A stretch of 64,000 nt of DNA from Caproicibacter sp. (GCA_036844765.1 DAIUFE010000001.1:45921-109920), one strand, 5' to 3'. Positions 1 through 64,000 are shown, counted from the first letter of the stretch. The notes: generated by a model from the letters alone, not told the origin. Program-made: numbers and translations.

Positions 1-135
1 GCTGATCTCGTCTTTCCGGCCCAGCAGATCCCGGATCCTGTCCGCGGCGTCGTCCGCGGCGGCGGCGCCCATCGCGGCCCGGCTGCCGTAAATCCTCACG
101 GTGAGAAGGTCTTTTTTCAGCTCTTTCACAGACAT
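1..135 (-). CDS. N-terminal 45 codons of a sugar-phosphate deaminase/isomerase-like protein (NagB/Pgl-like?); the rest lies beyond the window start
   Basis: Too short for the ORF track. Minus-strand ATG at 135-133 is preceded by an AGGAGAG RBS. Translation MSVKELKKDLLTVRIYGSRAAMGAAAADDAADRIRDLLGRKDEIS resembles N-termini of the glucosamine-6-P deaminase family. Product is tentative. Confidence 0.35.
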   Translation of the reverse strand, partial: MSVKELKKDLLTVRIYGSRAAMGAAAADDAADRIRDLLGRKDEIS

Positions 136-356
136 CGTATCTCTCCTTTTTATTCCTGAGATGATGGCCGACAGCCGACCGGCTGTCAGCTACAGTGTAA
201 AAGATCGGACGGCATTTTTCTTCCCCTATCGTCTTGCGTTTTTGACGTTTTTCACAATATGCACGCCGAATCGTAAAATAAGGCAAGAATTTTTGTCTCC
301 GGGCCGATATAATGGAGCCGAGTATCGATCCAGCATTCAAAAAGGAGGATTTGCCC

Positions 357-1121
357 ATGCAATCGGCCTATCATTTTTTTGACTGCCGCGCGTCCTTCGG
401 GCGGAGGAGCTACCGCGCCCCCGGCACCTTTTATAAAAAGGAAGATCTTCTTAACAAGATGGCGGAGGACTCCATCGAAGGCGCACTGGTCTACCATTCC
501 ATGGCGAAAGAATACGACCCCCAGGTCGGGAACCAGATGCTGTGCGACGAACTGGCGGGCGAGCCGAAGCTGCTGCCGGAATGGGTGGTGCTGCCCCACT
601 ACACCGGTGAGTTCGATCCGCCGGAACGGCTTTTGAAAAGCATGAAGGAGCACGGCGTCAAGGCGGTCACGATGTTCCCGTCGCCCTCCTGCCAGAATTA
701 CAGTTTCGCGGAATTTACGTGCGGTGCGCTGTTCCGGATGTGCGAGGAACACCGCATCCCGTTCTTTATCGACATGGACCAAATGGGCGGCATCCAGGCG
801 GTGGATGCGCTGTGCTCGGCCCATCCGAAACTTCCGCTGGTCGTGACGAAGGTCAATTACCGCATCGACCGGGACCTGTATCCGCTGATGGAGAAATATC
901 GGAATTTCTACATAGAGACCTCGGGATATAAGGTGATGGACGGGATCGCGCAGCTTTGCCGGCATTTCGGCGCGCAGCGCCTGCTGTTCGGCACCGGCAT
1001 GCCGGAGACCTCCGGCGCCGCGGCCATCGGCCTGATCTCGTACGCCGATATCTCCGACGAAGAGAAACGGATGATCGCTTCGGGAAACCTGAAGAAGCTG
1101 CTGGGAGGCGTTCAGTTATGA
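357..1121 (+). CDS. Amidohydro_2-like TIM-barrel protein, apparently catalytically degenerate paralog of the next gene
   Basis: From ORF 312..1121, with the start moved to ATG 357 (AAGGAGGA 7 nt upstream). Collinear with the downstream amidohydrolase (LLFGTGMPE vs ILFGTDMPF; ADISDEEK vs ADISDEQK). The HxH motif is replaced (FFDCRASFG vs IIDSHDHLG) and later His/Asp ligand positions are also substituted. Confidence 0.7.
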   Translation: MQSAYHFFDCRASFGRRSYRAPGTFYKKEDLLNKMAEDSIEGALVYHSMAKEYDPQVGNQMLCDELAGEPKLLPEWVVLPHYTGEFDPPERLLKSMKEHGVKAVTMFPSPSCQNYSFAEFTCGALFRMCEEHRIPFFIDMDQMGGIQAVDALCSAHPKLPLVVTKVNYRIDRDLYPLMEKYRNFYIETSGYKVMDGIAQLCRHFGAQRLLFGTGMPETSGAAAIGLISYADISDEEKRMIASGNLKKLLGGVQL

Positions 1122-1909
1122 CAGAGATGGCCGATAAGGCGAAAAACGGGCTTCCGATCGACGGTTTCACGATCATCGACTCCCACGACCATTTGGGGAG
1201 ATGGTTCGCGTTCTATGTTCCGGGCGGCGGGACCATCGAGCGGATGATCGCCCGCATGGACCGGACGGGGATCCAAAAGGTGTGTGTGACCGCCCATTCC
1301 TCCATCGGCCCCGATTACGTCTACGGGAACAACCTGGTGATGGAGGCCATCCGGCGCCACCCGGACCGGGTGATCGGCTATGTGACCATCAACCCGAATT
1401 ACCCGGAGGATATCCCGCACGAGCTGGACCGCTGTTTCGCCGTGAAGGGATTCCGGGGGATCAAGCTGCATCCCTGCTGCCATTCCCAGGAGGTGGATTA
1501 TAAGAATTACGCGCCCGTGTACGAGGAGGCCGACCGGCGCGGGTGCCCGGTGCTGATCCATGTCTGGGGCGCGGCCAACGTGCGTGAGGTCGACGGCCTC
1601 GCGCCGAAATACCCGAACGCCAAATTCATCATGGCGCATACGGGCGGCGACATCAAGTCGATGGAGCTGGCCCTGGACGTGATCAACCGGCACGAAAACG
1701 TGTACGGGGACCTCGCCCTTTCCACGCCGGCGGAAGGGAACGTGGAGTGGCTCGTGCGCGAGGTCGGCTCCAAAAAGATCCTCTTCGGGACCGACATGCC
1801 CTTCTACGACCCGAGCCACGTCGTCGCCCGCGTGGCGATGGCGGACATCTCCGACGAGCAGAAAAAAGATATTTTCGGGCGGAACATCTCGGCCCTGATG
1901 AAGCTGTAA
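1118..1909 (+). CDS. metal-dependent amidohydrolase (Amidohydro_2 / TIM-barrel hydrolase family)
   Basis: From ORF 956..1909, with the start moved to ATG 1118 (MTEMADKAKNG), which overlaps the upstream stop as ATGA. Motifs IIDSHDHLG, GIKLHP, VLIHVWG, MAHTGG and FGTDMPF are typical of this family. Confidence 0.8.
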   Translation: MTEMADKAKNGLPIDGFTIIDSHDHLGRWFAFYVPGGGTIERMIARMDRTGIQKVCVTAHSSIGPDYVYGNNLVMEAIRRHPDRVIGYVTINPNYPEDIPHELDRCFAVKGFRGIKLHPCCHSQEVDYKNYAPVYEEADRRGCPVLIHVWGAANVREVDGLAPKYPNAKFIMAHTGGDIKSMELALDVINRHENVYGDLALSTPAEGNVEWLVREVGSKKILFGTDMPFYDPSHVVARVAMADISDEQKKDIFGRNISALMKL

Positions 1910-2046
1910 AGCGGCCCGGGGGGCATCGGATAGGAAAAAACGTCAACAGGAAAAGACGATAGGGGAAGACGGACGGAACGGCATCCGGTAAGATGGAGGC
2001 GGTTCCAGAAGAAACATTCGTTCGGCAGGGAAGGATGAGAGACTTT

Positions 2047-3300
2047 ATGGATCAGAAGCTTGCAATCGACGGGGGAGCCCCGGTCAGGGAAAAGCCGCTG
2101 CCGCCGTTTTATCCGGGTGCCAGCGTCTATGATGAAGAGGAGTCCAACGCGACGGCCGAGGTGATCGCGGCCAAGTCGCCGTTTCGGTTCTACGGGCCGA
2201 ACTGCCTGGGCAAAACGAAGAAGTTCGAGGCTTTGTTTTCCAAAAAATTCGGCGTCCGGCACGTTCTGGCGGTCACCTCCGGCACCGCGGCCCTGATGTG
2301 TGCGCTCAAGGCGGCCGGCGTCGGCGCGGGCGATAAGGTGATCGTCCCGGCCTGCACGTTCATCGCGGCGGCGGGCGCGGTCGTGTGCGCGGGCGGCGTC
2401 CCGGTCTTCGCGGATATCGACGAAAGCCTCAGCATCGATCCGGACGACATCGAGCGCCGCATCGACCGCCACACCAAGGCGGTGATCTGCGTCCCGATCC
2501 TCGGCAACCCGTGCCGGATGGATCGGATCATGGAGATCGCGAACCGGCATCATCTGACCGTGATCGAGGACGTGGCCCAGTCCTGCGGCTCCTCCTATCA
2601 GGGCCGCTTCTCCGGCACGTTCGGGCAGATTGGCACCTTCAGCCTGCAGATGAACAAGATCATCACGACGGGCGAGGGCGGGGCGGTCGCCACGAACGAC
2701 CCGAAGCTGTACGAGCGCGCGGTGCGCTACCACGACCAGGGCATGTTCCGCGAGCGGGAGGGCTTTCTGAACGTCGACGAGAACGCCGACATCTTCGTCG
2801 GCCAAAACTACCGGATGAGCGAGATCTCCGGCGCGGTCGCCCTGGTCCAGCTCGGCAAGCTGGACAGGATCGTCGCCGGGATGAGGAAAAACAAGAAGAT
2901 CATCAAGGACGGCATCCGGGGCGTGCGCGGGATCGGCTTCCGCACGATCAACGACGAAAAGGGCGACGCGGGCAACGCGCTGATCCTGCTGCTGGAATCG
3001 GCCGACAAAGCGGTCGCTTTCTGCCGGGCGATGGGCGCCGAGAACGTCCCGATGAACCGCCTGTACGCCGGCCAGCCCGTCTATATGCAGCCCCAGATCT
3101 TCCACCAGCGCACGGCGGACCGCAGCGGCTTCCCGTTCAACCAGTTCGACGAGCCCGTGGTCTACACGGAGGACATGTGCCCGCGGGCCTGTCAGATCCT
3201 GCCCAGGAACGCGGTGCTGAACATCGGCCCGACCTGGACGGAGCGGGACGACGAGGACGTGGTCGCCGCCATCCGGAAAGTGGCGGCCCAGCTCCTGTGA
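2047..3300 (+). CDS. DegT/DnrJ/EryC1/StrS-family PLP-dependent sugar aminotransferase
   Basis: From ORF 1993..3300, with the start placed at MDQKLAIDGG. Family-typical blocks are AVTSGTAALMCALKAAGVGAGDKVIVPACTF, IEDVAQSCG and FSLQMNKIITTGEGG (PLP lysine). Confidence 0.85.
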   Translation: MDQKLAIDGGAPVREKPLPPFYPGASVYDEEESNATAEVIAAKSPFRFYGPNCLGKTKKFEALFSKKFGVRHVLAVTSGTAALMCALKAAGVGAGDKVIVPACTFIAAAGAVVCAGGVPVFADIDESLSIDPDDIERRIDRHTKAVICVPILGNPCRMDRIMEIANRHHLTVIEDVAQSCGSSYQGRFSGTFGQIGTFSLQMNKIITTGEGGAVATNDPKLYERAVRYHDQGMFREREGFLNVDENADIFVGQNYRMSEISGAVALVQLGKLDRIVAGMRKNKKIIKDGIRGVRGIGFRTINDEKGDAGNALILLLESADKAVAFCRAMGAENVPMNRLYAGQPVYMQPQIFHQRTADRSGFPFNQFDEPVVYTEDMCPRACQILPRNAVLNIGPTWTERDDEDVVAAIRKVAAQLL

Positions 3301-3369
3301 CCGGAGCCGAAAAAAATACGCAGGCGGACATCCTTCCAAAAGAATGGCCGCCTGCGCGCGTTCCGGCCG

Positions 3370-4311
3370 TCAGCCCTCGGAGCGGTTCGCTTTCCGGAAT
3401 TCCGTCGGGGTCAGGCCCACCGCGTTCTTGAACGTGCGGTTGAAGTGGTTCACGTTCTTGAAGCCGGACTCGAAGCAGACGTCCACCACGAGCTTCTCCG
3501 TGTTTTTCAGCAGGTCCATCGCGTGCTCGATGCGCCTGGAGTTGAGGTACTCGACGAACGTCTTGTTCGTGATCAGTTTGAACAGATAGCTGAAATAAGA
3601 CTGGGAAAGCATCGCGACCCGCGAAATCTCCTCGATGGAGATCGGCTCCGGATAGTGGCGGTCGATAAAGCCGATCGCCTTCATGATCGCGTCGCGGTGC
3701 CGGTCGTACATCGCCATGACCTCGGACTGCCGGGACACGTTTTCCCGGAAATACCGGCCCACCAGGACCAGCAGCTTGAGGATATCCGCCTTGATCGCCA
3801 GAAGGTAACTGTCTTCCTTCCGGTTGTATTCGGAATAGATTTCTTCGAGCAGCGTTTCCACCTTCAGCTGCTTATCCCCCGTCAGGTTGAGGCGCGGCCT
3901 CACGTTGCGCTCCGACACCAGAAAAGGCTCTATGTAGTAAAAATCGAAGAAGGTCGAGTTCGCGTCCACGTCGCGGGTCTGCCTGCTGTAGTTGCCCAGG
4001 ATGAATTCCGTGGAGAATTCAAGCTCTATGAGCTCGAAATCGGCCCCCGGAACGTCCACCAGCTGATGCGGGATAAACGGGGGGATGATAAAAATATCCC
4101 CTTTGACGAGCTCGTACTGCGAATGGCTGATGCGGTGGAGCAGTTTTCCGCGCAGGACGTAGTTCATCTGGATCATCTCGTGCCGGTGCAGCGGGGAAAG
4201 CTCGTTCGGGTGGACCTTCCGGATAAAAACCGGAAGATTGTTGTGGTTGTCTTGGAGCGTGTAGACGACGATGTTTTTGTACTCGTCCCGGTCCAGGTCG
4301 GATATTTTCAT
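3370..4311 (-). CDS. AraC-family transcriptional regulator (N-terminal cupin sensor plus C-terminal HTH)
   Basis: 313-aa ORF. The C-terminus (SQSYFSYLFK...GFKNVNHFNRTFKNAVGLTPTEFR) is the AraC HTH signature. The N-terminus (HRHEMIQMNYVLRG) is cupin-like. Confidence 0.9.
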   Translation of the reverse strand: MKISDLDRDEYKNIVVYTLQDNHNNLPVFIRKVHPNELSPLHRHEMIQMNYVLRGKLLHRISHSQYELVKGDIFIIPPFIPHQLVDVPGADFELIELEFSTEFILGNYSRQTRDVDANSTFFDFYYIEPFLVSERNVRPRLNLTGDKQLKVETLLEEIYSEYNRKEDSYLLAIKADILKLLVLVGRYFRENVSRQSEVMAMYDRHRDAIMKAIGFIDRHYPEPISIEEISRVAMLSQSYFSYLFKLITNKTFVEYLNSRRIEHAMDLLKNTEKLVVDVCFESGFKNVNHFNRTFKNAVGLTPTEFRKANRSEG

Positions 4312-4571
4312 CTTTGCTTCCTCCCCGAAGAAAAGAATGGTCTCTCTTGCCGGTCGCCGCCCTTATTATACTTCCGGGCGGCGCGATTTTCAAAACCCGG
4401 CCCCGGCGAGCGGGCGGGCGCCGCGCGGCGTTTTCTCGGAATGCCGGACGCACAGAGGCTTTTTCCGGGTTTTTGGCTTTTTTCGGGGCTGGACCGGGGA
4501 AGAGGCGCTTTTATGATAAAGTAAAGCGAAGGCAAAAATCGGTTTTCTGAAAATCTGGAATGGAGGTTCCT

Positions 4572-6608
4572 ATGGCAGCGGAAAACACTTTCGGCGGGGA
4601 TCACCGCCCCGCGGCGCCGGACCGGCGCGTCGCTTACCAGGACTGCGCCGCCGAGCTGGCCGGCGATCGTCTGACGGTGAGAAATTCCAAAATCGAGCGG
4701 ACCTGGCGGATCGCGGCCGGCGGGCCGGTCCCGCTTTCCGTTAAGGACGGGGAGTCCGGAGAGATCCTGACGCTGCCCGAAACGGAAGACCTGTGCCCGG
4801 CCGTGACCGGGGCGGACGAAAAGCCGGCGCTTTCGCTGGAGGGCGCGCAGGACGACGACTGCGGCTTCGCCCCGCCGCATCTGCTCGCCCGGCTCACGCT
4901 CGCCCGCCGGAAATTCGCCCTGCGGTACGAGTTCGCCGTGTATCCGGGAAAGCCCGTGATCCGCACGCGCATCTCGATCCGCGGGGCGTCGGATACGCCG
5001 CTGAAGAGCTGCGCGCTGCTCGACGCGCTGACGCTGAGGGAAAAGCACTGCGAGTGGAGGAACGTCTCCCTGCGGGCGGTCACCGATTTTCACAACAACC
5101 TGGTCCGGACCGAAACGGGGCTGTTCTACCGGAACGAGACCGACCGGCTCTCCGGGAATATCCTGCGCGTCCACAGGACCCTGCAGAACGACGGGATCAT
5201 CCTGATCAAAGAGGCGCCGGCCGACGAAGAGCAGGTGCGGTATATCGGCTACGATTTTACGGTGGCCTCCGACCGGATCGCCGTTTCCTCGGCCGGGTTC
5301 CTGGTCTCCGACCTCAAGGAAGAGGAATGGGTCTCACTCTACGGGACGGCCCTGTGCCGGTACCGGGGCGGGGACGAAGCCTTCTATCGGGCGCTGCGGG
5401 AATACCACGAGGCGAGGCACGCCTTCCGGCCGGAATTCGACGGAGCCGTGACCAGCAATACCTGGGGCGACGATTCGGGCGGCCGGAAGATCGGGGAAGA
5501 CTTTCTGCAAAAGGATCTGGACGCCGCGCACGAATGCGGGGTGACCCGGTACCAGATCGACGCCGGCTGGGACACCGGCGAGACCGACGGAACCGGCAGA
5601 AGCCTGTGGAAGATCAATTCCTCCGCGCTGCCGCACGGGCTGGAGCGCCTCCGCGCGAAGGCGGAGCGCTACGGCATGAAGCTGGGCCTCTGGTTCGTCC
5701 CTTATACCGAGGGCGGGAACCAGTACGGCTGCTACCGCGAGGACGCGCAGACCCTGATCGGCCTGCACCGGGACCACGGCGCCGATTTCTTCAAGCTGGA
5801 CGGTTTCAAGCTGACGGATTACACCTCCACCTGCCGCTTTGAGAAGATGATGAGGCTCGTGCTCGAAGGCACGGGGAACTCCGTCTTTTTCAACGTCGAT
5901 ATCACCAACTGGCCGCGGACCGGCTTTCTCGGGGCCGCGCAGTACGGCAACCTGTTCTTCGAGAACCGCTATACCGACCGCCTCAGTTATTACCCGCACG
6001 CCACGCTGCGGAACGTCTGGATGCTCTCGCGCTATCTGCCCGCTTACCGCCTTCAGGCGGAATTCCTGAACGTGGCCCGGAACGCGGAAAAATACGAGGC
6101 CGAGGAGCCGGGGGACGCGCTGGCGCCTTCCCGCTGCGGGCAGGTCTACGCGCTTGCCGGCATGCTGTTCGCCAGCCCGCTGGTTTGGATGGAACCGAGC
6201 TCGCTGGGCGCCGGGGAGAGGAGCGGGCTCAAGGAGCTGCTGAACGCCGCGGCCGCCGCCCGCAGCGGCGCGCTGCGCTCCCCGGTCCTGCCGATCGGCG
6301 AAGCGCCGAACGGCGCGCATTTCACGGGGTTCCAGGCGGCGGAAAGCGCCGGAAGCGGCTGGCTGCTCTTTTTGCGGGAGGCCTGCCCCGGTTCCGCCTT
6401 CCGGTACGGTCTGTACGGGGGGGCCGGCAAAGGATTCCGATTCACGCGGATCGTCTCCAACTGCGGGGATCGCGTTTGGGCCGAACGGGAGGCGGAGGTC
6501 ACCGTTTCGCTGGACCGCAGATTCGGCTTTGCGGTTTATCGGTATGAAAAAAAGGAACCGGGACCTGTTGACAACGAAGTCCGCCCCTGTTATACTGGGA
6601 AAAATTAA
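4572..6608 (+). CDS. glycoside hydrolase, GH36-like (alpha-galactosidase/melibiase-type fold)
   Basis: From ORF 4560..6608. ATG 4572 is preferred because GGAGG at 4562-4566 then serves as the RBS. Blocks RYQIDAGWD and FFKLDGFKL resemble the GH36/GH27 (beta/alpha)8 catalytic-core motifs. Specificity is unknown. Confidence 0.5.
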   Translation: MAAENTFGGDHRPAAPDRRVAYQDCAAELAGDRLTVRNSKIERTWRIAAGGPVPLSVKDGESGEILTLPETEDLCPAVTGADEKPALSLEGAQDDDCGFAPPHLLARLTLARRKFALRYEFAVYPGKPVIRTRISIRGASDTPLKSCALLDALTLREKHCEWRNVSLRAVTDFHNNLVRTETGLFYRNETDRLSGNILRVHRTLQNDGIILIKEAPADEEQVRYIGYDFTVASDRIAVSSAGFLVSDLKEEEWVSLYGTALCRYRGGDEAFYRALREYHEARHAFRPEFDGAVTSNTWGDDSGGRKIGEDFLQKDLDAAHECGVTRYQIDAGWDTGETDGTGRSLWKINSSALPHGLERLRAKAERYGMKLGLWFVPYTEGGNQYGCYREDAQTLIGLHRDHGADFFKLDGFKLTDYTSTCRFEKMMRLVLEGTGNSVFFNVDITNWPRTGFLGAAQYGNLFFENRYTDRLSYYPHATLRNVWMLSRYLPAYRLQAEFLNVARNAEKYEAEEPGDALAPSRCGQVYALAGMLFASPLVWMEPSSLGAGERSGLKELLNAAAAARSGALRSPVLPIGEAPNGAHFTGFQAAESAGSGWLLFLREACPGSAFRYGLYGGAGKGFRFTRIVSNCGDRVWAEREAEVTVSLDRRFGFAVYRYEKKEPGPVDNEVRPCYTGKN

Positions 6609-6622
6609 AAATCCAAAGGACA

Positions 6623-6663
6623 AGGAAGCCCTCTCGATCCAAAGGGAAGGCTTCCTCTTTTTT
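6623..6663 (+). terminator. intrinsic terminator after the GH36-like gene
   Basis: Stem AGGAAGCC / GGCTTCCT (8 bp) with an internally pairing loop, followed by CTTTTTT. Confidence 0.6.
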
Positions 6664-6896
6664 GCGCCGAAAAGGCGGCGGAGGCATCCGGAAGCGGGGG
6701 ATGGAACGGCGTTTCAGCCCTGTTTTCGACCTATATTTTCCATTTTTATAATTATTGAAAGTAAAGTTCTGAAAATGATAGTTTACTCGGCGGGGCTCGT
6801 GCGTGTATAATATCCTTACAAAAGTACCGTCATAGTGCACAAAACAACCTATAAAGTCATAAATAGTAATATAAATAATTGTGAGGGAATGAGCCT

Positions 6897-7850
6897 ATGG
6901 ATATGACCAAGAACCTTACCGGGAGCGCAGATGTGCCAAGACGGTCAAAAAAATGGAAGCTTGTGCGGAAGAACTGGCAGCTTTATCTGTTCGTTCTTCC
7001 CGCCTTCCTCGCCTTCGCGCTTTTTTCCTACGCGCCGATGTACGGGGTCCAGATCGCTTTCAAGGAGTATAATCCCGGTCTCGGTATCTGGGGCAGCCCG
7101 TGGGCGCAGCCGTGGTACCGGTATTTCAAGCTGTTTTTCGATTCCGCATGGTTTACGACCACGCTGAAAAATACGCTGACGCTGTCTTTCTACATGTTTA
7201 TTCTGGGCAACATCCTTCCGCTTCTGCTGGCCCTGATGATCAACGAAGCGAAGCATATGGCCTTCAAAAAGACGGTGCAGACCGTGACCTACATGCCGTA
7301 TTTCATCTCGACGGTCGTCGTCGTCGGCATGATCAACCTGATGTTCGCGGATAAAGGCGTGGTCAACCAGCTGATCCAGCTGCTCGGCGGGACGCCGTTC
7401 CAGTTCCTCACGAGCGACGCGGCGTTCAAGCACCTCTACGTCTGGTCGGGCGTCTGGACGGGGACCGGCTACGGCTCCGTCATCTACTTCGCCGCCCTCT
7501 CCAACGTTTCGCCGGAGCTTCACGAGGCGGCCATCATCGACGGGGCGAACCGGTTTCAGCGGATCTACCATATCGATATCCCCGCGGTGATCCCGACGTT
7601 CGTGATCCTGCTGATCATGGGCGCGGGCTCGATCATGAACGTCAGCTACGAGAAGGTGCTGCTGATGCAGAACCCCACCAACCTTTTGGTTTCGGAGGTC
7701 ATCAACACCTACGTCTATAAGGTGGGGATCCTCCACACCCAGTACAGCCTGTCTTCCGCCGTGGGCCTGTTCAACAACGTGATCAACCTGATCCTCCTGC
7801 TGATCGTAAACAAAGTCGCCGGCAAAGTCGGCGAGACGTCGCTCTGGTAA
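6897..7850 (+). CDS. carbohydrate ABC transporter permease (LplB/YtcP-like)
   Basis: 317-aa multi-TM ORF with the EAA loop AALSNVSPELHEAAIIDGANRFQRIYHIDIPAV. Confidence 0.9.
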   Translation: MDMTKNLTGSADVPRRSKKWKLVRKNWQLYLFVLPAFLAFALFSYAPMYGVQIAFKEYNPGLGIWGSPWAQPWYRYFKLFFDSAWFTTTLKNTLTLSFYMFILGNILPLLLALMINEAKHMAFKKTVQTVTYMPYFISTVVVVGMINLMFADKGVVNQLIQLLGGTPFQFLTSDAAFKHLYVWSGVWTGTGYGSVIYFAALSNVSPELHEAAIIDGANRFQRIYHIDIPAVIPTFVILLIMGAGSIMNVSYEKVLLMQNPTNLLVSEVINTYVYKVGILHTQYSLSSAVGLFNNVINLILLLIVNKVAGKVGETSLW

Positions 7851-7867
7851 GGGGGAGGAAAACAACC

Positions 7868-8767
7868 GTGACGATCAAGGAAACAAAGGCCGATAAAATC
7901 TTCAGCGCGGTCAACGCGCTGGTGCTGATCCTCATTCTGGTTTTCTGCTTTTATCCGATCTGGTTCGTCCTGTGCGCCTCCATCAGCAACCCGACTCTCG
8001 TCAACAGCGGCAGGGTCGTGCTTTACCCGCAGGGGATCACGTGGGTGGGGTACCAGTCGCTGTTCCGCGAGCCGATGGTCGGCATCGGCTACCGCAACAC
8101 GATCTTCTACACCGCCGCGGGCACGCTGATCAACCTGGCGGTGACGCTGCCGGCCGCCTACGCGCTTTCCCGGAAGGATTTCGTCGGCAGGAACGTCCTG
8201 ACGGGGATCTTCCTCTTCACCATGTTTTTCAGCGGCGGCATGATCCCCAGCTACCTGGTCGTGCAGAAGCTGCACATGGTCAACACCATCTGGGCGATGC
8301 TGCTGCTGGGCGCGACAAGCATGTACAACATCATCCTGTGCCGCACTTTTTTCGCCAACAGCATCCCGGCCGAGCTGCAGGACGCCGCCGAAATCGACGG
8401 CTGCTCGAACTTCCAGCTTTTCACGCGGATCATCCTTCCGCTTTCCAAACCGATCATCGCGGTGATGACGCTGTTCTTCGCGATCTCGCACTGGAACTCC
8501 TACTTCACCGCGCTGCTGTATATCACGAACGACAACCTGAAGCCGCTGCAGCTCGTGCTGCAGAACATCCTTGTGCAGAGCGACGTGATGACCCAGATGA
8601 TCGAATCCGGCCAGCTCGACGCCGGGCTGATGGAGGAATCCATGCGCATCAAGCAGCTGATCCGCTATTCCCTCATCGTGACGGCCTCTCTGCCGGTCAT
8701 GTGCCTGTATCCGCTGGTGCAGAAATACTTCGTCAAGGGCATCATGATCGGCGCGGTCAAGGGGTGA
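7868..8767 (+). CDS. carbohydrate ABC transporter permease (LplC/YteP-like)
   Basis: 299-aa ORF with a GTG start and the EAA loop ELQDAAEIDGCSNFQLFTRIILPLSKP. Confidence 0.9.
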   Translation: MTIKETKADKIFSAVNALVLILILVFCFYPIWFVLCASISNPTLVNSGRVVLYPQGITWVGYQSLFREPMVGIGYRNTIFYTAAGTLINLAVTLPAAYALSRKDFVGRNVLTGIFLFTMFFSGGMIPSYLVVQKLHMVNTIWAMLLLGATSMYNIILCRTFFANSIPAELQDAAEIDGCSNFQLFTRIILPLSKPIIAVMTLFFAISHWNSYFTALLYITNDNLKPLQLVLQNILVQSDVMTQMIESGQLDAGLMEESMRIKQLIRYSLIVTASLPVMCLYPLVQKYFVKGIMIGAVKG

Positions 8768-8831
8768 TCTTAACGCCGGGAGGCTTAAGATAAAGTTTCC
8801 GAACTTCCAAATTATCATTAAAGGAGGACGA

Positions 8832-10502
8832 ATGATGAAAAGATTCAAAAAAGCGGCCGCGTGGGCTCTCTGCGCGGTTCTGCTCGCCGGCATGTTCGCC
8901 GGATGTTCCAACAGCAACGGCGCGTCTCCGTCGTCGGGCGGCGGAACGGCTTCCACAGGGAGCGCGGAGCCCGGTTCCGGCGTGCCCGATTCCATGAATC
9001 CCGTGGGGCAGTTCCCGATCACGAAGGAAAAGATCACGGTGAAGGCCATGGCCGCCGTCAACAGCGAGATGGCGAAGGACTGGAACTCGCTCGAGGTGTT
9101 CCAGAAGCTCGAAAAGCTCACGAATATCCACTGGGACTTCGACTACGTCGATGCCAAGACATTCCTGGATCAGCTCAGCATCCGCATGGCGGGCGATGAT
9201 TTCCCCGAGGTGTTCCTGATGGGCGGCATGACGAGCGACACGGAAGAGGCCTACGGTCCCTCCGGCAAGCTGCTGGACCTGACCGACCTGATCGCGAAAT
9301 ACGCGCCTCATCTGGCGAAGATCCGCGAGGAGAATCCGACCATCAAGCTGGGCACCACGGCTCTGGACGGGAAGATCTACGGCCTGCCGTACTTCGCGGA
9401 ATCCTCCGGCAACGTGCCCGTGCTGTCTTTCTTCGATGAGCAGTATATGAAGAACGTGGGGGTCGAAAAGGTCCCGGAGACGACCGACGGGCTTTACGCC
9501 CTGCTGGAGGCCTTCCGCGACAAGGACCCCAACAAGAACGGCAAGAAGGACGACATTCCGTTCTCCTGCCAGGGCGTCGGCTATCTGCGGACCATCCTGC
9601 AGCCCGCGTTCCAGGGCTACACGGGCGGCAGCGCCGCCGGCGAATGGGATGTAGACGACAGCGGAAAGGTGATCTATCTGCCCGAGGAGAAGGGCTACAA
9701 GGAATACCTCGAATACTGCCACAAGATGTTCACCGACAAGCTGCTCGATTCCGAATTCCTGACCCAGACGGCGGACCAGGCGAAGGCGAAGGTTCAGTCC
9801 GGCATCGTCGGCTTCTACAATCAGACGCCGACCATCCTCGCGGGCACGGCCCTTGAGAAAGATAAGCAGATCTGCCTGCCGCCGCTGACCTCCCAGACGA
9901 ACGACAAGAAAGTCGCTCAGGCCCCGAAATACCTCTCCACCACGAACGGCCTCATCACAAAGAACTGCAAGAACCCGGAGGCGGTCGTGAGCTGGTTCGA
10001 CCTGTTCTACCGCAAGGAAGGCGAAGAGGTGGAGGGCTTCTGCGGCAAGACCTCCCTGCTCGGCTACGAAGGGGAGCAGTGGAAATACACGGATTCCTCC
10101 AAGACCAAGTATCAGTTCATCGACCCCGTCAAGAGCTACATCCAGCTCAACCAGACCGTCATGATCACGTTCGGCCTGCCGGCTTACATCAGCAACAAGG
10201 CCGTCCAGGTCGGCAACAAGCTGATGGAAGACAAACTGGAGGGCGGCGCGAAGAACCAGGCCCCGTATTATAAGGAAGCCTATCCGCTTTTCGTCCGCTA
10301 CACGAAGGACGAATCCACGGAGGCGGCGCTGATCACAACCGACCTCGACAACTACCAGCTCATGATGGAGGGCAAATTCATCAACGGGCAGGAGAGCCTC
10401 GACAACTTCGACGCTTTCCTTCAGAATCTGAAGAAATACCGCGTGGACGATCTGAAAAAGATCAAGCAGGCCGCCTACGACCGGTATATCAAGAACAAGT
10501 AA
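8832..10502 (+). CDS. extracellular solute-binding lipoprotein of the ABC sugar importer (LplA-like, large family-1 SBP)
   Basis: 556-aa ORF with AAAGGAGGA upstream and a signal peptide with lipobox (MFAGC SNSNG). Its size and position after two permeases fit an SBP. Confidence 0.85.
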   Translation: MMKRFKKAAAWALCAVLLAGMFAGCSNSNGASPSSGGGTASTGSAEPGSGVPDSMNPVGQFPITKEKITVKAMAAVNSEMAKDWNSLEVFQKLEKLTNIHWDFDYVDAKTFLDQLSIRMAGDDFPEVFLMGGMTSDTEEAYGPSGKLLDLTDLIAKYAPHLAKIREENPTIKLGTTALDGKIYGLPYFAESSGNVPVLSFFDEQYMKNVGVEKVPETTDGLYALLEAFRDKDPNKNGKKDDIPFSCQGVGYLRTILQPAFQGYTGGSAAGEWDVDDSGKVIYLPEEKGYKEYLEYCHKMFTDKLLDSEFLTQTADQAKAKVQSGIVGFYNQTPTILAGTALEKDKQICLPPLTSQTNDKKVAQAPKYLSTTNGLITKNCKNPEAVVSWFDLFYRKEGEEVEGFCGKTSLLGYEGEQWKYTDSSKTKYQFIDPVKSYIQLNQTVMITFGLPAYISNKAVQVGNKLMEDKLEGGAKNQAPYYKEAYPLFVRYTKDESTEAALITTDLDNYQLMMEGKFINGQESLDNFDAFLQNLKKYRVDDLKKIKQAAYDRYIKNK

Positions 10503-10526
10503 TCTTTCCGGGAGCCAATGCAGGCG

Positions 10527-10572
10527 AAGCCCCCTGCCGCGCTGAGATCCATCCGCGGCAGGGGGCTTTTCG
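10527..10572. terminator. bidirectional terminator between the convergent SBP and flippase genes
   Basis: Perfect 15-bp stem AAGCCCCCTGCCGCG / CGCGGCAGGGGGCTT, followed by TTTT. Confidence 0.75.
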
Positions 10573-10580
10573 TGCCCGCC

Positions 10581-12020
10581 TCAGTTTTCCGGCTCGTTCA
10601 GGATCCTCCACTGCTTCCCGATCGGGCGGAAGGCCAGCAGCCCGTAAACGGCGGCCCAAAGAGCGGCGAGAAGAGGGGCGCCGGCCGCGTGTATTCGCTG
10701 CAGGAACGAGACGGCCGCGGCGAGAGCCACGTTGAGAAGGGTGATCCGCAGCAGGGACCGCCACGGGAAAATCCGCCGGAACGGGATCGAGATGCATTTG
10801 CAGGTGAAGACGAGCTGGATGAGATTGATCACGACGATGCAGATCAAAGTCGCCACGGCCGGCCCGACGAAGCCCCACAGGCGATAACAGAGGAAGCTGA
10901 GCCCGACGTTCAGGGCCAGGGACGCGACCGAACTGTAAAAGATGAAGCGGGTCCTGCCGATGCAGTTCAGGATCATGCCGAAATAGGTGGTGCGCAGAAG
11001 CGAAACCAGGCAGTAGACGCGGAACACCGCCGTACCGCCCGCGTATTTTTCGGAATACAGCAACACAATGATCTGCGGGGCGAACACAAAGAATAACGAA
11101 ACGAAAAAACAGAATAGCAGATAGACCAGCCGGATCGTATGCCCCCAGAGCCGGACGGCGTCCCCGTAACGCCGCCGGTCGAGCAGCCGGACGATCCGCG
11201 GCATCAGCACCGCCGTCATTGCGGCGGAAATGATGGTGATCGGCATCTCCTGCGCGGCGTTCGTGAACACCGCGAGCTGCTCCGTGCTGAAATAGTTGGA
11301 GATGATCAGCTTGTCGAGCTGGATGCTGACGGTGCCCACGATGCCGGCCAGCCCGAGCGGAACGGAGAACCGGACGATGCTCCCGATCAGGGATCTGTCG
11401 ATCCGGATCTGCAGCCCGCCGGAAAGCCGGCGGACGATCGCGTAGACCGCCAGCGCGCAGAGGGAATCGGCGGCGACGAAAAGCGCCATGTACTGGTGAA
11501 AGCTTAGATGAAACAGCCAGGCGGCCAGAATCACGGCCAGCAGAAGGACGCTGCTCGAGATGCGGAAAACCATCAGCCTGGAGGTCTTGTGATAAACTAC
11601 GAGGATGTTGTCGACGGAGTTGATGATGATGTTCATCCACGGGAAAGCCGCGAGCACATAGGCGAGACCGGTGACGGCAGGGTTCCGGAAATAATCCGCG
11701 ATCGCCGGGGCGAGGGCCGCGGCGGCCGCGCCGGCCAGAAGGCCCAGAAAGGTGTTCAGGGTATAGTAGGTGGAAAGAAAGCGGAGCCGGTACCCCGGGT
11801 CGGTGTCGCGGGAAAGGAAAAAGCTGCTGCATTCCGGCATTCCCATGCTGAACACGGTGAGGAACAGCGTGCCCGTCACCTGAATCTGGGAGTAGGTGCC
11901 GTATTCCGCAAGCGAAAGGATGCGGGAAAGGATCATCGACGTGATCAGCGTGATCCCATAGGTGATGCTTTTGGACAGCGTCAGCTTGGAGACGTCGGCG
12001 GCGATGGAAGTTTTGGCCAT
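10581..12020 (-). CDS. MOP-superfamily oligosaccharide/polysaccharide flippase (Wzx/MurJ/SpoVB-like)
   Basis: From ORF 10581..12188, with the start moved to ATG 12020 (MAKTSIAAD; GGAGGAAG upstream). About 14 predicted TM stretches. The N-terminal pattern LSKSITYGITLITSMILSRILSLAEYGTYS is typical of polysaccharide-biosynthesis flippases. Confidence 0.75.
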   Translation of the reverse strand: MAKTSIAADVSKLTLSKSITYGITLITSMILSRILSLAEYGTYSQIQVTGTLFLTVFSMGMPECSSFFLSRDTDPGYRLRFLSTYYTLNTFLGLLAGAAAAALAPAIADYFRNPAVTGLAYVLAAFPWMNIIINSVDNILVVYHKTSRLMVFRISSSVLLLAVILAAWLFHLSFHQYMALFVAADSLCALAVYAIVRRLSGGLQIRIDRSLIGSIVRFSVPLGLAGIVGTVSIQLDKLIISNYFSTEQLAVFTNAAQEMPITIISAAMTAVLMPRIVRLLDRRRYGDAVRLWGHTIRLVYLLFCFFVSLFFVFAPQIIVLLYSEKYAGGTAVFRVYCLVSLLRTTYFGMILNCIGRTRFIFYSSVASLALNVGLSFLCYRLWGFVGPAVATLICIVVINLIQLVFTCKCISIPFRRIFPWRSLLRITLLNVALAAAVSFLQRIHAAGAPLLAALWAAVYGLLAFRPIGKQWRILNEPEN

Positions 12021-12303
12021 GCGGTCTTCCTCCATATGGATTCCAAAATCTTTCGGCGGATTCCGTGTTCCGCGCGGAACCGAGCCTTCGTCCAGTATAG
12101 CCGTCCGCGGGCGGGAAGTCTCCGCGTATTCTTCGCTCATTCCATGCGTTTTCTGCAATCCTTGCCAGCAGAACGGCGGGAATTCCATAGCCGGCCGTAG
12201 ACCCGTTTCAGTCTAACAGAAGTAGACTCCATTGTCAGCATGCATCTTTCGAGCGGCCGCATTTATTCATCAAAAAACGTGAAAAATCTATTGACATTAT
12301 TAC

Positions 12304-12322
12304 TAATAATATAATATTATTA
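12304..12322. repeat. perfect 19-bp palindrome (9-1-9) inside an almost pure-AT island
   Basis: TAATAATAT-A-ATATTATTA, read directly. It lies just downstream of TTGACA (12291-12296) in the divergent flippase / erythrin-VIT1 intergenic region. Confidence 0.9.
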
Positions 12323-12434
12323 AATTTATTTTTATAAAATAAATAAAATTTAATTATTTTTGCCCTGCGGAGGGAAAGTTTGAACCGCGGGAGGGGGTAG
12401 AGTGAAGGAATGTTTCCCTCCGACCGTAAAGTCG

Positions 12435-12443
12435 TGGTATAAT
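12435..12443 (+). promoter_or_regulatory. extended -10 element (TGgTATAAT) proximal to the erythrin-VIT1 gene
   Basis: TGGTATAAT ends 21 nt before ATG 12465. There is no good -35. An alternative distal promoter has its TTGACA at 12291-12296. Confidence 0.35.
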
Positions 12444-12464
12444 GATGAAACGAAGGTGATTTTT

Positions 12465-13358
12465 ATGGAACAGGAGAAACAGGGGTCGGTTTCGGAAGAA
12501 GACCTGCGCATGATGCGCGAGATGCAGCAGAACGAAGCGGACGAGTCGGAAATCTACCGCCGGATCGCGGCGCGCGCGAAAGACCAGAAGAACCGGGAGG
12601 TGCTCCTGCGCCTTTCGAGGGAAGAGAACACCCACGCCGCCGCGTGGCAGGCCCATACGGGGCTGCAGCTGCGGCCCCGCGCCGGGCGCGTCTTTTTCCG
12701 GATGCTGGTCGTAAGGCTGTTCGGCTTTACATTCGCGATCAAGCAGATGGAGAACGGCGAAGGGACCGCGCAGGAAAAATACGAGCGGCTCGCGCGGGAC
12801 GTGCCGGAGGCGAAGCAGATCCAGCAGCAGGAAAAAGAGCACGAAAACGCGCTGATCGGCCTGCTGGACGAAGAGCGGCTGAGGTACGTCGGCTCCATGG
12901 TGCTGGGGCTCAACGACGCGCTGGTGGAAATGACCGGCACGCTGGCCGGCCTGACGCTCGCGATGCAGAACACGCGCCTGATCGCGCTTTCCGGCCTGAT
13001 CACCGGCATCTCCGCCACGCTTTCTATGGCGGCCTCGGAGTTTCTCTCCGCCAAAAGCGAGGGCCGCGCGGATGCGGCGAAATCGAGCGTCTATACCGGC
13101 GTCACCTATCTCGTCGCGGTTGCGCTGCTGATCCTGCCGTACCTGCTGTTCGCCCCGCGGTACTACCTGCCCGCGCTGGGCGTGATGCTGGGCATCGTGA
13201 TCCTGATCCTGGTGGTGTTCAACTATTACATCGCGGTGGCGAAGGACATGTCCTTCGGAAAACGGTTCGGGCAGATGGCCTGCATCAGCCTCGGCGTCGC
13301 CGCGCTCTCGTTCCTGGCCGGCCTGTTCATGAAGAACGTGATGAACGTGAATCTGTGA
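12465..13358 (+). CDS. erythrin (ferritin-like)-VIT1/CCC1 fusion, MbfA-like iron/manganese exporter
   Basis: From ORF 12402..13358, with the start moved to ATG 12465 (AAGGTGA RBS). The N-terminal di-iron ExxH motifs (ADESEIYRRIA, SREENTHAAAW) are followed by a 5-TM VIT1 domain (MVLGLNDALVEMTGTLAG). Confidence 0.8.
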   Translation: MEQEKQGSVSEEDLRMMREMQQNEADESEIYRRIAARAKDQKNREVLLRLSREENTHAAAWQAHTGLQLRPRAGRVFFRMLVVRLFGFTFAIKQMENGEGTAQEKYERLARDVPEAKQIQQQEKEHENALIGLLDEERLRYVGSMVLGLNDALVEMTGTLAGLTLAMQNTRLIALSGLITGISATLSMAASEFLSAKSEGRADAAKSSVYTGVTYLVAVALLILPYLLFAPRYYLPALGVMLGIVILILVVFNYYIAVAKDMSFGKRFGQMACISLGVAALSFLAGLFMKNVMNVNL

Positions 13359-13590
13359 GCGCGCTCCGAATCTTCACGGCGGACGTTCCTTTTTCTCTCT
13401 TATGAAGAAAGCCTCTGTGCGTCCTTCCGCCCGGCGTTGCCCAAACTGTTCAAAAAAAAGAGGGCTTCGGGCGGGAAATCATCCATGATGGACCTATAAT
13501 TCCGATCCGAAACATGGTATTATTTAACATGTTTTATGGGAAGCGAAGCGGAAGAACGGTTGAGGCGGACCTTGCGCGCAGGAGGGGAAC

Positions 13591-14403
13591 ATGAGATATA
13601 AGTTTGTTTCGGACAGCCACGTCCATACGGATTGCTCGCGGGACGGAACGGATCCGGCGATGATGATCGGCGAGAGCGCCGTGCGGCTCGGCCTGTATTC
13701 GCTGACCATCACCGACCACTGCGAATGCAACCGCTACGAAGCGGACGGGTACGACAAATCCATCCGGCAGTCCTGCTTCGAGACCCGTAAGGCCGCGGCC
13801 GCTTTCCTCGGCCGCCTGCACCTGTACTGCGGCATGGAGCTGGGGCAGCCGACGCAGGACGAGGCCGCGGCCGGCGACGCTCTCGGCGCGTGCGGCTTCG
13901 ATTTCGTGCTGGCCTCCGTGCATAACGTGAAGGGAAAAAAAGATTTCTATTCCCTGGATTATGCCCGGGAAAGCGTCGACGACCTGCTGAACCGGTATTT
14001 CGACGAGCTGCTCGAGACCATCGAATGGGGCCGCTTCGATTCTCTGGCCCATCTTACTTATCCGTGGCGGTACATCGCCGGCGAGCACGGCATCCGGATC
14101 GATCCGGAACGCTGGGCAGGCAGGATCGACGAAGTCCTGAAGCTTCTCATCCGGAAGCGGAAGGCGCTGGAACTGAACACCTCCGGTTACCGCCGGAAGC
14201 TCGGCGTCCCGCTGCCGGGCTTTTCCGTCCTGCGCCGCTACCGGGAACTGGGCGGCAGGCTCGTGACCCTCGGCTCCGACGCCCACCGCTGGGCGGACGT
14301 GGGCGCCGGCATCGAGCAGGGCCTCGCGCTCCTGCAGAAGGCCGGGTTCGATCATTTTACGGTGTATGTGTCCCATCAGCCGAGGGCGCTGCCCATCTGC
14401 TGA
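13591..14403 (+). CDS. PHP-domain phosphoesterase, HisJ (histidinol-phosphatase) family
   Basis: 270-aa ORF with the N-terminal DSHVHTDCSRDG motif and a later SVHNV, typical of the PHP/HisJ family. Confidence 0.75.
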   Translation: MRYKFVSDSHVHTDCSRDGTDPAMMIGESAVRLGLYSLTITDHCECNRYEADGYDKSIRQSCFETRKAAAAFLGRLHLYCGMELGQPTQDEAAAGDALGACGFDFVLASVHNVKGKKDFYSLDYARESVDDLLNRYFDELLETIEWGRFDSLAHLTYPWRYIAGEHGIRIDPERWAGRIDEVLKLLIRKRKALELNTSGYRRKLGVPLPGFSVLRRYRELGGRLVTLGSDAHRWADVGAGIEQGLALLQKAGFDHFTVYVSHQPRALPIC

Positions 14404-14427
14404 AAATCAAAAGGGAGGTCGCTGAAA

Positions 14428-14913
14428 TTGGATCAGCTTTTAAGCTTGCTGAGCGAGAACGCGCGGCTGTCGAACGCGCAGCTCGCGGCCATGCTGAACG
14501 TTACGGAGGCAGAGGTCGCGGACCGGATCGCCCGATATGAAAAAAACGGCGTGATCCGCGGGTACAAGGCCCTGGTGAACTGGGAAAAGGTCGATAAGAA
14601 CAAGGCGAGCGCGCTGATCGAGCTGCGCGTCACGCCCAAGCGCGACCGCGGCTTCGACGAGATTGCGGGCCGCGTCATGCAGTTCGAGGAGGTGGAAAGC
14701 GTCTACCTGATGTCCGGCGGATACGACCTTGCGGTGATGGTGCACGGCAAAAGCATGCAGGAGATCGCGATGTTCGTGATGCGCCGGCTTTCCACGCTGG
14801 ATTCCGTCCTCTCGACGGCCACCCATTTCATCCTGACGCGCTATAAGGACGGGGGCGTCGTCCTGAACTCCTCCGAAGTGCAGGACGAGCGGGGGAGTGT
14901 CTTCAGTGACTGA
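14428..14913 (+). CDS. Lrp/AsnC-family transcriptional regulator
   Basis: 161-aa ORF with a TTG start. It has an N-terminal HTH (LLSENARLSNAQLAAMLNVTEAEV) and a C-terminal RAM/AsnC domain. Pairing with a downstream aminotransferase resembles B. subtilis alaR-alaT. Confidence 0.85.
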   Translation: MDQLLSLLSENARLSNAQLAAMLNVTEAEVADRIARYEKNGVIRGYKALVNWEKVDKNKASALIELRVTPKRDRGFDEIAGRVMQFEEVESVYLMSGGYDLAVMVHGKSMQEIAMFVMRRLSTLDSVLSTATHFILTRYKDGGVVLNSSEVQDERGSVFSD

Positions 14914-16075
14914 TGATTCGCGCGTTCTGAACCGGGAGGTGCGGAACCTGAAGCCCTCGGGCATCCGCCGCTTCTTCGACATCGCCAACGAGATGGACGA
15001 CGTGCTCTCCCTTTCGATCGGGGAGCCGGATTTCCTCACGCCCTGGCACATCCGGCAGGCGGGCATCCGGTCGCTGGAGGACGGCAAAACATGGTACACG
15101 CCCAACCGCGGCTTCCTCCGCCTGCGGGAGGAGATCTGCCGCTTTCTGAAGATGCACTACCAGCTCGAGTACGACCCCAAAACGCAGGTGGTCGTCACCG
15201 TGGGCGGCAGCGAGGCGATCGACCTCGCGCTGCGCAGCCTGGTCAACACCGGCGACGAGGTCCTGATCCCGGAGCCGTGCTTCGTCTGCTACCGGCCGCT
15301 GACCGAGATGGCGCGCGGGGTGCCCGTGGCCGTGGAGACCCGGCAGGAAAACGGCTTCCGCCTCACGCCGCAGGCCCTGCGGGAGAAGATCACGCCCAGA
15401 ACGCGCGTGCTGATCCTGCCGTACCCCAATAACCCGACCGGGGCGGTGCTGCACCGCGCGGACCTCGAGGCGATCGCGGAGGTTGTAAAGCGGAACGACC
15501 TTACGGTGATCTCGGACGAAATCTACAGCGAGCTGACTTACGGCGACACGCGGCACGTCTCTGTCGCCGCGGTGGACGGGATGAAGGAGCGCACCGTGGT
15601 GATCAACGGCTTTTCCAAGACCTTCGCCATGACGGGGTGGCGCCTCGGCTACGCCGCGGGTCCGGAGCCGATCATTTCCCAGATGACCAAGCTGCATCAG
15701 TACGGCATCATGAGCGCGCCGACCACGGCGCAGTACGCGGCCATCGAGGCGATGAAAAACGGCGAGGCGGACATCGCCGGCATGCGGAGCCAGTACGACA
15801 TGCGCCGCCGCCTGATCGTGACCGAGCTGAACCGGATTGGGCTGAAATGCTTCGAGCCGGAGGGCGCTTTCTACGCGTTCCCCTCCATCCGGAGCACGGG
15901 GCTTTCCTCGGAGGAGTTCTGCGAAAAGCTGCTGTACGCCGAGCGCGTCGCCGTGATCCCGGGGAACGCGTTCGGCGCCTGCGGAGAGGGATATGTGCGC
16001 ATCTCGTACTCCTATTCCATCGCCCATATCGCGGAGGCCCTTTCCCGCATCGCGCATTTCATCCAAACGCTGTGA
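14906..16075 (+). CDS. class I/II pyridoxal-phosphate aminotransferase (AlaT/AspC-like)
   Basis: From ORF 14897..16075. GTG 14906 is preferred for RBS spacing (GGGGGAG at 14891-14897). Blocks LKPSGIRRFFD, YPNNPTG and NGFSKTFAMTGWRLGY (PLP lysine) support the call. Confidence 0.88.
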   Translation: MTDDSRVLNREVRNLKPSGIRRFFDIANEMDDVLSLSIGEPDFLTPWHIRQAGIRSLEDGKTWYTPNRGFLRLREEICRFLKMHYQLEYDPKTQVVVTVGGSEAIDLALRSLVNTGDEVLIPEPCFVCYRPLTEMARGVPVAVETRQENGFRLTPQALREKITPRTRVLILPYPNNPTGAVLHRADLEAIAEVVKRNDLTVISDEIYSELTYGDTRHVSVAAVDGMKERTVVINGFSKTFAMTGWRLGYAAGPEPIISQMTKLHQYGIMSAPTTAQYAAIEAMKNGEADIAGMRSQYDMRRRLIVTELNRIGLKCFEPEGAFYAFPSIRSTGLSSEEFCEKLLYAERVAVIPGNAFGACGEGYVRISYSYSIAHIAEALSRIAHFIQTL

Positions 16076-16938
16076 CGGAGGAATGGACGCAGGCCGCAGC
16101 CTGCGCGAAGATCAACCTGGCCCTCGACATTACCGGCCGCAGGGAGGACGGCTACCATCTGCTGCGCACGGTGATGCAGAGCGTTTCGCTGTGCGACCGG
16201 GTGGCGCTGGCCGCCGCGGAGCGCGGAAAAATCGAAGTGAAATGCGACGGCCCGGACGTCCCCGGCGGCCCGGACAACACGGTGTTCCGCGCCGCCGAGG
16301 CGTTTTTTCAGAGAACCGGGATCGGGGGCGGGGCGCGTTTCCAGATTCGGAAGCAAATTCCCCGGCAGGCGGGGCTGGGCGGCGGGAGCGCGGACGCCGC
16401 GGCGGCCCTCCGCCTGCTGGACCGGCGCTTCGGCGCCGGCCTTTCCGCGCGGGAGCTGCGGGAGATCGGCCTGAAGGTCGGCGCCGACGTGCCGTTCTGC
16501 GTGGAGGGGGGGACGGCCCTCGCCGGGGGAATCGGGGAAGAGCTGGAGCCGCTGCCCGCGCTTCCGCCGTGCGCGATCGTCATCTGCAAGCCGGGGCGCG
16601 GCGTCTCCACGCGGGAGGCCTACGAGGCGTTCGATCGCTCCGGGCAGTCCGGGAGCTTTTTTGCCGACTCCGCGGCGGAAGCTTTGCGCTCCGGGAGCCT
16701 TTCGGCCGTTGCCGGGTCTCTCGGCAACGCGTTCGAGGCCGCCTGCCCGGTCCCAGAGGTGCGCAGGATCGAGGAAGCGATGCTTTCCCGCGGCGCGCTG
16801 GGCGCCTGCATGACCGGCAGCGGCTCCGCCGTTTTCGGGCTGTTCGCTTCGGAGAACTCCGCGGTGCGCTGCGGGGACGCCCTGCGGGAGGAATTTCCGG
16901 AATGCTTCCTGTGCCGGCCCGTTTCCCGGATTTTCTGA
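16072..16938 (+). CDS. ispE: 4-(cytidine 5'-diphospho)-2-C-methyl-D-erythritol kinase
   Basis: In-frame tail of ORF 15637..16938. GTG 16072 overlaps the aminotransferase stop (GTGA). Blocks AKINLALDITGRREDGYH and PRQAGLGGGSADAAA are GHMP kinase motifs. Confidence 0.88.
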   Translation: MTEEWTQAAACAKINLALDITGRREDGYHLLRTVMQSVSLCDRVALAAAERGKIEVKCDGPDVPGGPDNTVFRAAEAFFQRTGIGGGARFQIRKQIPRQAGLGGGSADAAAALRLLDRRFGAGLSARELREIGLKVGADVPFCVEGGTALAGGIGEELEPLPALPPCAIVICKPGRGVSTREAYEAFDRSGQSGSFFADSAAEALRSGSLSAVAGSLGNAFEAACPVPEVRRIEEAMLSRGALGACMTGSGSAVFGLFASENSAVRCGDALREEFPECFLCRPVSRIF

Positions 16939-16990
16939 ACCGGGCCGCCGTGCAAAAATTTCTACTCAGGACGAAAGGGGAGAGCTCAAG

Positions 16991-17635
16991 ATGCAAACCG
17001 TCGAACAAAAGATCGCGGAGCTGAAAATTCTGCCCGTGGTCCGGCTGGAGCGCGCGGAGGATGCGCTTCCGCTGGTCAGGGCTCTGGCCGGGGGAGGGAT
17101 CCCGGCGGCGGAGATCACCTTCCGCACGGCCTGCGCGTGCGACGCGATCCGCGCGGTCGCAGCGGGGGAGCCGTCCGTGCTGGTCGGCGCGGGCACCGTG
17201 CTCAATGCGCGTCAGGCCGGGGACGCCGTCGCGGCCGGGGCGAAATTCATCGTGAGCCCCGGGCTGGACGAGGAACTGGTCCGGTTCTGCCGAAAAAAGG
17301 GCGTCCCCGTTTTCCCGGGGTGCGTCACGGCCACCGAGGTGCAGCGGGCCGTCAACCTGGGGCTGACCACCCTGAAGTTTTTCCCGGCGGAGCAGGCGGG
17401 CGGCCTGAAAACGATCCGGGCGCTTTCGGCCCCTTTCGGGCAGGTCCGCTGGATGCCGACCGGCGGCGTGAATCCGCGGAACCTGAAGGAGTATCTGTCG
17501 TTTGAAAAAGTGATCGCCTGCGGCGGGAGCTTCCTCACGAAGCCGCGGGACATCGCGGCCGGCAACTGGGAAGAGATCGCCTCCCTCTGCCGCGAGACCG
17601 TGCGGCTGATCCAAAGCGTTTCCGCCGCAGGGTAG
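16991..17635 (+). CDS. eda: 2-dehydro-3-deoxyphosphogluconate / 4-hydroxy-2-oxoglutarate aldolase
   Basis: 214-aa ORF with GGIPAAEITFRT, GAGTVL, FIVSPG, LKFFPA and MPTGGV blocks of KDPG aldolase. Confidence 0.88.
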   Translation: MQTVEQKIAELKILPVVRLERAEDALPLVRALAGGGIPAAEITFRTACACDAIRAVAAGEPSVLVGAGTVLNARQAGDAVAAGAKFIVSPGLDEELVRFCRKKGVPVFPGCVTATEVQRAVNLGLTTLKFFPAEQAGGLKTIRALSAPFGQVRWMPTGGVNPRNLKEYLSFEKVIACGGSFLTKPRDIAAGNWEEIASLCRETVRLIQSVSAAG

Positions 17636-17656
17636 CGGAACAAAGGGGAAAACGAA

Positions 17657-17684
17657 GCGCCGGCTGCCGAAAAGCAGCCGGCGC
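17657..17684. terminator. hairpin between convergent eda and upp
   Basis: Perfect 11-bp stem GCGCCGGCTGC / GCAGCCGGCGC with loop CGAAAA. The U-tracts are weak. Confidence 0.55.
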
Positions 17685-17707
17685 AATCCGACGAGAAAAA
17701 ATCCGGT

Positions 17708-18340
17708 TCAGAGGGTCCCGAAAATCCGGTCGCCCGCGTCGCCGAGGCCGGGCACGATGTATCCCTGCTCGTTCAGGTGGTCGTCCACGGCGGCGCAATA
17801 GAGCTGCACGTCCGGGTGCGCGGCGGTGAACGCCCGGATCCCCTCCGGGGCCGCGATGATGCACATGAACTTGACGCATTTCGGGCGGCTGCGCTTGATG
17901 ATGCGGACCGCGTCGATCGACGAGCCGCCGGTCGCGAGCATGGGGTCGAGCGCGATGACCTCGCGCTGCTCGATATCGTGCGGCAGCTTGCTGTAATACT
18001 CGACCGGCTGAAGGGTCTTCGGGTCGCGGTAAAGGCCGATGTGGCCGACTTTCGCGGCCGGAACGAGGGTGAGGACGCCGTCCACCATGCCGAGCCCCGC
18101 GCGGAGAATGGGAACGAAAGCCAGCTTTCTCCCCGCGATCACCTTCGTCCTCGCCACTCCCACGGGGGTCTCGACCGTCGTCTCCTCCAGCGGAAGATCG
18201 CGCGTCGCCTCGTAGCACAGCAGCATGGCGATCTCGCTGACCAGCTGCCGGAAATCCCGCGAGCCGGTGTTTTTGTCGCGCAGGTAGGTCAGCTTGTGCT
18301 GGATGAGCGGATGGTGCATGATAAAGACCTGGTTTTCCAT
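17708..18340 (-). CDS. upp: uracil phosphoribosyltransferase
   Basis: From ORF 17708..18358. The second ATG (18340) is preferred because GGAGGA lies 9-10 nt upstream. [26 protein letters not shown] matches the Upp N-terminus, and the C-terminus [16 protein letters not shown] also fits. Confidence 0.93.
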
Positions 18341-18380
18341 AACGTTCCCGTCCTCCATCTGTTTTTATTGATTCAAAAAG

Positions 18381-18824
18381 TCAAAGATCCCCGCGTTCGA
18401 TCGCCGCGATCTCGTCGATCCGCCTCTGGTGGCGGCCTCCGTCGAACGGCGTTTTGAGGAACAGGTCGGCGAACTCGACCGCCTGCTTTTCGTCGATGAC
18501 CCTTCCGCCCAGGCAGAGGATGTTGGCGTTGTTGTGGCGGCGCGTGATCTCGGCGCAGTAGGCGTCGGAACAGACCGCCGCGCGGATCCCTTTCACCTTG
18601 TTGGCGGCCATGCTCATGCCGATGCCCGTCCCGCAGCAGAGAATCCCCTTTTCCGCCTTGCCCTCGGCGACGAACCGCGCGACCTTCGCCGCGATGGGCG
18701 CGTAATCGACGGACGCCGTGTCGAACGTTCCAAAATCCCGGTACTCCATGTGCTTGGAATCCAGATACTTTTTGACGGCTTCCTTCAGGCAGAAGCCGCC
18801 GTGGTCGGCTCCCAGAGCGATCAT
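18381..18824 (-). CDS. rpiB: ribose-5-phosphate isomerase B
   Basis: 147-aa ORF with MIALGADHGG and CGTGIGMSMAANKVKGIRAA motifs. Confidence 0.92.
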   Translation of the reverse strand: MIALGADHGGFCLKEAVKKYLDSKHMEYRDFGTFDTASVDYAPIAAKVARFVAEGKAEKGILCCGTGIGMSMAANKVKGIRAAVCSDAYCAEITRRHNNANILCLGGRVIDEKQAVEFADLFLKTPFDGGRHQRRIDEIAAIERGDL

Positions 18825-19534
18825 TTTTCCATTCCCTCCGTTTTATTTTTTTTCAGCGCGCGTTCGGCCTGCGCGGGGCGCAGATAAACCGGCATCAGGC
18901 GGGCCGCGTCCGTCGCAAGCCCCGCCGCGAAGGCGACCTCCGCGGCCTCTGCGACCCCGCTCGCCCGCTGGTACAGCAGCGTCTCCGGCGGCAGAACGGC
19001 GCGGATTTTTTGGAATCCGGCATTATTATAGCATAATCTGGCGCCGTCACCAACCAAAAACAGCGGCGTTTCACAGGTGCCGCATTCTTCCGCAAGGTCC
19101 GCGACCGAGATCGCCCGGTCCGGGCACAGGCGGGAAAGGCGTCCGCCGCCGGCGCGGAACACCGCGTTGTAGACCTGGCGGCAGCGCGCGTCCATCACGG
19201 CGCAGACGGTCCCCGTGAGGTGCGCGAGGTTCCAGGCGATCGCTTCCAGCGTGGAGACGCCGACGCAGGGCCTGCCGCCCGGCATCGCGAGGCCCTTCAC
19301 GCTCGCCACGCCGATGCGGATGCCGGTGAAGGAGCCCGGCCCGGCGGAAACGGCGAACAGGTCCACGGTATCGAGCGGCGTGCGCGTCCAGCGCAGCAGG
19401 CCGTCGATCATCGGCATCAGGGTCTGGCTGTGCGTGAGGCCGACGTTGCAGTAGAATTCGCCGAGGATCTTTCCGTCCTGCGTCAGGGCCGCGGAAGCGG
19501 CGGCCGCGGAGGAATCGACGGCCAGAATTTTCAT
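18821..19534 (-). CDS. tsaB: tRNA t6A37 threonylcarbamoyl transfer protein TsaB
   Basis: C-terminal 237 codons of ORF 18821..19975, starting at MKILAVDSSAAAAS (ATG 19534). GPGSFTGIRIG motif. ATGA-type overlaps with both neighbours. Confidence 0.88.
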   Translation of the reverse strand: MKILAVDSSAAAASAALTQDGKILGEFYCNVGLTHSQTLMPMIDGLLRWTRTPLDTVDLFAVSAGPGSFTGIRIGVASVKGLAMPGGRPCVGVSTLEAIAWNLAHLTGTVCAVMDARCRQVYNAVFRAGGGRLSRLCPDRAISVADLAEECGTCETPLFLVGDGARLCYNNAGFQKIRAVLPPETLLYQRASGVAEAAEVAFAAGLATDAARLMPVYLRPAQAERALKKNKTEGMEK

Positions 19535-19962
19535 AGCTCCATCCCCTCGATCGAAATCGCGCGCCCGTTCTCCGTTCCGCCGGGCGCAAGGCGGATGCGC
19601 ACCGCGTTCTCCGGGAGCGCGTTCTCGATATTTTCGCTCCATTCGACGATCAGCACCCCGCCGGAATCCAGCGCGTCGAAAAAGCCGGTGGAGGCGAGGT
19701 CGTCCCAGCTTTCGACGCGGAACATGTCGAAGTGGTAGATTTTCAGCCGGCCGTCGTACTCGTGCACCAGCGCGAACGTCGGGCTGGAGACGCCCTCCGC
19801 CGCGCCGAGGCCGCGGGCGATGCCGCGGGTCAGCGTCGTCTTTCCCGCGCCCATGCCGCCGAACAGGGCGAGGACCTCTCCGCCCTTCAGGCGTTCCGCG
19901 ATTTTCCGGCCCAACGCTTCGGTCTCCGCCGGGGAGGCCGTCCGATACCGACGCAATTTCAT
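19531..19962 (-). CDS. tsaE: tRNA t6A37 biosynthesis ATPase TsaE
   Basis: 143-aa ORF with a GGMGAGKTTLTRGIARGLG P-loop and a HFDMFR motif. Confidence 0.9.
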   Translation of the reverse strand: MKLRRYRTASPAETEALGRKIAERLKGGEVLALFGGMGAGKTTLTRGIARGLGAAEGVSSPTFALVHEYDGRLKIYHFDMFRVESWDDLASTGFFDALDSGGVLIVEWSENIENALPENAVRIRLAPGGTENGRAISIEGMEL

Positions 19963-19971
19963 CCGCTCCGT

Positions 19972-21639
19972 TCAAAAAAGTCCGGTGATGGTTCCGTTTT
20001 GATCCACGTCGATCTGCTCCGCCGCGGGATGCTTCGGAAGGCCGGGCATGGTGAGAATGCTGCCCGCGTAGGCCACGACGAACCCCGCTCCGCTTTTCAG
20101 CCGCAGGTCGCGGATCTGCACGGTGAACCCCTTCGGGCGGCCCAGAAGGGAAGGGTCGTCCGAAAGCGAATACTGCGTCTTCGCGATGCAGACGGGCAGG
20201 GAATCCCCGCCGAGTGCCTCGATTCCGCGCAGCGATTTCAGGGCCTGCCCGGAATAGGCGACGCCGTCCGCCCCGTAGATTTCGCGGCAGACCGTCCCGA
20301 TCTTCTCGCGCAAGGGGGCCGAATCCGGATACAGCAGGCGGAAGCGGGAGGGCGTCTCCGCGAGCTCGCAGACCTTCCGCGCAAGCTCGAGCCCGCCCTC
20401 GCCCCCGCGCGCGTAAACGTCGCAGGGGACCGCCTCGGCCCCGTTCTCCCGGCAGTACGCCTCAATGAACTGAATTTCGCGCTCCGAGTCGCTTTGGAAG
20501 CGGTTGACGGCCACCACGACCGGCACGCCGAATTTTTTGAGGTTCTCGATGTGGGCGCCGAGATTCTCGATTCCCCTTTCGAGGGCGGCAGGATTCTCCC
20601 GCGCGGCGTCGTCCTTCGCCGCGCCGCCGTGGTATTTCAGCGCGCGGGCGGTCGCGACCAGCACGGCGGCGTCCGGCTTCAGCCCCGCGAGGCGGCACTG
20701 GATGTCCATGAATTTCTCCGCGCCCAGGTCCGAGCCGAATCCGGCCTCCGTGACGCAGTAATCGCCGAGCTTCAGCGCGAAGCGCGTGGCGCGGACGGAA
20801 TTGCACCCGTGGGCGATGTTGGCGAACGGCCCGCCGTGGATCAGGGCCGGCGTGCCCTCCAGCGTCTGGACGAGGTTGGGCTTCAAAGCGTCCCTGAGCA
20901 GGGCGGTCATTGCGCCCTCGGCTTTCAGGTCGCGCGCGTAGACCGGCCCGCCCTCGTAGGTATAGGCGACGAGGATCCGCCCCAGCCGCTTTTTCAGGTC
21001 CGTCAGGTCCTCGGCCAGGCAGAACGCCGCCATCACCTCGGCGGCGGCGGTGATGCAGAACCCGTCCTGTCGGGGCGTGCCGTCCGCTTTCCCCCCCAGA
21101 CCGGAGACGATGCCGCGCAGCTGCCGGTCGTTCATGTCCATGCAGCGGGGGACGAGGACCCGGCGCGGGTCGATGCGCAGGGAGTTTCCCTGCTGGATGC
21201 GGTTGTCCAGCAGGGCGCACATCAGGTTGTTGGCGGAGGTGATCGCGTGGAGGTCGCCCGTGAAGTGAAGGTTGATGTCCTCCATCGGGACGACCTGCGC
21301 GTATCCGCCGCCCGCCGCGCCGCCCTTGATGCCGAACACGGGGCCGAGCGACGGCTCCCGCAGGGCCAGCACGGCTTTTTTCCCGATCTTGGCCATCGCT
21401 TCGGCCAGACCGATGGAGACGGTCGTCTTCCCCTCGCCCGCAGGTGTGGGGTTGACGGCCGTCACCAGGATCAGCCTGCCGTCCTTTTTCCCGGAAAGCC
21501 GGCGGTAAAGACCGTCCTCCAGCTTGGCCTTGTAGCGGCCGTAAGGCTCCAGCTCGTCCCCGCGGATGCCGAGCTCCGCCGCAACCTCCCCGATGGGCCT
21601 GAGCTTTGCGCTCTGCGCGATCTCGATGTCCGAAAGCAT
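19972..21639 (-). CDS. fhs: formate--tetrahydrofolate ligase
   Basis: 555-aa ORF with [25 protein letters not shown] and [24 protein letters not shown], characteristic of FTHFS. Confidence 0.95.
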
Positions 21640-21762
21640 ACGCGAAATTCTCCCAACTTTTCACGATTCATTGCGGCACCAAAGCACAATGTCTTTTTAA
21701 GTATAACACATTTCGCCCCGTTCCGAAACAAAAAACAGCGGCAGGGAATGATTGCCCCCTTC

Positions 21763-21791
21763 TTGCATCCGGTGCCGTTGTATTCTATAAT
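21763..21791 (+). promoter_or_regulatory. sigmaA-type promoter upstream of the FtsW/RodA-family gene
   Basis: TTGCAT (21763-21768), a 17-nt spacer, then TATAAT (21786-21791). GAGGTGA RBS and ATG 21812 lie downstream. Confidence 0.5.
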
Positions 21792-21811
21792 GGACAGCAT
21801 GAGGTGAAAAG

Positions 21812-22999
21812 ATGAAGGGACTGAAAACGGTCGCGGATTATTTCAGGCGCTCGGACAAGCTGTACTGGCTTCTGATCCTGACCATCTCCGCATACAGCCT
21901 TCTTTTGCTGCGGACGGTGCCGCCCGACCCCTCCAGCGGGAAGAACTATTTCTCGACCATGGTGCTCGCCATGGCGGTGGGCTACTTCGGCGCGGTGATC
22001 CTGACGCTGGTCGATTACCGTGAGATCGCGGCGTTCTGGTACATCATCGCGGGGTTCTGCCTGTTTCTGATGCTCTACACGCTGAAATTCGGCATCGCCG
22101 TGCAGAACACCGGCGGCGTCAACGCCAAAGCCTGGATCGACCTGAAGGTGACGACCTTCCAGCCGAGCGAGCTGGTCAAGATCGGCTTCATGGTCACGTT
22201 TGCGAAGCACCTTTCCGCCCTGGAGGAGCGCGGCCTGCTGAAATCCCCGCTGCACGTGGTCCTGCTGGCCTGCCACGCGCTGGTCCCCATCGCCCTCGTG
22301 TTCCTGCAGAACGACGACGGGGCCGGGGTGATCTTCTTCTGCATGTTCCTGTGCATGGCGTTCGCGGCGGGCGTGCAGCTCCGCTATTTTGCAGTCCTGT
22401 TCGCCGCGGTGGGCGTCGCCGTGCCGCTCGCGTGGAAATACGACGTCTTTGAATATTACCAGAAGCAGCGCATCCTCGTGACCTACCATCTGGACGACAA
22501 CCCGGACATCGTCCGGAATTACGGCTACCAGCAGTGGCAGGGGCGCACCTCGATCGGCAGCGGCGGCCTGTGGGGGCGCGGTCTGTTCCAGAGCCCGCGC
22601 GTGAACTCCCGGATGGTGCCGGAGCAGGAAAGCGACTACATCTTCTCCGTCGTCGGGGAGCAGCTCGGGTTCGTCGGCTGCATCGCGCTGATCCTGCTGC
22701 TGCTGTTCCTGCTGTGGCGGACGCTGTACATCGCCCGGAAGTCCCCGGATATTTTGGGCCGGACCCTCTGCATGGGCTTTTTCGGCATGATCGCCTCGCA
22801 GATGCTGCTCAACATCGGCATGTGCCTCGACCTGCTCCCCGTCATCGGGATCACGCTGCCGTTTTTCAGCGCGGGCGGCTCTTCCGCCGCATGCCTGTAC
22901 TTCGGCTTCGGGCTGGTGCAGAACGTGTATCTGCACCGCTCGGATACCGACAAGGTCAAGCTGAAGCGCCCGCTTAGCGGCAATGCGGTGCGGATATAG
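21812..22999 (+). CDS. FtsW/RodA/SpoVE-family SEDS peptidoglycan glycosyltransferase
   Basis: 395-aa multi-TM ORF with FQPSELVKI, SDYIFSVVGEQLGF and GITLPFFSAGGSS motifs. Confidence 0.9.
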   Translation: MKGLKTVADYFRRSDKLYWLLILTISAYSLLLLRTVPPDPSSGKNYFSTMVLAMAVGYFGAVILTLVDYREIAAFWYIIAGFCLFLMLYTLKFGIAVQNTGGVNAKAWIDLKVTTFQPSELVKIGFMVTFAKHLSALEERGLLKSPLHVVLLACHALVPIALVFLQNDDGAGVIFFCMFLCMAFAAGVQLRYFAVLFAAVGVAVPLAWKYDVFEYYQKQRILVTYHLDDNPDIVRNYGYQQWQGRTSIGSGGLWGRGLFQSPRVNSRMVPEQESDYIFSVVGEQLGFVGCIALILLLLFLLWRTLYIARKSPDILGRTLCMGFFGMIASQMLLNIGMCLDLLPVIGITLPFFSAGGSSAACLYFGFGLVQNVYLHRSDTDKVKLKRPLSGNAVRI

Positions 23000-23003
23000 C
23001 GCA

Positions 23004-23038
23004 AAGCCCCCCGCCGGCCGGCGGGAGGCTTATTTTTT
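23004..23038. terminator. terminator after the FtsW/RodA-family gene, overlapping the stop of the convergent DUF3006 gene
   Basis: Stem AAGCCCCCCGCCGG / CCGGCGGGAGGCTT, followed by ATTTTTT. Confidence 0.7.
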
Positions 23039-23218
23039 CGGCGGGGCCTGCGCCTCCTCGACGGAAAGCGTTCCGGCTTCGTCGTCGACCGTGACCGCGC
23101 CGCCGGCCGCCGCTTTTTTGGGAAGCTCTGAGATCGAGATCGCAAACAGCTTGCCCTTCGCGTCCCGGCAGATGGCAAAGGTTCCTTCCAGCCGGTCGAT
23201 CGTCAGTTTTCGCATCAT
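23030..23218 (-). CDS. DUF3006-like small protein
   Basis: Last 62 codons of ORF 23030..23941, starting MMRKLTIDRLEGTFAICRD with GGAGGG upstream. This small protein commonly follows ComEC-type MBL genes (family name recalled from memory). Confidence 0.6.
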   Translation of the reverse strand: MMRKLTIDRLEGTFAICRDAKGKLFAISISELPKKAAAGGAVTVDDEAGTLSVEEAQAPPKK

Positions 23219-23235
23219 GGGGATCCCTCCGTGTC

Positions 23236-24162
23236 CTATTTTTCCGTCCTGACGGAGACGGTATGCCCGTCGGTCATAAAAATCAGCGTTCCGCTCACGT
23301 CGGTGCGGAGCACCGACGCCCCCGCGCCGTACAGGCGTTCCAGCGCCGCGCGCTTCGGCAGGTCGCCGGAATCGGCGCCGACCGATACGGCCGCCCACCG
23401 CGGCTTCACGGCGTCCAGAAACTCCCGCGTGGAGGACGTGTCGCTCCCGTGGTGCGCGACTTTCAGCACGTCGGCGGAAAGGTCCTGCCCGGAGGAGAGC
23501 AGGTCCCGCTCCTCCTCCCGCTCCGCGTCGCCCGCCAGCAGAAAGCGGACGCCGCCGTACGTCAGCTTCAGCACGATGGAATTGTCGTTGGCGCTGCCGC
23601 CCGGCCGCACGGGGCCGAGCGCGCGGATCTCCAGCGCTCCCACCCGCCATTCCCGGCCCGCGGAGACGGTCTCCGTCTCCAGCTTTTTTTCGCGCAGGGC
23701 GGACTGCACGCCGCGGTATTCGCCGGTGGAAGGGACCAGCTCCTCCGGCAGGGCGGGCGCGCAGTAGTGCGAGACGCCGAACTCCTCGAGCACCGTCCGC
23801 AGGCCGCCGATATGGTCCGCATCCGGATGGGTGTTGAACACGTATTCCAGCGAAGCCGCGCCCCGCCGCCGGAGATACGCCGCCACCTCCTGCCCACGGT
23901 CGGCGGTGCCTCCGTCGACCAGGAGGAACCGTCCGCCGCATTCGACCACGATGCTGTCCGCCTTGCCGACGTCCAGCACATGGACGGAGAGCGGGACGCC
24001 GTCGGCGCAGGCGGAAAAATCCCGCAGGCCGAAGAACGTGAAGACCCGGCGCCAGACGGGCGCGGCCCCGCCCGGCAGGCAGGCGGCCACGGCTCCGGCC
24101 GCAAGAAAAAGAACCAGGACGGCGGAAAAGATCCTTCTGCGGATGTTCTGACGTTTCGTCAT
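23236..24162 (-). CDS. membrane-anchored MBL-fold metallo-hydrolase (stand-alone ComEC C-terminal-domain-like)
   Basis: 308-aa ORF with an N-terminal TM anchor, then HVLDVGKADSIVVE and HPDADHIGG metallo-beta-lactamase motifs. Confidence 0.8.
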   Translation of the reverse strand: MTKRQNIRRRIFSAVLVLFLAAGAVAACLPGGAAPVWRRVFTFFGLRDFSACADGVPLSVHVLDVGKADSIVVECGGRFLLVDGGTADRGQEVAAYLRRRGAASLEYVFNTHPDADHIGGLRTVLEEFGVSHYCAPALPEELVPSTGEYRGVQSALREKKLETETVSAGREWRVGALEIRALGPVRPGGSANDNSIVLKLTYGGVRFLLAGDAEREEERDLLSSGQDLSADVLKVAHHGSDTSSTREFLDAVKPRWAAVSVGADSGDLPKRAALERLYGAGASVLRTDVSGTLIFMTDGHTVSVRTEK

Positions 24163-24178
24163 AGGGTTTTGCCCGGCC

Positions 24179-26620
24179 TCAGGAGCCCGGGTTCCCGGGC
24201 TCCTGCTGATCGGCCTGCCGCAGGTTCCGTTCCAGCCACTGCTGGTAGGTGATCAGGACCTGGCGGGGCTTGGAGCCTTCGCTCGGGCCCACGATGCCCG
24301 TCTGCTCCATCTGGTCGATGATTCTGCCGGCGCGCGCATAGCCCAGTCGCAGGCGACGCTGCAGAAAGGAGGTGGAGGCCTGTCCGCTTTCCACCACGCA
24401 CTTGACGGCCTCCGGCATCATGGGGTCCGTGTCGCTCTCCGAAGCGGCGTCCGAGGGCGATTTTTTGTCCTCCGCCGCGTTTTTCTCGATCTCTTCCGCG
24501 ATGCTCTCGCTGTAATCGGCCTGCTGCGATTTCTTGATGAAGCCGACGACCGACTCGATCTCGCTGTCGCTGACGAAGCACCCCTGGATCCGCTTGGGCT
24601 TCTGCGAGCCGACGGGGGAGAACAGCATGTCCCCGTGGCCGAGGAGCTTCTCCGCGCCGCTCATGTCGAGAATGGTGCGGGAATCCACCTGCGAAGACAC
24701 CGAGAACGCGATGCGGCTCGGGATGTTCGCCTTGATGATGCCCGTGATCACGTCCACCGAGGGACGCTGCGTGGCGATGACCAGGTGCATCCCCGCCGCG
24801 CGCGCCATCTGCGCCAGGCGGCAGATGGAATCCTCCACCTCGTTGGGGGCGGCCATCATCAGGTCGGAAAGCTCGTCGATGATGATCACGATCTGGGGCA
24901 TGGACTCCATCGGCTCCCCGTCCTCGGTTTTGAAGTTCCGCGAGGCGGCGAGGGCGTTGTAGGCCTTGAGGTCCCGCACGCTGTTCTCCGCGAAGGTGCG
25001 GTACCGCTTCAGCATCTCCGCGACGGCCCAGCTCAGCGCGCCCGCGGCCTTGCGCGGGTCGGTGACGACCGGCACGAGAAGCTGCGGGATCCCGTTGTAG
25101 ACGCCGAGCTCCACGACTTTGGGGTCGATCATCAGGAAGCGCACCTGCTTCGGCGTGGATTTGTAAAGCAGGCTGATGATCATGGAGTTGATGCACACGG
25201 ATTTGCCGGAGCCGGTCGCGCCCGCGATCAGCAGGTGCGGCATTTTGGCGAGGTCCGCCACGGCGACCTCGCCCGCGATGTCGCGGCCGAGCGCCACCGT
25301 GAGAGCGCTTTTCGACGCCATGAAGCTGTTGCTTTCCACCAGCTCCCGCATGCGGACGATCATGGTCTTTTTGTTCGGCACCTCGATGCCGACGGCGGCC
25401 TTGCCGGGGATGGGGGCCTCGATGCGGATGCCGGCCGTCGCAAGGTTCATCGAAAGGTCGTCCGAAAGGTTGGTGATGCGGCTGATCTTGACGCCCGCGG
25501 CGGGCTGCAGCTCATACCGGGTGACGGCCGGGCCGCGGCTGTAACCGACGAAGGAGGTCTGCACCCCGAAGCTCTGCAGCGTCTCGACCAGCATGCGGCC
25601 GTTGGTCTGGGTCTCGCTGACGATATCCCGCTCGCTCAGGCCCTTCGTCGTCTCCAGCATCGAGACGGGGGGAAAATGGTAGCTCCCGTCCTCCGGCTGC
25701 TCGAAGACCTCCTGCGGGGAAGGGGCGGGCTGCGCCGGGGGCCGGGTCCCCGGCGCGGCCTTGGCTTCCGCGGCGGGCGCGGGCGCGGCGGGCTTGCCGG
25801 CCTCCGGCGCCGGATTTTCCGGCTGCCGGTCCCCGAAGCGGAAGACCTTTTCCAGCTGCTCGAGCTGTTTGCTCTTTTTCGGCTGCGCCGGCTTCGCGTC
25901 GGACGACCGCACGGGGTGCTCCGGCAGATCCTCCGGCTCGAGGGGCACGTCGATCTCCGCTTCCTCGCGGTTGCGCTCGATCTCCCGGCGCTCCCGCGCG
26001 GAGCCGAGATTCGACACCACGGCGTCCGCCGGCCTGGCGATCGTCCTGAAAAGCTGGATCAGGCTTGTCCCGGTCAGGATCATGATCAGCACGAACAGCA
26101 GCAGCAGCAGGACGATCCTCGCGCCGACCAGGCCGAGCGCCGCGGCCGCCGGGATGCCGAGCAGGCCGCCGAACAGGCCCGCGCCGACATGCCGCGCCCC
26201 GTCGGCGTACAGCGCCGCCAGGCTTTGCCGGTACGAGGCGACCGGCACGGCCGCGGGCATCCGGAAGACCTGGACCGTGGCGCAGAAGAACACGATCACG
26301 GCGGCCATCAGGGCCAGCTTTCTCCCGGAGTGCCCGACCGGCTTTTCGAGGGCGGTCGCGACGGATATGTAAAGCAGGAGGATGGGCCAGAGGATCGCGC
26401 AGTTGCCGAACAGGCCGAGCAGAACCTCGTGAAACCACCGCCAGACATGGTCGCCCTCGATCAGGACCAGGCAGACCGTCAGGATCCCCGCGGCGAACAG
26501 GATCACGGCGTTCGTCTGGCTGCGCTGGCGCGCCGCCTGCGCCTCCCGTTCGTTCCCGGCCCCCGCCGCGCGGCGGGGAGAGGCGTTCTTTCTGCGCTTT
26601 GTTTCCTTTTTCCTTGCCAA
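24179..26620 (-). CDS. ftsK: DNA translocase FtsK/SpoIIIE
   Basis: 813-aa ORF with N-terminal TM helices, a Pro/Ala-rich linker, Walker [21 protein letters not shown], and a C-terminal gamma winged-helix domain ([22 protein letters not shown]). Confidence 0.95.
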
Positions 26621-26646
26621 AGTTCTTCACCTGGTCTTTCAGAAAT

Positions 26647-27576
26647 TCAGATTTGCCCCGTCCCGATAGGGACGCCGGTCCCGCGCTCGATCAGACCCAG
26701 GACCACGGCGACGGCCCCGAGGGCCAGCGTGTAGATGGCGAAAACGGGCAGCCGGTCCGTCGCCACCATCCAGCGCAGGAGCCGGATGGCGAAGAAGCCG
26801 ACCACCGCCGCCGTGACGATCCCCGCGGCCATCGGCGCCGCGCCGATCTCCGCCGGCTGCGGCGCAGCCTCCTTCAGCTCCAGCAGGGCGGCGGCGAGGA
26901 TGGAAGGGATGCCGATCACAAACGAATAATCGAGCGCCGACCGCCGGTCGATCCCGCGCATCAGCCCGGCCGAAAGGGTCGAGCCGGAGCGGGAAAGCCC
27001 CGGGAACACGGCCGCGGCGCACTGTGCCAGCCCGACGGCCAGCGCGTCGGGGGCGCGGAACGCCTTTCTGCCGCCCAGCGGCCGCCCGCCGGGGCTGAGG
27101 CGGCTCGCCTGCGTCCTGCGGTCCGCCAGGATGCCGAGGGTCAGCAGCACCGAGGTGCCGATCAGCGCGAAACCTTCGATCACGACGTCCCCGTCCGTCG
27201 CCCACAGGTCCGCGAAATCCTTGATTTTCATTCCGGTCCCCGGCACGGGGAGAAACAGCAGGAACAGGGGGATCAGGCCGAGAATCAGCATGACCAGCAG
27301 GCGCCGGTCGGGGCTCATACCCTTCCGGCGGAAGCGCCCCGTGAACAGGTCGCGGAGCAGGAGCGCCAGCTCGCGCAGAAGCCGCCACACCAATCCGCGG
27401 TAGACCGCGACGACGGCGATCAGCGTGCCGAGGTGCAGCATCACGTCGAACAGCAGGCTGCCGACCCGTATCCCGAAGAAATGCTGGCTCAGGGAAAGGT
27501 GCCCGCTGCTGGAGATCGGGAGGAATTCCGTGGCGCCCTGGATAAAGCCCTGAAAAATCGCTTGCAAGACAGTCAT
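26647..27576 (-). CDS. uppP: undecaprenyl-diphosphate phosphatase
   Basis: 309-aa ORF with the GFIQGATEFLPISSSGH and PGLSRSGST motifs. One loop looks longer than I recall for typical UppP sequences. Confidence 0.9.
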   Translation of the reverse strand: MTVLQAIFQGFIQGATEFLPISSSGHLSLSQHFFGIRVGSLLFDVMLHLGTLIAVVAVYRGLVWRLLRELALLLRDLFTGRFRRKGMSPDRRLLVMLILGLIPLFLLFLPVPGTGMKIKDFADLWATDGDVVIEGFALIGTSVLLTLGILADRRTQASRLSPGGRPLGGRKAFRAPDALAVGLAQCAAAVFPGLSRSGSTLSAGLMRGIDRRSALDYSFVIGIPSILAAALLELKEAAPQPAEIGAAPMAAGIVTAAVVGFFAIRLLRWMVATDRLPVFAIYTLALGAVAVVLGLIERGTGVPIGTGQI

Positions 27577-27654
27577 GAAGGCAGTCTTCCCTTTATGTAG
27601 GATTTGTGGGGCCCGTATGTAGGGGCGGCGCGGGCCGCCCGGCCGGAAAACGGT

Positions 27655-28419
27655 TCAGACTCTCGCTTCCACCCCCGCCTTCAGGCTTTTTTCGGCGGGC
27701 GCGCCTTTGGGGTCCTGCTTCCGCTTTTTGCCCCGGTCGATCATGCCGTAAAGGCAGTCCACCGCGTCGGAAAGCCCGCCAAGCGAATCGATCAGCCCTT
27801 CCTTCACGGCCTGCGGGCCGTCGAGGACCGTGCCGATATCCAGGACCAGCTCTTTCGTATTCATCGAAAGCTCTTCCAGGCGGCCGGCGGAAATATGGGA
27901 ATGCTGCGTGATGAACGTGGTGATGCGCTGCTGCATGCGCTCGAAATAATCCAGCGTCTGCGGCACGCCGAGCATCATCCCGTTCATGCGCACGGGATGG
28001 ATGGTGATGGTGGCGCTCGGGACGATGAAGGAGCGCTTTGCCGCGACGGCCAGCGGCGCCCCGATGGAATGCCCGCCCCCCAGCACGATGGAGACCGTCG
28101 GCTTCTTCATGCCGGCCACCAGCTCCGCGAGGGCGAGGCCCGCCTCGACGTCCCCGCCCACCGTGTTCAGGATCATGAGCAGCCCGTCGACGCCGGGGTC
28201 CTCCTCGACCGCGATCAGCTGCGGGATCACGTGCTCGTACTTCGTGGTTTTGTTCTGCGAGGATAAAATGGTATGACCCTCGATCTGCCCGATGATCGTG
28301 AGGCAGTAGATCACGTGGCGGCCGTCCCCCGTGATGACGGAGCCGCTTTCCACCACGCGGTCGGCGGGCCGGTCGTCCCTTTCTTTTTTCTCGTCGCGCG
28401 TGTCCGTATCGTTTTTCAT
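27655..28419 (-). CDS. ClpP-fold serine protease, TepA/translocation-enhancing-protein-like
   Basis: 254-aa ORF. YCLTIIGQIEGH...NKTTKYEHVIPQL and LNTVGGDVEAG are typical of the TepA-type ClpP family. Confidence 0.75.
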   Translation of the reverse strand: MKNDTDTRDEKKERDDRPADRVVESGSVITGDGRHVIYCLTIIGQIEGHTILSSQNKTTKYEHVIPQLIAVEEDPGVDGLLMILNTVGGDVEAGLALAELVAGMKKPTVSIVLGGGHSIGAPLAVAAKRSFIVPSATITIHPVRMNGMMLGVPQTLDYFERMQQRITTFITQHSHISAGRLEELSMNTKELVLDIGTVLDGPQAVKEGLIDSLGGLSDAVDCLYGMIDRGKKRKQDPKGAPAEKSLKAGVEARV

Positions 28420-28580
28420 AAGGCACCTCCCAAGGTAGTATTCTGCCTTGGGAAGGCCGGAACATACGCCCGCCGCGCCGGCCGCCCGTCTAAATCCAAT
28501 TTTATTATAGCATCCGGCGCTTTATTCATCAAGGAATTTGCCCCGAATGCAAAAATAATTCCCTTCCGCAAGTTAAGAGA

Positions 28581-28609
28581 TTGACAAGGTGCTCTTTTTC
28601 ATCCATAAT
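28581..28609 (+). promoter_or_regulatory. sigmaA-type promoter upstream of the aconitase gene
   Basis: TTGACA (28581-28586), a 17-nt spacer, then CATAAT (28604-28609). This leaves an approx. 125-nt leader. Confidence 0.45.
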
Positions 28610-28656
28610 ACAAGTGGGATTCCTGTCGGGATTCTTTATTCCCGGCACGCTCGCTT

Positions 28657-28693
28657 CTGCAACATTTTTTACGTCCGCTGCAATTTTCGTCCG
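28657..28693 (+). repeat. imperfect tandem direct repeat in the aconitase leader
   Basis: CTGCAACATTTTTTACGTCCG is followed immediately by CTGCAATTTTCGTCCG. A second direct repeat, GGGATTC-ctgtc-GGGATTC, lies at approx. 28615-28633. Confidence 0.6.
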
Positions 28694-28740
28694 GGCGCGG
28701 CCGGGGTTCTCGACATCAAAAGGGAAAAGAGGGGCCAAAA

Positions 28741-30681
28741 ATGGGGCTGACGCTGGCTCAGAAGATCATAAAGAAGCACCTGCTCAGCGGCGAAATGACC
28801 GTCGGGAGCGAGATCGGGCTCAAAATCGACCAGACCCTGACGCAGGACGCGACGGGGACCATGGCTTATCTGGAATTTGAAGCGATGGGGGTGCCGCGCG
28901 TCAAAACGGAGCGGTCCGTCGCCTACGTGGACCACAACACCCTTCAGACGGGGTTTGAGAACGCGGACGACCACCGGTTCATCCGGTCCGCCGCGAGAAA
29001 GTTCGGAGTCTATTATTCCCGCCCGGGCAACGGGATCTGCCACCAGGTCCATCTGGAACGGTTCGGCGTGCCCGGCAAAACGCTGATCGGCTCCGACAGC
29101 CACACCCCCACGGGGGGCGGCCTCGGGATGCTCGCCATGGGGGCGGGCGGTCTCGACGTGGCGGCCGCCATGGGCGGCGGGCCGTATTATATCGCGATGC
29201 CGAAGATTCTGCGCGTGGAGCTGACGGGGAAGCTGCCGCCGTGGGTCGGCGCGAAGGACGTGATCCTCGAGGTCCTGCGCCGGCTCTCCGTCAAGGGCGG
29301 CGTGGGAAAGATTCTGGAATACGGCGGCGAGGGGGTGAAGAGCCTCTCCGTCCCCGAGCGCGCCACCATCGCCAACATGGGGGCGGAGCTCGGCGCCACG
29401 ACGTCGGTCTTTCCGTCCGACGAGGTCACGCGCGGATTCCTCAAAGCGCAGGGCAGGGAAGGGGACTGGACGGAGCTGCTGCCGGACCCCGGCGCGGAAT
29501 ACGACGGGACCCTCCGCCTTGACCTTTCGTCCCTCGCGCCGCTCGCGGCCTGCCCGTACAGCCCGGACGCGGTGAAGGAGGTGGCGCAGATCGGGCCGAT
29601 CAAAATCGACCAGGTCTGCATCGGCTCCTGCACCAACTCCTCCTACCGGGATCTGATGCGCGTGGCCTCCATCCTGAAAGGGAAGACCGTCCACCCGGAC
29701 GTGAGCCTGACGATCTCGCCCGGTTCCCGGCAGGTGTACCGCATGCTGGCGGAAAACGGCGCGCTCGCCGACCTGATCGGCTGCGGCGCGCGGATCCTGG
29801 AGTGCGCGTGCGGGCCGTGCATCGGCATGGGGCAGGCCCCCGGCTCGGGCGGCGTCTCGCTGCGCACGTTCAACCGCAACTTCCTCGGGCGCTCCGGCAC
29901 CGCGGACGCCCGGGTCTATCTCGTCAGCCCGGAGACGGCCGCGGCTTCCGCCCTCGCGGGGGTGCTGATGGACCCGAGGGCCCTGGGGGAAGAAACGCCG
30001 GTCGGCGACCCCGGTTCCTTCGAGGCGGACGACGGCATGATCCTTCCGCCCGCGCCGCCGGAGGAAGCGGAAAGCGTCCGCATCCTGCGCGGGCCGAACA
30101 TCAAGGGCTTCCCGAAAACCTCCCCGCTGCCGGAAAGCATCCGCGCGAAGGCTCTGCTCAAGGTCGGGGACAACATCACGACCGACCACATCATGCCGGC
30201 CGGCTCCAAAATTCTGCCGTACCGGTCGAACATCCCCTATCTTTCGCAGTTTTGCTTTGCGGTTTGCGACAGAGAATTTCCCGAGCGCTGCAAAAAATAC
30301 GGGACCGGCGTCATCGTGGGCGGCGCGAACTACGGGCAGGGCTCCTCGCGGGAGCACGCCGCGCTTGTGCCGCTGTACCTCGGCATCCGCGCCGTGCTCG
30401 CGAAAAGCTTCGCGCGCATCCACTGCGCGAACCTGGTCAACGCGGGCATCCTGCCGCTCGTATTCCTCGACGAAAAAGACTATGACGGCGTCGACGCGAT
30501 GGACGACCTCGAGCTTCCGGACGTCCGGCAGGCCGTGGCTGCGGGGACGGAGATCGCCGTCCGCAACCGGACGAAAGGAACGGAGTTCCGCGCCCGGGCC
30601 GTGCTGACGCCGCGCCAGCGCGCGGTCGTCCTGGCCGGCGGCCTTCTCGACTACACGCGTGAAAAAGGCGGAAGGGGATAA
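28741..30681 (+). CDS. aconitate hydratase (approx. 640-aa short aconitase type)
   Basis: 646-aa ORF with IDQTLTQDATG, GSDSHT and CIGSCTNSS / CGPCIGMG Fe-S ligand motifs plus a swivel domain (GANYGQGSSREHAA). Confidence 0.92.
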   Translation: MGLTLAQKIIKKHLLSGEMTVGSEIGLKIDQTLTQDATGTMAYLEFEAMGVPRVKTERSVAYVDHNTLQTGFENADDHRFIRSAARKFGVYYSRPGNGICHQVHLERFGVPGKTLIGSDSHTPTGGGLGMLAMGAGGLDVAAAMGGGPYYIAMPKILRVELTGKLPPWVGAKDVILEVLRRLSVKGGVGKILEYGGEGVKSLSVPERATIANMGAELGATTSVFPSDEVTRGFLKAQGREGDWTELLPDPGAEYDGTLRLDLSSLAPLAACPYSPDAVKEVAQIGPIKIDQVCIGSCTNSSYRDLMRVASILKGKTVHPDVSLTISPGSRQVYRMLAENGALADLIGCGARILECACGPCIGMGQAPGSGGVSLRTFNRNFLGRSGTADARVYLVSPETAAASALAGVLMDPRALGEETPVGDPGSFEADDGMILPPAPPEEAESVRILRGPNIKGFPKTSPLPESIRAKALLKVGDNITTDHIMPAGSKILPYRSNIPYLSQFCFAVCDREFPERCKKYGTGVIVGGANYGQGSSREHAALVPLYLGIRAVLAKSFARIHCANLVNAGILPLVFLDEKDYDGVDAMDDLELPDVRQAVAAGTEIAVRNRTKGTEFRARAVLTPRQRAVVLAGGLLDYTREKGGRG

Positions 30682-30684
30682 AAT

Positions 30685-31431
30685 ATGGAGCGGCGCGCAG
30701 GGGGACTGACCGGAAACCAGATCAAATGGATCGCGATCTTCGCCATGCTGATCGACCATCTCGCGTGGGCGTTCGTGCCGACCTATTCCGCCCTGGGGCA
30801 GGCGATGCACATCGTCGGCCGCATCACCGCCCCGACCATGTGCTTTTTCATCGCGGAGGGCTACGCCCACACGCGCAGTGTGGGGCGGTACGCGCTTCGC
30901 CTGGGGATTTTCGCGCTGATCTCGCAGGCTCCGTTCACCTATTTCGAGACCGGGAAATTGCAGCTTTTCTCCGACCGGTTCCTGGCCACGGGCGACCCCT
31001 CGGAGGCTTTCAGCGTGATCTACACGCTGTTTCTCAGCCTGCTGGCGGTGTGGGCCTGGGATTCCATCCGGAGCGCGCTGCTGCGGTTCCTGGCCGTCGG
31101 CGGCCTGTGCATTCTCGCCCTGCCGGGCGACTGGATGTTCTTCGACGTGCTGTTTTCCGTCGTCTTCTGGATTTACCGGGACGACCGGCGGGAGCAGGCG
31201 AAACAGTTCGCCGTTTTGGCCGCCCTGACGGTGGCGACGTCCTGCGCGCTCGCGCTCCTCGCCGGGCAGCCGGCCTATACGCAGCTGTTCCAGGCGGGGC
31301 TGTTCCTGTGCCTCCCGATCCTGCTGCAGTACAACGGCGAGCGGGGCGGAAGCAGAAATTCCAAATGGACTTTTTACATCTTCTATCCGGCGCATCTGGC
31401 CGTCATCGGGTGGCTGGAAAGCTTACTCTGA
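30685..31431 (+). CDS. TraX-family membrane protein
   Basis: 248-aa multi-TM ORF with the N-terminal GNQIKWIAIFAMLIDHLAW signature of the TraX family. Confidence 0.75.
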   Translation: MERRAGGLTGNQIKWIAIFAMLIDHLAWAFVPTYSALGQAMHIVGRITAPTMCFFIAEGYAHTRSVGRYALRLGIFALISQAPFTYFETGKLQLFSDRFLATGDPSEAFSVIYTLFLSLLAVWAWDSIRSALLRFLAVGGLCILALPGDWMFFDVLFSVVFWIYRDDRREQAKQFAVLAALTVATSCALALLAGQPAYTQLFQAGLFLCLPILLQYNGERGGSRNSKWTFYIFYPAHLAVIGWLESLL

Positions 31432-31452
31432 AGTTTGGGAGGGCCTGCCGCA

Positions 31453-32664
31453 ATGGCTGAAAGAATCAGGATGAAAACCCCGCTGGTCGAGATGGACGGG
31501 GACGAGATGACGCGCGTGATCTGGCAGAAAATCAAGGAGATCCTTCTGATCCCGTATATTGACCTGAAAACGGAATATTATGATTTGGGGCTTCCAAACC
31601 GCGACGCCACGGACGACCGGGTGACGGCGGAAGCGGCGGAAGCGATGAAACGATACGGCGTGGGCGTCAAATGCGCGACCATCACGCCGAACGCGGACCG
31701 CGTGAAGGAATACGGGCTGAAAAAGATGTGGAAATCGCCCAACGGGACGATCCGCGCGATGCTGGACGGGACGGTCTTCCGCACGCCGATCCTGGTCCGG
31801 GGGATCGTTCCGCTGATCCCGGGGTGGAAAAAGCCGATCACCGTCGCCCGCCACGCCTACGGCGACATCTACCGCGCCGCCGAGCTGTCCGTCCCGGCCG
31901 GGGCGAAGGCGGAGCTGGTCGTCACGAAGGCGGACGGCGGCGTGGAGCGCGCGCCGATCCACGAGTTCGACACCCCCGGCGTGATCCAGGGGCAGTACAA
32001 TATCGACCGCAGCATCCGCGGCTTTGCGAGATCCTGCTTCCAGTTCGCGCTGGACGCGAAAAAGGACCTCTGGTTCGCCACGAAGGACACCATTTCAAAG
32101 AAATACGACCGCCGCTTCAAGGATATTTTCAGCGGGCTTTACGAGGCGGAGTACCGCGAAAAGTTCAGAGAGGCGGGCATCTCCTATTTTTACACGCTGA
32201 TCGACGACGCCGTCGCGCGGGTGATCCGCTCGGAAGGCGGGTTCGTCTGGGCCTGCAAGAACTACGACGGCGACGTGATGAGCGATATGGTCGCCACGGC
32301 GTTCGGCAGCCTGGCCATGATGACCAGCGTGCTGGTCTCGCCGGACGGCGTCTATGAATACGAGGCCGCGCACGGCACGGTGCAGCGCCATTACTATAAG
32401 TACCGGAATGGGGAGAAGACCTCCACCAACTCCATGGCGACGCTGTTCGCCTGGACGGGCGCGCTGAAAAAACGCGCCGAGCTGGACCGGCTCCCCGGAC
32501 TGGCGCGTTTTGCGGAAGAGCTGGAGCGCGCCTCCGTCCAGACGATCGAAGACGGGGTCATGACGGGCGATCTGGCGAGGATTTCGACCCTGCCGGACAA
32601 GCGCGTCGTCGAGACCGTGGAATTTCTGAATCAGGTTGGCCAAAGGCTTCGGGACCTGATCTGA
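31453..32664 (+). CDS. icd: NADP-dependent isocitrate dehydrogenase (eukaryote-like approx. 400-aa type)
   Basis: From ORF 31435..32664. ATG 31453 has GGGAGGG 9 nt upstream. Blocks VEMDGDEMTRVIW, KCATITP, NYDGDVMSD and AAHGTVQRHY support the call. Confidence 0.92.
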   Translation: MAERIRMKTPLVEMDGDEMTRVIWQKIKEILLIPYIDLKTEYYDLGLPNRDATDDRVTAEAAEAMKRYGVGVKCATITPNADRVKEYGLKKMWKSPNGTIRAMLDGTVFRTPILVRGIVPLIPGWKKPITVARHAYGDIYRAAELSVPAGAKAELVVTKADGGVERAPIHEFDTPGVIQGQYNIDRSIRGFARSCFQFALDAKKDLWFATKDTISKKYDRRFKDIFSGLYEAEYREKFREAGISYFYTLIDDAVARVIRSEGGFVWACKNYDGDVMSDMVATAFGSLAMMTSVLVSPDGVYEYEAAHGTVQRHYYKYRNGEKTSTNSMATLFAWTGALKKRAELDRLPGLARFAEELERASVQTIEDGVMTGDLARISTLPDKRVVETVEFLNQVGQRLRDLI

Positions 32665-32699
32665 AATGCGGCTTTTTAGATTTTGGGAGGAGTGATCGT

Positions 32700-33407
32700 A
32701 TGCCAAAGCGCGAAAATATCTCGATGTCGGTCATCCGGCGATTGCCCCGGTATTACCGGTTTCTGTTCCACCTTCGGGAGGACGGCGTCACAAGGATCTC
32801 CTCGACGGAACTTTCCGAGAAGCTGGGGCTCACCGCTTCGCAGATCCGCCAGGACCTGAACTGCTTCGGCGGCTTCGGGCAGCAGGGCTACGGCTACATG
32901 GTCGGCCCGCTCTGCGACGAGATCGGCAGGATCATCGGCCTTTCCAACGACTACAGGGCCGTTCTTCTGGGCGCGGGAAACCTCGGCCGCGCGATCGCGC
33001 TGCACATGTCCTTCCGCGCGGAGGGCTTCCAGCTGGTCGGCGTGTTCGACATCGCCCCGGAAAAGATCGGGGAACAGCTCGGGCGCCTGACCGTGCGGAA
33101 CGTCGCCGCGCTGGAGGATTTCTGCCAAGAGAACAAACCCGTCATGGCTGTGCTCTGCGTGCCCCGCGGTTCGGTGGAAACCCTCTCGGACCGCCTGTAC
33201 CGCGCGGGTATCCGGAATTTCTGGAATTTCAGCCATTACGACATCACCCTGAAATATCCGGATACTCTGGTGGAAAACGTGCATCTTAACGACAGCCTGA
33301 TGACCCTGTGCTACCGGATCTCCCATTCCGCGCCCCGCGCGGAAGCGGCCCGGCCGCACACGGGCGTCTCCGCAAGCGACAGTACGACAGCGATAAGGAG
33401 GATTTGA
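32700..33407 (+). CDS. rex: redox-sensing transcriptional repressor Rex
   Basis: 235-aa ORF with VIRRLPRYYRFL, QIRQDLNCFGGFGQQGYGY and a Rossmann GAGNLG motif. Confidence 0.93.
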   Translation: MPKRENISMSVIRRLPRYYRFLFHLREDGVTRISSTELSEKLGLTASQIRQDLNCFGGFGQQGYGYMVGPLCDEIGRIIGLSNDYRAVLLGAGNLGRAIALHMSFRAEGFQLVGVFDIAPEKIGEQLGRLTVRNVAALEDFCQENKPVMAVLCVPRGSVETLSDRLYRAGIRNFWNFSHYDITLKYPDTLVENVHLNDSLMTLCYRISHSAPRAEAARPHTGVSASDSTTAIRRI

Positions 33408-33408
33408 A

Positions 33409-33966
33409 ATGAGCTGGATTCCGTGGGCCGTCATCGCGGCGATCGTCGTGATCCTGATCCTGTGGGCGGTCTCCGCCTACAACAGGCTGGTCGCCTTTTC
33501 CGTCCGGGTCGACAACGGCTGGTCACAGATCGACGTTCAGCTGAAAAAACGGTTCGACCTGATCCCGAATCTCGTCGAAACGGTCAAGGGGTACGCCGCG
33601 CACGAAAAATCGACCTTTGAAGAAGTGACGAGATGGCGCAGCGCGGCGATGAGCTCCAAAACACCGGAGGAGGTCGTAAAAAACAACGAGGGCCTCTCGC
33701 GCGCGATCGTCAACCTGTTCGCCACCGCCGAACGGTACCCGGACCTGAAGGCCAACCAGAATTTCCTTGACCTGCAAAGACAGCTTCAGGAGATCGAATC
33801 GAAGATCGCCTTTGCGCGCCAGTTCTATAACGACACCGCCATGAAATACAACGAATACACGCTGCGGTTCCCGTCCAGCATCGTCGCCTCGATGTTCCAT
33901 TTCGTAAGAAGGCCGTATTTTGAGGTCGAAGAGGCCGCCAAAGCGGTTCCGCAGGTCAGGTTTTAG
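33409..33966 (+). CDS. lemA: LemA-family membrane protein
   Basis: 185-aa ORF with an N-terminal TM helix, then YNRLV...VDNGWSQIDVQLKKRFDLIPNLV and YPDLKANQNF, typical of LemA. Confidence 0.9.
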   Translation: MSWIPWAVIAAIVVILILWAVSAYNRLVAFSVRVDNGWSQIDVQLKKRFDLIPNLVETVKGYAAHEKSTFEEVTRWRSAAMSSKTPEEVVKNNEGLSRAIVNLFATAERYPDLKANQNFLDLQRQLQEIESKIAFARQFYNDTAMKYNEYTLRFPSSIVASMFHFVRRPYFEVEEAAKAVPQVRF

Positions 33967-34000
33967 CCGGGCCGGAACGAAGAGGCCGAAAGGGGAGCTT

Positions 34001-35980
34001 ATGTTTTACCGTCTTTTCAGAAAGGCCGGCCGCTTCCTTTCAGTCGCCGCGCTGGCCCTTGCGCTCTGCCTTTTTCCGGCCGGAAGCCCGGCTTTCGCCG
34101 CGTCGGGCGGACAGTCGATGGAAAAGCTCAGCGTCGAGCTGCGGCCCGCCCCGAACGGCGACGTCGCCGTGAAGCAGGTCTGGCGGGTCCGGCTCGAGGA
34201 CCGGGGCAGGCCCTACCGCAATCTCTATTTTTCGTACTCCCTGCCGCAGGGCGGGGAAAGTTCGGAGATGGTCTCGGAGCCCGCCGTCTACGACAACGAC
34301 CGCGGGGTCGCCTACGCCTACGCCGGGGACGTCGACCCCGAAAGCGTCTCCGGCGACGAGTTGGAGGGCCAGTGCTACCGGCACGTCTCGGGCGGCACGG
34401 TGGAGCTGGGGTGGTTCATGCCGGCCCTCGACGAGGGGACCCGCACGTTCACGCTGACCTACACCCTCCGCAACCTGATGCAGATCTACAGCGACACGGC
34501 GGAGCTGTACCTCTATCTCCTTCCGCAAAAATTCGGGCTGCCGGTGGAAGACCTGAGCGGTTCGGTGCTTCTCCCGAAAGGCGGCAAGCTCGGCGAAAAC
34601 CTGTGGGCCTGGCTGCACACCGACGTGCGGGACAGCGGGATCCAGTCGGGCACCGTGGACCGGGTCGATTTTTCGGCCCGGGGAATCCCGGCGGAAACCT
34701 CCGTTGAGCTGCGGGTCTGCGCGCCGGTTTCGCTTTTCCCGCTCTCGGAGAAGAAGTCGTCCGAAGCCGCCCTCGCCAGGATCCAGGCGGAGGAGCAGCG
34801 GGACGCCGACCGGGCGGCCGCCGCCGCGAACCGCGAATTCTGGCTCGGCGTCCTCGACGCCGTGGGCGCGGGTCTGCTGCTGGTCGTCGCGGTGATCCTG
34901 TTCGTCTGGGCCAGGCGCAAAAACCGGCGATTGAAAATCGACGCGCCGGAATATACGCGGGACATCCCGCCGGGCAACAGCCCGGCCGGCGTCGCAAACC
35001 TCTACTATTACTACGACGGCGTCGGGGAGAAGCAGAAAAACAGGATGTTCAGCGCGACTTTCCTGAGCCTCGCGCACAAGGGATACGTGCGCTTCCGGGA
35101 GGAAAACAAGGACTTCGCCGCGGAGCTGACCGAAAGCGCGGCCGGCGCGCCGCTCACGAAAAGCGAAACTGTGTTTTACAAGCTGATCTCCGAGGCGGCC
35201 GGAGAGTTCCAGGGCGCTTTCACCATGAAGCAGCTCAGGCAGTACGCCGAGAAGCATCCGCATTCCGTCAGCCGGGAGATGGACGATTTTCTGTCGGCTT
35301 CCCGCCGGGAGATCGCCGGGCGCGGTTATTTCCGGGATAAGCCGGCCTCCTACGGCGTTCTGAAGGCGGCGGGCATCGTGCTGATCGCCGCGGCTTTCGC
35401 GCTGTTCTTCGGCACCGGCGCCGGAAAGGCGCTGCTGGTCTATCTGCCGCTCTCGATGATCGTCTCCGGCTTCCTGCTGATCCTGGCCGGTTCCGTCAAA
35501 ATGAAGCTGAGCGAGAAGGGAGAACAGGATCTCGGCCTCTGGAACGGCCTCAAAAAATATATGCTCGAGTTTTCCCGCATGAAAGAATACGGCGTGCCGC
35601 AGCTCGCCCTGTGGGAGGAATATCTCGTCTACGCCACCATGATGGGCGTCTCGAAGGAAGTCTGCGCGCAGCTCAAGCTGGTCTATCCGCAGCTTTCCGA
35701 GGGCACGGGCGTGGGCTTCGACCCGTCGGCCGGTTTTCTGTACTACATGTTCTGGCCGCGCGCCTACGGCGGAGGCTTCTTCGGCGGCCGCGGATTCGGC
35801 GAGTCGCTGGGAGTCTCGCTCGGCGACATCGGCCGGGCTGCCACAAGGCTCGCGAACCCTCCCGCCAACGGGAACGGCGGCTTCGGCCGCGGCGGTTTCG
35901 GCGGCGGCGGTTTCGGAGGGGGAGGCTTCTCCGGCGGCGGGGGCGGCTTCGGCGGAGGCGGAGGCGGCGGCGTCCGCTGA
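34001..35980 (+). CDS. DUF2207-family membrane protein with a Gly-rich C-terminal tail
   Basis: From ORF 33920..35980, with the start moved to MFYRLFRKAG (signal-like). Extracellular N-terminal domain, internal TM helices, and a GGFGGGGFGGGGFSGGGGGFGGGGGGG tail. The LemA-DUF2207 pairing is a known conserved pair. Confidence 0.75.
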   Translation: MFYRLFRKAGRFLSVAALALALCLFPAGSPAFAASGGQSMEKLSVELRPAPNGDVAVKQVWRVRLEDRGRPYRNLYFSYSLPQGGESSEMVSEPAVYDNDRGVAYAYAGDVDPESVSGDELEGQCYRHVSGGTVELGWFMPALDEGTRTFTLTYTLRNLMQIYSDTAELYLYLLPQKFGLPVEDLSGSVLLPKGGKLGENLWAWLHTDVRDSGIQSGTVDRVDFSARGIPAETSVELRVCAPVSLFPLSEKKSSEAALARIQAEEQRDADRAAAAANREFWLGVLDAVGAGLLLVVAVILFVWARRKNRRLKIDAPEYTRDIPPGNSPAGVANLYYYYDGVGEKQKNRMFSATFLSLAHKGYVRFREENKDFAAELTESAAGAPLTKSETVFYKLISEAAGEFQGAFTMKQLRQYAEKHPHSVSREMDDFLSASRREIAGRGYFRDKPASYGVLKAAGIVLIAAAFALFFGTGAGKALLVYLPLSMIVSGFLLILAGSVKMKLSEKGEQDLGLWNGLKKYMLEFSRMKEYGVPQLALWEEYLVYATMMGVSKEVCAQLKLVYPQLSEGTGVGFDPSAGFLYYMFWPRAYGGGFFGGRGFGESLGVSLGDIGRAATRLANPPANGNGGFGRGGFGGGGFGGGGFSGGGGGFGGGGGGGVR

Positions 35981-36035
35981 CACGCGGCCGCGGTTTGAAC
36001 ACTCCCGGCTGCGCCGGGACTTCGGAGGAACGACT

Positions 36036-36224
36036 ATGAAAGATTACAGAGTCTTGCTGTTCGGGATCGCCCTGATTTTATTTGGGATCGCCTGTGAGGT
36101 AATGCTGATTGACCGCACGGATACCGGCGTGTGGTGGATCGTGAATAAAATAGGGGGAGCGGCGCCGTTTGTGGGGATCGTGGTGTCGGCGGTCGGACTA
36201 TCGACGGCAAACAGCGAAAAATAA
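36036..36224 (+). CDS. small two-TM membrane protein (hypothetical)
   Basis: 62-aa ORF with GGAGGAA 6-7 nt upstream and two hydrophobic helices. It is followed by a strong bidirectional terminator. Confidence 0.55.
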   Translation: MKDYRVLLFGIALILFGIACEVMLIDRTDTGVWWIVNKIGGAAPFVGIVVSAVGLSTANSEK

Positions 36225-36257
36225 GCCGAAGGTTCCGGTATTCCATTTGCAGGGACT

Positions 36258-36304
36258 AAAAGGACACAGCTGCGCGTCCGACGCACGGCTGTGTCCTTTT
36301 GCGC
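36258..36304. terminator. bidirectional terminator
   Basis: Perfect 13-bp stem AAAAGGACACAGC / GCTGTGTCCTTTT with A/T runs on both sides. It lies between convergent genes 36036..36224 and 36359..37270. Confidence 0.8.
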
Positions 36305-36358
36305 TTTCGCACTGCAAAGAAATCCCGGCGCGCTTTTCTGCGGCGCATCGGGAAGCTG

Positions 36359-37270
36359 TTATTGCAGCTCTTTGATATAGCGGGCGATATCATCCTCGTC
36401 TGTGGGATTCAGGCTGTTTCTCGTATGGAACAGGGAAAGGTTCTCGACGTGCCGGATGGTTTCGCCGGGCTCCACGCGGTACAGGGGGCTTAAAGATTCC
36501 AGCTCCGCGAAGTCCTTCCTCAGGCAGACCTCGCAGGAGGAGCCGAAATCCGGATAGGCCGCCTGCGGATTATGAACGTAGCGCTTCATCAGGGTGTATT
36601 TTTCGCCCGCGTAAGCGGCCCAGCCCAAAACGTCGTTGACGCCGATCTTGAGGGGCGTGCCGTTCTCCGGCTCGTGCCGCACGGTCAGGAAGCGGTCCCC
36701 CAAAAACACCCGGCCGTCCCGGAGGGCCGTCCCCGGCCAGAGCACGATCGCCCGGCTGGGGCGCAGCGAATCGCGGCCGTCCGTATTCTGCGGCAATACG
36801 GCGACGCCGCCGCCCTTCAGCATGGTCGCGGGCCACAGTCCGAAGTTTTTGGCCTCCCGCGAGCAGTTCTTGGCGGTGTGCACCACCATGATGTCCGAAG
36901 CGTCCTCGCCCATGAGAATCTCAAAGCCGGCCTGGATCTCCGTCGCCTTCTGTTTGGGCGCCGTGAACGAAACGCCCTCCGGCAGGACGCTGTAGACGAC
37001 GGGGGAGTCGTCCGGATCAAATCCGGCCGCCCGCACCGGGCTGAGCCAGAGCCGGTGCCCGCCGTAATAATAAAAGGTGCCGCCGCCCTCTTTGGGGCAG
37101 GGGAGGGCATAGCTCCGCTCCCGGTCCTCATACAGGACGTTCTCGGTTCCCTGAAAGCCGAAGAAAATGATCCGCGGCCCGAACTCTATCGTGACGACGG
37201 CGTCCAGAATTCCGTTGGTGATCCGGACGCATTTGCCGTAGTTTTCAAATTCGGTTTCCTGAACTTTCAA
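36359..37270 (-). CDS. hypothetical protein (approx. 303 aa, beta-rich; no family recognised with confidence)
   Basis: From ORF 36359..37342, with the start moved to TTG 37270 (GGAGGG 9 nt upstream; TTGA overlap with the tmcAL stop). There is no convincing motif. A weak impression of an aldose-epimerase-like sandwich is unverified. Confidence 0.55.
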   Translation of the reverse strand: MKVQETEFENYGKCVRITNGILDAVVTIEFGPRIIFFGFQGTENVLYEDRERSYALPCPKEGGGTFYYYGGHRLWLSPVRAAGFDPDDSPVVYSVLPEGVSFTAPKQKATEIQAGFEILMGEDASDIMVVHTAKNCSREAKNFGLWPATMLKGGGVAVLPQNTDGRDSLRPSRAIVLWPGTALRDGRVFLGDRFLTVRHEPENGTPLKIGVNDVLGWAAYAGEKYTLMKRYVHNPQAAYPDFGSSCEVCLRKDFAELESLSPLYRVEPGETIRHVENLSLFHTRNSLNPTDEDDIARYIKELQ

Positions 37271-38484
37271 ATCGAAAGACCCTCCTCGTTGGAACTCGGC
37301 AGAACGGCGACCCCGGACGTTTCCTCCAGCCCGCAGGGGCACGCGCCGGGCATGCAGAGGGCGTAGAGGTCGGCCGCCCTGTTTTCAAGCCGGAACAGGC
37401 TTCTCGCCGCCTCGCCCAGCGGCCGGACGTCCGCCCGCCGGGAAACGACGGGGAGCGCGCCGACCTCCTTCGCTTTCCTCAGGATCGCGGCGCCGCCCCG
37501 GCCGATGCCGAGCACGCGCAGGTACGGCACCGGCCCGGCGCTGTCGGAAGCGCGCAGGCCCAGAAAAGCGGAAAGCACGATCCGCCGGATCCTGGCGTGG
37601 GGATACCGCTTCGTCTTTGCCAGGGCGTAAAGCTCCTCCAGCGTCCCCGCCCGCCGGGAGGCGGCGTACACGCGGTTCTCCAGCCCTTCGCTGAGATCCG
37701 GCAGGCGGGAGAAGTCCTCCCGTTTTAAGGTCCGGAGCTTCGCGAGAATCCCGCGCTCCAGAAAGGAAAGCCCCGCGGGAGCGCGGCCGGCTTTCAGTTC
37801 TTCCCGCAGAATGCCGAAAGCGGGCGGGGGCATATATGCCGCGCACGCGCGCCCGCCGCGGATCATCGCGCGCAGGCTGGCGGACGAGGCCGAGGCTCCG
37901 TCGGGCCGCAGGTCGCCGTGCGCCGCGCCCGTCCGCCGGACGGCGAACGGCTCCATCCGGGAGCCGAGCCGCTCCAGCGCCTTGAGGTACTCAATGCCGA
38001 GAATATCGTTGGGGCCGCGGAGCAGTTCGGCGGTTTCGGGGCCGAAGACCTCCCCGGCCGCCTTCTGGCGGGCGGCGGCGAACGTCGCCCCGCCCTCCAG
38101 CTCCCGGCGCAGCGCCCGGCGGAGCAGCGGCGAAGAGAGCGCCCCCGAAGCCTGCCTCAGCCGGTCCGCGGAGCCGCATTCGCTGCCGAAGCCGAGAACG
38201 TCCGCGCCGAGGGCATTGAGGACGGAGACTCCGCCGAACGCGAATTTTTCCGCGCCGGCGACGGCCCACGGCAGCGGGATCTCGACGACCAGATCCGCGC
38301 CGCAGAGCAGGGCCTGCCTTGCCCTGGCCCATTTTGAAAGGACGGCCGCCTCGCCGCGCTGGACAAAATTTCCGCTCATGGCGACCGCGACGAGATCGGC
38401 GCCGTTTTCCCGCAGGATGCGGATCAGGCGGGCGTGGCCGCTGTGAAACGGGTTGAACTCGGCCACGATCCCGGCTGTCTTCAT
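37267..38484 (-). CDS. tmcAL: tRNA(Met) cytidine acetate ligase (YlbM/UPF0348 nucleotidyltransferase)
   Basis: 405-aa ORF. MKTAGIVAEFNPFHSGHARLI...AVAMSGNFVQRGEAAVLSKWARA closely parallels the B. subtilis YlbM N-terminus. Confidence 0.88.
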   Translation of the reverse strand: MKTAGIVAEFNPFHSGHARLIRILRENGADLVAVAMSGNFVQRGEAAVLSKWARARQALLCGADLVVEIPLPWAVAGAEKFAFGGVSVLNALGADVLGFGSECGSADRLRQASGALSSPLLRRALRRELEGGATFAAARQKAAGEVFGPETAELLRGPNDILGIEYLKALERLGSRMEPFAVRRTGAAHGDLRPDGASASSASLRAMIRGGRACAAYMPPPAFGILREELKAGRAPAGLSFLERGILAKLRTLKREDFSRLPDLSEGLENRVYAASRRAGTLEELYALAKTKRYPHARIRRIVLSAFLGLRASDSAGPVPYLRVLGIGRGGAAILRKAKEVGALPVVSRRADVRPLGEAARSLFRLENRAADLYALCMPGACPCGLEETSGVAVLPSSNEEGLSI

Positions 38485-38656
38485 TTTATGCGAAACTCCT
38501 TGAATTTACACACTGTTTGTATTATTATAATAAGCGGTCTGTCCGTTTTATTATGGCAGATTTCCGCCTTTTTATTGTACACGGTTTCCGTTCCCGTTTC
38601 AATAGACGGAATTCTTTTTGCTGATTATTAAATATACGATAGACGGGGGTCCATGC

Positions 38657-39910
38657 ATGAAGATTTTGGTTATCAACGCAGGAAGTTCCTCATTAAAGTA
38701 TCAGCTGATCGACATGGATACGGAAAAAATGATGGCGAAAGGCATCTGCGACAGGATCGGGACGGACGGGGCGTTCATCAAGTACCAGAAAGCGGGAAGG
38801 GACGCCAAAAAGTCCGTCCGCCCGATCAAGAACCACGTCGAGGCTTTCCGGCTCGTGACGGAGGCGCTGGTCAGCAAGGAGTCGGGAGTGATCTCCGATC
38901 TTTCCGAGATCAGCGCCGTCGGCCACCGGATCGTGCAGGGGGGCTCCATCTTCGACAAATCCGTTCTGGTTACGGACGAGGTCATCCGCCAGATCCAGAG
39001 CCTGATCCCGCTGGCGCCGCTCCACAACAAGTCGGAGGTGGACGCCATCCTCGCCAGCCGGGAGGTCTTCGGGGACAAGATGCCGCAGTGCGTGGTCTTC
39101 GACACGTCGTTCCACTCCACCATGCCGGAAAAAGCGTACCTGTATGCGATCCCCTACGAATATTACGAGAAGTACAAGGTCCGCCGCTACGGCTTTCACG
39201 GCACGTCGCACCGCTATGTGAGCCACCACTGCGCGCACCTGATGCACCAGCCGCTCGAGGACATCAAGATGATCACCTGCCACATCGGCAACGGCTCCTC
39301 CATCGCGGCGATCCAGAACGGCAAGGTCATCGACACCAGCATGGGTCTCACGCCGCTGGACGGGTTCATGATGGGCACGCGTTCCGGCGCGCTGGACCCC
39401 TCCGTCGTCACGTTCATTATGGAGAAGGAGCACCTGACCCCGAAGCAGATGAACGATATCCTCAACAAAAAATCCGGCACGCTCGGCATCTGCGGCATGA
39501 GCGACGACCGGGACGTCACCGAGGCCGAGATCCGCGGCAACCACCGGGCCAACCTCGCCCACGAGATGCTGAATTACCAGATCACGAAATTCATCGGCGC
39601 CTACGCCGCCGCGATGAACGGGGTGGACTGCATCGTGTTCACGGCGGGGCTGGGGGAGAACCAGCCGATCATCCGGTACGGCGTCTGCCGCAGCCTGCGC
39701 TTTCTGGGCGTCAAGATCGACCCGATCCTGAACGACGAATATATCCACGGCAGGGAAGGCAAGATCTCCACATTCGACTCGACCGTCTCCGTCTACGTGA
39801 TCAACACGAACGAGGAGCTGGTCATCGCCCGCGACACCAAGCAGATCGTGGACAGGCTGGCCTACGCCTCGACGCCGGACCGCACCCACGTCGATCTGGA
39901 GGACGTCTGA
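38657..39910 (+). CDS. ackA: acetate kinase
   Basis: From ORF 38618..39910, with the start moved to MKILVINAGSSSLKYQL. Blocks VGHRIVQGG, FDTSFH, YGFHGTSH and FTAGLGEN support the call. Beyond the family-typical end I recognise, the protein carries a C-terminal extension (DRLAYASTPDRTHVDLEDV). Confidence 0.94.
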   Translation: MKILVINAGSSSLKYQLIDMDTEKMMAKGICDRIGTDGAFIKYQKAGRDAKKSVRPIKNHVEAFRLVTEALVSKESGVISDLSEISAVGHRIVQGGSIFDKSVLVTDEVIRQIQSLIPLAPLHNKSEVDAILASREVFGDKMPQCVVFDTSFHSTMPEKAYLYAIPYEYYEKYKVRRYGFHGTSHRYVSHHCAHLMHQPLEDIKMITCHIGNGSSIAAIQNGKVIDTSMGLTPLDGFMMGTRSGALDPSVVTFIMEKEHLTPKQMNDILNKKSGTLGICGMSDDRDVTEAEIRGNHRANLAHEMLNYQITKFIGAYAAAMNGVDCIVFTAGLGENQPIIRYGVCRSLRFLGVKIDPILNDEYIHGREGKISTFDSTVSVYVINTNEELVIARDTKQIVDRLAYASTPDRTHVDLEDV

Positions 39911-39941
39911 GGACCGGTTCCAGTTTGTATATTGACGGTCG

Positions 39942-39979
39942 CCCCACGCATATAAATGATGCGGTGGGGTGATTTTTTT
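39942..39979 (+). terminator. terminator after ackA, overlapping the cwlD start region
   Basis: Stem CCCCACGCAT / ATGCGGTGGGG (one bulge), followed by TGATTTTTTT. Confidence 0.55.
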
Positions 39980-40697
39980 GAACTCGACGAAGAGCAACGC
40001 GGTCCCGATTTTCGTCCTGATCCTGTGCTGCCTGGCCTTTCTGCTGTTTTCGTTCATCTCCTGCGACAGGATCGGGAAGATGGCCTCGGCCCTCGCGCGC
40101 GAGACGCCGCGGACCATCGTCGTCGACGCGGGCCACGGCGGGGAGGACGGGGGAGCCGTCTCAAAATCGGGCGTCTCGGAAAAAAACATCAATCTCGCCG
40201 TCGCCGAGGACCTGCGGCAGCTTCTGCAGGCTTCCGGTTTCCGCGTCGTGATGACGCGTACGTCGGACGTTTCGATCTCGGACGATCTGGACACCATCCG
40301 CGAGCGGAAAACGAGCGACCTCCACAACCGCATGAAGATTGTCGAATCGCAGGGCGACTGCGTTTTCGTCAGCATCCACCAGAACCAGTTCCCGCAGAGC
40401 CGGTACCACGGCGCGCAGGTTTTTTATTCCGGGAACACGGATTCCTCCAAGTCCCTCGCGGAGGCGATCCGCGGCAGGATCGTGGGGATGCTCCAGAAGG
40501 ACAACACCCGCCAGACGAAGCCGGCCACCAGCTCGATCTATCTTCTCTACCACGCGAAGGTGCCGGCCGTCCTGGTCGAGTGCGGTTTTCTCTCCAACGA
40601 CGCCGAAGCCGCGCTCCTTCAGGACGAAGCCTACCAGAAAAAAATGGCGTTCGCCATCTACTGCGGTCTGCTGGATTTCTGCACGGGAAAGGCCTGA
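39969..40697 (+). CDS. cwlD: N-acetylmuramoyl-L-alanine amidase, CwlD-like (germination-specific)
   Basis: 242-aa ORF with a GTG start and an N-terminal TM helix. IVVDAGHGGEDGGAVS and VSIHQNQF motifs. Its size and architecture match CwlD. Confidence 0.8.
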   Translation: MIFLNSTKSNAVPIFVLILCCLAFLLFSFISCDRIGKMASALARETPRTIVVDAGHGGEDGGAVSKSGVSEKNINLAVAEDLRQLLQASGFRVVMTRTSDVSISDDLDTIRERKTSDLHNRMKIVESQGDCVFVSIHQNQFPQSRYHGAQVFYSGNTDSSKSLAEAIRGRIVGMLQKDNTRQTKPATSSIYLLYHAKVPAVLVECGFLSNDAEAALLQDEAYQKKMAFAIYCGLLDFCTGKA

Positions 40698-40770
40698 GCG
40701 GGCCTTTCTTGTATTTGCGGTCCGAATCCGATATAATGGGGAGGAAAAAGCCGGGAATGAAGGTTGCGAG

Positions 40771-42174
40771 ATGGCCGGAAAAGCAAAGAGCGTCTACGTC
40801 TGTTCTCAGTGCGGTTTTGAGTCCCCGAAATGGTTCGGGAAATGCCCGGGCTGCGGGCAGTGGAATACGATGGAGGAAGAGGTCCGGGAGCCGGCGGTAA
40901 AGAAGCCGTTTTCCGCCGCCCGGAGGAGCGCCGTGCGCCCCGTGCCGATCTCGGAGATCAGCATGGCGGAAGAAGCGCGGTACCGCACGGGACTGAGCGA
41001 GCTGGACCGCGTCCTCGGCGGCGGAATCGTCAAGGGCTCGCTGATCCTGATCAGCGGCGAGCCGGGGATCGGCAAATCGACCATTCTGCTCCAGATCTGC
41101 GGATTTCTGGGACAAACCCTTAAAATTCTGTATGTATCCGGGGAGGAATCCGCCCGGCAGATCAAGCTGCGGGCCGCCCGCCTGGGGGTGGAGGGCCGGA
41201 ACCTCTACGTACTGGCGGAGACGGACCTGAACGCCGTCCTCGAGCAGGTCCGCGCGGAAAGACCCGACCTGCTGATGATCGATTCCATCCAGACCATGAA
41301 CGACACGGACCTCAGTTCCTCGCCGGGCAGCGTGACGCAGGTGCGGGAATGCACCGCCGCCGTGATGCGCACGGCCAAAACGCTCGAGATTCCCGCCCTG
41401 CTCGTCGGTCACGTGAACAAGGACGGGGCGATCGCGGGCCCGAAAGTGCTGGAGCACATCGTCGACACCGTGCTGTATTTCGAGGGGGACCGCCAGATGC
41501 CCTACCGGATCCTCCGCGCGGTCAAGAACCGGTACGGCTCGACCAACGAGATCGGCGTGTTCGACATGGGGGAGAACGGCCTGCGGCAGGTGGAGAACCC
41601 GTCCCTCGCGCTGCTCTCCGGCAGACCGAAGCACGTGGCGGGGACCTGCGTGACCTGCATGATGGAGGGCTCCCGCCCGATCCTCGCGGAGATCCAGGGC
41701 CTGGCGACGACCTCCGGCTTCGGGACGCCGCGCCGGATGTCCACCGGCTTCGATTACAACCGGATGTCCCTGCTCCTCGCGGTTCTTGAAAAGCGGGCGG
41801 GCTTCTATTTTTCCAACCTCGACGCCTATGTAAACGTCGTGGGCGGCCTGCGGCTCGACGAACCGGCGGGCGACCTCGCGGTGGCTCTCTCGCTGATCTC
41901 GAGCCTGAAGGACATTCCGGTGGACGGCGGGACCATCGTTTTCGGGGAGATCGGTCTGGCGGGCGAGCTGCGCGCCGTCACGCATGCGCAGGCGCGCATC
42001 AGCGAGGCCGGCCGGCTCGGCTTTGAACGGTGCGTCCTCCCCGTCCACTGCCTGGAGCGCCTCGGCGGCAGGTCCGCCTCCATCCGCCTGGTCGGCGTCA
42101 GGACCGTGCGGGAGGCGTTTGAGGCTGCTGCGGAGCGGCCGGCCGGCGGCCCTCCCGCGGCGCGCGGGGAATGA
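40771..42174 (+). CDS. radA: DNA repair protein RadA/Sms
   Basis: In-frame tail of ORF 40339..42174 from ATG 40771. It has a zinc finger (CSQCGFESPKWFGKCPGCGQWNT), Walker A GEPGIGKST, the KNRYG motif and a Lon-like C-terminal domain. Confidence 0.95.
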   Translation: MAGKAKSVYVCSQCGFESPKWFGKCPGCGQWNTMEEEVREPAVKKPFSAARRSAVRPVPISEISMAEEARYRTGLSELDRVLGGGIVKGSLILISGEPGIGKSTILLQICGFLGQTLKILYVSGEESARQIKLRAARLGVEGRNLYVLAETDLNAVLEQVRAERPDLLMIDSIQTMNDTDLSSSPGSVTQVRECTAAVMRTAKTLEIPALLVGHVNKDGAIAGPKVLEHIVDTVLYFEGDRQMPYRILRAVKNRYGSTNEIGVFDMGENGLRQVENPSLALLSGRPKHVAGTCVTCMMEGSRPILAEIQGLATTSGFGTPRRMSTGFDYNRMSLLLAVLEKRAGFYFSNLDAYVNVVGGLRLDEPAGDLAVALSLISSLKDIPVDGGTIVFGEIGLAGELRAVTHAQARISEAGRLGFERCVLPVHCLERLGGRSASIRLVGVRTVREAFEAAAERPAGGPPAARGE

Positions 42175-42292
42175 CTTTGATGCAGTGGACGCATCCGTTC
42201 CCGGTGTAGTTGGTAATCGCGGAGGGCATGTCCAGCGCGCAATACCCGTCTTTCTGATAGATGCAGTCCACGTCGCACTGAATCAGGCTCAT
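42098..42292 (-). CDS. small Cys-rich protein (hypothetical); its 3' end overlaps radA convergently
   Basis: 64-aa ORF with GAGGTGA 6 nt upstream. The MSLIQCDVDCIYQKDGYCALD...GNGCVHCIK core has 5 Cys. The Pro/Arg-rich tail is antisense to radA. Confidence 0.5.
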   Translation of the reverse strand: MSLIQCDVDCIYQKDGYCALDMPSAITNYTGNGCVHCIKVIPRAPREGRRPAAPQQPQTPPARS

Positions 42293-42406
42293 CGTTCTGT
42301 CACCTCGTTTTTATTCTGAAGTTTTTTCTCAAAATTATTCGTCGCTTTGGTCGCGGCGCGGCTAATATTTTCCCGTTCCCCACACAGAATAACCAGGGAC
42401 GGGGGA

Positions 42407-43408
42407 ATGAGAATGAACAAATTCGGAATGCTGTTCGCCGCGACGGGCGTCGCGCTCGCGGCGATCCTGACGGCCGGCCGGCTGGTGACGGGCTCCATGG
42501 TCCGGGTGACGGCGGTCAAAATGACTCCCAGCACGGCGGAAAATACGGTCGTCTGCTCGGGAAAAATCGAGTCGATGGACGCCAGAAGCGTCTATCCATC
42601 CTGCAACGCGACGACGCGGCAGGTCTATGTCAGGGAAGGGGACAGGGTTTCCGCCGGCCAGGTCCTGATGAAGGTTACGCCGCTGGCCGGTTTGGCCGGC
42701 TCGCAGCCGTCTTACGAGGACGCCTACGGCGCCTATTCCGCATACTTAAACCAATCGGCCTCCTCCCTTCCTTTCCCATCGGGAAGCGGCGCCGGAAACG
42801 GGGAAACGGCCGTCGTCGCCCCGATCAGCGGCACCGTGGAATCGCTTGCGGCCGCGGGGGAAGGGGAATACCTTTCCGCCGATAAGCCGGCCGTGGTGAT
42901 CCGGAACAGCCAGGACGTCCAGGTCCGGGTGCAGGTGGGGGAATCGCAGGCGGCGGAGCTGAAAACAGGGCAGAAGGCTCGGGTCTCCGGGGTCGGGTTC
43001 CAATCGGTCTATGACGGCACGGTCGATTCCATCGCCGCGGAAGCCAAGCAGCAGATCACCGCCACGGGACAGGAAACGATCGTCGAAACCGTCGTCAAAA
43101 TCAAAGACCCCGGCCCGGACATCAAGCCCGGTTTTTCGGCAAAGGTCTCCATCACCGTTTCGGACAGCAAAAACGTGCTGATCGTCCCCTATGAGGCCGT
43201 GCGGGCGGACGACGACGGAAACGAGTACGTGTTTCTCGCGGTCCGGGGGAAAGCCGTCAAAACGCCCGTGACCACCGGGAGGGAATTCGACAGCGGGTTC
43301 GAGATCAAGAGCGGCGTCTCGGCGGATGACGCGGTGATCCTGGAGCCGGACGCCGTTTCCGACGGAACCCGCATCCTGACGGCCTACCGGAAGGCGGGGG
43401 ATCTTTAA
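42407..43408 (+). CDS. efflux transporter periplasmic adaptor (HlyD/MacA-like membrane fusion protein)
   Basis: From ORF 42347..43408, with the start moved to MRMNKFGMLFAATG (TM anchor). It has a lipoyl/beta-barrel pattern (VREGDRVSAGQVLMKV ... APISGTV ... VLIVPYEAV). Confidence 0.8.
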   Translation: MRMNKFGMLFAATGVALAAILTAGRLVTGSMVRVTAVKMTPSTAENTVVCSGKIESMDARSVYPSCNATTRQVYVREGDRVSAGQVLMKVTPLAGLAGSQPSYEDAYGAYSAYLNQSASSLPFPSGSGAGNGETAVVAPISGTVESLAAAGEGEYLSADKPAVVIRNSQDVQVRVQVGESQAAELKTGQKARVSGVGFQSVYDGTVDSIAAEAKQQITATGQETIVETVVKIKDPGPDIKPGFSAKVSITVSDSKNVLIVPYEAVRADDDGNEYVFLAVRGKAVKTPVTTGREFDSGFEIKSGVSADDAVILEPDAVSDGTRILTAYRKAGDL

Positions 43409-43409
43409 G

Positions 43410-44597
43410 GTGATGGACTTTGCCAAATCCGCCTTCCGCAACCTCGGGCGAAAGCGGGGCAGAACGGCACTCACCGTGCTGGGCATCGCCATCGGCGTGG
43501 CCTCGGTGGTCCTTGTGGCGAACATCAGCCAGAGCGGCATCGGCGCGGTCACCAACGAGCTGGAGAGCCTGGGCCTGAGCGGGCTGACCGTCTCGACCTC
43601 CCAGAACGCCGAGGCCGTCTCGCTGAACGAGAACGATCTCTCGCTGATCCGGAAGCTCGGTCCGGTGGAACAGGCGGCGCCCGTTCTGATGGCCTCTTCG
43701 CAGGTCGCTGTCCGGGGCGCGGACCAGCAGGCGGTGCTGTGGGGGATCGATTCCAACGCCGGCGAGATCATTTCCCTGAAGCCCCTTTACGGCAGGCTGC
43801 TGGACAAAAAGGATGTCCTCACCGGGGCGAACGTCTGCCTGGTGGATGAAAACCTCGCTAAAAAAATATATTTCAGAAGCAATATCGTCGGGAAGAAACT
43901 CTCCCTCCTCTGCGGGAATTCGCGGCAGGAATTCACGGTCGCGGGCGTGATCAAAACGGGAACCGGCCTTCTGCAGAACCTGATCGGGGATTATATCCCG
44001 ACTTTCATCTACGTGCCGTACACGACGATCCAGGCCGCCACGCAGCGGAGCGACTACGACCAGATTGCGGTCCGGATCAGAAGCGGAGGCAACGCCGAGA
44101 ATATCGGCCGGCTGATCGTCAACCGGCTCAATGCCGTCAACGGGACGTCGGATGCTTTTCTGTCCAACAACCTGGCCAAGCAGAAGGACGGGCTTCTGCA
44201 CGTGCTGGACCTGGTCACGCTGATCCTCTCGGCCGTAGGGGCGGTTTCGCTTTTGGTCTCCGGGCTGAGCATCATGACGGTCATGCTCGTTTCGGTGCAC
44301 GAGCGCACCCGGGAGATCGGCATCAAAAAGGCGCTGGGGGCCACGCGGGGCGCGATCATGACGGAGTTTCTGTGCGAGGCGGTGATGATCTCGCTGATCG
44401 GCTGCGCGATCGGCCTTGCGGTCGGCTTTCTGGTTTCCGTTCTGGGCGCGCAATACTTTCACACCGCGCTCACCGTGCGGTCGGACATCGTGCTGATGGC
44501 GGCGGGCTTTGCCGTCCTTTCGGGGACGGTTTTCGGGGTGTATCCGGCGTCGCAGGCGGCGCGGATGAAGCCCGTGGACGCGCTCCGGCAGGAATAG
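43410..44597 (+). CDS. ABC transporter permease, MacB/FtsX-like (large extracytoplasmic domain)
   Basis: 395-aa ORF. N-terminal RNLGRKRGRTALTVLGIAIGVASVV, then a C-terminal FtsX block (ERTREIGIKKALGATRGAIMTEF ... GVYPASQAARMKPVDALR). Confidence 0.88.
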   Translation: MMDFAKSAFRNLGRKRGRTALTVLGIAIGVASVVLVANISQSGIGAVTNELESLGLSGLTVSTSQNAEAVSLNENDLSLIRKLGPVEQAAPVLMASSQVAVRGADQQAVLWGIDSNAGEIISLKPLYGRLLDKKDVLTGANVCLVDENLAKKIYFRSNIVGKKLSLLCGNSRQEFTVAGVIKTGTGLLQNLIGDYIPTFIYVPYTTIQAATQRSDYDQIAVRIRSGGNAENIGRLIVNRLNAVNGTSDAFLSNNLAKQKDGLLHVLDLVTLILSAVGAVSLLVSGLSIMTVMLVSVHERTREIGIKKALGATRGAIMTEFLCEAVMISLIGCAIGLAVGFLVSVLGAQYFHTALTVRSDIVLMAAGFAVLSGTVFGVYPASQAARMKPVDALRQE

Positions 44598-44610
44598 GCG
44601 CCGTTGCGGT

Positions 44611-44647
44611 AGAAGGCGGGGAGTGCTCTTGACACTTCCCGCCTTCT
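44611..44647 (+). terminator. terminator hairpin after the MacB-like permease gene
   Basis: 15-bp stem AGAAGGCGGGGAGTG / CACTTCCCGCCTTCT (one G-T pair) with loop CTCTTGA. The downstream sequence is AT-rich. Confidence 0.65.
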
Positions 44648-44657
44648 CGCTTATAAT
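44629..44657 (+). promoter_or_regulatory. perfect consensus sigmaA promoter with no obvious cognate gene
   Basis: TTGACA (44629-44634), exactly 17 nt, then TATAAT (44652-44657). The -35 lies in the loop and 3' arm of the upstream terminator hairpin. Confidence 0.4.
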
Positions 44658-44658
44658 A

Positions 44659-44690
44659 TAATTATACAAAATGAATATTTTGTATAATTA
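44659..44690. repeat. perfect inverted repeat with 14-bp arms and a 4-bp centre
   Basis: TAATTATACAAAAT-GAAT-ATTTTGTATAATTA, read directly. It begins 2 nt after the consensus -10 and ends at an AAGGGGAGGAA tract. Confidence 0.9.
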
Positions 44691-44704
44691 AGGGGAGGAA
44701 CCGC

Positions 44705-45196
44705 TCACGGCGCCTTCCGGCCGCGGCGTTCCATTCCGATCAAGGCCCGTTTGACGGACGGCCCTCCGAAGCTGTATTGCCCGATCGAGCCGTCCTTACG
44801 GATCACCCGGTGGCACGGGATCAGGAACGGCAGCGGATTCTTCGCGACGGCCGTTCCGACCGCGCGGACGCTGCGGCATCCGACGGCTTGTGCCAGCTCG
44901 CTGTAAGAAACGGTGGCGCCGTACGGAACTTTCCGCAGTGCGCGCCAGACGGATACGCAGAGAGGATTTCCGTCCAGCCGGACCGGGATCTCAAACTCCG
45001 TCCGGCGGCCTCGCAGATATTCCCGGATCTGCCGGACCGTATCCCGGCAGACCGGGCAGTCGGATTCCGGTCCGTCGCTCCGGTCCGCCGCAGCCTTTTC
45101 GGAGAGCAGCCGGAGCGACACGACCTCCCGGCCGGTGCAGGTTAGTTCCAGCGTGCCGATATCGGTGCGGAAACGGATGCTGTGAAACTGTTTCAT
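44705..45196 (-). CDS. ogt: methylated-DNA--protein-cysteine methyltransferase
   Basis: 163-aa ORF with the active site IPCHRVI and the helix-turn-wing block VPYGATVSYSELA. Confidence 0.92.
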   Translation of the reverse strand: MKQFHSIRFRTDIGTLELTCTGREVVSLRLLSEKAAADRSDGPESDCPVCRDTVRQIREYLRGRRTEFEIPVRLDGNPLCVSVWRALRKVPYGATVSYSELAQAVGCRSVRAVGTAVAKNPLPFLIPCHRVIRKDGSIGQYSFGGPSVKRALIGMERRGRKAP

Positions 45197-45264
45197 GAGT
45201 TCTCTTCCCTTCTGTTTTACATACGACTGTGAGAAACAAAAAGCACTCAGAAAGGGCGGTCGAA

Positions 45265-46308
45265 ATGAAACCCGAGCTTTTGGCGGAAGCGCCCCCGGTC
45301 CTGCGGGAATTTCTCGGATATATCGGCACCATCAAAGGAAAATCCCCGAAGACCGTGGAGGAATACTACCTCGATCTGCGCACGTTTTTCCGCTATATCA
45401 AAAAAAGCCGCGGCCTCGTCCCTCCGGAAACGGACTTTGAAGCCGTCGGCATCGCAGACATCGACCTCGACCTGATCAAGACCATCGACCTGACCCAGGT
45501 GTTCGAGTATATGAATTTTTTAAGCACGGAGCGGAAAAACGGCGCGGATACCCGCTCCCGGAAAGTCGCGAGCCTGCGCAGCTTTTTCCGGTACCTGACC
45601 GCCAAGACGGGAAAGCTGAAAACCAACCCGGTGGAGGAACTGGAAACGCCCAAGCTGAAAAAATCGCTGCCCAAATTCCTGACGCTGGAGCAGAGCATCG
45701 AGCTGCTCTCCGCCGCCGAGGGCGCGCGGGACTACTGCATCCTCGTCCTTTTTTTGAACTGCGGCATGCGGCTTTCCGAGCTGGTCGGGCTGAACCTCAG
45801 CGATATCCGCCTGCGCGAAGGCACCATGAAAATCACCGGCAAGGGCAACAAGGAGCGGATCGTCTATCTGAACGACGCCTGCCTGGCCGCGCTCCGCAGC
45901 TATCTTGCCGTGCGGCCGAAGGACGGCCTGCTCGACCGGAACGCCCTGTTCATCAGCAAGCAGAGGAAACGGATCAGCCCGAAAACGGTGCAGTATCTGG
46001 TCAAGAAATACCTGGGCCGCATCGGCCTGGGCGGGCGCGGATATTCGGTCCACAAGCTGAGGCACACGGCCGCCACCCTGATGTACCAGCAGGGGCACGT
46101 GGATATCCGGGTTCTCAAAGACATCCTCGGGCACCAAAACCTCGGCACCACCGAAATCTACACCCACGTTTCCAGCGAGCAGATGGCGCGCGCGGCCCAG
46201 GCGAATCCGCTGGCCAAAATCCGCCGCCGGAAAGCGGCGGGCCCCGCCTCGGACCCCGCCGGGCGGGACGACAAAGACAAGAATACCGAAAAAGAGGGGA
46301 AAAAGTGA
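45265..46308 (+). CDS. tyrosine-type site-specific recombinase (XerC/XerD-family) with a Lys/Asp-rich C-terminal tail
   Basis: From ORF 45229..46308, with the start moved to MKPELLAEAP. It has an N-terminal SAM-like domain and the catalytic blocks GMRLSELVGL, HKLRHTAAT, LGHQNLGTTEIYTHV. Confidence 0.88.
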   Translation: MKPELLAEAPPVLREFLGYIGTIKGKSPKTVEEYYLDLRTFFRYIKKSRGLVPPETDFEAVGIADIDLDLIKTIDLTQVFEYMNFLSTERKNGADTRSRKVASLRSFFRYLTAKTGKLKTNPVEELETPKLKKSLPKFLTLEQSIELLSAAEGARDYCILVLFLNCGMRLSELVGLNLSDIRLREGTMKITGKGNKERIVYLNDACLAALRSYLAVRPKDGLLDRNALFISKQRKRISPKTVQYLVKKYLGRIGLGGRGYSVHKLRHTAATLMYQQGHVDIRVLKDILGHQNLGTTEIYTHVSSEQMARAAQANPLAKIRRRKAAGPASDPAGRDDKDKNTEKEGKK

Positions 46309-46315
46309 CGGGCCG

Positions 46316-47161
46316 TCATTTCTGGCTGTCCGTAAACGTGGGCTCCTCTGCGTCCTGATCCGCGCCCTGCAGCCGCTTCTTCTCCGCTTCCTGCTTTTTG
46401 TAGGGCTGGATCATCATCTTGTCGATCAGCGGATAGACCGCAAAATTGACCAGGAAGGAGCAGTAGGCAAACAGGAGGAACACCGCGAAAAGAATGGCGA
46501 GCAGGATCGTCAGGACCATGATCTGCGCGAGATACAGCACCAGGACCAGCAAGGCGAGCAGCACGGTGACCAGCAGGTTCCGCCACAGGCCGAGGATCGC
46601 GAAAATCAGCGCGTTTTTATAGACCTGTCTGAGGCCCAGGTCGAAGGTGACGAGCATTACCGGCACATAATACTGGCCGAACAGCAGCAGCACCGAGACC
46701 GCGACGCAGACGGCGGCCGCCACCATGAACAGCCCGTTGTCCGCGCCGTTCTGCCAGTAAAACGGGATGGAATAGCTCAGGACCATGGCGACCGCGTAGC
46801 ACAGCGCGCCGTTGATCAGGAACGCCTTCCAGTTGCCCTTCACCGCGTCCATGAAATCCGAGAGGATAAACGCGTGCTCTTCCCGCACGTAATTCCGGGT
46901 GACGAAGGTCAGGCCGGCAACGAAGGGCGACAGCAGGATCACGGGGAGCAGCACGACCGGCGTGAACGTCGTCTTGGAGTTGATCCAGAACACGAGAAAA
47001 ACGACGACTGCCGTCGGGATGCAAAACAGGAGATTCAGCTTGATCAGGTCGAAGAATTTGCGGCCCAGGATGGTGAAGAACCGCGGCACGGCCTTCTGCG
47101 GCGGCGCGTTTTTGGGGACGCCGGGGCCGGGGCGGTCGTAATTCATACTGAAGAGACCCAA
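46316..47161 (-). CDS. YesL/DUF624-family membrane protein
   Basis: 281-aa multi-TM ORF. The N-terminal FFTILGRKFFDLIKLNLLFC pattern is typical of DUF624. Confidence 0.7.
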   Translation of the reverse strand: MGLFSMNYDRPGPGVPKNAPPQKAVPRFFTILGRKFFDLIKLNLLFCIPTAVVVFLVFWINSKTTFTPVVLLPVILLSPFVAGLTFVTRNYVREEHAFILSDFMDAVKGNWKAFLINGALCYAVAMVLSYSIPFYWQNGADNGLFMVAAAVCVAVSVLLLFGQYYVPVMLVTFDLGLRQVYKNALIFAILGLWRNLLVTVLLALLVLVLYLAQIMVLTILLAILFAVFLLFAYCSFLVNFAVYPLIDKMMIQPYKKQEAEKKRLQGADQDAEEPTFTDSQK

Positions 47162-47174
47162 AGCATCGTCACTC

Positions 47175-48068
47175 CTAACTCAATTTTGCACGGGGATGGC
47201 ACTGATTGTAGACTTCCTTGAAATGGTCGTTCAGCAGATGCGCGTAAACCTGGGTGGAGGAAATGTCGGCGTGCCCCAGCATCGCCTGAAGATCCTTGAG
47301 CGCCGCGCCGTTTTCCAGCAGATGAAGCGCAAACGAATGGCGCAGCGTGTGCGGCGTGATCTCCTTGACGATCTTCGCCCGGCCCGCGTAAAGCTTCACG
47401 ATCTTCCAGAACCCCTGCCGCGTGAGGCGGCAGCCGTTCCGGTTGACGAACAGGGCCTGTCCCCCCTCTGGGGAAACCATCTGCGAGCGGACGCGCAGCA
47501 TATAATCGGAGACCGCGGCGACGGCGGTCGGGTGGATCGGAACGACCCGGTGCGACCTTCCTCCGCAGCAGGAAAGCCGGCCCGAACGGATATCGACATC
47601 CTCGACGTTGAGCTCGACCAGCTCCGAGACGCGCAGGCCGGTGGCGTAGAGGAGCTCCAGCATCGCTTTGTCTCGGCAGCCCTTCAACTCCGAGGGATCC
47701 GGCTGCGCGAGCAGCAGCTCGATCTCTTTGCCGCTGAGGATCTGGGGGGCCTTTTTCGGCACTTTCTGGAGCTTGACCGACTTTGCAGGATTGATACCCG
47801 CCTGGCCGCCGGCCATCAGGAATCGGTAAAAGCAGCGGAGCGAAGCGACGTTCCGCACCAGCGTGGCGCCGGACCGGTTCAGGCTTTTCAGATAGTCGAT
47901 GTATTCGCCGATCTCTGCGGCAGAAACGCCGGCGGGGTCGCGCGCGCCGTTCCGGTCCGTGAACCGAAGGAAATTCCTCACGTCGCGGACATAGGAAGCC
48001 ACCGTGTTCCGGGAAGCCGCCTTCCGTTTCGTGAGATAGTCCTCAAATTCCGCACCGTAATCCCTCAT
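47175..48068 (-). CDS. xerD: site-specific tyrosine recombinase XerD
   Basis: In-frame tail of ORF 47175..48293 from MRDYGAEFEDYL (ATG 48068). Catalytic blocks GLRVSELVEL, HTLRHSFA, LGHADISSTQVYAH. The spoIIM-xerD synteny is typical of Firmicutes. Confidence 0.88.
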   Translation of the reverse strand: MRDYGAEFEDYLTKRKAASRNTVASYVRDVRNFLRFTDRNGARDPAGVSAAEIGEYIDYLKSLNRSGATLVRNVASLRCFYRFLMAGGQAGINPAKSVKLQKVPKKAPQILSGKEIELLLAQPDPSELKGCRDKAMLELLYATGLRVSELVELNVEDVDIRSGRLSCCGGRSHRVVPIHPTAVAAVSDYMLRVRSQMVSPEGGQALFVNRNGCRLTRQGFWKIVKLYAGRAKIVKEITPHTLRHSFALHLLENGAALKDLQAMLGHADISSTQVYAHLLNDHFKEVYNQCHPRAKLS

Positions 48069-48088
48069 TCGGATTTCCCCTTTGCTCG

Positions 48089-48745
48089 TTAAAAAGAAAA
48101 CAGGCCGCCGAAGCACACCGAGAACACCAGATCCAGCAGCGCCCCGGCGCAGGCGACCGCCAGCGCCGCCCCGAAGCGGAGAAAATAGCCGCGGATGCCG
48201 GAGGATTTTCCCTCCCCGCGGCTTTTCCCCGACGCGATCATGCGGGAAAACCGGATCCCCTCGAGAGACGCCATCAGGATGGAAAGGCAGCATACGAAAG
48301 CGCCGGGCAGGATCACGGCCAGGTTATATAAAATACCCTTTCCGCCGTAGACGGCGTACAGATACCCCGACGTGAGCCCCAGACCGAAGCCGCGGAAAAC
48401 CACCACGGCCGGGATGAAAAACGCTCCCCAGATCGAAAGGCCGCACAGAAAGCACGCGAGGATGAAGCAGAAGCTGGACGCGAAGGAGGCGGAAAACACC
48501 AGCAGGAACGGCTGGGTCGTCCGCGATTTGAAATTCCCGGCGAAAAGGAAGTCCAGTTGCTCGAGCGACCCATAGCCCGCGTTCCTGGCGTAGAGGGAAC
48601 CCAGCGCCACCCCGGCCAGCAGCACCAGCGAAAGCAGAACCATGGCGCGGTTCCCGCGGGCGGCCCGCAGCACGGCCCCGGCCCATCCGTTCCCCGCGGA
48701 GAGAGCATGCCGGCGCCTCGGGCGGCTCACAATCACGACTCCCAT
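48089..48745 (-). CDS. spoIIM: stage II sporulation protein M
   Basis: 218-aa multi-TM ORF adjacent to xerD. Its size, topology and synteny fit SpoIIM, and a sigmaE-like promoter lies upstream. Confidence 0.65.
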   Translation of the reverse strand: MGVVIVSRPRRRHALSAGNGWAGAVLRAARGNRAMVLLSLVLLAGVALGSLYARNAGYGSLEQLDFLFAGNFKSRTTQPFLLVFSASFASSFCFILACFLCGLSIWGAFFIPAVVVFRGFGLGLTSGYLYAVYGGKGILYNLAVILPGAFVCCLSILMASLEGIRFSRMIASGKSRGEGKSSGIRGYFLRFGAALAVACAGALLDLVFSVCFGGLFSF

Positions 48746-48786
48746 CCAACCCTTCCCCCCACGAACATCTCAAAACATCTCAACAA

Positions 48787-48813
48787 AATGTATGTGGGAC
48801 AAAGCGATTCTAT
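48787..48813 (-). promoter_or_regulatory. sigmaE-like sporulation promoter upstream of spoIIM
   Basis: The minus strand reads ATA, 16 nt, then CATACATT. This fits the B. subtilis sigmaE consensus (ATA-16/18-CATACA-T). It lies approx. 42 nt upstream of the spoIIM start. Confidence 0.3.
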
Positions 48814-48998
48814 TCCGTCGGGATCCTCCGCAGGAATGCTCCGGACCCGCCTTTGACGGGAGATAAATCTTATGGTAGTACATTTTCCCCGGTGAATCAA
48901 GCCTAAAAAGAACCGCGGCCTATTTTCATGAGAAAGAGAAAAAAATCAGGCGGCGGATTGTGTAAATCTACAGATTTTTCGTCAAACCGACAAAAGTC

Positions 48999-50405
48999 TC
49001 AGGCGTTTGTTTTTTCCGGATTTTGCTTTTCGCTCCGGGGCGACTCGCCGGCCAGAGCAGCCTGAATCATCACGGCGCACTCGACCCGCTTCTTTTCCAG
49101 GGCGCAGGAGATGCGGTGCGGCTTTTGAACGTCTCCCTCGTACTGCCAGTTGTTCGCGTTGCATCCGCCGCTGCAGTAGAACTTGGCCCAGCAGCCGACG
49201 CATTTCGGCTTGGTGTAGACGTTGATCGCGGCAAAGCGGTCCCTCATCCCCGTATCGAACGAGCCGTCCAGAAGATTGCCCATTTTCCACTGCTCGTTCC
49301 CGACGAACTGATGGCAGGGATAGAGGTCGCCCGAAGGGGTCACGGCGACATATTCGTTGCCGCAGCTGCAGCCGCGCAGCCGCTTGATGACGCAGGGACC
49401 CTGGTCCAGGTCGATCATGAAGTGAAAGAAGTCGAAGCCCTTTCCCGCTTTTTTCCGCTCGATGACCAGGTCCGAAAGCCGGTCGTATTCCTCGAAGATC
49501 CTCGGCAGGTCTGTCTCCTGGATCGCGTAGTCCAGCCGGGCGTCGGACACGACCGGCTCCACGGAGATCCGGTCGAAGCCGAGGTCCAGCATCTTGCGCA
49601 CGTCGTTCGTGAAATCGAGATTATAGCGGGAATAGGTGCCGCGTATGTAGTAGTCCTTCTCCTTCGGCCGGCGGGCCACCAGCTTCTGGAATCTCGGCAC
49701 GATGGAATCGTAGCTCCCGCTGCCGTCCACCCGGACGCGCAGGCGGTCGTTGACCTCTTTCCGCCCGTCCAGCGAGAGGATGCAGTTCGACATTTCCCGG
49801 TTGATGAAGTCGATGTTTTCGTCATTCAGCATCAGGCCGTTCGTCGTGACGGTGAAGCGGAAATTTTTGTTCCGTTTCTTTTCGAGGCTCCGCGCGTAGG
49901 CGACCGTGCGCCGGACCACGTCGAAATTCATCAGGGGTTCTCCGCCGAAAAAGTCCACCTCCAGATTGTGCCGGGGGCCCGAACGTTCCACGAGGAAGTC
50001 GATCGCGCGCCTGGCGACGTCGAACGGCATCAGCATGCGCGCGCCGCCGAAATCCCCCTGCGCCGCAAAGCAGTACCGGCACCGCAGATTGCAGTCGTGG
50101 GCGACGTTCAGACACATGGATTTGATCGGAGCGCCCTTCAGCAGAGCCGCGAAGCGCCCGTACCCGTCGGGCGAAAAAAGCTGGCCCCCGCGGTACAGCG
50201 CCCGGAGCTCCCCGTACGCCTCCCGCAGCGTGTCTTCGGGAAAGCGGCGCTTCAGGGCATCCATCATCCCGCGGGGAGGCTCGTCCGGCACCGAGTCCTC
50301 AAGGTAATCCAGCATGGCGAACGGGGCTTCGCCGAAAAGGTGGACGGCCCCGCTGTTGGTATCCAGAACGATACGGTAGCCGTTCTGCGTATATTTGTGA
50401 ATCAT
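48999..50405 (-). CDS. scfB: radical SAM/SPASM thioether-forming maturase of the SCIFF peptide
   Basis: 468-aa ORF with the N-terminus MIHKYTQNGYRIVLDTNSGAVH, a CNLRCRYC rSAM cluster motif, and C-terminal SPASM Cys clusters (GCSCGNEY...YPCHQF...CVGCWAKFYCSGGC). It sits directly downstream of the six-Cys peptide gene. Confidence 0.9.
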   Translation of the reverse strand: MIHKYTQNGYRIVLDTNSGAVHLFGEAPFAMLDYLEDSVPDEPPRGMMDALKRRFPEDTLREAYGELRALYRGGQLFSPDGYGRFAALLKGAPIKSMCLNVAHDCNLRCRYCFAAQGDFGGARMLMPFDVARRAIDFLVERSGPRHNLEVDFFGGEPLMNFDVVRRTVAYARSLEKKRNKNFRFTVTTNGLMLNDENIDFINREMSNCILSLDGRKEVNDRLRVRVDGSGSYDSIVPRFQKLVARRPKEKDYYIRGTYSRYNLDFTNDVRKMLDLGFDRISVEPVVSDARLDYAIQETDLPRIFEEYDRLSDLVIERKKAGKGFDFFHFMIDLDQGPCVIKRLRGCSCGNEYVAVTPSGDLYPCHQFVGNEQWKMGNLLDGSFDTGMRDRFAAINVYTKPKCVGCWAKFYCSGGCNANNWQYEGDVQKPHRISCALEKKRVECAVMIQAALAGESPRSEKQNPEKTNA

Positions 50406-50437
50406 GGGATTTCAAATTCTCCAGACAAATAAAGAGT

Positions 50438-50460
50438 AAGGGACAGAAAACCTGTCCCTT
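50438..50460 (-). terminator. intercistronic hairpin (putative partial terminator/attenuator) between scfA and scfB
   Basis: The minus-strand RNA reads AAGGGACAG-GUUUU-CUGUCCCUU, followed by ACUCUUUAUUUGU. Confidence 0.55.
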
Positions 50461-50480
50461 CCAAAAAAGAAAAACTCAGT

Positions 50481-50627
50481 TTACCGGTTGGTGTTTTCAC
50501 ACTTCTGGTTGGTGACCGTGCAGGAAGTCTTGCAGGCGGACTGGCAGGACGCCTGGCACTCGCCGCAGCCGCCTTTTTCCGCGCTTTCCTTCAGGGCGGC
50601 GCGATTCAGCGTTTTGATCTGCTTCAA
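50481..50627 (-). CDS. scfA: SCIFF (six-cysteines-in-forty-five) ribosomal peptide precursor, 48 aa
   Basis: Not in the ORF track (below its size cut-off). My own translation of the minus strand runs from TTG 50627 to TAA 50481, with GGAGG 8 nt upstream: MKQIKTLNRAALKESAEKGGCGECQASCQSACKTSCTVTNQKCENTNR. It has six Cys and the GGCGEC core. Confidence 0.88.
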   Translation of the reverse strand: MKQIKTLNRAALKESAEKGGCGECQASCQSACKTSCTVTNQKCENTNR

Positions 50628-50664
50628 TTTTTAAGCCTCCGTTTCCCATCAAGATGCAATCCAT

Positions 50665-50692
50665 ATTATAGCACGCGGGCGACGATAATCAA
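50665..50692 (-). promoter_or_regulatory. candidate promoter for scfA
   Basis: On the minus strand: TTGATT (50692-50687), a 16-nt spacer, then TATAAT (50670-50665), approx. 38 nt upstream of the scfA start. Confidence 0.35.
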
Positions 50693-50696
50693 AGCC

Positions 50697-51113
50697 TTAT
50701 TTTCGTCCGGATTTCCCGTTCACGGCGAGGAATCCGCCCACGCCGCCGGCCAGGGCCATGACCAGCAGACGGAGCTCCGATTCTCCGGTGACGATCCCCT
50801 GGCAGGCGATCAGCCCGGAGACCAGAAACAGCAGGAACAGCAGCAGGCCGGAGAAGACGCCGAAAATCAGCCCGCGCCGCCGCGAGATCCGCGCGGTGAC
50901 AAAGCCCGCGAAGCCGGCGCTCAGCACCGAGACGGCGAGGATGAACGGCGGCAGAAAACCGTGCGGAAGATTTTCGGACGACACGAACGCAAGGGCGCAC
51001 AGCGCCAGCAGAACGGCGCACAGCGCCGCCCCGCACACGGAGCCGACGACCACGGCCTTGACGGCGACCCACACGGGCCGGCGGCCGATCGCCGCGCCGG
51101 AACCACCTTTCAC
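50697..51113 (-). CDS. small 4-TM membrane protein (TIGR04086-like family, recalled from memory)
   Basis: 138-aa ORF with a GTG start and GAAGGAGG upstream. It is hydrophobic and Gly/Ala-rich. Its position between yajC and scfA fits the synteny as I recall it in Clostridia. Confidence 0.65.
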   Translation of the reverse strand: MKGGSGAAIGRRPVWVAVKAVVVGSVCGAALCAVLLALCALAFVSSENLPHGFLPPFILAVSVLSAGFAGFVTARISRRRGLIFGVFSGLLLFLLFLVSGLIACQGIVTGESELRLLVMALAGGVGGFLAVNGKSGRK

Positions 51114-51230
51114 GGAGAACCGCCTCCTTCAACTTCTCGCCATATAGATATTCGCAGGAGGCGGCGTATATTCATCTTTCTTTCGGACCGCGATCCCCCC
51201 CGCGGGGGATCCGGCAAAAGGGAAGCGCGG

Positions 51231-51566
51231 TTATTCCGCGTCGTCGTGGATGGTGTCCACGCTGCCGATGGCCCATTTCTTGATCTTGATCTTCGCGCGG
51301 TCGGAGCCGGTCTCCACGATCAGCACGTTCGCGTCCTCCTTGATGCCGACGACGCGGCCCACGATGCCGCCGATGGTGGTGATATTATCCCCGACCTGCA
51401 CGCTGTTGCGCATCTTGTCTTCTTTTTTCTTCTTTTTCTGCTGGGGGCGGATCAAAAGGAAATAAAAAATACCGCCCATCGCGACCAGCCAGAGGATCAT
51501 GAACCAAGGGCTTTCCGCCTGCGCGGCGCTGTTCGTCGTCAAAAAAATATTCATGAACTGCGGCAC
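51231..51566 (-). CDS. yajC: preprotein translocase subunit YajC
   Basis: 111-aa ORF with one N-terminal TM helix, then IRPQQKKKKKEDKMRNSVQVGDNITTIGGIVGRVVGI, typical of YajC. Confidence 0.9.
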   Translation of the reverse strand: MPQFMNIFLTTNSAAQAESPWFMILWLVAMGGIFYFLLIRPQQKKKKKEDKMRNSVQVGDNITTIGGIVGRVVGIKEDANVLIVETGSDRAKIKIKKWAIGSVDTIHDDAE

Positions 51567-51622
51567 CTCCGTTTTTTCATGTCCTGATTATATCAATAAA
51601 CCGGGGCCCTTGCAAGACTTTC

Positions 51623-52753
51623 TTAGATTCTTTGCCCAATCCGCCCAATCGATTCGCTGAAAAACTCCGAAAACCGGCCTTCGTCCAGCGCGGAACGGAT
51701 GCGCTCGAGCAGGGTGTTGTAGTAATAGACGTTGTGCATCACGCACAGCCGCATGGCCAGCATCTCGCCGCTCTTGAAAAGGTGGTGGAGATACGCGCGG
51801 CTGAAATTGCGGCAGACGGGGCAGCCGCATTCCGGGTCGAGCGGCCGGTCGTCCAGCTCGTACTTCGCGTTGAACAGGTTGCGGCAGCCTTCCCCCGTGA
51901 ACGCATGGCCGTGGCGCGCATTGCGCGTGGGGAGCACGCAGTCGAACAGATCGACGCCGCGCCGGACGGCCTCCAGGATATTCGCGGGGGTCCCGACACC
52001 CATCAGGTAGCGGGGCTTGTCCTTCGGCATTTCCGGCTCCACCGTCTCGATGATATGGTACATGACCTCGGCGCTCTCCCCCACCGCAAGGCCGCCGATC
52101 GCGTAGCCGTCGAGGTCCAGCTCGCGGATGCGGCGCATGCAGTCGACGCGCAGGTCTTCGTAGGTGCTACCCTGGTTGATGCCGAACAGCATCTGCCGCG
52201 GGTTCAGCGTGCCCGGCAGGGCGTTGAGCCGGTCCAGCTCCGCCTTCGAGCGGTACAGCCAGCGCACGGTGCGCGCGCACGAAGCGCGGGCGTACTCGTA
52301 TTCCGCCGGATTTTTGACACACTCGTCGAACGCCATGGCGATGGTGGAGGCGAGGTTGGACTGGATCCGCATGCTCTCCTCCGGGCCCATGAAGATTTTG
52401 TGCCCGTCGATATGCGAGGCGAAGGTGACGCCTTCCTCCGCGATATCCCGCAGCTTCGCGAGGGAAAAGACCTGGAACCCCCCGCTGTCCGTCAGGACGG
52501 GGCCGTCCCACCGGGTGAAGCGGCGCAGCCCGCCGAGCTTCCGCACGACCTCGTCCCCGGGGCGCAGATGCAGGTGGTAAGTGTTGCAGAGCTGGACCTG
52601 GCATTTCAAATCTTTAAGGTCCAGCGCCGAGACCGCGCCCTTGATGGCCCCGCAGGTCGCCACGTTCATGAACGCGGGCGTCTGAACCGTTCCGTGCGGC
52701 GTCGCCAGCTCGCCGCGCCGGGCCGCGCCCTCCGTTTTCAAAAGCCGAAACAT
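51623..52753 (-). CDS. tgt: tRNA-guanosine(34) transglycosylase
   Basis: 376-aa ORF with TPAFMNVAT, LTDSGGFQVFSL and GLAVGE blocks and a zinc site (CGCPVC...H). Confidence 0.95.
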   Translation of the reverse strand: MFRLLKTEGAARRGELATPHGTVQTPAFMNVATCGAIKGAVSALDLKDLKCQVQLCNTYHLHLRPGDEVVRKLGGLRRFTRWDGPVLTDSGGFQVFSLAKLRDIAEEGVTFASHIDGHKIFMGPEESMRIQSNLASTIAMAFDECVKNPAEYEYARASCARTVRWLYRSKAELDRLNALPGTLNPRQMLFGINQGSTYEDLRVDCMRRIRELDLDGYAIGGLAVGESAEVMYHIIETVEPEMPKDKPRYLMGVGTPANILEAVRRGVDLFDCVLPTRNARHGHAFTGEGCRNLFNAKYELDDRPLDPECGCPVCRNFSRAYLHHLFKSGEMLAMRLCVMHNVYYYNTLLERIRSALDEGRFSEFFSESIGRIGQRI

Positions 52754-52843
52754 CGTTCTCCCCCGCGCCTTTCTTCAGAGAATCAGCATGAAGTTTTTGC
52801 TTCTCCCCGCCTTCAGCGGGGAGAAGCAATTTTCAAAGATCGG

Positions 52844-53869
52844 TCAGACGATCAGCATCGCGTCGCCGAAGCTGAAAAAGCGGTATTTCTCCCGGACCGC
52901 CACCCGGTAGGCGTTCATGATATGGTCGTACCCCGCCAGCGCGGAAACCAGCATGATCAGCGTGCTTTCCGGCAGATGGAAGTTGGTGATGAGGCCGTCC
53001 ATCGCCTTGAACTTGAAGCCGGGATAGATGAAGATATCCGTCCAGCCCGCACATTCCCGGACGCCGCCCTCCTGCGCCGCGACGGTCTCGAGCGTCCGGC
53101 AGCTCGTGGTGCCGACGCAGATCACCCGGCCTCCGTTTTCGCGCGTGCGGCGGATCAGGTCGGCCGCCTTCCTGGGCATATAATAATGCTCGGAGTGCAT
53201 CTTGTGGTCGGTGATCTTTTCCGCCGTGACCGGGCGGAACGTGCCGAGGCCGACGTGCAGCGTCACGAACGCCATGCCGACCCCTTTGCGGCGGATCTTT
53301 TCGAGCAGCTCCGGCGTGAAATGCAGGCCGGCCGTCGGCGCGGCCGCCGACCCGACCTCTTTGGAGTAGACGGTCTGGTACCGCTCGTTGTCCTTCAGCT
53401 CGGATTTGATATAGTGCGGCAGCGGCATCTGGCCGATCCGGTCGAGAATCTCATAGAAATTCCCGTCGCAGGAAAACTCCGCGATCCGGTTGCCGTCGTC
53501 CGTCACGTCGAGGATCTCGGCCCGCAGGAGCCCGTCCCCGAAGGTGAAGCGGGCGCCCGGCCTGGCCCGGCGGCCCGGCCCGGTCAGGACCTCCCACACA
53601 TCGCCGGACCGGTGCGTCAGCAGCAGGAATTCCACTTTGGCCCCCGTCCCCTCCTTGACGCCGTACAGCCGCGCCGGAAGCACGCGGGAATCGTTCAGCA
53701 CAAGGCAGTCCTCCGGGTTCAGGTACTCCGCGATGTCGTAAAAATGCCGGTGCTCGATTGCACCCGTCTTTTTATCGAGAACCATCAGCCGGGAGGAATC
53801 CCGCGGTTCCGCCGGCGTCTGGGCGATCAGTTCTTTCGGCAGATCGTAGGCAAAGTCGCTTGTCTTCAT
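52844..53869 (-). CDS. queA: S-adenosylmethionine:tRNA ribosyltransferase-isomerase
   Basis: In-frame tail of ORF 52844..53959 from [19 protein letters not shown] (ATG 53869). Blocks [23 protein letters not shown] and CVGTTS support the call. Confidence 0.94.
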
Positions 53870-53942
53870 GTCGTGCAGGTCAAGTCCCATGATTTGACGT
53901 CTCCATTCTCCGATTGATGCTAACCCGTTTATTATAAATAAA

Positions 53943-53972
53943 TTGACAATCAATAGCAACCCATGCTATTAT
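53943..53972 (+). promoter_or_regulatory. sigmaA-type promoter for the L-box/asd operon
   Basis: TTGACA (53943-53948), an 18-nt spacer, then TGcTATTAT (extended -10; hexamer 53967-53972). Confidence 0.5.
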
Positions 53973-54040
53973 GTTTTTATATAGGGATCGATACAAAAAG
54001 CTTTCCGCAGTTCAACAGGAAAAGCTGTCACATACGCCAC

Positions 54041-54279
54041 GAAGATAGAGGCGCGGTGTTCATGAGTAGCCGCCCGCGAGGCCGCCGAAGCCGCAGACCG
54101 GCCGCGAAAGGGAACACCGCCGAAGGGGACGCCCGGCAAGCCGTCCGCCTGGTTGTTTTGCAAACAGCAACTCAACTGTCATCATGCAGAGGATGAAGAG
54201 CTATCGGCCGCCGCATTCCCCGATCAGGCGGCAAGGCTGTTTCCTTCCCATGACGACCGGTTGATGAACCGGTTTTTTT
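54041..54279 (+). promoter_or_regulatory. lysine riboswitch (L-box) with an intrinsic terminator expression platform
   Basis: The conserved L-box blocks appear in order: GAAGATAGAGGCGC, AGTA, GAAAGGG, GCCGAAG, ACTGTCA, GAAGAGCTATC (the P1 3' strand, pairing with GATAG). A hairpin ACCGGTT-GATG-AACCGGT plus T6 (54256-54279) follows, upstream of asd. Confidence 0.85.
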
Positions 54280-54340
54280 CATAACCGGGGATATTTTTCC
54301 GCAAAAAGCGCCATAGAATAAGACAGGAGGTCCGTTCTCT

Positions 54341-55420
54341 ATGAAGCAATATCGCGTCGGGATCATCGGCGCCACGGGCATGGTGGGCCAGCGGTTCGCC
54401 ACGCTGCTCGAAAAGCACCCGTGGTTCAAGGTGGCCGCCTTGGCGGCAAGCGCCCGCTCAGCCGGAAAAACCTATGAGGAAGCGGTCGCTGGGCGCTGGA
54501 AGATGCCGGTGCCGATCCCGGAAAACATGAAGGGCATGACCCTGCTGGACGCCGAAAACGACAGGGAAAAGATCGCCGGCAGCGTGGATTTCGTCTTCTG
54601 CGCGGTCAATCTGGAGAAGCAGAAAGCCAAAGAGCTGGAGGAAGCCTATGCCCGGAGCGAATGCCCGGTGATCTCGAACAACAGCGCCAACCGCGGCGTG
54701 CCGGACGTCCCGATGATCATCCCGGAGATCAACCCGGGTCACTCCGCCGTGATCGAGACCCAGCGCAGACGCCTGGGAACGAAGCGCGGCTTCGTCGCCG
54801 TCAAGTCCAACTGCTCGATCCAGAGCTACGTGCCCGCCGTGACCCCGCTGCTCGACCGGGGCGTGACGAAGGTTCTCGCCTGCACCTACCAGGCGATCTC
54901 CGGCGCCGGAAAAACTTTCAAATCCTGGCCCGAGATGCGGGACAACGTGATCCCGTTCATCAGCGGCGAAGAGGGCAAATCGGAAAACGAGCCGATGAAG
55001 GTCTGGGGGCACGTGGAAAACGGCGTGATCGTCAACGCGACACGGCCGGACATCACGACCCAGTGCCTGCGCGTACCCGTCTCGGACGGCCACATGGCGG
55101 CGGTCTTCGTCTCCTTCGAGAAAAAACTCCCGCTCGACGAGATCGTCGCCCGGTGGGAAAGCTTCCGCGGCGAGCCGCAGCGGCTGCGTCTGCCGAGCGC
55201 GCCCAAGCAATTTCTGCATTATTTCCGCGAGGAGGACCGCCCGCAGACCAGGCTGGACCGCGAGCTGGAAAACGGCATGGCCGTCTCGATCGGAAGGCTT
55301 CGGCCCGACAGCCAGTACGACGTCAAATTTGTCAGCCTGTCCCACAACACGCTGCGCGGGGCGGCGGGCGGCGGTGTGCTGATGGCGGAGCTCCTGTGCG
55401 CCCAGGGCTATCTCGATTGA
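54341..55420 (+). CDS. asd: aspartate-semialdehyde dehydrogenase
   Basis: 359-aa ORF with ACAGGAGG upstream. It has GATGMVGQRF (Rossmann) and the active-site block SNCSIQ. It is preceded by a lysine riboswitch. Confidence 0.92.
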   Translation: MKQYRVGIIGATGMVGQRFATLLEKHPWFKVAALAASARSAGKTYEEAVAGRWKMPVPIPENMKGMTLLDAENDREKIAGSVDFVFCAVNLEKQKAKELEEAYARSECPVISNNSANRGVPDVPMIIPEINPGHSAVIETQRRRLGTKRGFVAVKSNCSIQSYVPAVTPLLDRGVTKVLACTYQAISGAGKTFKSWPEMRDNVIPFISGEEGKSENEPMKVWGHVENGVIVNATRPDITTQCLRVPVSDGHMAAVFVSFEKKLPLDEIVARWESFRGEPQRLRLPSAPKQFLHYFREEDRPQTRLDRELENGMAVSIGRLRPDSQYDVKFVSLSHNTLRGAAGGGVLMAELLCAQGYLD

Positions 55421-55449
55421 TCCGCCCCGGAATTTTGGGAGGTTGCGAA

Positions 55450-56340
55450 ATGAAGAAAACGGTTTTCACCGGGTCCGCCGTGGCGCTGGTCACGCCGATG
55501 AAGGAAGACGGCTCCGTCCACTACGACATGCTGGAAAAGCTGCTCGATTTCCAGCTGCAGAACGGCACGGAGGCGGTCGTCGCCTGCGCGACGACGGGGG
55601 AATCCCCCGTCCTGAGTCCCGAGGAGCACGCCGGGATCGTGCGCTTCCTCGTCAAAAAAGTCGGAGGCCGGGTGCCCGTGATCGCCAGCTCCGGCAGCAA
55701 CGACACGAAAACCGCCGTCGAACTCTCCAAGGCGATGCAGGAAGCCGGCGCGGACGCGCTGCTGACCATCACCCCCTATTACAATAAAACCTCGCAGGAA
55801 GGCTTCGTCCGCCACTTCTTCTATATCGCGGACCGCGTGGACCTTCCCCTGATCCTCTACAATATCCCCTCGCGCACCGGCTGCAACATTCTGCCGGAAA
55901 CCTACCGGCGCCTGGCGGAGCACCCCAACATCGTCGGCGTGAAGGAGGCCAACGGCAACCTGGCCGCCAACGCGGAGACCGTCGCCCTCTGCGGCGACAG
56001 CCTGGCGCTCTATTCCGGCGAAGACAGCCTTACCCTGCCGATCCTGTCCCTCGGGGGCAAGGGGGTCGTCTCCACCAGCGCCAACGTGATCCCGAAGGAA
56101 ATGGACGAAATCTGCCGAAATTATTTTCAGGGAAATGAAGCGCGCAGCCGCGAGCTCTTTTTCCGGTACCTGGACGTGATGAACGCCCTGTTCATCGACG
56201 TGAACCCGATCCCGGTCAAGGCGGCGATGAAGATGATGGGATACGACTGCGGCGGGTGCCGCCTCCCCCTCGCGCCCCTGAGCGCGCGGAACGCGGAGCT
56301 TCTGCACGGCGTTCTGAAACGCCACGGCCTGGCCGGCTGA
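55450..56340 (+). CDS. dapA: 4-hydroxy-tetrahydrodipicolinate synthase
   Basis: In-frame tail of ORF 54661..56340 from ATG 55450 (MKKTVFTGSAVALVTPM). Blocks ATTGESP, YYNKTSQEG, LYNIPSRTG and GVKEANG support the call. Confidence 0.94.
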   Translation: MKKTVFTGSAVALVTPMKEDGSVHYDMLEKLLDFQLQNGTEAVVACATTGESPVLSPEEHAGIVRFLVKKVGGRVPVIASSGSNDTKTAVELSKAMQEAGADALLTITPYYNKTSQEGFVRHFFYIADRVDLPLILYNIPSRTGCNILPETYRRLAEHPNIVGVKEANGNLAANAETVALCGDSLALYSGEDSLTLPILSLGGKGVVSTSANVIPKEMDEICRNYFQGNEARSRELFFRYLDVMNALFIDVNPIPVKAAMKMMGYDCGGCRLPLAPLSARNAELLHGVLKRHGLAG

Positions 56341-56386
56341 GCAAAGATCCTCAGGGAAGTCAAAAAGTCACAAAGGAAGTCTGAAA

Positions 56387-57139
56387 ATGGTTAGAATCAT
56401 CCTCAGCGGATGCGGCGGAAAGATGGGCCGCACCGTCGCCGCCTGCGCCGAAGGGCGGGAGGACTGCCGCATCGCCGCCGGGATCGATCTCAGAAAACCG
56501 GAAGGCGCGCCTTTCCCGGTCTACGGCAGCCCCGAAGAAGTCCAGACGGAAGCGGACGTCCTGATCGATTTTTCAAACCCCGCCCTTCTCGCTCCGCTGC
56601 TGGCCTTCGGGGAGCGGACCCACACGCCGCTCGTGCTGTGCACGACGGGATACAGCGCGGAGCAGGCGGAAGCTTTGAAGAGGACTTCGGCCAGGATTCC
56701 CGTATTCTATTCCGGAAACATGTCCCTCGGCATCAGCCTGCTGATCGAGCTTTCCAAAAAAGCGGCGCAGGCGCTCGGCGACCGCTTCGACATCGAGATC
56801 GTCGAGGAGCACCACAACCAGAAGATCGACGCCCCGAGCGGCACCGCGCTGATGATCGCCGACGGAATCTCCTCCGTGCTTCCCCGCGCGATGGAGTACG
56901 TCTACGACCGCCATTCCCGCCGGAAAAAGCGGGAACCCAACGAGATCGGCATCCACTCGATCCGCGGCGGGACGATCGTCGGGGAGCACAAGGTCATCTT
57001 CGCCGGGCCGCACGAGGTGCTCACCCTTTCGCACTCCGCCCAGTCGAAAGAGATTTTCGCCCTGGGGGCGCTGCGCGCCGCGGCCTTTCTCGTCCGTAAA
57101 GCTCCCGGGCTTTACGGTATGCCCGATCTCATAAAATAG
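56387..57139 (+). CDS. dapB: 4-hydroxy-tetrahydrodipicolinate reductase
   Basis: 250-aa ORF with GCGGKMGR (NAD binding) and EIVEEHHNQKIDAPSGTA motifs. Confidence 0.93.
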   Translation: MVRIILSGCGGKMGRTVAACAEGREDCRIAAGIDLRKPEGAPFPVYGSPEEVQTEADVLIDFSNPALLAPLLAFGERTHTPLVLCTTGYSAEQAEALKRTSARIPVFYSGNMSLGISLLIELSKKAAQALGDRFDIEIVEEHHNQKIDAPSGTALMIADGISSVLPRAMEYVYDRHSRRKKREPNEIGIHSIRGGTIVGEHKVIFAGPHEVLTLSHSAQSKEIFALGALRAAAFLVRKAPGLYGMPDLIK

Positions 57140-57153
57140 CGGGAGGTACTCTC

Positions 57154-57630
57154 ATGATCACGTCGCCAAAGATCACAACGGCCACGGACATCACCCTTGT
57201 CACCCTGCAGAACTGCCCTTCCGAGCTCAGCTTCATCGCCGGCGTATTTGAGAAGATCGGGGACCTCGGGGTCGATGTGAACATGATCTCGCTGGCGCCT
57301 GCCCACGGGGCCTACACCTCGGTCTCGTTCACGATCGCCGACAATGACCTTGACAAAGTCCTCAGCTTTACAGCCGAGCTGCGCGACACGGTGAACGTTC
57401 AGGTGATCGTCAGCAGCGGGAACTGCATCATCTCGGTGTACGACGACGGGATGAAAAACACGCCCGGTGTGGCGGCCCGGGTGTTCACCGCGGCCTCGAC
57501 GGCCGGGACGGATATCCGGATCATCACGACGTCGGCCGCCGATATTTCGCTGCTCGTCACGGCGGCGGACTTCCCGGAAGCCCTGAAGGCGATCGAATTC
57601 AAATTCAGGCGCGGCGACCGCGCCCGCTAA
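57154..57630 (+). CDS. stand-alone tandem ACT-domain protein (aspartokinase regulatory/beta-subunit-like)
   Basis: 158-aa ORF. The second half (IISVYDDGMKNTPGVAARVFTAASTAGTDIRIITTSAADISLLV) parallels the C-terminal ACT domain of aspartokinases. There is no kinase domain. Confidence 0.75.
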   Translation: MITSPKITTATDITLVTLQNCPSELSFIAGVFEKIGDLGVDVNMISLAPAHGAYTSVSFTIADNDLDKVLSFTAELRDTVNVQVIVSSGNCIISVYDDGMKNTPGVAARVFTAASTAGTDIRIITTSAADISLLVTAADFPEALKAIEFKFRRGDRAR

Positions 57631-57652
57631 GAGCTAAGATACGACAAGATAA

Positions 57653-57700
57653 CCCCCGGTCCGCCGTGCGCCAGACAGCGCGCGGGCCGGGGGAATTTTT
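57653..57700. terminator. hairpin between the convergent ACT-protein and TSCPD genes
   Basis: Stem CCCCCGGTCCGC / GCGGGCCGGGGG (one G-T pair) with a large structured loop, followed by AATTTTT. Confidence 0.55.
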
Positions 57701-57716
57701 ACTTTCAAAAATCCGG

Positions 57717-57968
57717 CTACCGGTTCGCCAGGGCCTGGGTCAGCGCGGCGGCGAGCTGGTCGGGGCAGGAGGTGGGTCTCGCCCCGCAGCGGATGCCGCG
57801 GCAGCGCCGGATCACGTCCTGCGCCTTCATCCCGGCGGTCAGGGCGCTGATCCCCTGCGTATTGCCCTTGCACCCGCCGACGAACTTCACCGACCGGACG
57901 ATGTCGCCGTCCAGGTCCACGATGATGGTGGTCGAGCAGGTTCCTTTGGTTTTGTAGCGGTATTCCAC
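57717..57968 (-). CDS. TSCPD-domain small protein (TIGR03905-like, recalled from memory)
   Basis: 83-aa ORF with GTCS, GGCKGN and a C-terminal CGARPTSCPDQL (the TSCPD motif itself). Confidence 0.75.
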   Translation of the reverse strand: MEYRYKTKGTCSTTIIVDLDGDIVRSVKFVGGCKGNTQGISALTAGMKAQDVIRRCRGIRCGARPTSCPDQLAAALTQALANR

Positions 57969-57980
57969 TCCAATTTCCCC

Positions 57981-58826
57981 TTATGTCTGTTTCGCAGAGC
58001 TGTTTTTGCGCCGGAGAAGCTTTTCCACCTCTTCGTCCGGCGCCGTGCAGGTGCCCACGGGGACGGGGCGCTCGGTGTACATGCCGTGAAAATCGGTCCC
58101 GCCCGTCTTCACAAGGCCCCATTCTTCCGCGACGGCGGAGAGCCTTTCCTCGTCGCCCTCGCGGTTTTTCGGGTGCCACACCTCCACGCCCTCGATCTCG
58201 CGGTCGGAGGCGAGCTGCTCCAGAAGCGCGTAGCTATCGTACAGGCCGGGGTGCGCCAGCACCGCAAGCCCGCCCGCCGCATGAATCTGCCCGATCACGT
58301 CATGCACGTCGGGGTATTCGACCGGGACATAGGCCAATCCGTCCTTCGGGTTGAAGAGCCTGCGGAAAACGCCGCCGAAGATCCCGTCGGCGCAGCCGGC
58401 GTCCAGCAGCGCGTGCATGATGTGCTGTTTGTAAAGGCCTGTGCTCCCCTGCGTGCGCCGCACGACCATCTCGGCGGTGATCGGGTAGAGCGCCAGCACT
58501 TTTTCGAGCATGGCGTTGCCCGCGCGGCGGCGCGCCTCCGACGTGCGCCGGCAAAGGCCCAGCAGGCGGTCCGGCTTCTCGCACAGATAGCACAGGATAT
58601 GCGCCTTGCGGCCGGTGGAGGGGTCGGCCGCCGAGAACTCGGCCCCCGGCAGCACCCTCACGCCCTGCCGCCTGCCGATGATCTGCGCCCGGCCGGAGCC
58701 CGCGAACGTATCGTGGTCGGTCACGGCGATGGTCGAAAGGCCGCGCTTTTTCGCGAGCATCACGATCTCGTCGATCCCGACGGAGCCGTCGGAAATTTTC
58801 GTGTGCAGATGAAGATCCGCCGGCAT
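57981..58826 (-). CDS. PHP-domain metal-dependent phosphoesterase
   Basis: 281-aa ORF with MPADLHLHTKISDGS, AVTDHDT, LAHPG and GGTDFHG motifs. Confidence 0.85.
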   Translation of the reverse strand: MPADLHLHTKISDGSVGIDEIVMLAKKRGLSTIAVTDHDTFAGSGRAQIIGRRQGVRVLPGAEFSAADPSTGRKAHILCYLCEKPDRLLGLCRRTSEARRRAGNAMLEKVLALYPITAEMVVRRTQGSTGLYKQHIMHALLDAGCADGIFGGVFRRLFNPKDGLAYVPVEYPDVHDVIGQIHAAGGLAVLAHPGLYDSYALLEQLASDREIEGVEVWHPKNREGDEERLSAVAEEWGLVKTGGTDFHGMYTERPVPVGTCTAPDEEVEKLLRRKNSSAKQT

Positions 58827-58854
58827 CCCATCACCTCCCCTAAAATGGCGCCGC

Positions 58855-59655
58855 TTACGAACGCAGCAGTTTTTCCGGCGTGAAAGAGCGGCCCGCGAAA
58901 GCGAACAGCAGCCCGTCCGCCGCGGCCACGACGGCCGCCGCCAGCAGCAGGAACAGCGCGCTGATGCGGAACAGACCCGCCATCTGCCCGATCAGCGCCA
59001 GGACGAGCGGCAGCACGAGGAACGCCGAGGTCTGCGTGGCCTCGATAAAGCTTTTGCTCTTCGCGGAGGTCATCACCATGAACACGACGCCGAACACCGT
59101 GGCCGCCGGCGTCAGGAACAGGATCAGCACCAGCCAGCTCCAGTTCAGGAAAAACGGCATTCCCAGCAGCAGGTCCCCCACCGAGATCACCACCGCAAAC
59201 GCGACGAACGAGATCGCGGTGACGATCGCGGAAAGCAGGACGCATCCGAGCGTTTTCGCGCGGAAGATCTGCTTCATGTCCATCGGCGTCAGCAGCAGGG
59301 TCTGCAGGGTGCCCCGCTCCTTTTCCCCGACGAAGCTGCTCGCCGCCGCGACGCTCGAGGCCATCAGCGGGATCATCAGGAAAAACGCGGGGAACATCAG
59401 GTTTGTCATCATATACAGCATGCTCTGCCGGAAATTGAAGCCGCGCGCTTCCTTCGGCAGCAGCTCCATCATTTTTTCCGCCCCGTTGATCTCGCTCTCC
59501 GGGATGGTGCTGACCATCACGACCAGCGCGACGGGAAGGACCACCACCAGCAGCAGCGGGACGATCAGCACCGTGCTGCGGGCCATCCTGGAATCCCAGA
59601 TCTCGCGGAAATCCTTCCGGATCACGGCCCTTTCGGCCTGCGGCAGCGTCTTCAC
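58855..59655 (-). CDS. ABC-2-type exporter permease
   Basis: In-frame tail of ORF 58855..60234 from GTG 59655 (GTGA overlap with the upstream ATPase stop). Six hydrophobic stretches and the VGEKERGTLQTLLLTP motif of the NatB/ABC-2 family. Confidence 0.8.
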   Translation of the reverse strand: MKTLPQAERAVIRKDFREIWDSRMARSTVLIVPLLLVVVLPVALVVMVSTIPESEINGAEKMMELLPKEARGFNFRQSMLYMMTNLMFPAFFLMIPLMASSVAAASSFVGEKERGTLQTLLLTPMDMKQIFRAKTLGCVLLSAIVTAISFVAFAVVISVGDLLLGMPFFLNWSWLVLILFLTPAATVFGVVFMVMTSAKSKSFIEATQTSAFLVLPLVLALIGQMAGLFRISALFLLLAAAVVAAADGLLFAFAGRSFTPEKLLRS

Positions 59656-60572
59656 GGCTGCGTCCCCCCGTTCAGCGAAACATACTTGAAATAGACGTCC
59701 TCCAGCGTGGGCCGGGTCAGGCGGGCCTCGTAGATTTCGCGGCCGTCTTCCACCGCTTTGCGGATCAGCTTCGGCATCTCGTCTTCGCTGAGCACGTCGG
59801 TGCTCCACCAGCCGTCCTCCCCGCGCTCGAAGCCGGCGGGCGTATCCCCTTCTTTGAAGCGGAGGGATCCCTTCGCGTGCAGGCCGGCATCCCGGCTCAG
59901 CGCCTCCAGCGTGCCGCTGGCGAGCAGGGCGCCCTTCTCGATGATCCCGTACCGGCCGCAGAGGTCCTGCGCGTAGCGAAGCTGGTGGGTGCAGAGGAAA
60001 ACCGTGACGTCCTCCGCGCGGGCCAGTTCCGCGATCATCGCGTTGACCGCCTGCACGGACTCCGGGTCCAGGCCGCTGGTCGGCTCGTCCAGAAACAGGG
60101 CCTTCGGGCGGTGCATCAGCGCCCGCGCGAGCGAAAGCCGCTGCGCCATCCCGGTGGAATAGGCGCTCAGCTTCCGGTCCCGGGCGTCCCAGAGATCCAG
60201 CTTTTTCAAAAGCTCCCGGGCGCGGCCGCGGCAATCCTCGCTCTCCATGCCGAAGGCTTCCCCGAAAAACAGGAGATTTTCAAGGCCGGTCATCTGCCCG
60301 TACATCCCCGCGCCCTCGGTCATCACGCCGCACAGGCGGTGCACCTCGCGCGGCTTCTGGGCGGGCGAAAAGCCGAAGACGGAGCAGGAACCCTCCCCGG
60401 GCCGCAGCAGGCCCGTCAGCAGCCGGACCGTGGTCGTCTTCCCGGCGCCGTTCGGCCCGAGAAAGCCGAAGACCTCGCCTTCCTCCACTTCGAGGGAAAG
60501 GTCGCGCACCGCATAGACGGCGCCGTCGTAACTTTTTCCGAGACCGATCGTGCGGACCGCCGGTTCGTTCAA
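59652..60572 (-). CDS. ABC transporter ATP-binding protein
   Basis: 306-aa ORF with a TTG start. Walker A GPNGAGKTT, signature YSTGMAQRL, Walker B LFLDEPTSGLD. Confidence 0.92.
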   Translation of the reverse strand: MNEPAVRTIGLGKSYDGAVYAVRDLSLEVEEGEVFGFLGPNGAGKTTTVRLLTGLLRPGEGSCSVFGFSPAQKPREVHRLCGVMTEGAGMYGQMTGLENLLFFGEAFGMESEDCRGRARELLKKLDLWDARDRKLSAYSTGMAQRLSLARALMHRPKALFLDEPTSGLDPESVQAVNAMIAELARAEDVTVFLCTHQLRYAQDLCGRYGIIEKGALLASGTLEALSRDAGLHAKGSLRFKEGDTPAGFERGEDGWWSTDVLSEDEMPKLIRKAVEDGREIYEARLTRPTLEDVYFKYVSLNGGTQP

Positions 60573-60708
60573 GGGAATCCCCCGCCTCTCCGGATTCGGG
60601 ACCGCCCCGGAAAATCTGCCCGATGCGGTCCTGTTCTGATTTTATTATACCACCGGCGCCGCCTCGCCGCAAGTACGGCTTTCCCGGCATCCGGCCGCGC
60701 CGCGGCAT

Positions 60709-60748
60709 AAAAAACTCCCGAAGCTGAATTCAACGCTTCGGGAGTTTC
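60709..60748 (-). terminator. intrinsic terminator of the GntR-ABC-membrane operon
   Basis: Perfect 13-bp stem AAACTCCCGAAGC / GCTTCGGGAGTTT. On the minus strand it is followed by a U-run (TTTTTTAT). Confidence 0.75.
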
Positions 60749-60828
60749 GCGGGACCGTCCCGCCGAACAAAGCTCTTTTTTCGCTCCGCGCTGAACGGCG
60801 GGCCGAGCCGGGCTTTGCCCGCGGCGGA

Positions 60829-61668
60829 TTATTCCAGGTTCAGCTTCCTGCTGAGCAGGTAGTTGGTCAGCGCGTAGAACGCCAGGCCGAACAGGGCGCA
60901 GTAGAGGATGAACAGGCCGAGCGCGATCTCCAGAAGCGCCGCGTTCGGGAGGCTGCGCGCCACGCCCCCCAGCCAGGCGCGCAGCCAGGAATCCGGGGAG
61001 ATGCCGTTGAGCGCGTTGAACCCTCCGAACGTGATGATCTGCTCGACGATGCCGAAGCCGATATACGCCCCGCACGCCGCCAGCTGCCTGTGGCGGGCGC
61101 TGCGGTTCCCGACGGCGATGGCGGCGTAGAGCTGCAGGGTGCCCGCCAGGATCGACACCGCCAGCAGAACGACGCACTCGAACAGGATCAGCCAGGAAGA
61201 GGCGCCGTGCTCCGCGAACTCCCTCCGCATGGAGAGGCACCATTCGCTGAAAGTCCGCATATTGCTTTCGTCGACGGAGAGGATGAAGATGGAGAGCGCG
61301 GAAACGATCAGGCTCAGAACCGTCCACATCAGGGTCACGATCATCCTGCAGTCGATATGGGCGTGCGCCTTCACCGGAAGGGTGAACATCAGATACCCCT
61401 CGTCGCCGAGCAGGTTTTTCTGGAACCGCTGGATGGTGACGACGAACGTGACCACGAAGAGCGCGACGACCAGGAGGACGTAAACGGTCATGGTGACCCC
61501 GTTGAGGAAAGCGGAAAGGTTGACCGGAAGATTGCCCCAATCGTTCGCTTCGGGATTAAACGCGCGGAGCAGCCGGTTCACCAGGGCAAAGGCGAGGATC
61601 AGGCCGTAAAGCGGCAGGAAAATCCTCTCCGTCGCCCGGATCTCGTATTTCATCAGTCTGCCTAACAT
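60829..61668 (-). CDS. multi-TM membrane protein, putative permease partner of the GntR-linked ABC ATPase
   Basis: 279-aa hydrophobic ORF that overlaps the upstream ATPase gene by 7 nt. No recognisable motif; assigned by context. Confidence 0.6.
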   Translation of the reverse strand: MLGRLMKYEIRATERIFLPLYGLILAFALVNRLLRAFNPEANDWGNLPVNLSAFLNGVTMTVYVLLVVALFVVTFVVTIQRFQKNLLGDEGYLMFTLPVKAHAHIDCRMIVTLMWTVLSLIVSALSIFILSVDESNMRTFSEWCLSMRREFAEHGASSWLILFECVVLLAVSILAGTLQLYAAIAVGNRSARHRQLAACGAYIGFGIVEQIITFGGFNALNGISPDSWLRAWLGGVARSLPNAALLEIALGLFILYCALFGLAFYALTNYLLSRKLNLE

Positions 61669-62360
61669 TTGAACACCTCCCGGAACATCGCGTCGACGCT
61701 TTTGCCTTCGCGCTCGCGGATCTCGTCGACGGAGGAGGTCAGCACGACGCTCCCCCGGTTGATGAAGATCACCTCGTCGAGGATCTTTTCGACGTCCGTG
61801 ATCAGGTGCGTCGACAGGAGCAGCGACGCGTTTTCGCTGTAGTTGGAGAGGATGGTGTCCAGGATGTAATCCCGCGCGGCCGGATCGACGCCGCCGATGG
61901 GCTCATCCAGCACGTAGAGCTGGGCCTCCCGGCTCATCACGAGGATGAGCTGCACCTTTTCCTTGGTGCCTTTCGAGAGGGTCTTGAGGCGGCTGTTCGG
62001 GTTGATGTGCAGCCGCTGGAGCATGTCGTAGGCTTTCGCCTTGTTGAAATCCTCATAGAAATCGCCGAAAAAGTCGATGGCCGTCCGCACGTCCATCCAG
62101 TCGCTCAGATAGGTGCGCTCCGGTAGGTAAGAGACGATCTTCTTCGTCTCCACCCCCGGCTTGTTCCCCCGGACCGTCAGCTCGCCGCCGTCCGGTGTCA
62201 GCAGGCCGTTGATCAGCTTGATCAGCGTGGTCTTTCCGCTGCCGTTCGGGCCGAGCAGGCCCACGATCTTCCCTTTCGGCACCGAAAGGTTCACCGCATT
62301 GAGCGCGAGGCAGCCCGGGAAATATTTCGTCAGGTTCCTGCACTCCAAAATGCTATCCAT
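61662..62360 (-). CDS. ABC transporter ATP-binding protein
   Basis: 232-aa ORF. Walker A GPNGSGKTT, signature LSKGTKEKV, Walker B YVLDEPIGGVD. Confidence 0.92.
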   Translation of the reverse strand: MDSILECRNLTKYFPGCLALNAVNLSVPKGKIVGLLGPNGSGKTTLIKLINGLLTPDGGELTVRGNKPGVETKKIVSYLPERTYLSDWMDVRTAIDFFGDFYEDFNKAKAYDMLQRLHINPNSRLKTLSKGTKEKVQLILVMSREAQLYVLDEPIGGVDPAARDYILDTILSNYSENASLLLSTHLITDVEKILDEVIFINRGSVVLTSSVDEIREREGKSVDAMFREVFKC

Positions 62361-62730
62361 TCTGCTCTTCCTCCTTTGTCACGCGGTCCAGCAGGGAAAC
62401 CGCCCCCTGCGCGTCGTAGCCCAGCCGGTTCATGCTCCGCAGAAAATCGCGGACCAGCCCTTCGGCAAGGTTCTGCTTCGTCTGCATGATCTGCCCGGCG
62501 TCTTCCGTCACGAACCTTCCGCTTGTGCGCTGAGAGAACAGCAGGCCATCCTCCTCCAGCTTGGCCAGCGCGCGCTGCATGGTGTTCGGGTTGACGGCGG
62601 CCTCGGCCGCAAGCTCCCGCACGGACGGCAGCTTCGCGCCCGGCGGATAGATGCCGGCGATGACCATCAGCTGCAGCTGCTCGATCAGCTGGGCGTAGAT
62701 CGGCCGGTCCGGTTTCAGTTCCCAGGGCAT
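62353..62730 (-). CDS. GntR-family (YtrA-subfamily-like, short) transcriptional regulator
   Basis: Last 125 codons of ORF 62353..63384 from MPWELKPDRPIYAQL (ATG 62730). It has a winged-helix block (KLPSVRELAAEAAVNPNTMQRALAKLEEDG) and overlaps the downstream ATPase by 8 nt. Confidence 0.88.
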   Translation of the reverse strand: MPWELKPDRPIYAQLIEQLQLMVIAGIYPPGAKLPSVRELAAEAAVNPNTMQRALAKLEEDGLLFSQRTSGRFVTEDAGQIMQTKQNLAEGLVRDFLRSMNRLGYDAQGAVSLLDRVTKEEEQNG

Positions 62731-62801
62731 GCCAGTCCCTTCCTTTCTCTTTCGACTCCGCCCCGCGGGCGGTTCCGAAATTTCATTGCCGCACCTCCCC
62801 G

Positions 62802-63518
62802 TCAGGCGACGTCGCTGCGGCGGAAAAGCGCCGCGCCCAGCGCCAGAAACACGGCGAAGGTCACAAAGCTGATCAGCACCGCCTGCCGCACGGCGTCCGG
62901 GGCGCCCGAGACGATCGGATGGACCTGGGAATAAAGCAGATAATCGTTGGCTTTCGGGATGTGCAGCAGAAGGAAAAGGTACCGGCTCAGGTAGATCGCG
63001 GCGTAATAGGCGAAGACCGCGAGGGCGCCGCGGTGCAGGAAAATCGTGAAGACCGCCGCCACCGCCACCGCGCCGACGTAGACCGAGCACAGGGCTGCGA
63101 AGCGGACGAAGAACTGCCGCACCAGCTCGCCGGTGAACTCCGGGCCGCGCGGCAGGAGCAGCAGCGAGCTCCCGCAGAAAACCCCCAGGACGGCCGCGGC
63201 CAGGAGCAGGCCCAGAAGGATCGACGTGACGGTTTTGGAGCCGTACAGCTCCGCGCGGTTCACGCCGAACGCGACGGTGTTCTTGAGCGTATGCTCCCGG
63301 TTCTCTTCGGTGAACACGATATCCGGCAGCATCGGGATCACCATGAGCGGGAACCCGAAAAGCTGGGCCTGGGCCATCCGCCACAGGTCCGCCGCCGTGG
63401 CGTGCCCCCGCGCCTGGAAAGTCAGCAGCAGGCAGATTCCGGCCAGCCCGGCGGCCAGAAGATACAGGTAAAACCGATGGAAGCTGCGGTACAGGTCCGC
63501 ACGGATCAGCTTAAGCAA
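62802..63518 (-). CDS. ABC-2-type (lantibiotic-immunity-like) exporter permease
   Basis: 238-aa, 6-TM ORF. The N-terminus MLKLIRADLYRSFHRFY is typical of this permease class. It overlaps the upstream ATPase by 8 nt. Confidence 0.75.
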   Translation of the reverse strand: MLKLIRADLYRSFHRFYLYLLAAGLAGICLLLTFQARGHATAADLWRMAQAQLFGFPLMVIPMLPDIVFTEENREHTLKNTVAFGVNRAELYGSKTVTSILLGLLLAAAVLGVFCGSSLLLLPRGPEFTGELVRQFFVRFAALCSVYVGAVAVAAVFTIFLHRGALAVFAYYAAIYLSRYLFLLLHIPKANDYLLYSQVHPIVSGAPDAVRQAVLISFVTFAVFLALGAALFRRSDVA

Positions 63519-64000
63519 CCTTTTTCCCTCCGATCAGATTGATGAAATACTGTTCCAGACTGATGCCGGAGCGGTAAAACTGCGAGATTCCCACGCCGTT
63601 TTCCACCAGAACCCGGACGAGCCGCTCCGGATCCCCGGGGTTCCCGTCCACCCGCAGCTCCGTCTCCCCGAGGACCTCCACCGCCGGGCAGCCGCACTGC
63701 TCCCGCAGGACGGCGGCCGCTTTTTCGGCGTTGTCCGCCTCGATGCGGAGGCAGCTGCGGCATCTTTCTTTCAGATCCGCCGCAGAAACGTGCTCCAGAA
63801 GGCGGCCGCCGCTGATGAATCCGTAGGCGGTCGCGATCTGGAAAAGCTCGCCGAGGATGTGGCTCGAGATCAGCACCGTGGTGCGCTTTTCGCGGTTCAG
63901 GCTCTGGAGGATTTCCCGGAACTCCCGGATGCCCACCGGGTCGAGGCCGTTGATCGGCTCGTCGAGGACCAGGATCTCGGGGCTGTTCATCACGGCCAGA
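63511..64000 (-). CDS. ABC transporter ATP-binding protein, C-terminal part (5' end beyond the window)
   Basis: The frame is open to the window edge. Walker B ILVLDEPINGLD and the H-loop block SSHIL are present. Confidence 0.85.
   Translation of the reverse strand, partial: LAVMNSPEILVLDEPINGLDPVGIREFREILQSLNREKRTTVLISSHILGELFQIATAYGFISGGRLLEHVSAADLKERCRSCLRIEADNAEKAAAVLREQCGCPAVEVLGETELRVDGNPGDPERLVRVLVENGVGISQFYRSGISLEQYFINLIGGKKVA

Follow-up and report, generated by a model that had tools for sequence, protein, structure and literature searches.

Anatomy and conservation of an scfA-scfB (SCIFF ranthipeptide) locus in a Caproicibacter-like genome

The window analysed here, a 64,000-nucleotide stretch of Caproicibacter sp. 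DNA (GCA_036844765.1, DAIUFE010000001.1:45921-109920), carries on its minus strand a 48-codon gene, scfA (50481..50627), encoding a SCIFF ranthipeptide precursor, and on the same strand, after a 75-nt spacer, scfB (48999..50405), encoding a 468-residue radical SAM/SPASM protein of the thioether-forming SCIFF maturase type. Together they almost certainly make up a standard scfA-scfB unit in a Caproicibacter/Caproicibacterium-like member of the Oscillospiraceae. The scfA frame opens with TTG (50627..50625) and closes with TAA (50483..50481). An in-frame TAA (50633..50631) stands two codons before this TTG, and the stretch up to the core has no further ATG, GTG or TTG, which leaves it as the sole possible start; a Shine-Dalgarno sequence, GGAGG (50636..50640, minus strand), precedes it by 8 nt. 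Translated with the initiator as Met, the gene gives MKQIKTLNRAALKESAEKGGCGECQASCQSACKTSCTVTNQKCENTNR, whose six cysteines fall at positions 21, 24, 28, 32, 36 and 43. The motif GGCGEC (residues 19-24) places a Gly-Gly junction ahead of the six-cysteine C-terminal part, dividing the precursor into a leader of about residues 1-20 and a core of residues 21-48. A preliminary description of the locus had reported this minus-strand frame with its TTG, TAA and GGAGG, and a 48-residue product with GGCGEC and six cysteines in its C-terminal half; our rereading of the sequence agrees, and the translation does so exactly.

That description had also assigned the peptide to the SCIFF class and its neighbour to the thioether-forming maturases, and had proposed a profile search by which to judge both; the search, run here, bears out the two assignments. 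ScfA scores 78.8 bits against the SCIFF equivalog TIGR03973 (cutoff 50; E = 2e-22; model positions 1-43 of 43) and 80.9 bits against Pfam PF13165 (gathering score 27; E = 6e-23; positions 1-44 of 44). The spacer between the genes is well inside the distance of about 500 bp within which a SCIFF precursor is, by the published criterion, encoded next to the ScfB radical SAM gene (PMC5300114). ScfB in turn matches the maturase equivalog TIGR03974 from end to end with 695.5 bits (cutoff 425). Against the 'not_ScfB' exception model, NF040492, it reaches 557.4 bits, below the cutoff of 855, and it stays under the cutoffs of all other radical SAM subfamily models, including those for PapB, QhpD, nif11, CcpM and anSME. 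The CNLRCRYC motif and SPASM cysteine clusters noticed earlier are present in the 468-residue protein, the former within HDCNLRCRYC. A putative ribosome-binding site, GGAG (50419..50422, minus strand), lies 13 nt before the scfB ATG, and most relatives have GGAG at the equivalent place.

When ScfB was searched against the PDB, the only strong match was CteB of C. thermocellum (5WGG/5WHY; E = 4e-169), which aligns with residues 1-449 at 53.6% identity. The cysteines that bind the radical SAM cluster and auxiliary clusters 1 and 2 in CteB have been listed (PMC10177961), and ScfB keeps 10 of the 10: C105/C109/C112 of the radical SAM cluster (CX3CX2C; CteB C104/108/111), C346/C364/C415 of auxiliary cluster 1 (CteB C344/362/413) and C402/C405/C411/C434 of auxiliary cluster 2 (CteB C400/403/409/432). 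Residues 1-95 align with the CteB N-terminal domain, from which they differ by a 4-residue insertion, and the C-terminal tail of ScfB is about 16 residues longer; no RRE model in Pfam matched ScfB. Judged by this alignment, CteB, whose structure is known, has in scfB a full-length ortholog that keeps ligand sets for all three predicted [4Fe-4S] clusters. The likeness extends to the precursor of that system (CteA, from C. (Acetivibrio) thermocellum; 'thermocellin'). The window's leader matches the 21-residue CteA fragment (1-21) that was co-crystallised with CteB in 5WGG, and ScfA shares the cysteine numbering of CteA throughout.

To place the locus among its relatives, we used a comparison set of 80 loci obtained by a ScfB scan with one genome kept per species. 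The set covers Oscillospiraceae and relatives, including Caproicibacter, Caproiciproducens, Heritagella, Faecalispora and C. leptum, and spans ScfB identities from 58% to 82%; among named genomes, those of Caproicibacter and Caproicibacterium come nearest, with ScfB at most 82% identical, so the window probably derives from an uncultured, chain-elongating species of Oscillospiraceae. Immediately ahead of scfB, 79 of the 80 loci have a SCIFF ORF, the ortholog of scfA. The start register is common to the relatives, with ATG in 60, TTG in 9 and GTG in 4, those with TTG being the ones most closely related to the window. Separately, a 55-kb fermentation-metagenome contig (ENA ERZ922846, run SRR1561995) matches the window at 99.9% identity along 6.1 kb.

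The genes around the pair occur in the order queA-tgt-yajC-membrane protein-scfA-scfB, followed downstream of scfB by a SpoIIM-family gene, an XerD-like recombinase gene and a DUF624 gene. Among evaluable loci, yajC is retained in 63 of 70 and tgt in 56 of 66, and a SpoIIM-family gene lies within 3 kb downstream of scfB in 51 of 61. A complete Caproicibacterium genome (L088) preserves the same order over 16 kb, asd-dapA-dapB included, and in Peptoniphilus, which belongs to a different order, the arrangement is ruvCAB-spoIID-queA-tgt-yajC-scfA-scfB-recJ-relA. The housekeeping context formed by queA-tgt-yajC-scfAB is thus real, ancient and typical of SCIFF, spanning clostridial orders. The gene order given in the preliminary description was correct, but the context that it found notable for a RiPP is the norm for SCIFF. 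The scf neighbourhood holds no gene for a protease, ABC transporter, immunity protein or two-component system.

The small membrane protein encoded just upstream of scfA had also been noticed, although its gene is not the longest frame at that place. The gene is a 138-codon frame with a GTG start (50697..51113, minus strand) whose product scores 58.8 bits against TIGR04086 (cutoff 30) and 55.7 bits against PF12670, the DUF3792 family (cutoff 31.3), and has about four hydrophobic segments by hydropathy; a 147-aa ORF in another frame (50689..51132, minus strand) has no family match and was rejected. Of 71 evaluable loci, 62 have a DUF3792 gene immediately ahead of scfA; Peptoniphilus and about 7 Oscillospiraceae loci lack one. 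Going by this distribution, DUF3792 often neighbours scfA on the upstream side and is at most a candidate part of the SCIFF system. The B. subtilis gene yrzE, which adjoins yajC, presumably belongs to the same family. Our literature search on DUF3792, PF12670 and yrzE found nothing relevant, and PHROGs returned no match, and hence no phage link, for either the DUF3792 protein or the ScfA peptide. In the spacer between yajC and DUF3792, GAATATCTA (51145..51153, minus strand) lies within GCGAATATCTATATGG and recurs in 21 of 59 related spacers. It may serve the DUF3792 gene as a promoter element, perhaps one read by a sporulation sigma factor.

The membrane protein gene that follows scfB (SpoIIM/DUF95 family; 48089..48745, minus strand) was considered as a SCIFF partner, DUF95 proteins being companions of circular bacteriocins in other systems, and was rejected. 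Its product scores 44 bits against the SpoIIM equivalog, under the cutoff of 100; in many relatives the gene lies about 1.1-1.4 kb from scfB; and it is absent in Peptoniphilus and travels with xerD. In the spacer ahead of it (48746..48998), relatives share GTTTACATAAT (12 of 30), and the window has ATTTACACAAT inside a promoter-like site (48985..48957).

The scfA gene has a predicted sigma-70-type promoter of its own (50665..50692, minus strand), which a promoter scan recovered with 10 of 12 matches and the TG of an extended -10. It begins 5 nt past the DUF3792 stop codon and consists of a -35 element TTGATT (50692..50687), a 16-nt spacer and the extended -10 TGcTATAAT (50673..50665). The last of these recurs in the family: 63 of 75 related loci have a TGnTAnAAT-like extended -10 within 130 nt upstream of scfA, the median distance to the start codon being 41 nt. 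Among relatives, the DUF3792-scfA spacer has GAAACGGAGG as its commonest 9-10-mer (24 of 62 distinct spacers), which speaks for the Shine-Dalgarno site. In Peptoniphilus (L085-L087, 6001..6014), where there is no DUF3792 gene, the start of scfA overlaps the last 14 nt of yajC, and the gene appears to be co-transcribed with yajC instead of having its own promoter.

Between scfA and scfB, a terminator scan combined with covariation revealed a conserved RNA stem-loop with a U-rich tail (50428..50460, minus strand). The stem-loop (50460..50438) reads AAGGGACAGG-TTT-TCTGTCCCTT and runs into the tail ACTCTTTATT (50437..50428), which has 7 T in 10; the element stands 20 nt past the scfA stop and 32 nt ahead of the scfB ATG, so that the order 3' of the stem-loop is T-rich tail, GGAG, ATG. 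Most relatives have (AAA)TTTTGT as the tail. The tract is short or interrupted, and in the window it is interrupted, so termination may be weak or partial. In 50 distinct aligned loci, 94.6% of cells are paired and 8 of 10 pairs have changed on both sides, counts that lean slightly towards structure because the hairpin scan itself set the alignment register; none of 500 shuffles comes up to these counts, and in slid registers only 36-57% of cells pair. Folded alone, the 80-nt spacer is no better than its shuffles (z = -0.42), so the support for the hairpin is comparative and not thermodynamic. In the window there is a single copy of the palindrome, against 0.01 expected; of 84 loci, 56 have it, each with one copy, and its place is always immediately ahead of scfB.

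This anatomy suggests that the hairpin probably works as a leaky intrinsic terminator or else stabilises the scfA transcript at its 3' end, and we read its role as keeping a high ratio of precursor to enzyme transcript. Transcription of scfA would start at its own extended -10, sigma-A-type promoter, most transcripts would end at the conserved hairpin and U-tract shortly past the scfA stop, and a fraction would read through into scfB, whose ribosome-binding site follows directly. Terminator and read-through together would hold the precursor mRNA much above that of the enzyme. A promoter scan found no separate promoter-like site between the hairpin and scfB. The layout has counterparts in other RiPP operons. 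In sboA-albA and nisA-nisB, a short precursor gene is driven by a promoter of its own, and a hairpin behind it lets only part of the transcripts through into the modification gene; the succession of precursor, hairpin and enzyme is the same in scfA-scfB. The scf hairpin differs in that its arms are conserved in sequence across the family, beyond what is usual for a generic terminator; this is the only by-product of our comparison that we regard as even mildly unusual.

Such conservation is also what gives weight to a different reading, in which scfB is controlled through the palindrome, either as the DNA operator of a dimeric regulator or as an RNA element for specific protein binding or processing. 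No 9-mer of any spacer is as widely shared as the arms AAGGGACAG and CTGTCCCTT (46-47 of 76; promoter or RBS words reach 24 of 62 at most), and the arms are conserved in sequence, not only in pairing, across a family with near-saturated synonymous sites. Moreover, the distance from the hairpin to the scfB start is nearly fixed (mostly 25-32 nt), whereas that to the scfA stop is not. We nevertheless consider this reading unlikely. The loop varies from 3 to 9 nt across loci, a range that a dimeric DNA-binding protein would not tolerate, and the G-U wobbles in the stem are nearly all sense-oriented (18 GU against 2 UG cells); together these argue for an RNA hairpin rather than a DNA operator, as do the compensatory changes already described. 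The T-rich tail that follows the stem in most loci points the same way. In Peptoniphilus, a hairpin of other stem sequence, followed by a T7 tract and a ribosome-binding site, occupies the same position. In Rfam, searched at the gathering threshold over the whole window and at a permissive E-value over 50350..50750, neither the hairpin nor the 5' UTR matched a family. Finally, of 80 loci sampled among the matches listed in a metagenome scan for AAGGGACAG-N3-9-CTGTCCCTT, only 3 were scf junctions; the rest were unrelated, mostly ordinary terminators, and no second gene family with the motif, and no regulon, appeared among those matches. As its metagenomic contexts are mostly unrelated, the palindrome is not a unique signature outside the clade.

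The chemistry of the enzyme can be sketched by homology to CteB and Tte1186. The N-terminal, RRE-like domain of ScfB would bind the leader through K-x-I-K-T-L-N ... L-K ... K-G-G, and SAM would be reductively cleaved to a 5'-deoxyadenosyl radical. This radical would take a hydrogen from a threonine side chain (C-gamma of Thr37 or Thr34), and the thiolate of Cys32, held at auxiliary cluster 1, would then form the S-C thioether. Cys32, Thr34 and Thr37, the cross-link residues reported for Tte1186a and CteA, are all present in ScfA. Tte1186a/Tte1186 of Caldanaerobacter subterraneus, the first SCIFF to be characterised in vitro, is of the same family, and the likeness, which we drew from the literature and family models only, predicts a single Cys32-Thr thioether and three [4Fe-4S] clusters. 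PapA/PapB (freyrasin) and QhpD share the radical SAM/SPASM fold class and the non-alpha thioether chemistry and are more distant: ScfB scores 256 bits against the PapB model (cutoff 340) and 219 bits against the QhpD model (cutoff 453), and ScfA, unlike PapA, has no CX3D repeats and would use threonine, not Asp or Glu, as acceptor.

Which threonine accepts the sulfur is disputed, Thr37 having been found in vitro and Thr34 on co-expression in E. coli, and reports also disagree on the number of SCIFF cysteines that are cross-linked. Codon 37 (50517..50519 in the window) specifies Thr in all 77 distinct SCIFF genes, whereas position 34 (codon 50526..50528) is Val in two species (L018, L051) and in Caproicibacterium P0063. 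The invariance of Thr37 and the replacement of Thr34 lend mild evolutionary support to Thr37 as the acceptor, or at least show that Thr34 is dispensable. The window's ScfA also has a threonine at position 39, where most relatives have Ala or Ser.

The peptide as a whole is under strong constraint, and purifying selection on its core is extreme. Across 77 distinct DNA versions of the gene, 20 of the 26 core codons (residues 19-44) specify a fixed amino acid, each by 2-5 synonymous codons; pN/pS is 0.014 in the core, at a pS of 0.69, and 0.12 in the leader. Median identity is higher for the ScfA peptide (86%) than for Tgt (78%) or ScfB (67%), and the 26-residue core hardly varies among more than 70 species or between orders. 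scfA is therefore a genuine, strongly selected gene that encodes a 48-residue precursor. Two frames that overlap it, one on the same strand (50497..50664, 55 aa) and one antisense (50488..50634, 48 aa), were set aside, since selection acts in the scfA frame.

What the mature peptide does was said in the preliminary description to be without known function or target, a statement that is now partly outdated. In review summaries, knock-outs in C. beijerinckii and C. ljungdahlii changed the expression of Agr and sporulation genes, and SCIFF is listed as a quorum-sensing peptide on the basis of knock-out transcriptomes from these two Clostridium species. Taken together with the invariant core, the reported quorum-sensing and sporulation phenotypes make a conserved physiological or signalling function in Clostridia the most likely role. 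The invariance itself speaks against an antibiotic or a species-specific signal and for a conserved cellular partner.

A more particular version of this would make SCIFF a housekeeping, cell-associated modified peptide tied to its membrane and secretion neighbourhood, not a secreted natural product, with its dosage relative to ScfB set by a sequence-specific AAGGGACAG/CTGTCCCTT RNA hairpin that goes beyond a generic terminator. Several observations point towards it: the presence of yajC and DUF3792 here and of secDF, recJ and relA in other orders, a core more conserved than Tgt, a promoter that looks constitutive, the lack of a linked exporter, protease or receptor gene and the sequence-conserved hairpin arms. 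We hold it as a speculative proposal that is rather improbable in this full form.

Far less probable again is that the mature peptide is an antimicrobial, bacteriocin-like product. Many thioether peptides made by radical SAM enzymes, the sactipeptides, are antibiotics, and surveys of the antiSMASH type count ranthipeptides among putative bacteriocins. SCIFF does not fit this pattern in several respects. First, the core is essentially invariant in all those species and orders. Second, there is at most one copy per genome, and the family is ubiquitous in Clostridia. Third, its neighbours are housekeeping genes, and no immunity, transporter or protease gene lies nearby. Reviews argue likewise, describing SCIFF as ubiquitous in Clostridia with no antimicrobial activity reported. 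The conserved physiological or signalling function thus stands as the preferred reading of the role.

The pair itself is already known and routinely annotated, and recognizing it here was a correct but ordinary call. SCIFF and ScfB have been described since 2011 (Haft & Basu 2011, as cited in reviews); SCIFF is the most frequently reported 'BGC' in Clostridia, almost all of which have the pair, and the antiSMASH ranthipeptide rule is TIGR03973. The preliminary description had rightly treated the family as an established one; it has dedicated TIGRFAM and Pfam models, a crystal structure and automatic naming at NCBI. Its picture of a hidden gene holds in so far as 48 residues fall under the 60-aa default of the ORF lister, but public callers already call and name the identical peptide: it is tagged PF13165 on public contigs, the 55-kb fermentation-metagenome contig among them, and the protein database holds 1,772 SCIFF clusters, many with the NCBI name 'six-cysteine ranthipeptide SCIFF'. 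The locus nonetheless illustrates that genes of fewer than 60 codons can be read correctly from raw sequence, and, through its DUF3792 neighbour, that the longest ORF is not always the gene. The comparative by-products, namely the invariance of the core, the behaviour of Thr37 and Thr34, the extended -10, the hairpin and the synteny, may help in working out what SCIFF does.

Long frames without a gene are common in this DNA. Shadow ORFs of 469 aa antisense to scfB (49023..50432, plus strand) and of 761 aa antisense to tgt and queA (51632..53917, plus strand) are typical of a genome of 62.5% G+C. The idea that scfA is likewise a chance opening, leaving the radical SAM gene an orphan or with some other substrate, can appeal to such spurious frames (the 469-aa ORF and the 147-aa ORF over the DUF3792 gene are examples) and to the strong partial score against the NCBIfam 'not_ScfB' orphan family, yet we regard it as refuted by the scores of the peptide above both curated cutoffs, its recurrence in the same register in 79 of 80 loci and the core pN/pS at so high a pS, and the maturase itself scores far under the 'not_ScfB' cutoff and far over its own.

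Elsewhere in the window, the sole Rfam family found is a lysine riboswitch (RF00168; 54038..54211, plus strand; 95 bits), which is divergent from queA and lies upstream of asd (54341..55420) and of a dapA-like DHDPS gene that forms the C-terminal part of an ORF at 54661..56340. The asd-dapA-dapB block adjoins queA in Caproicibacterium (L088) as well. Two tyrosine recombinase genes are present, an XerD-like one (47175..48293, minus strand) and a second (45229..46308, plus strand). As listed, the XerD-like ORF shares about 200 nt with the SpoIIM-family gene; translation probably begins downstream of the listed start, as a 297-aa product is called at two related loci (L081 and L088). An ogt-like methyltransferase gene occupies 44705..45196.
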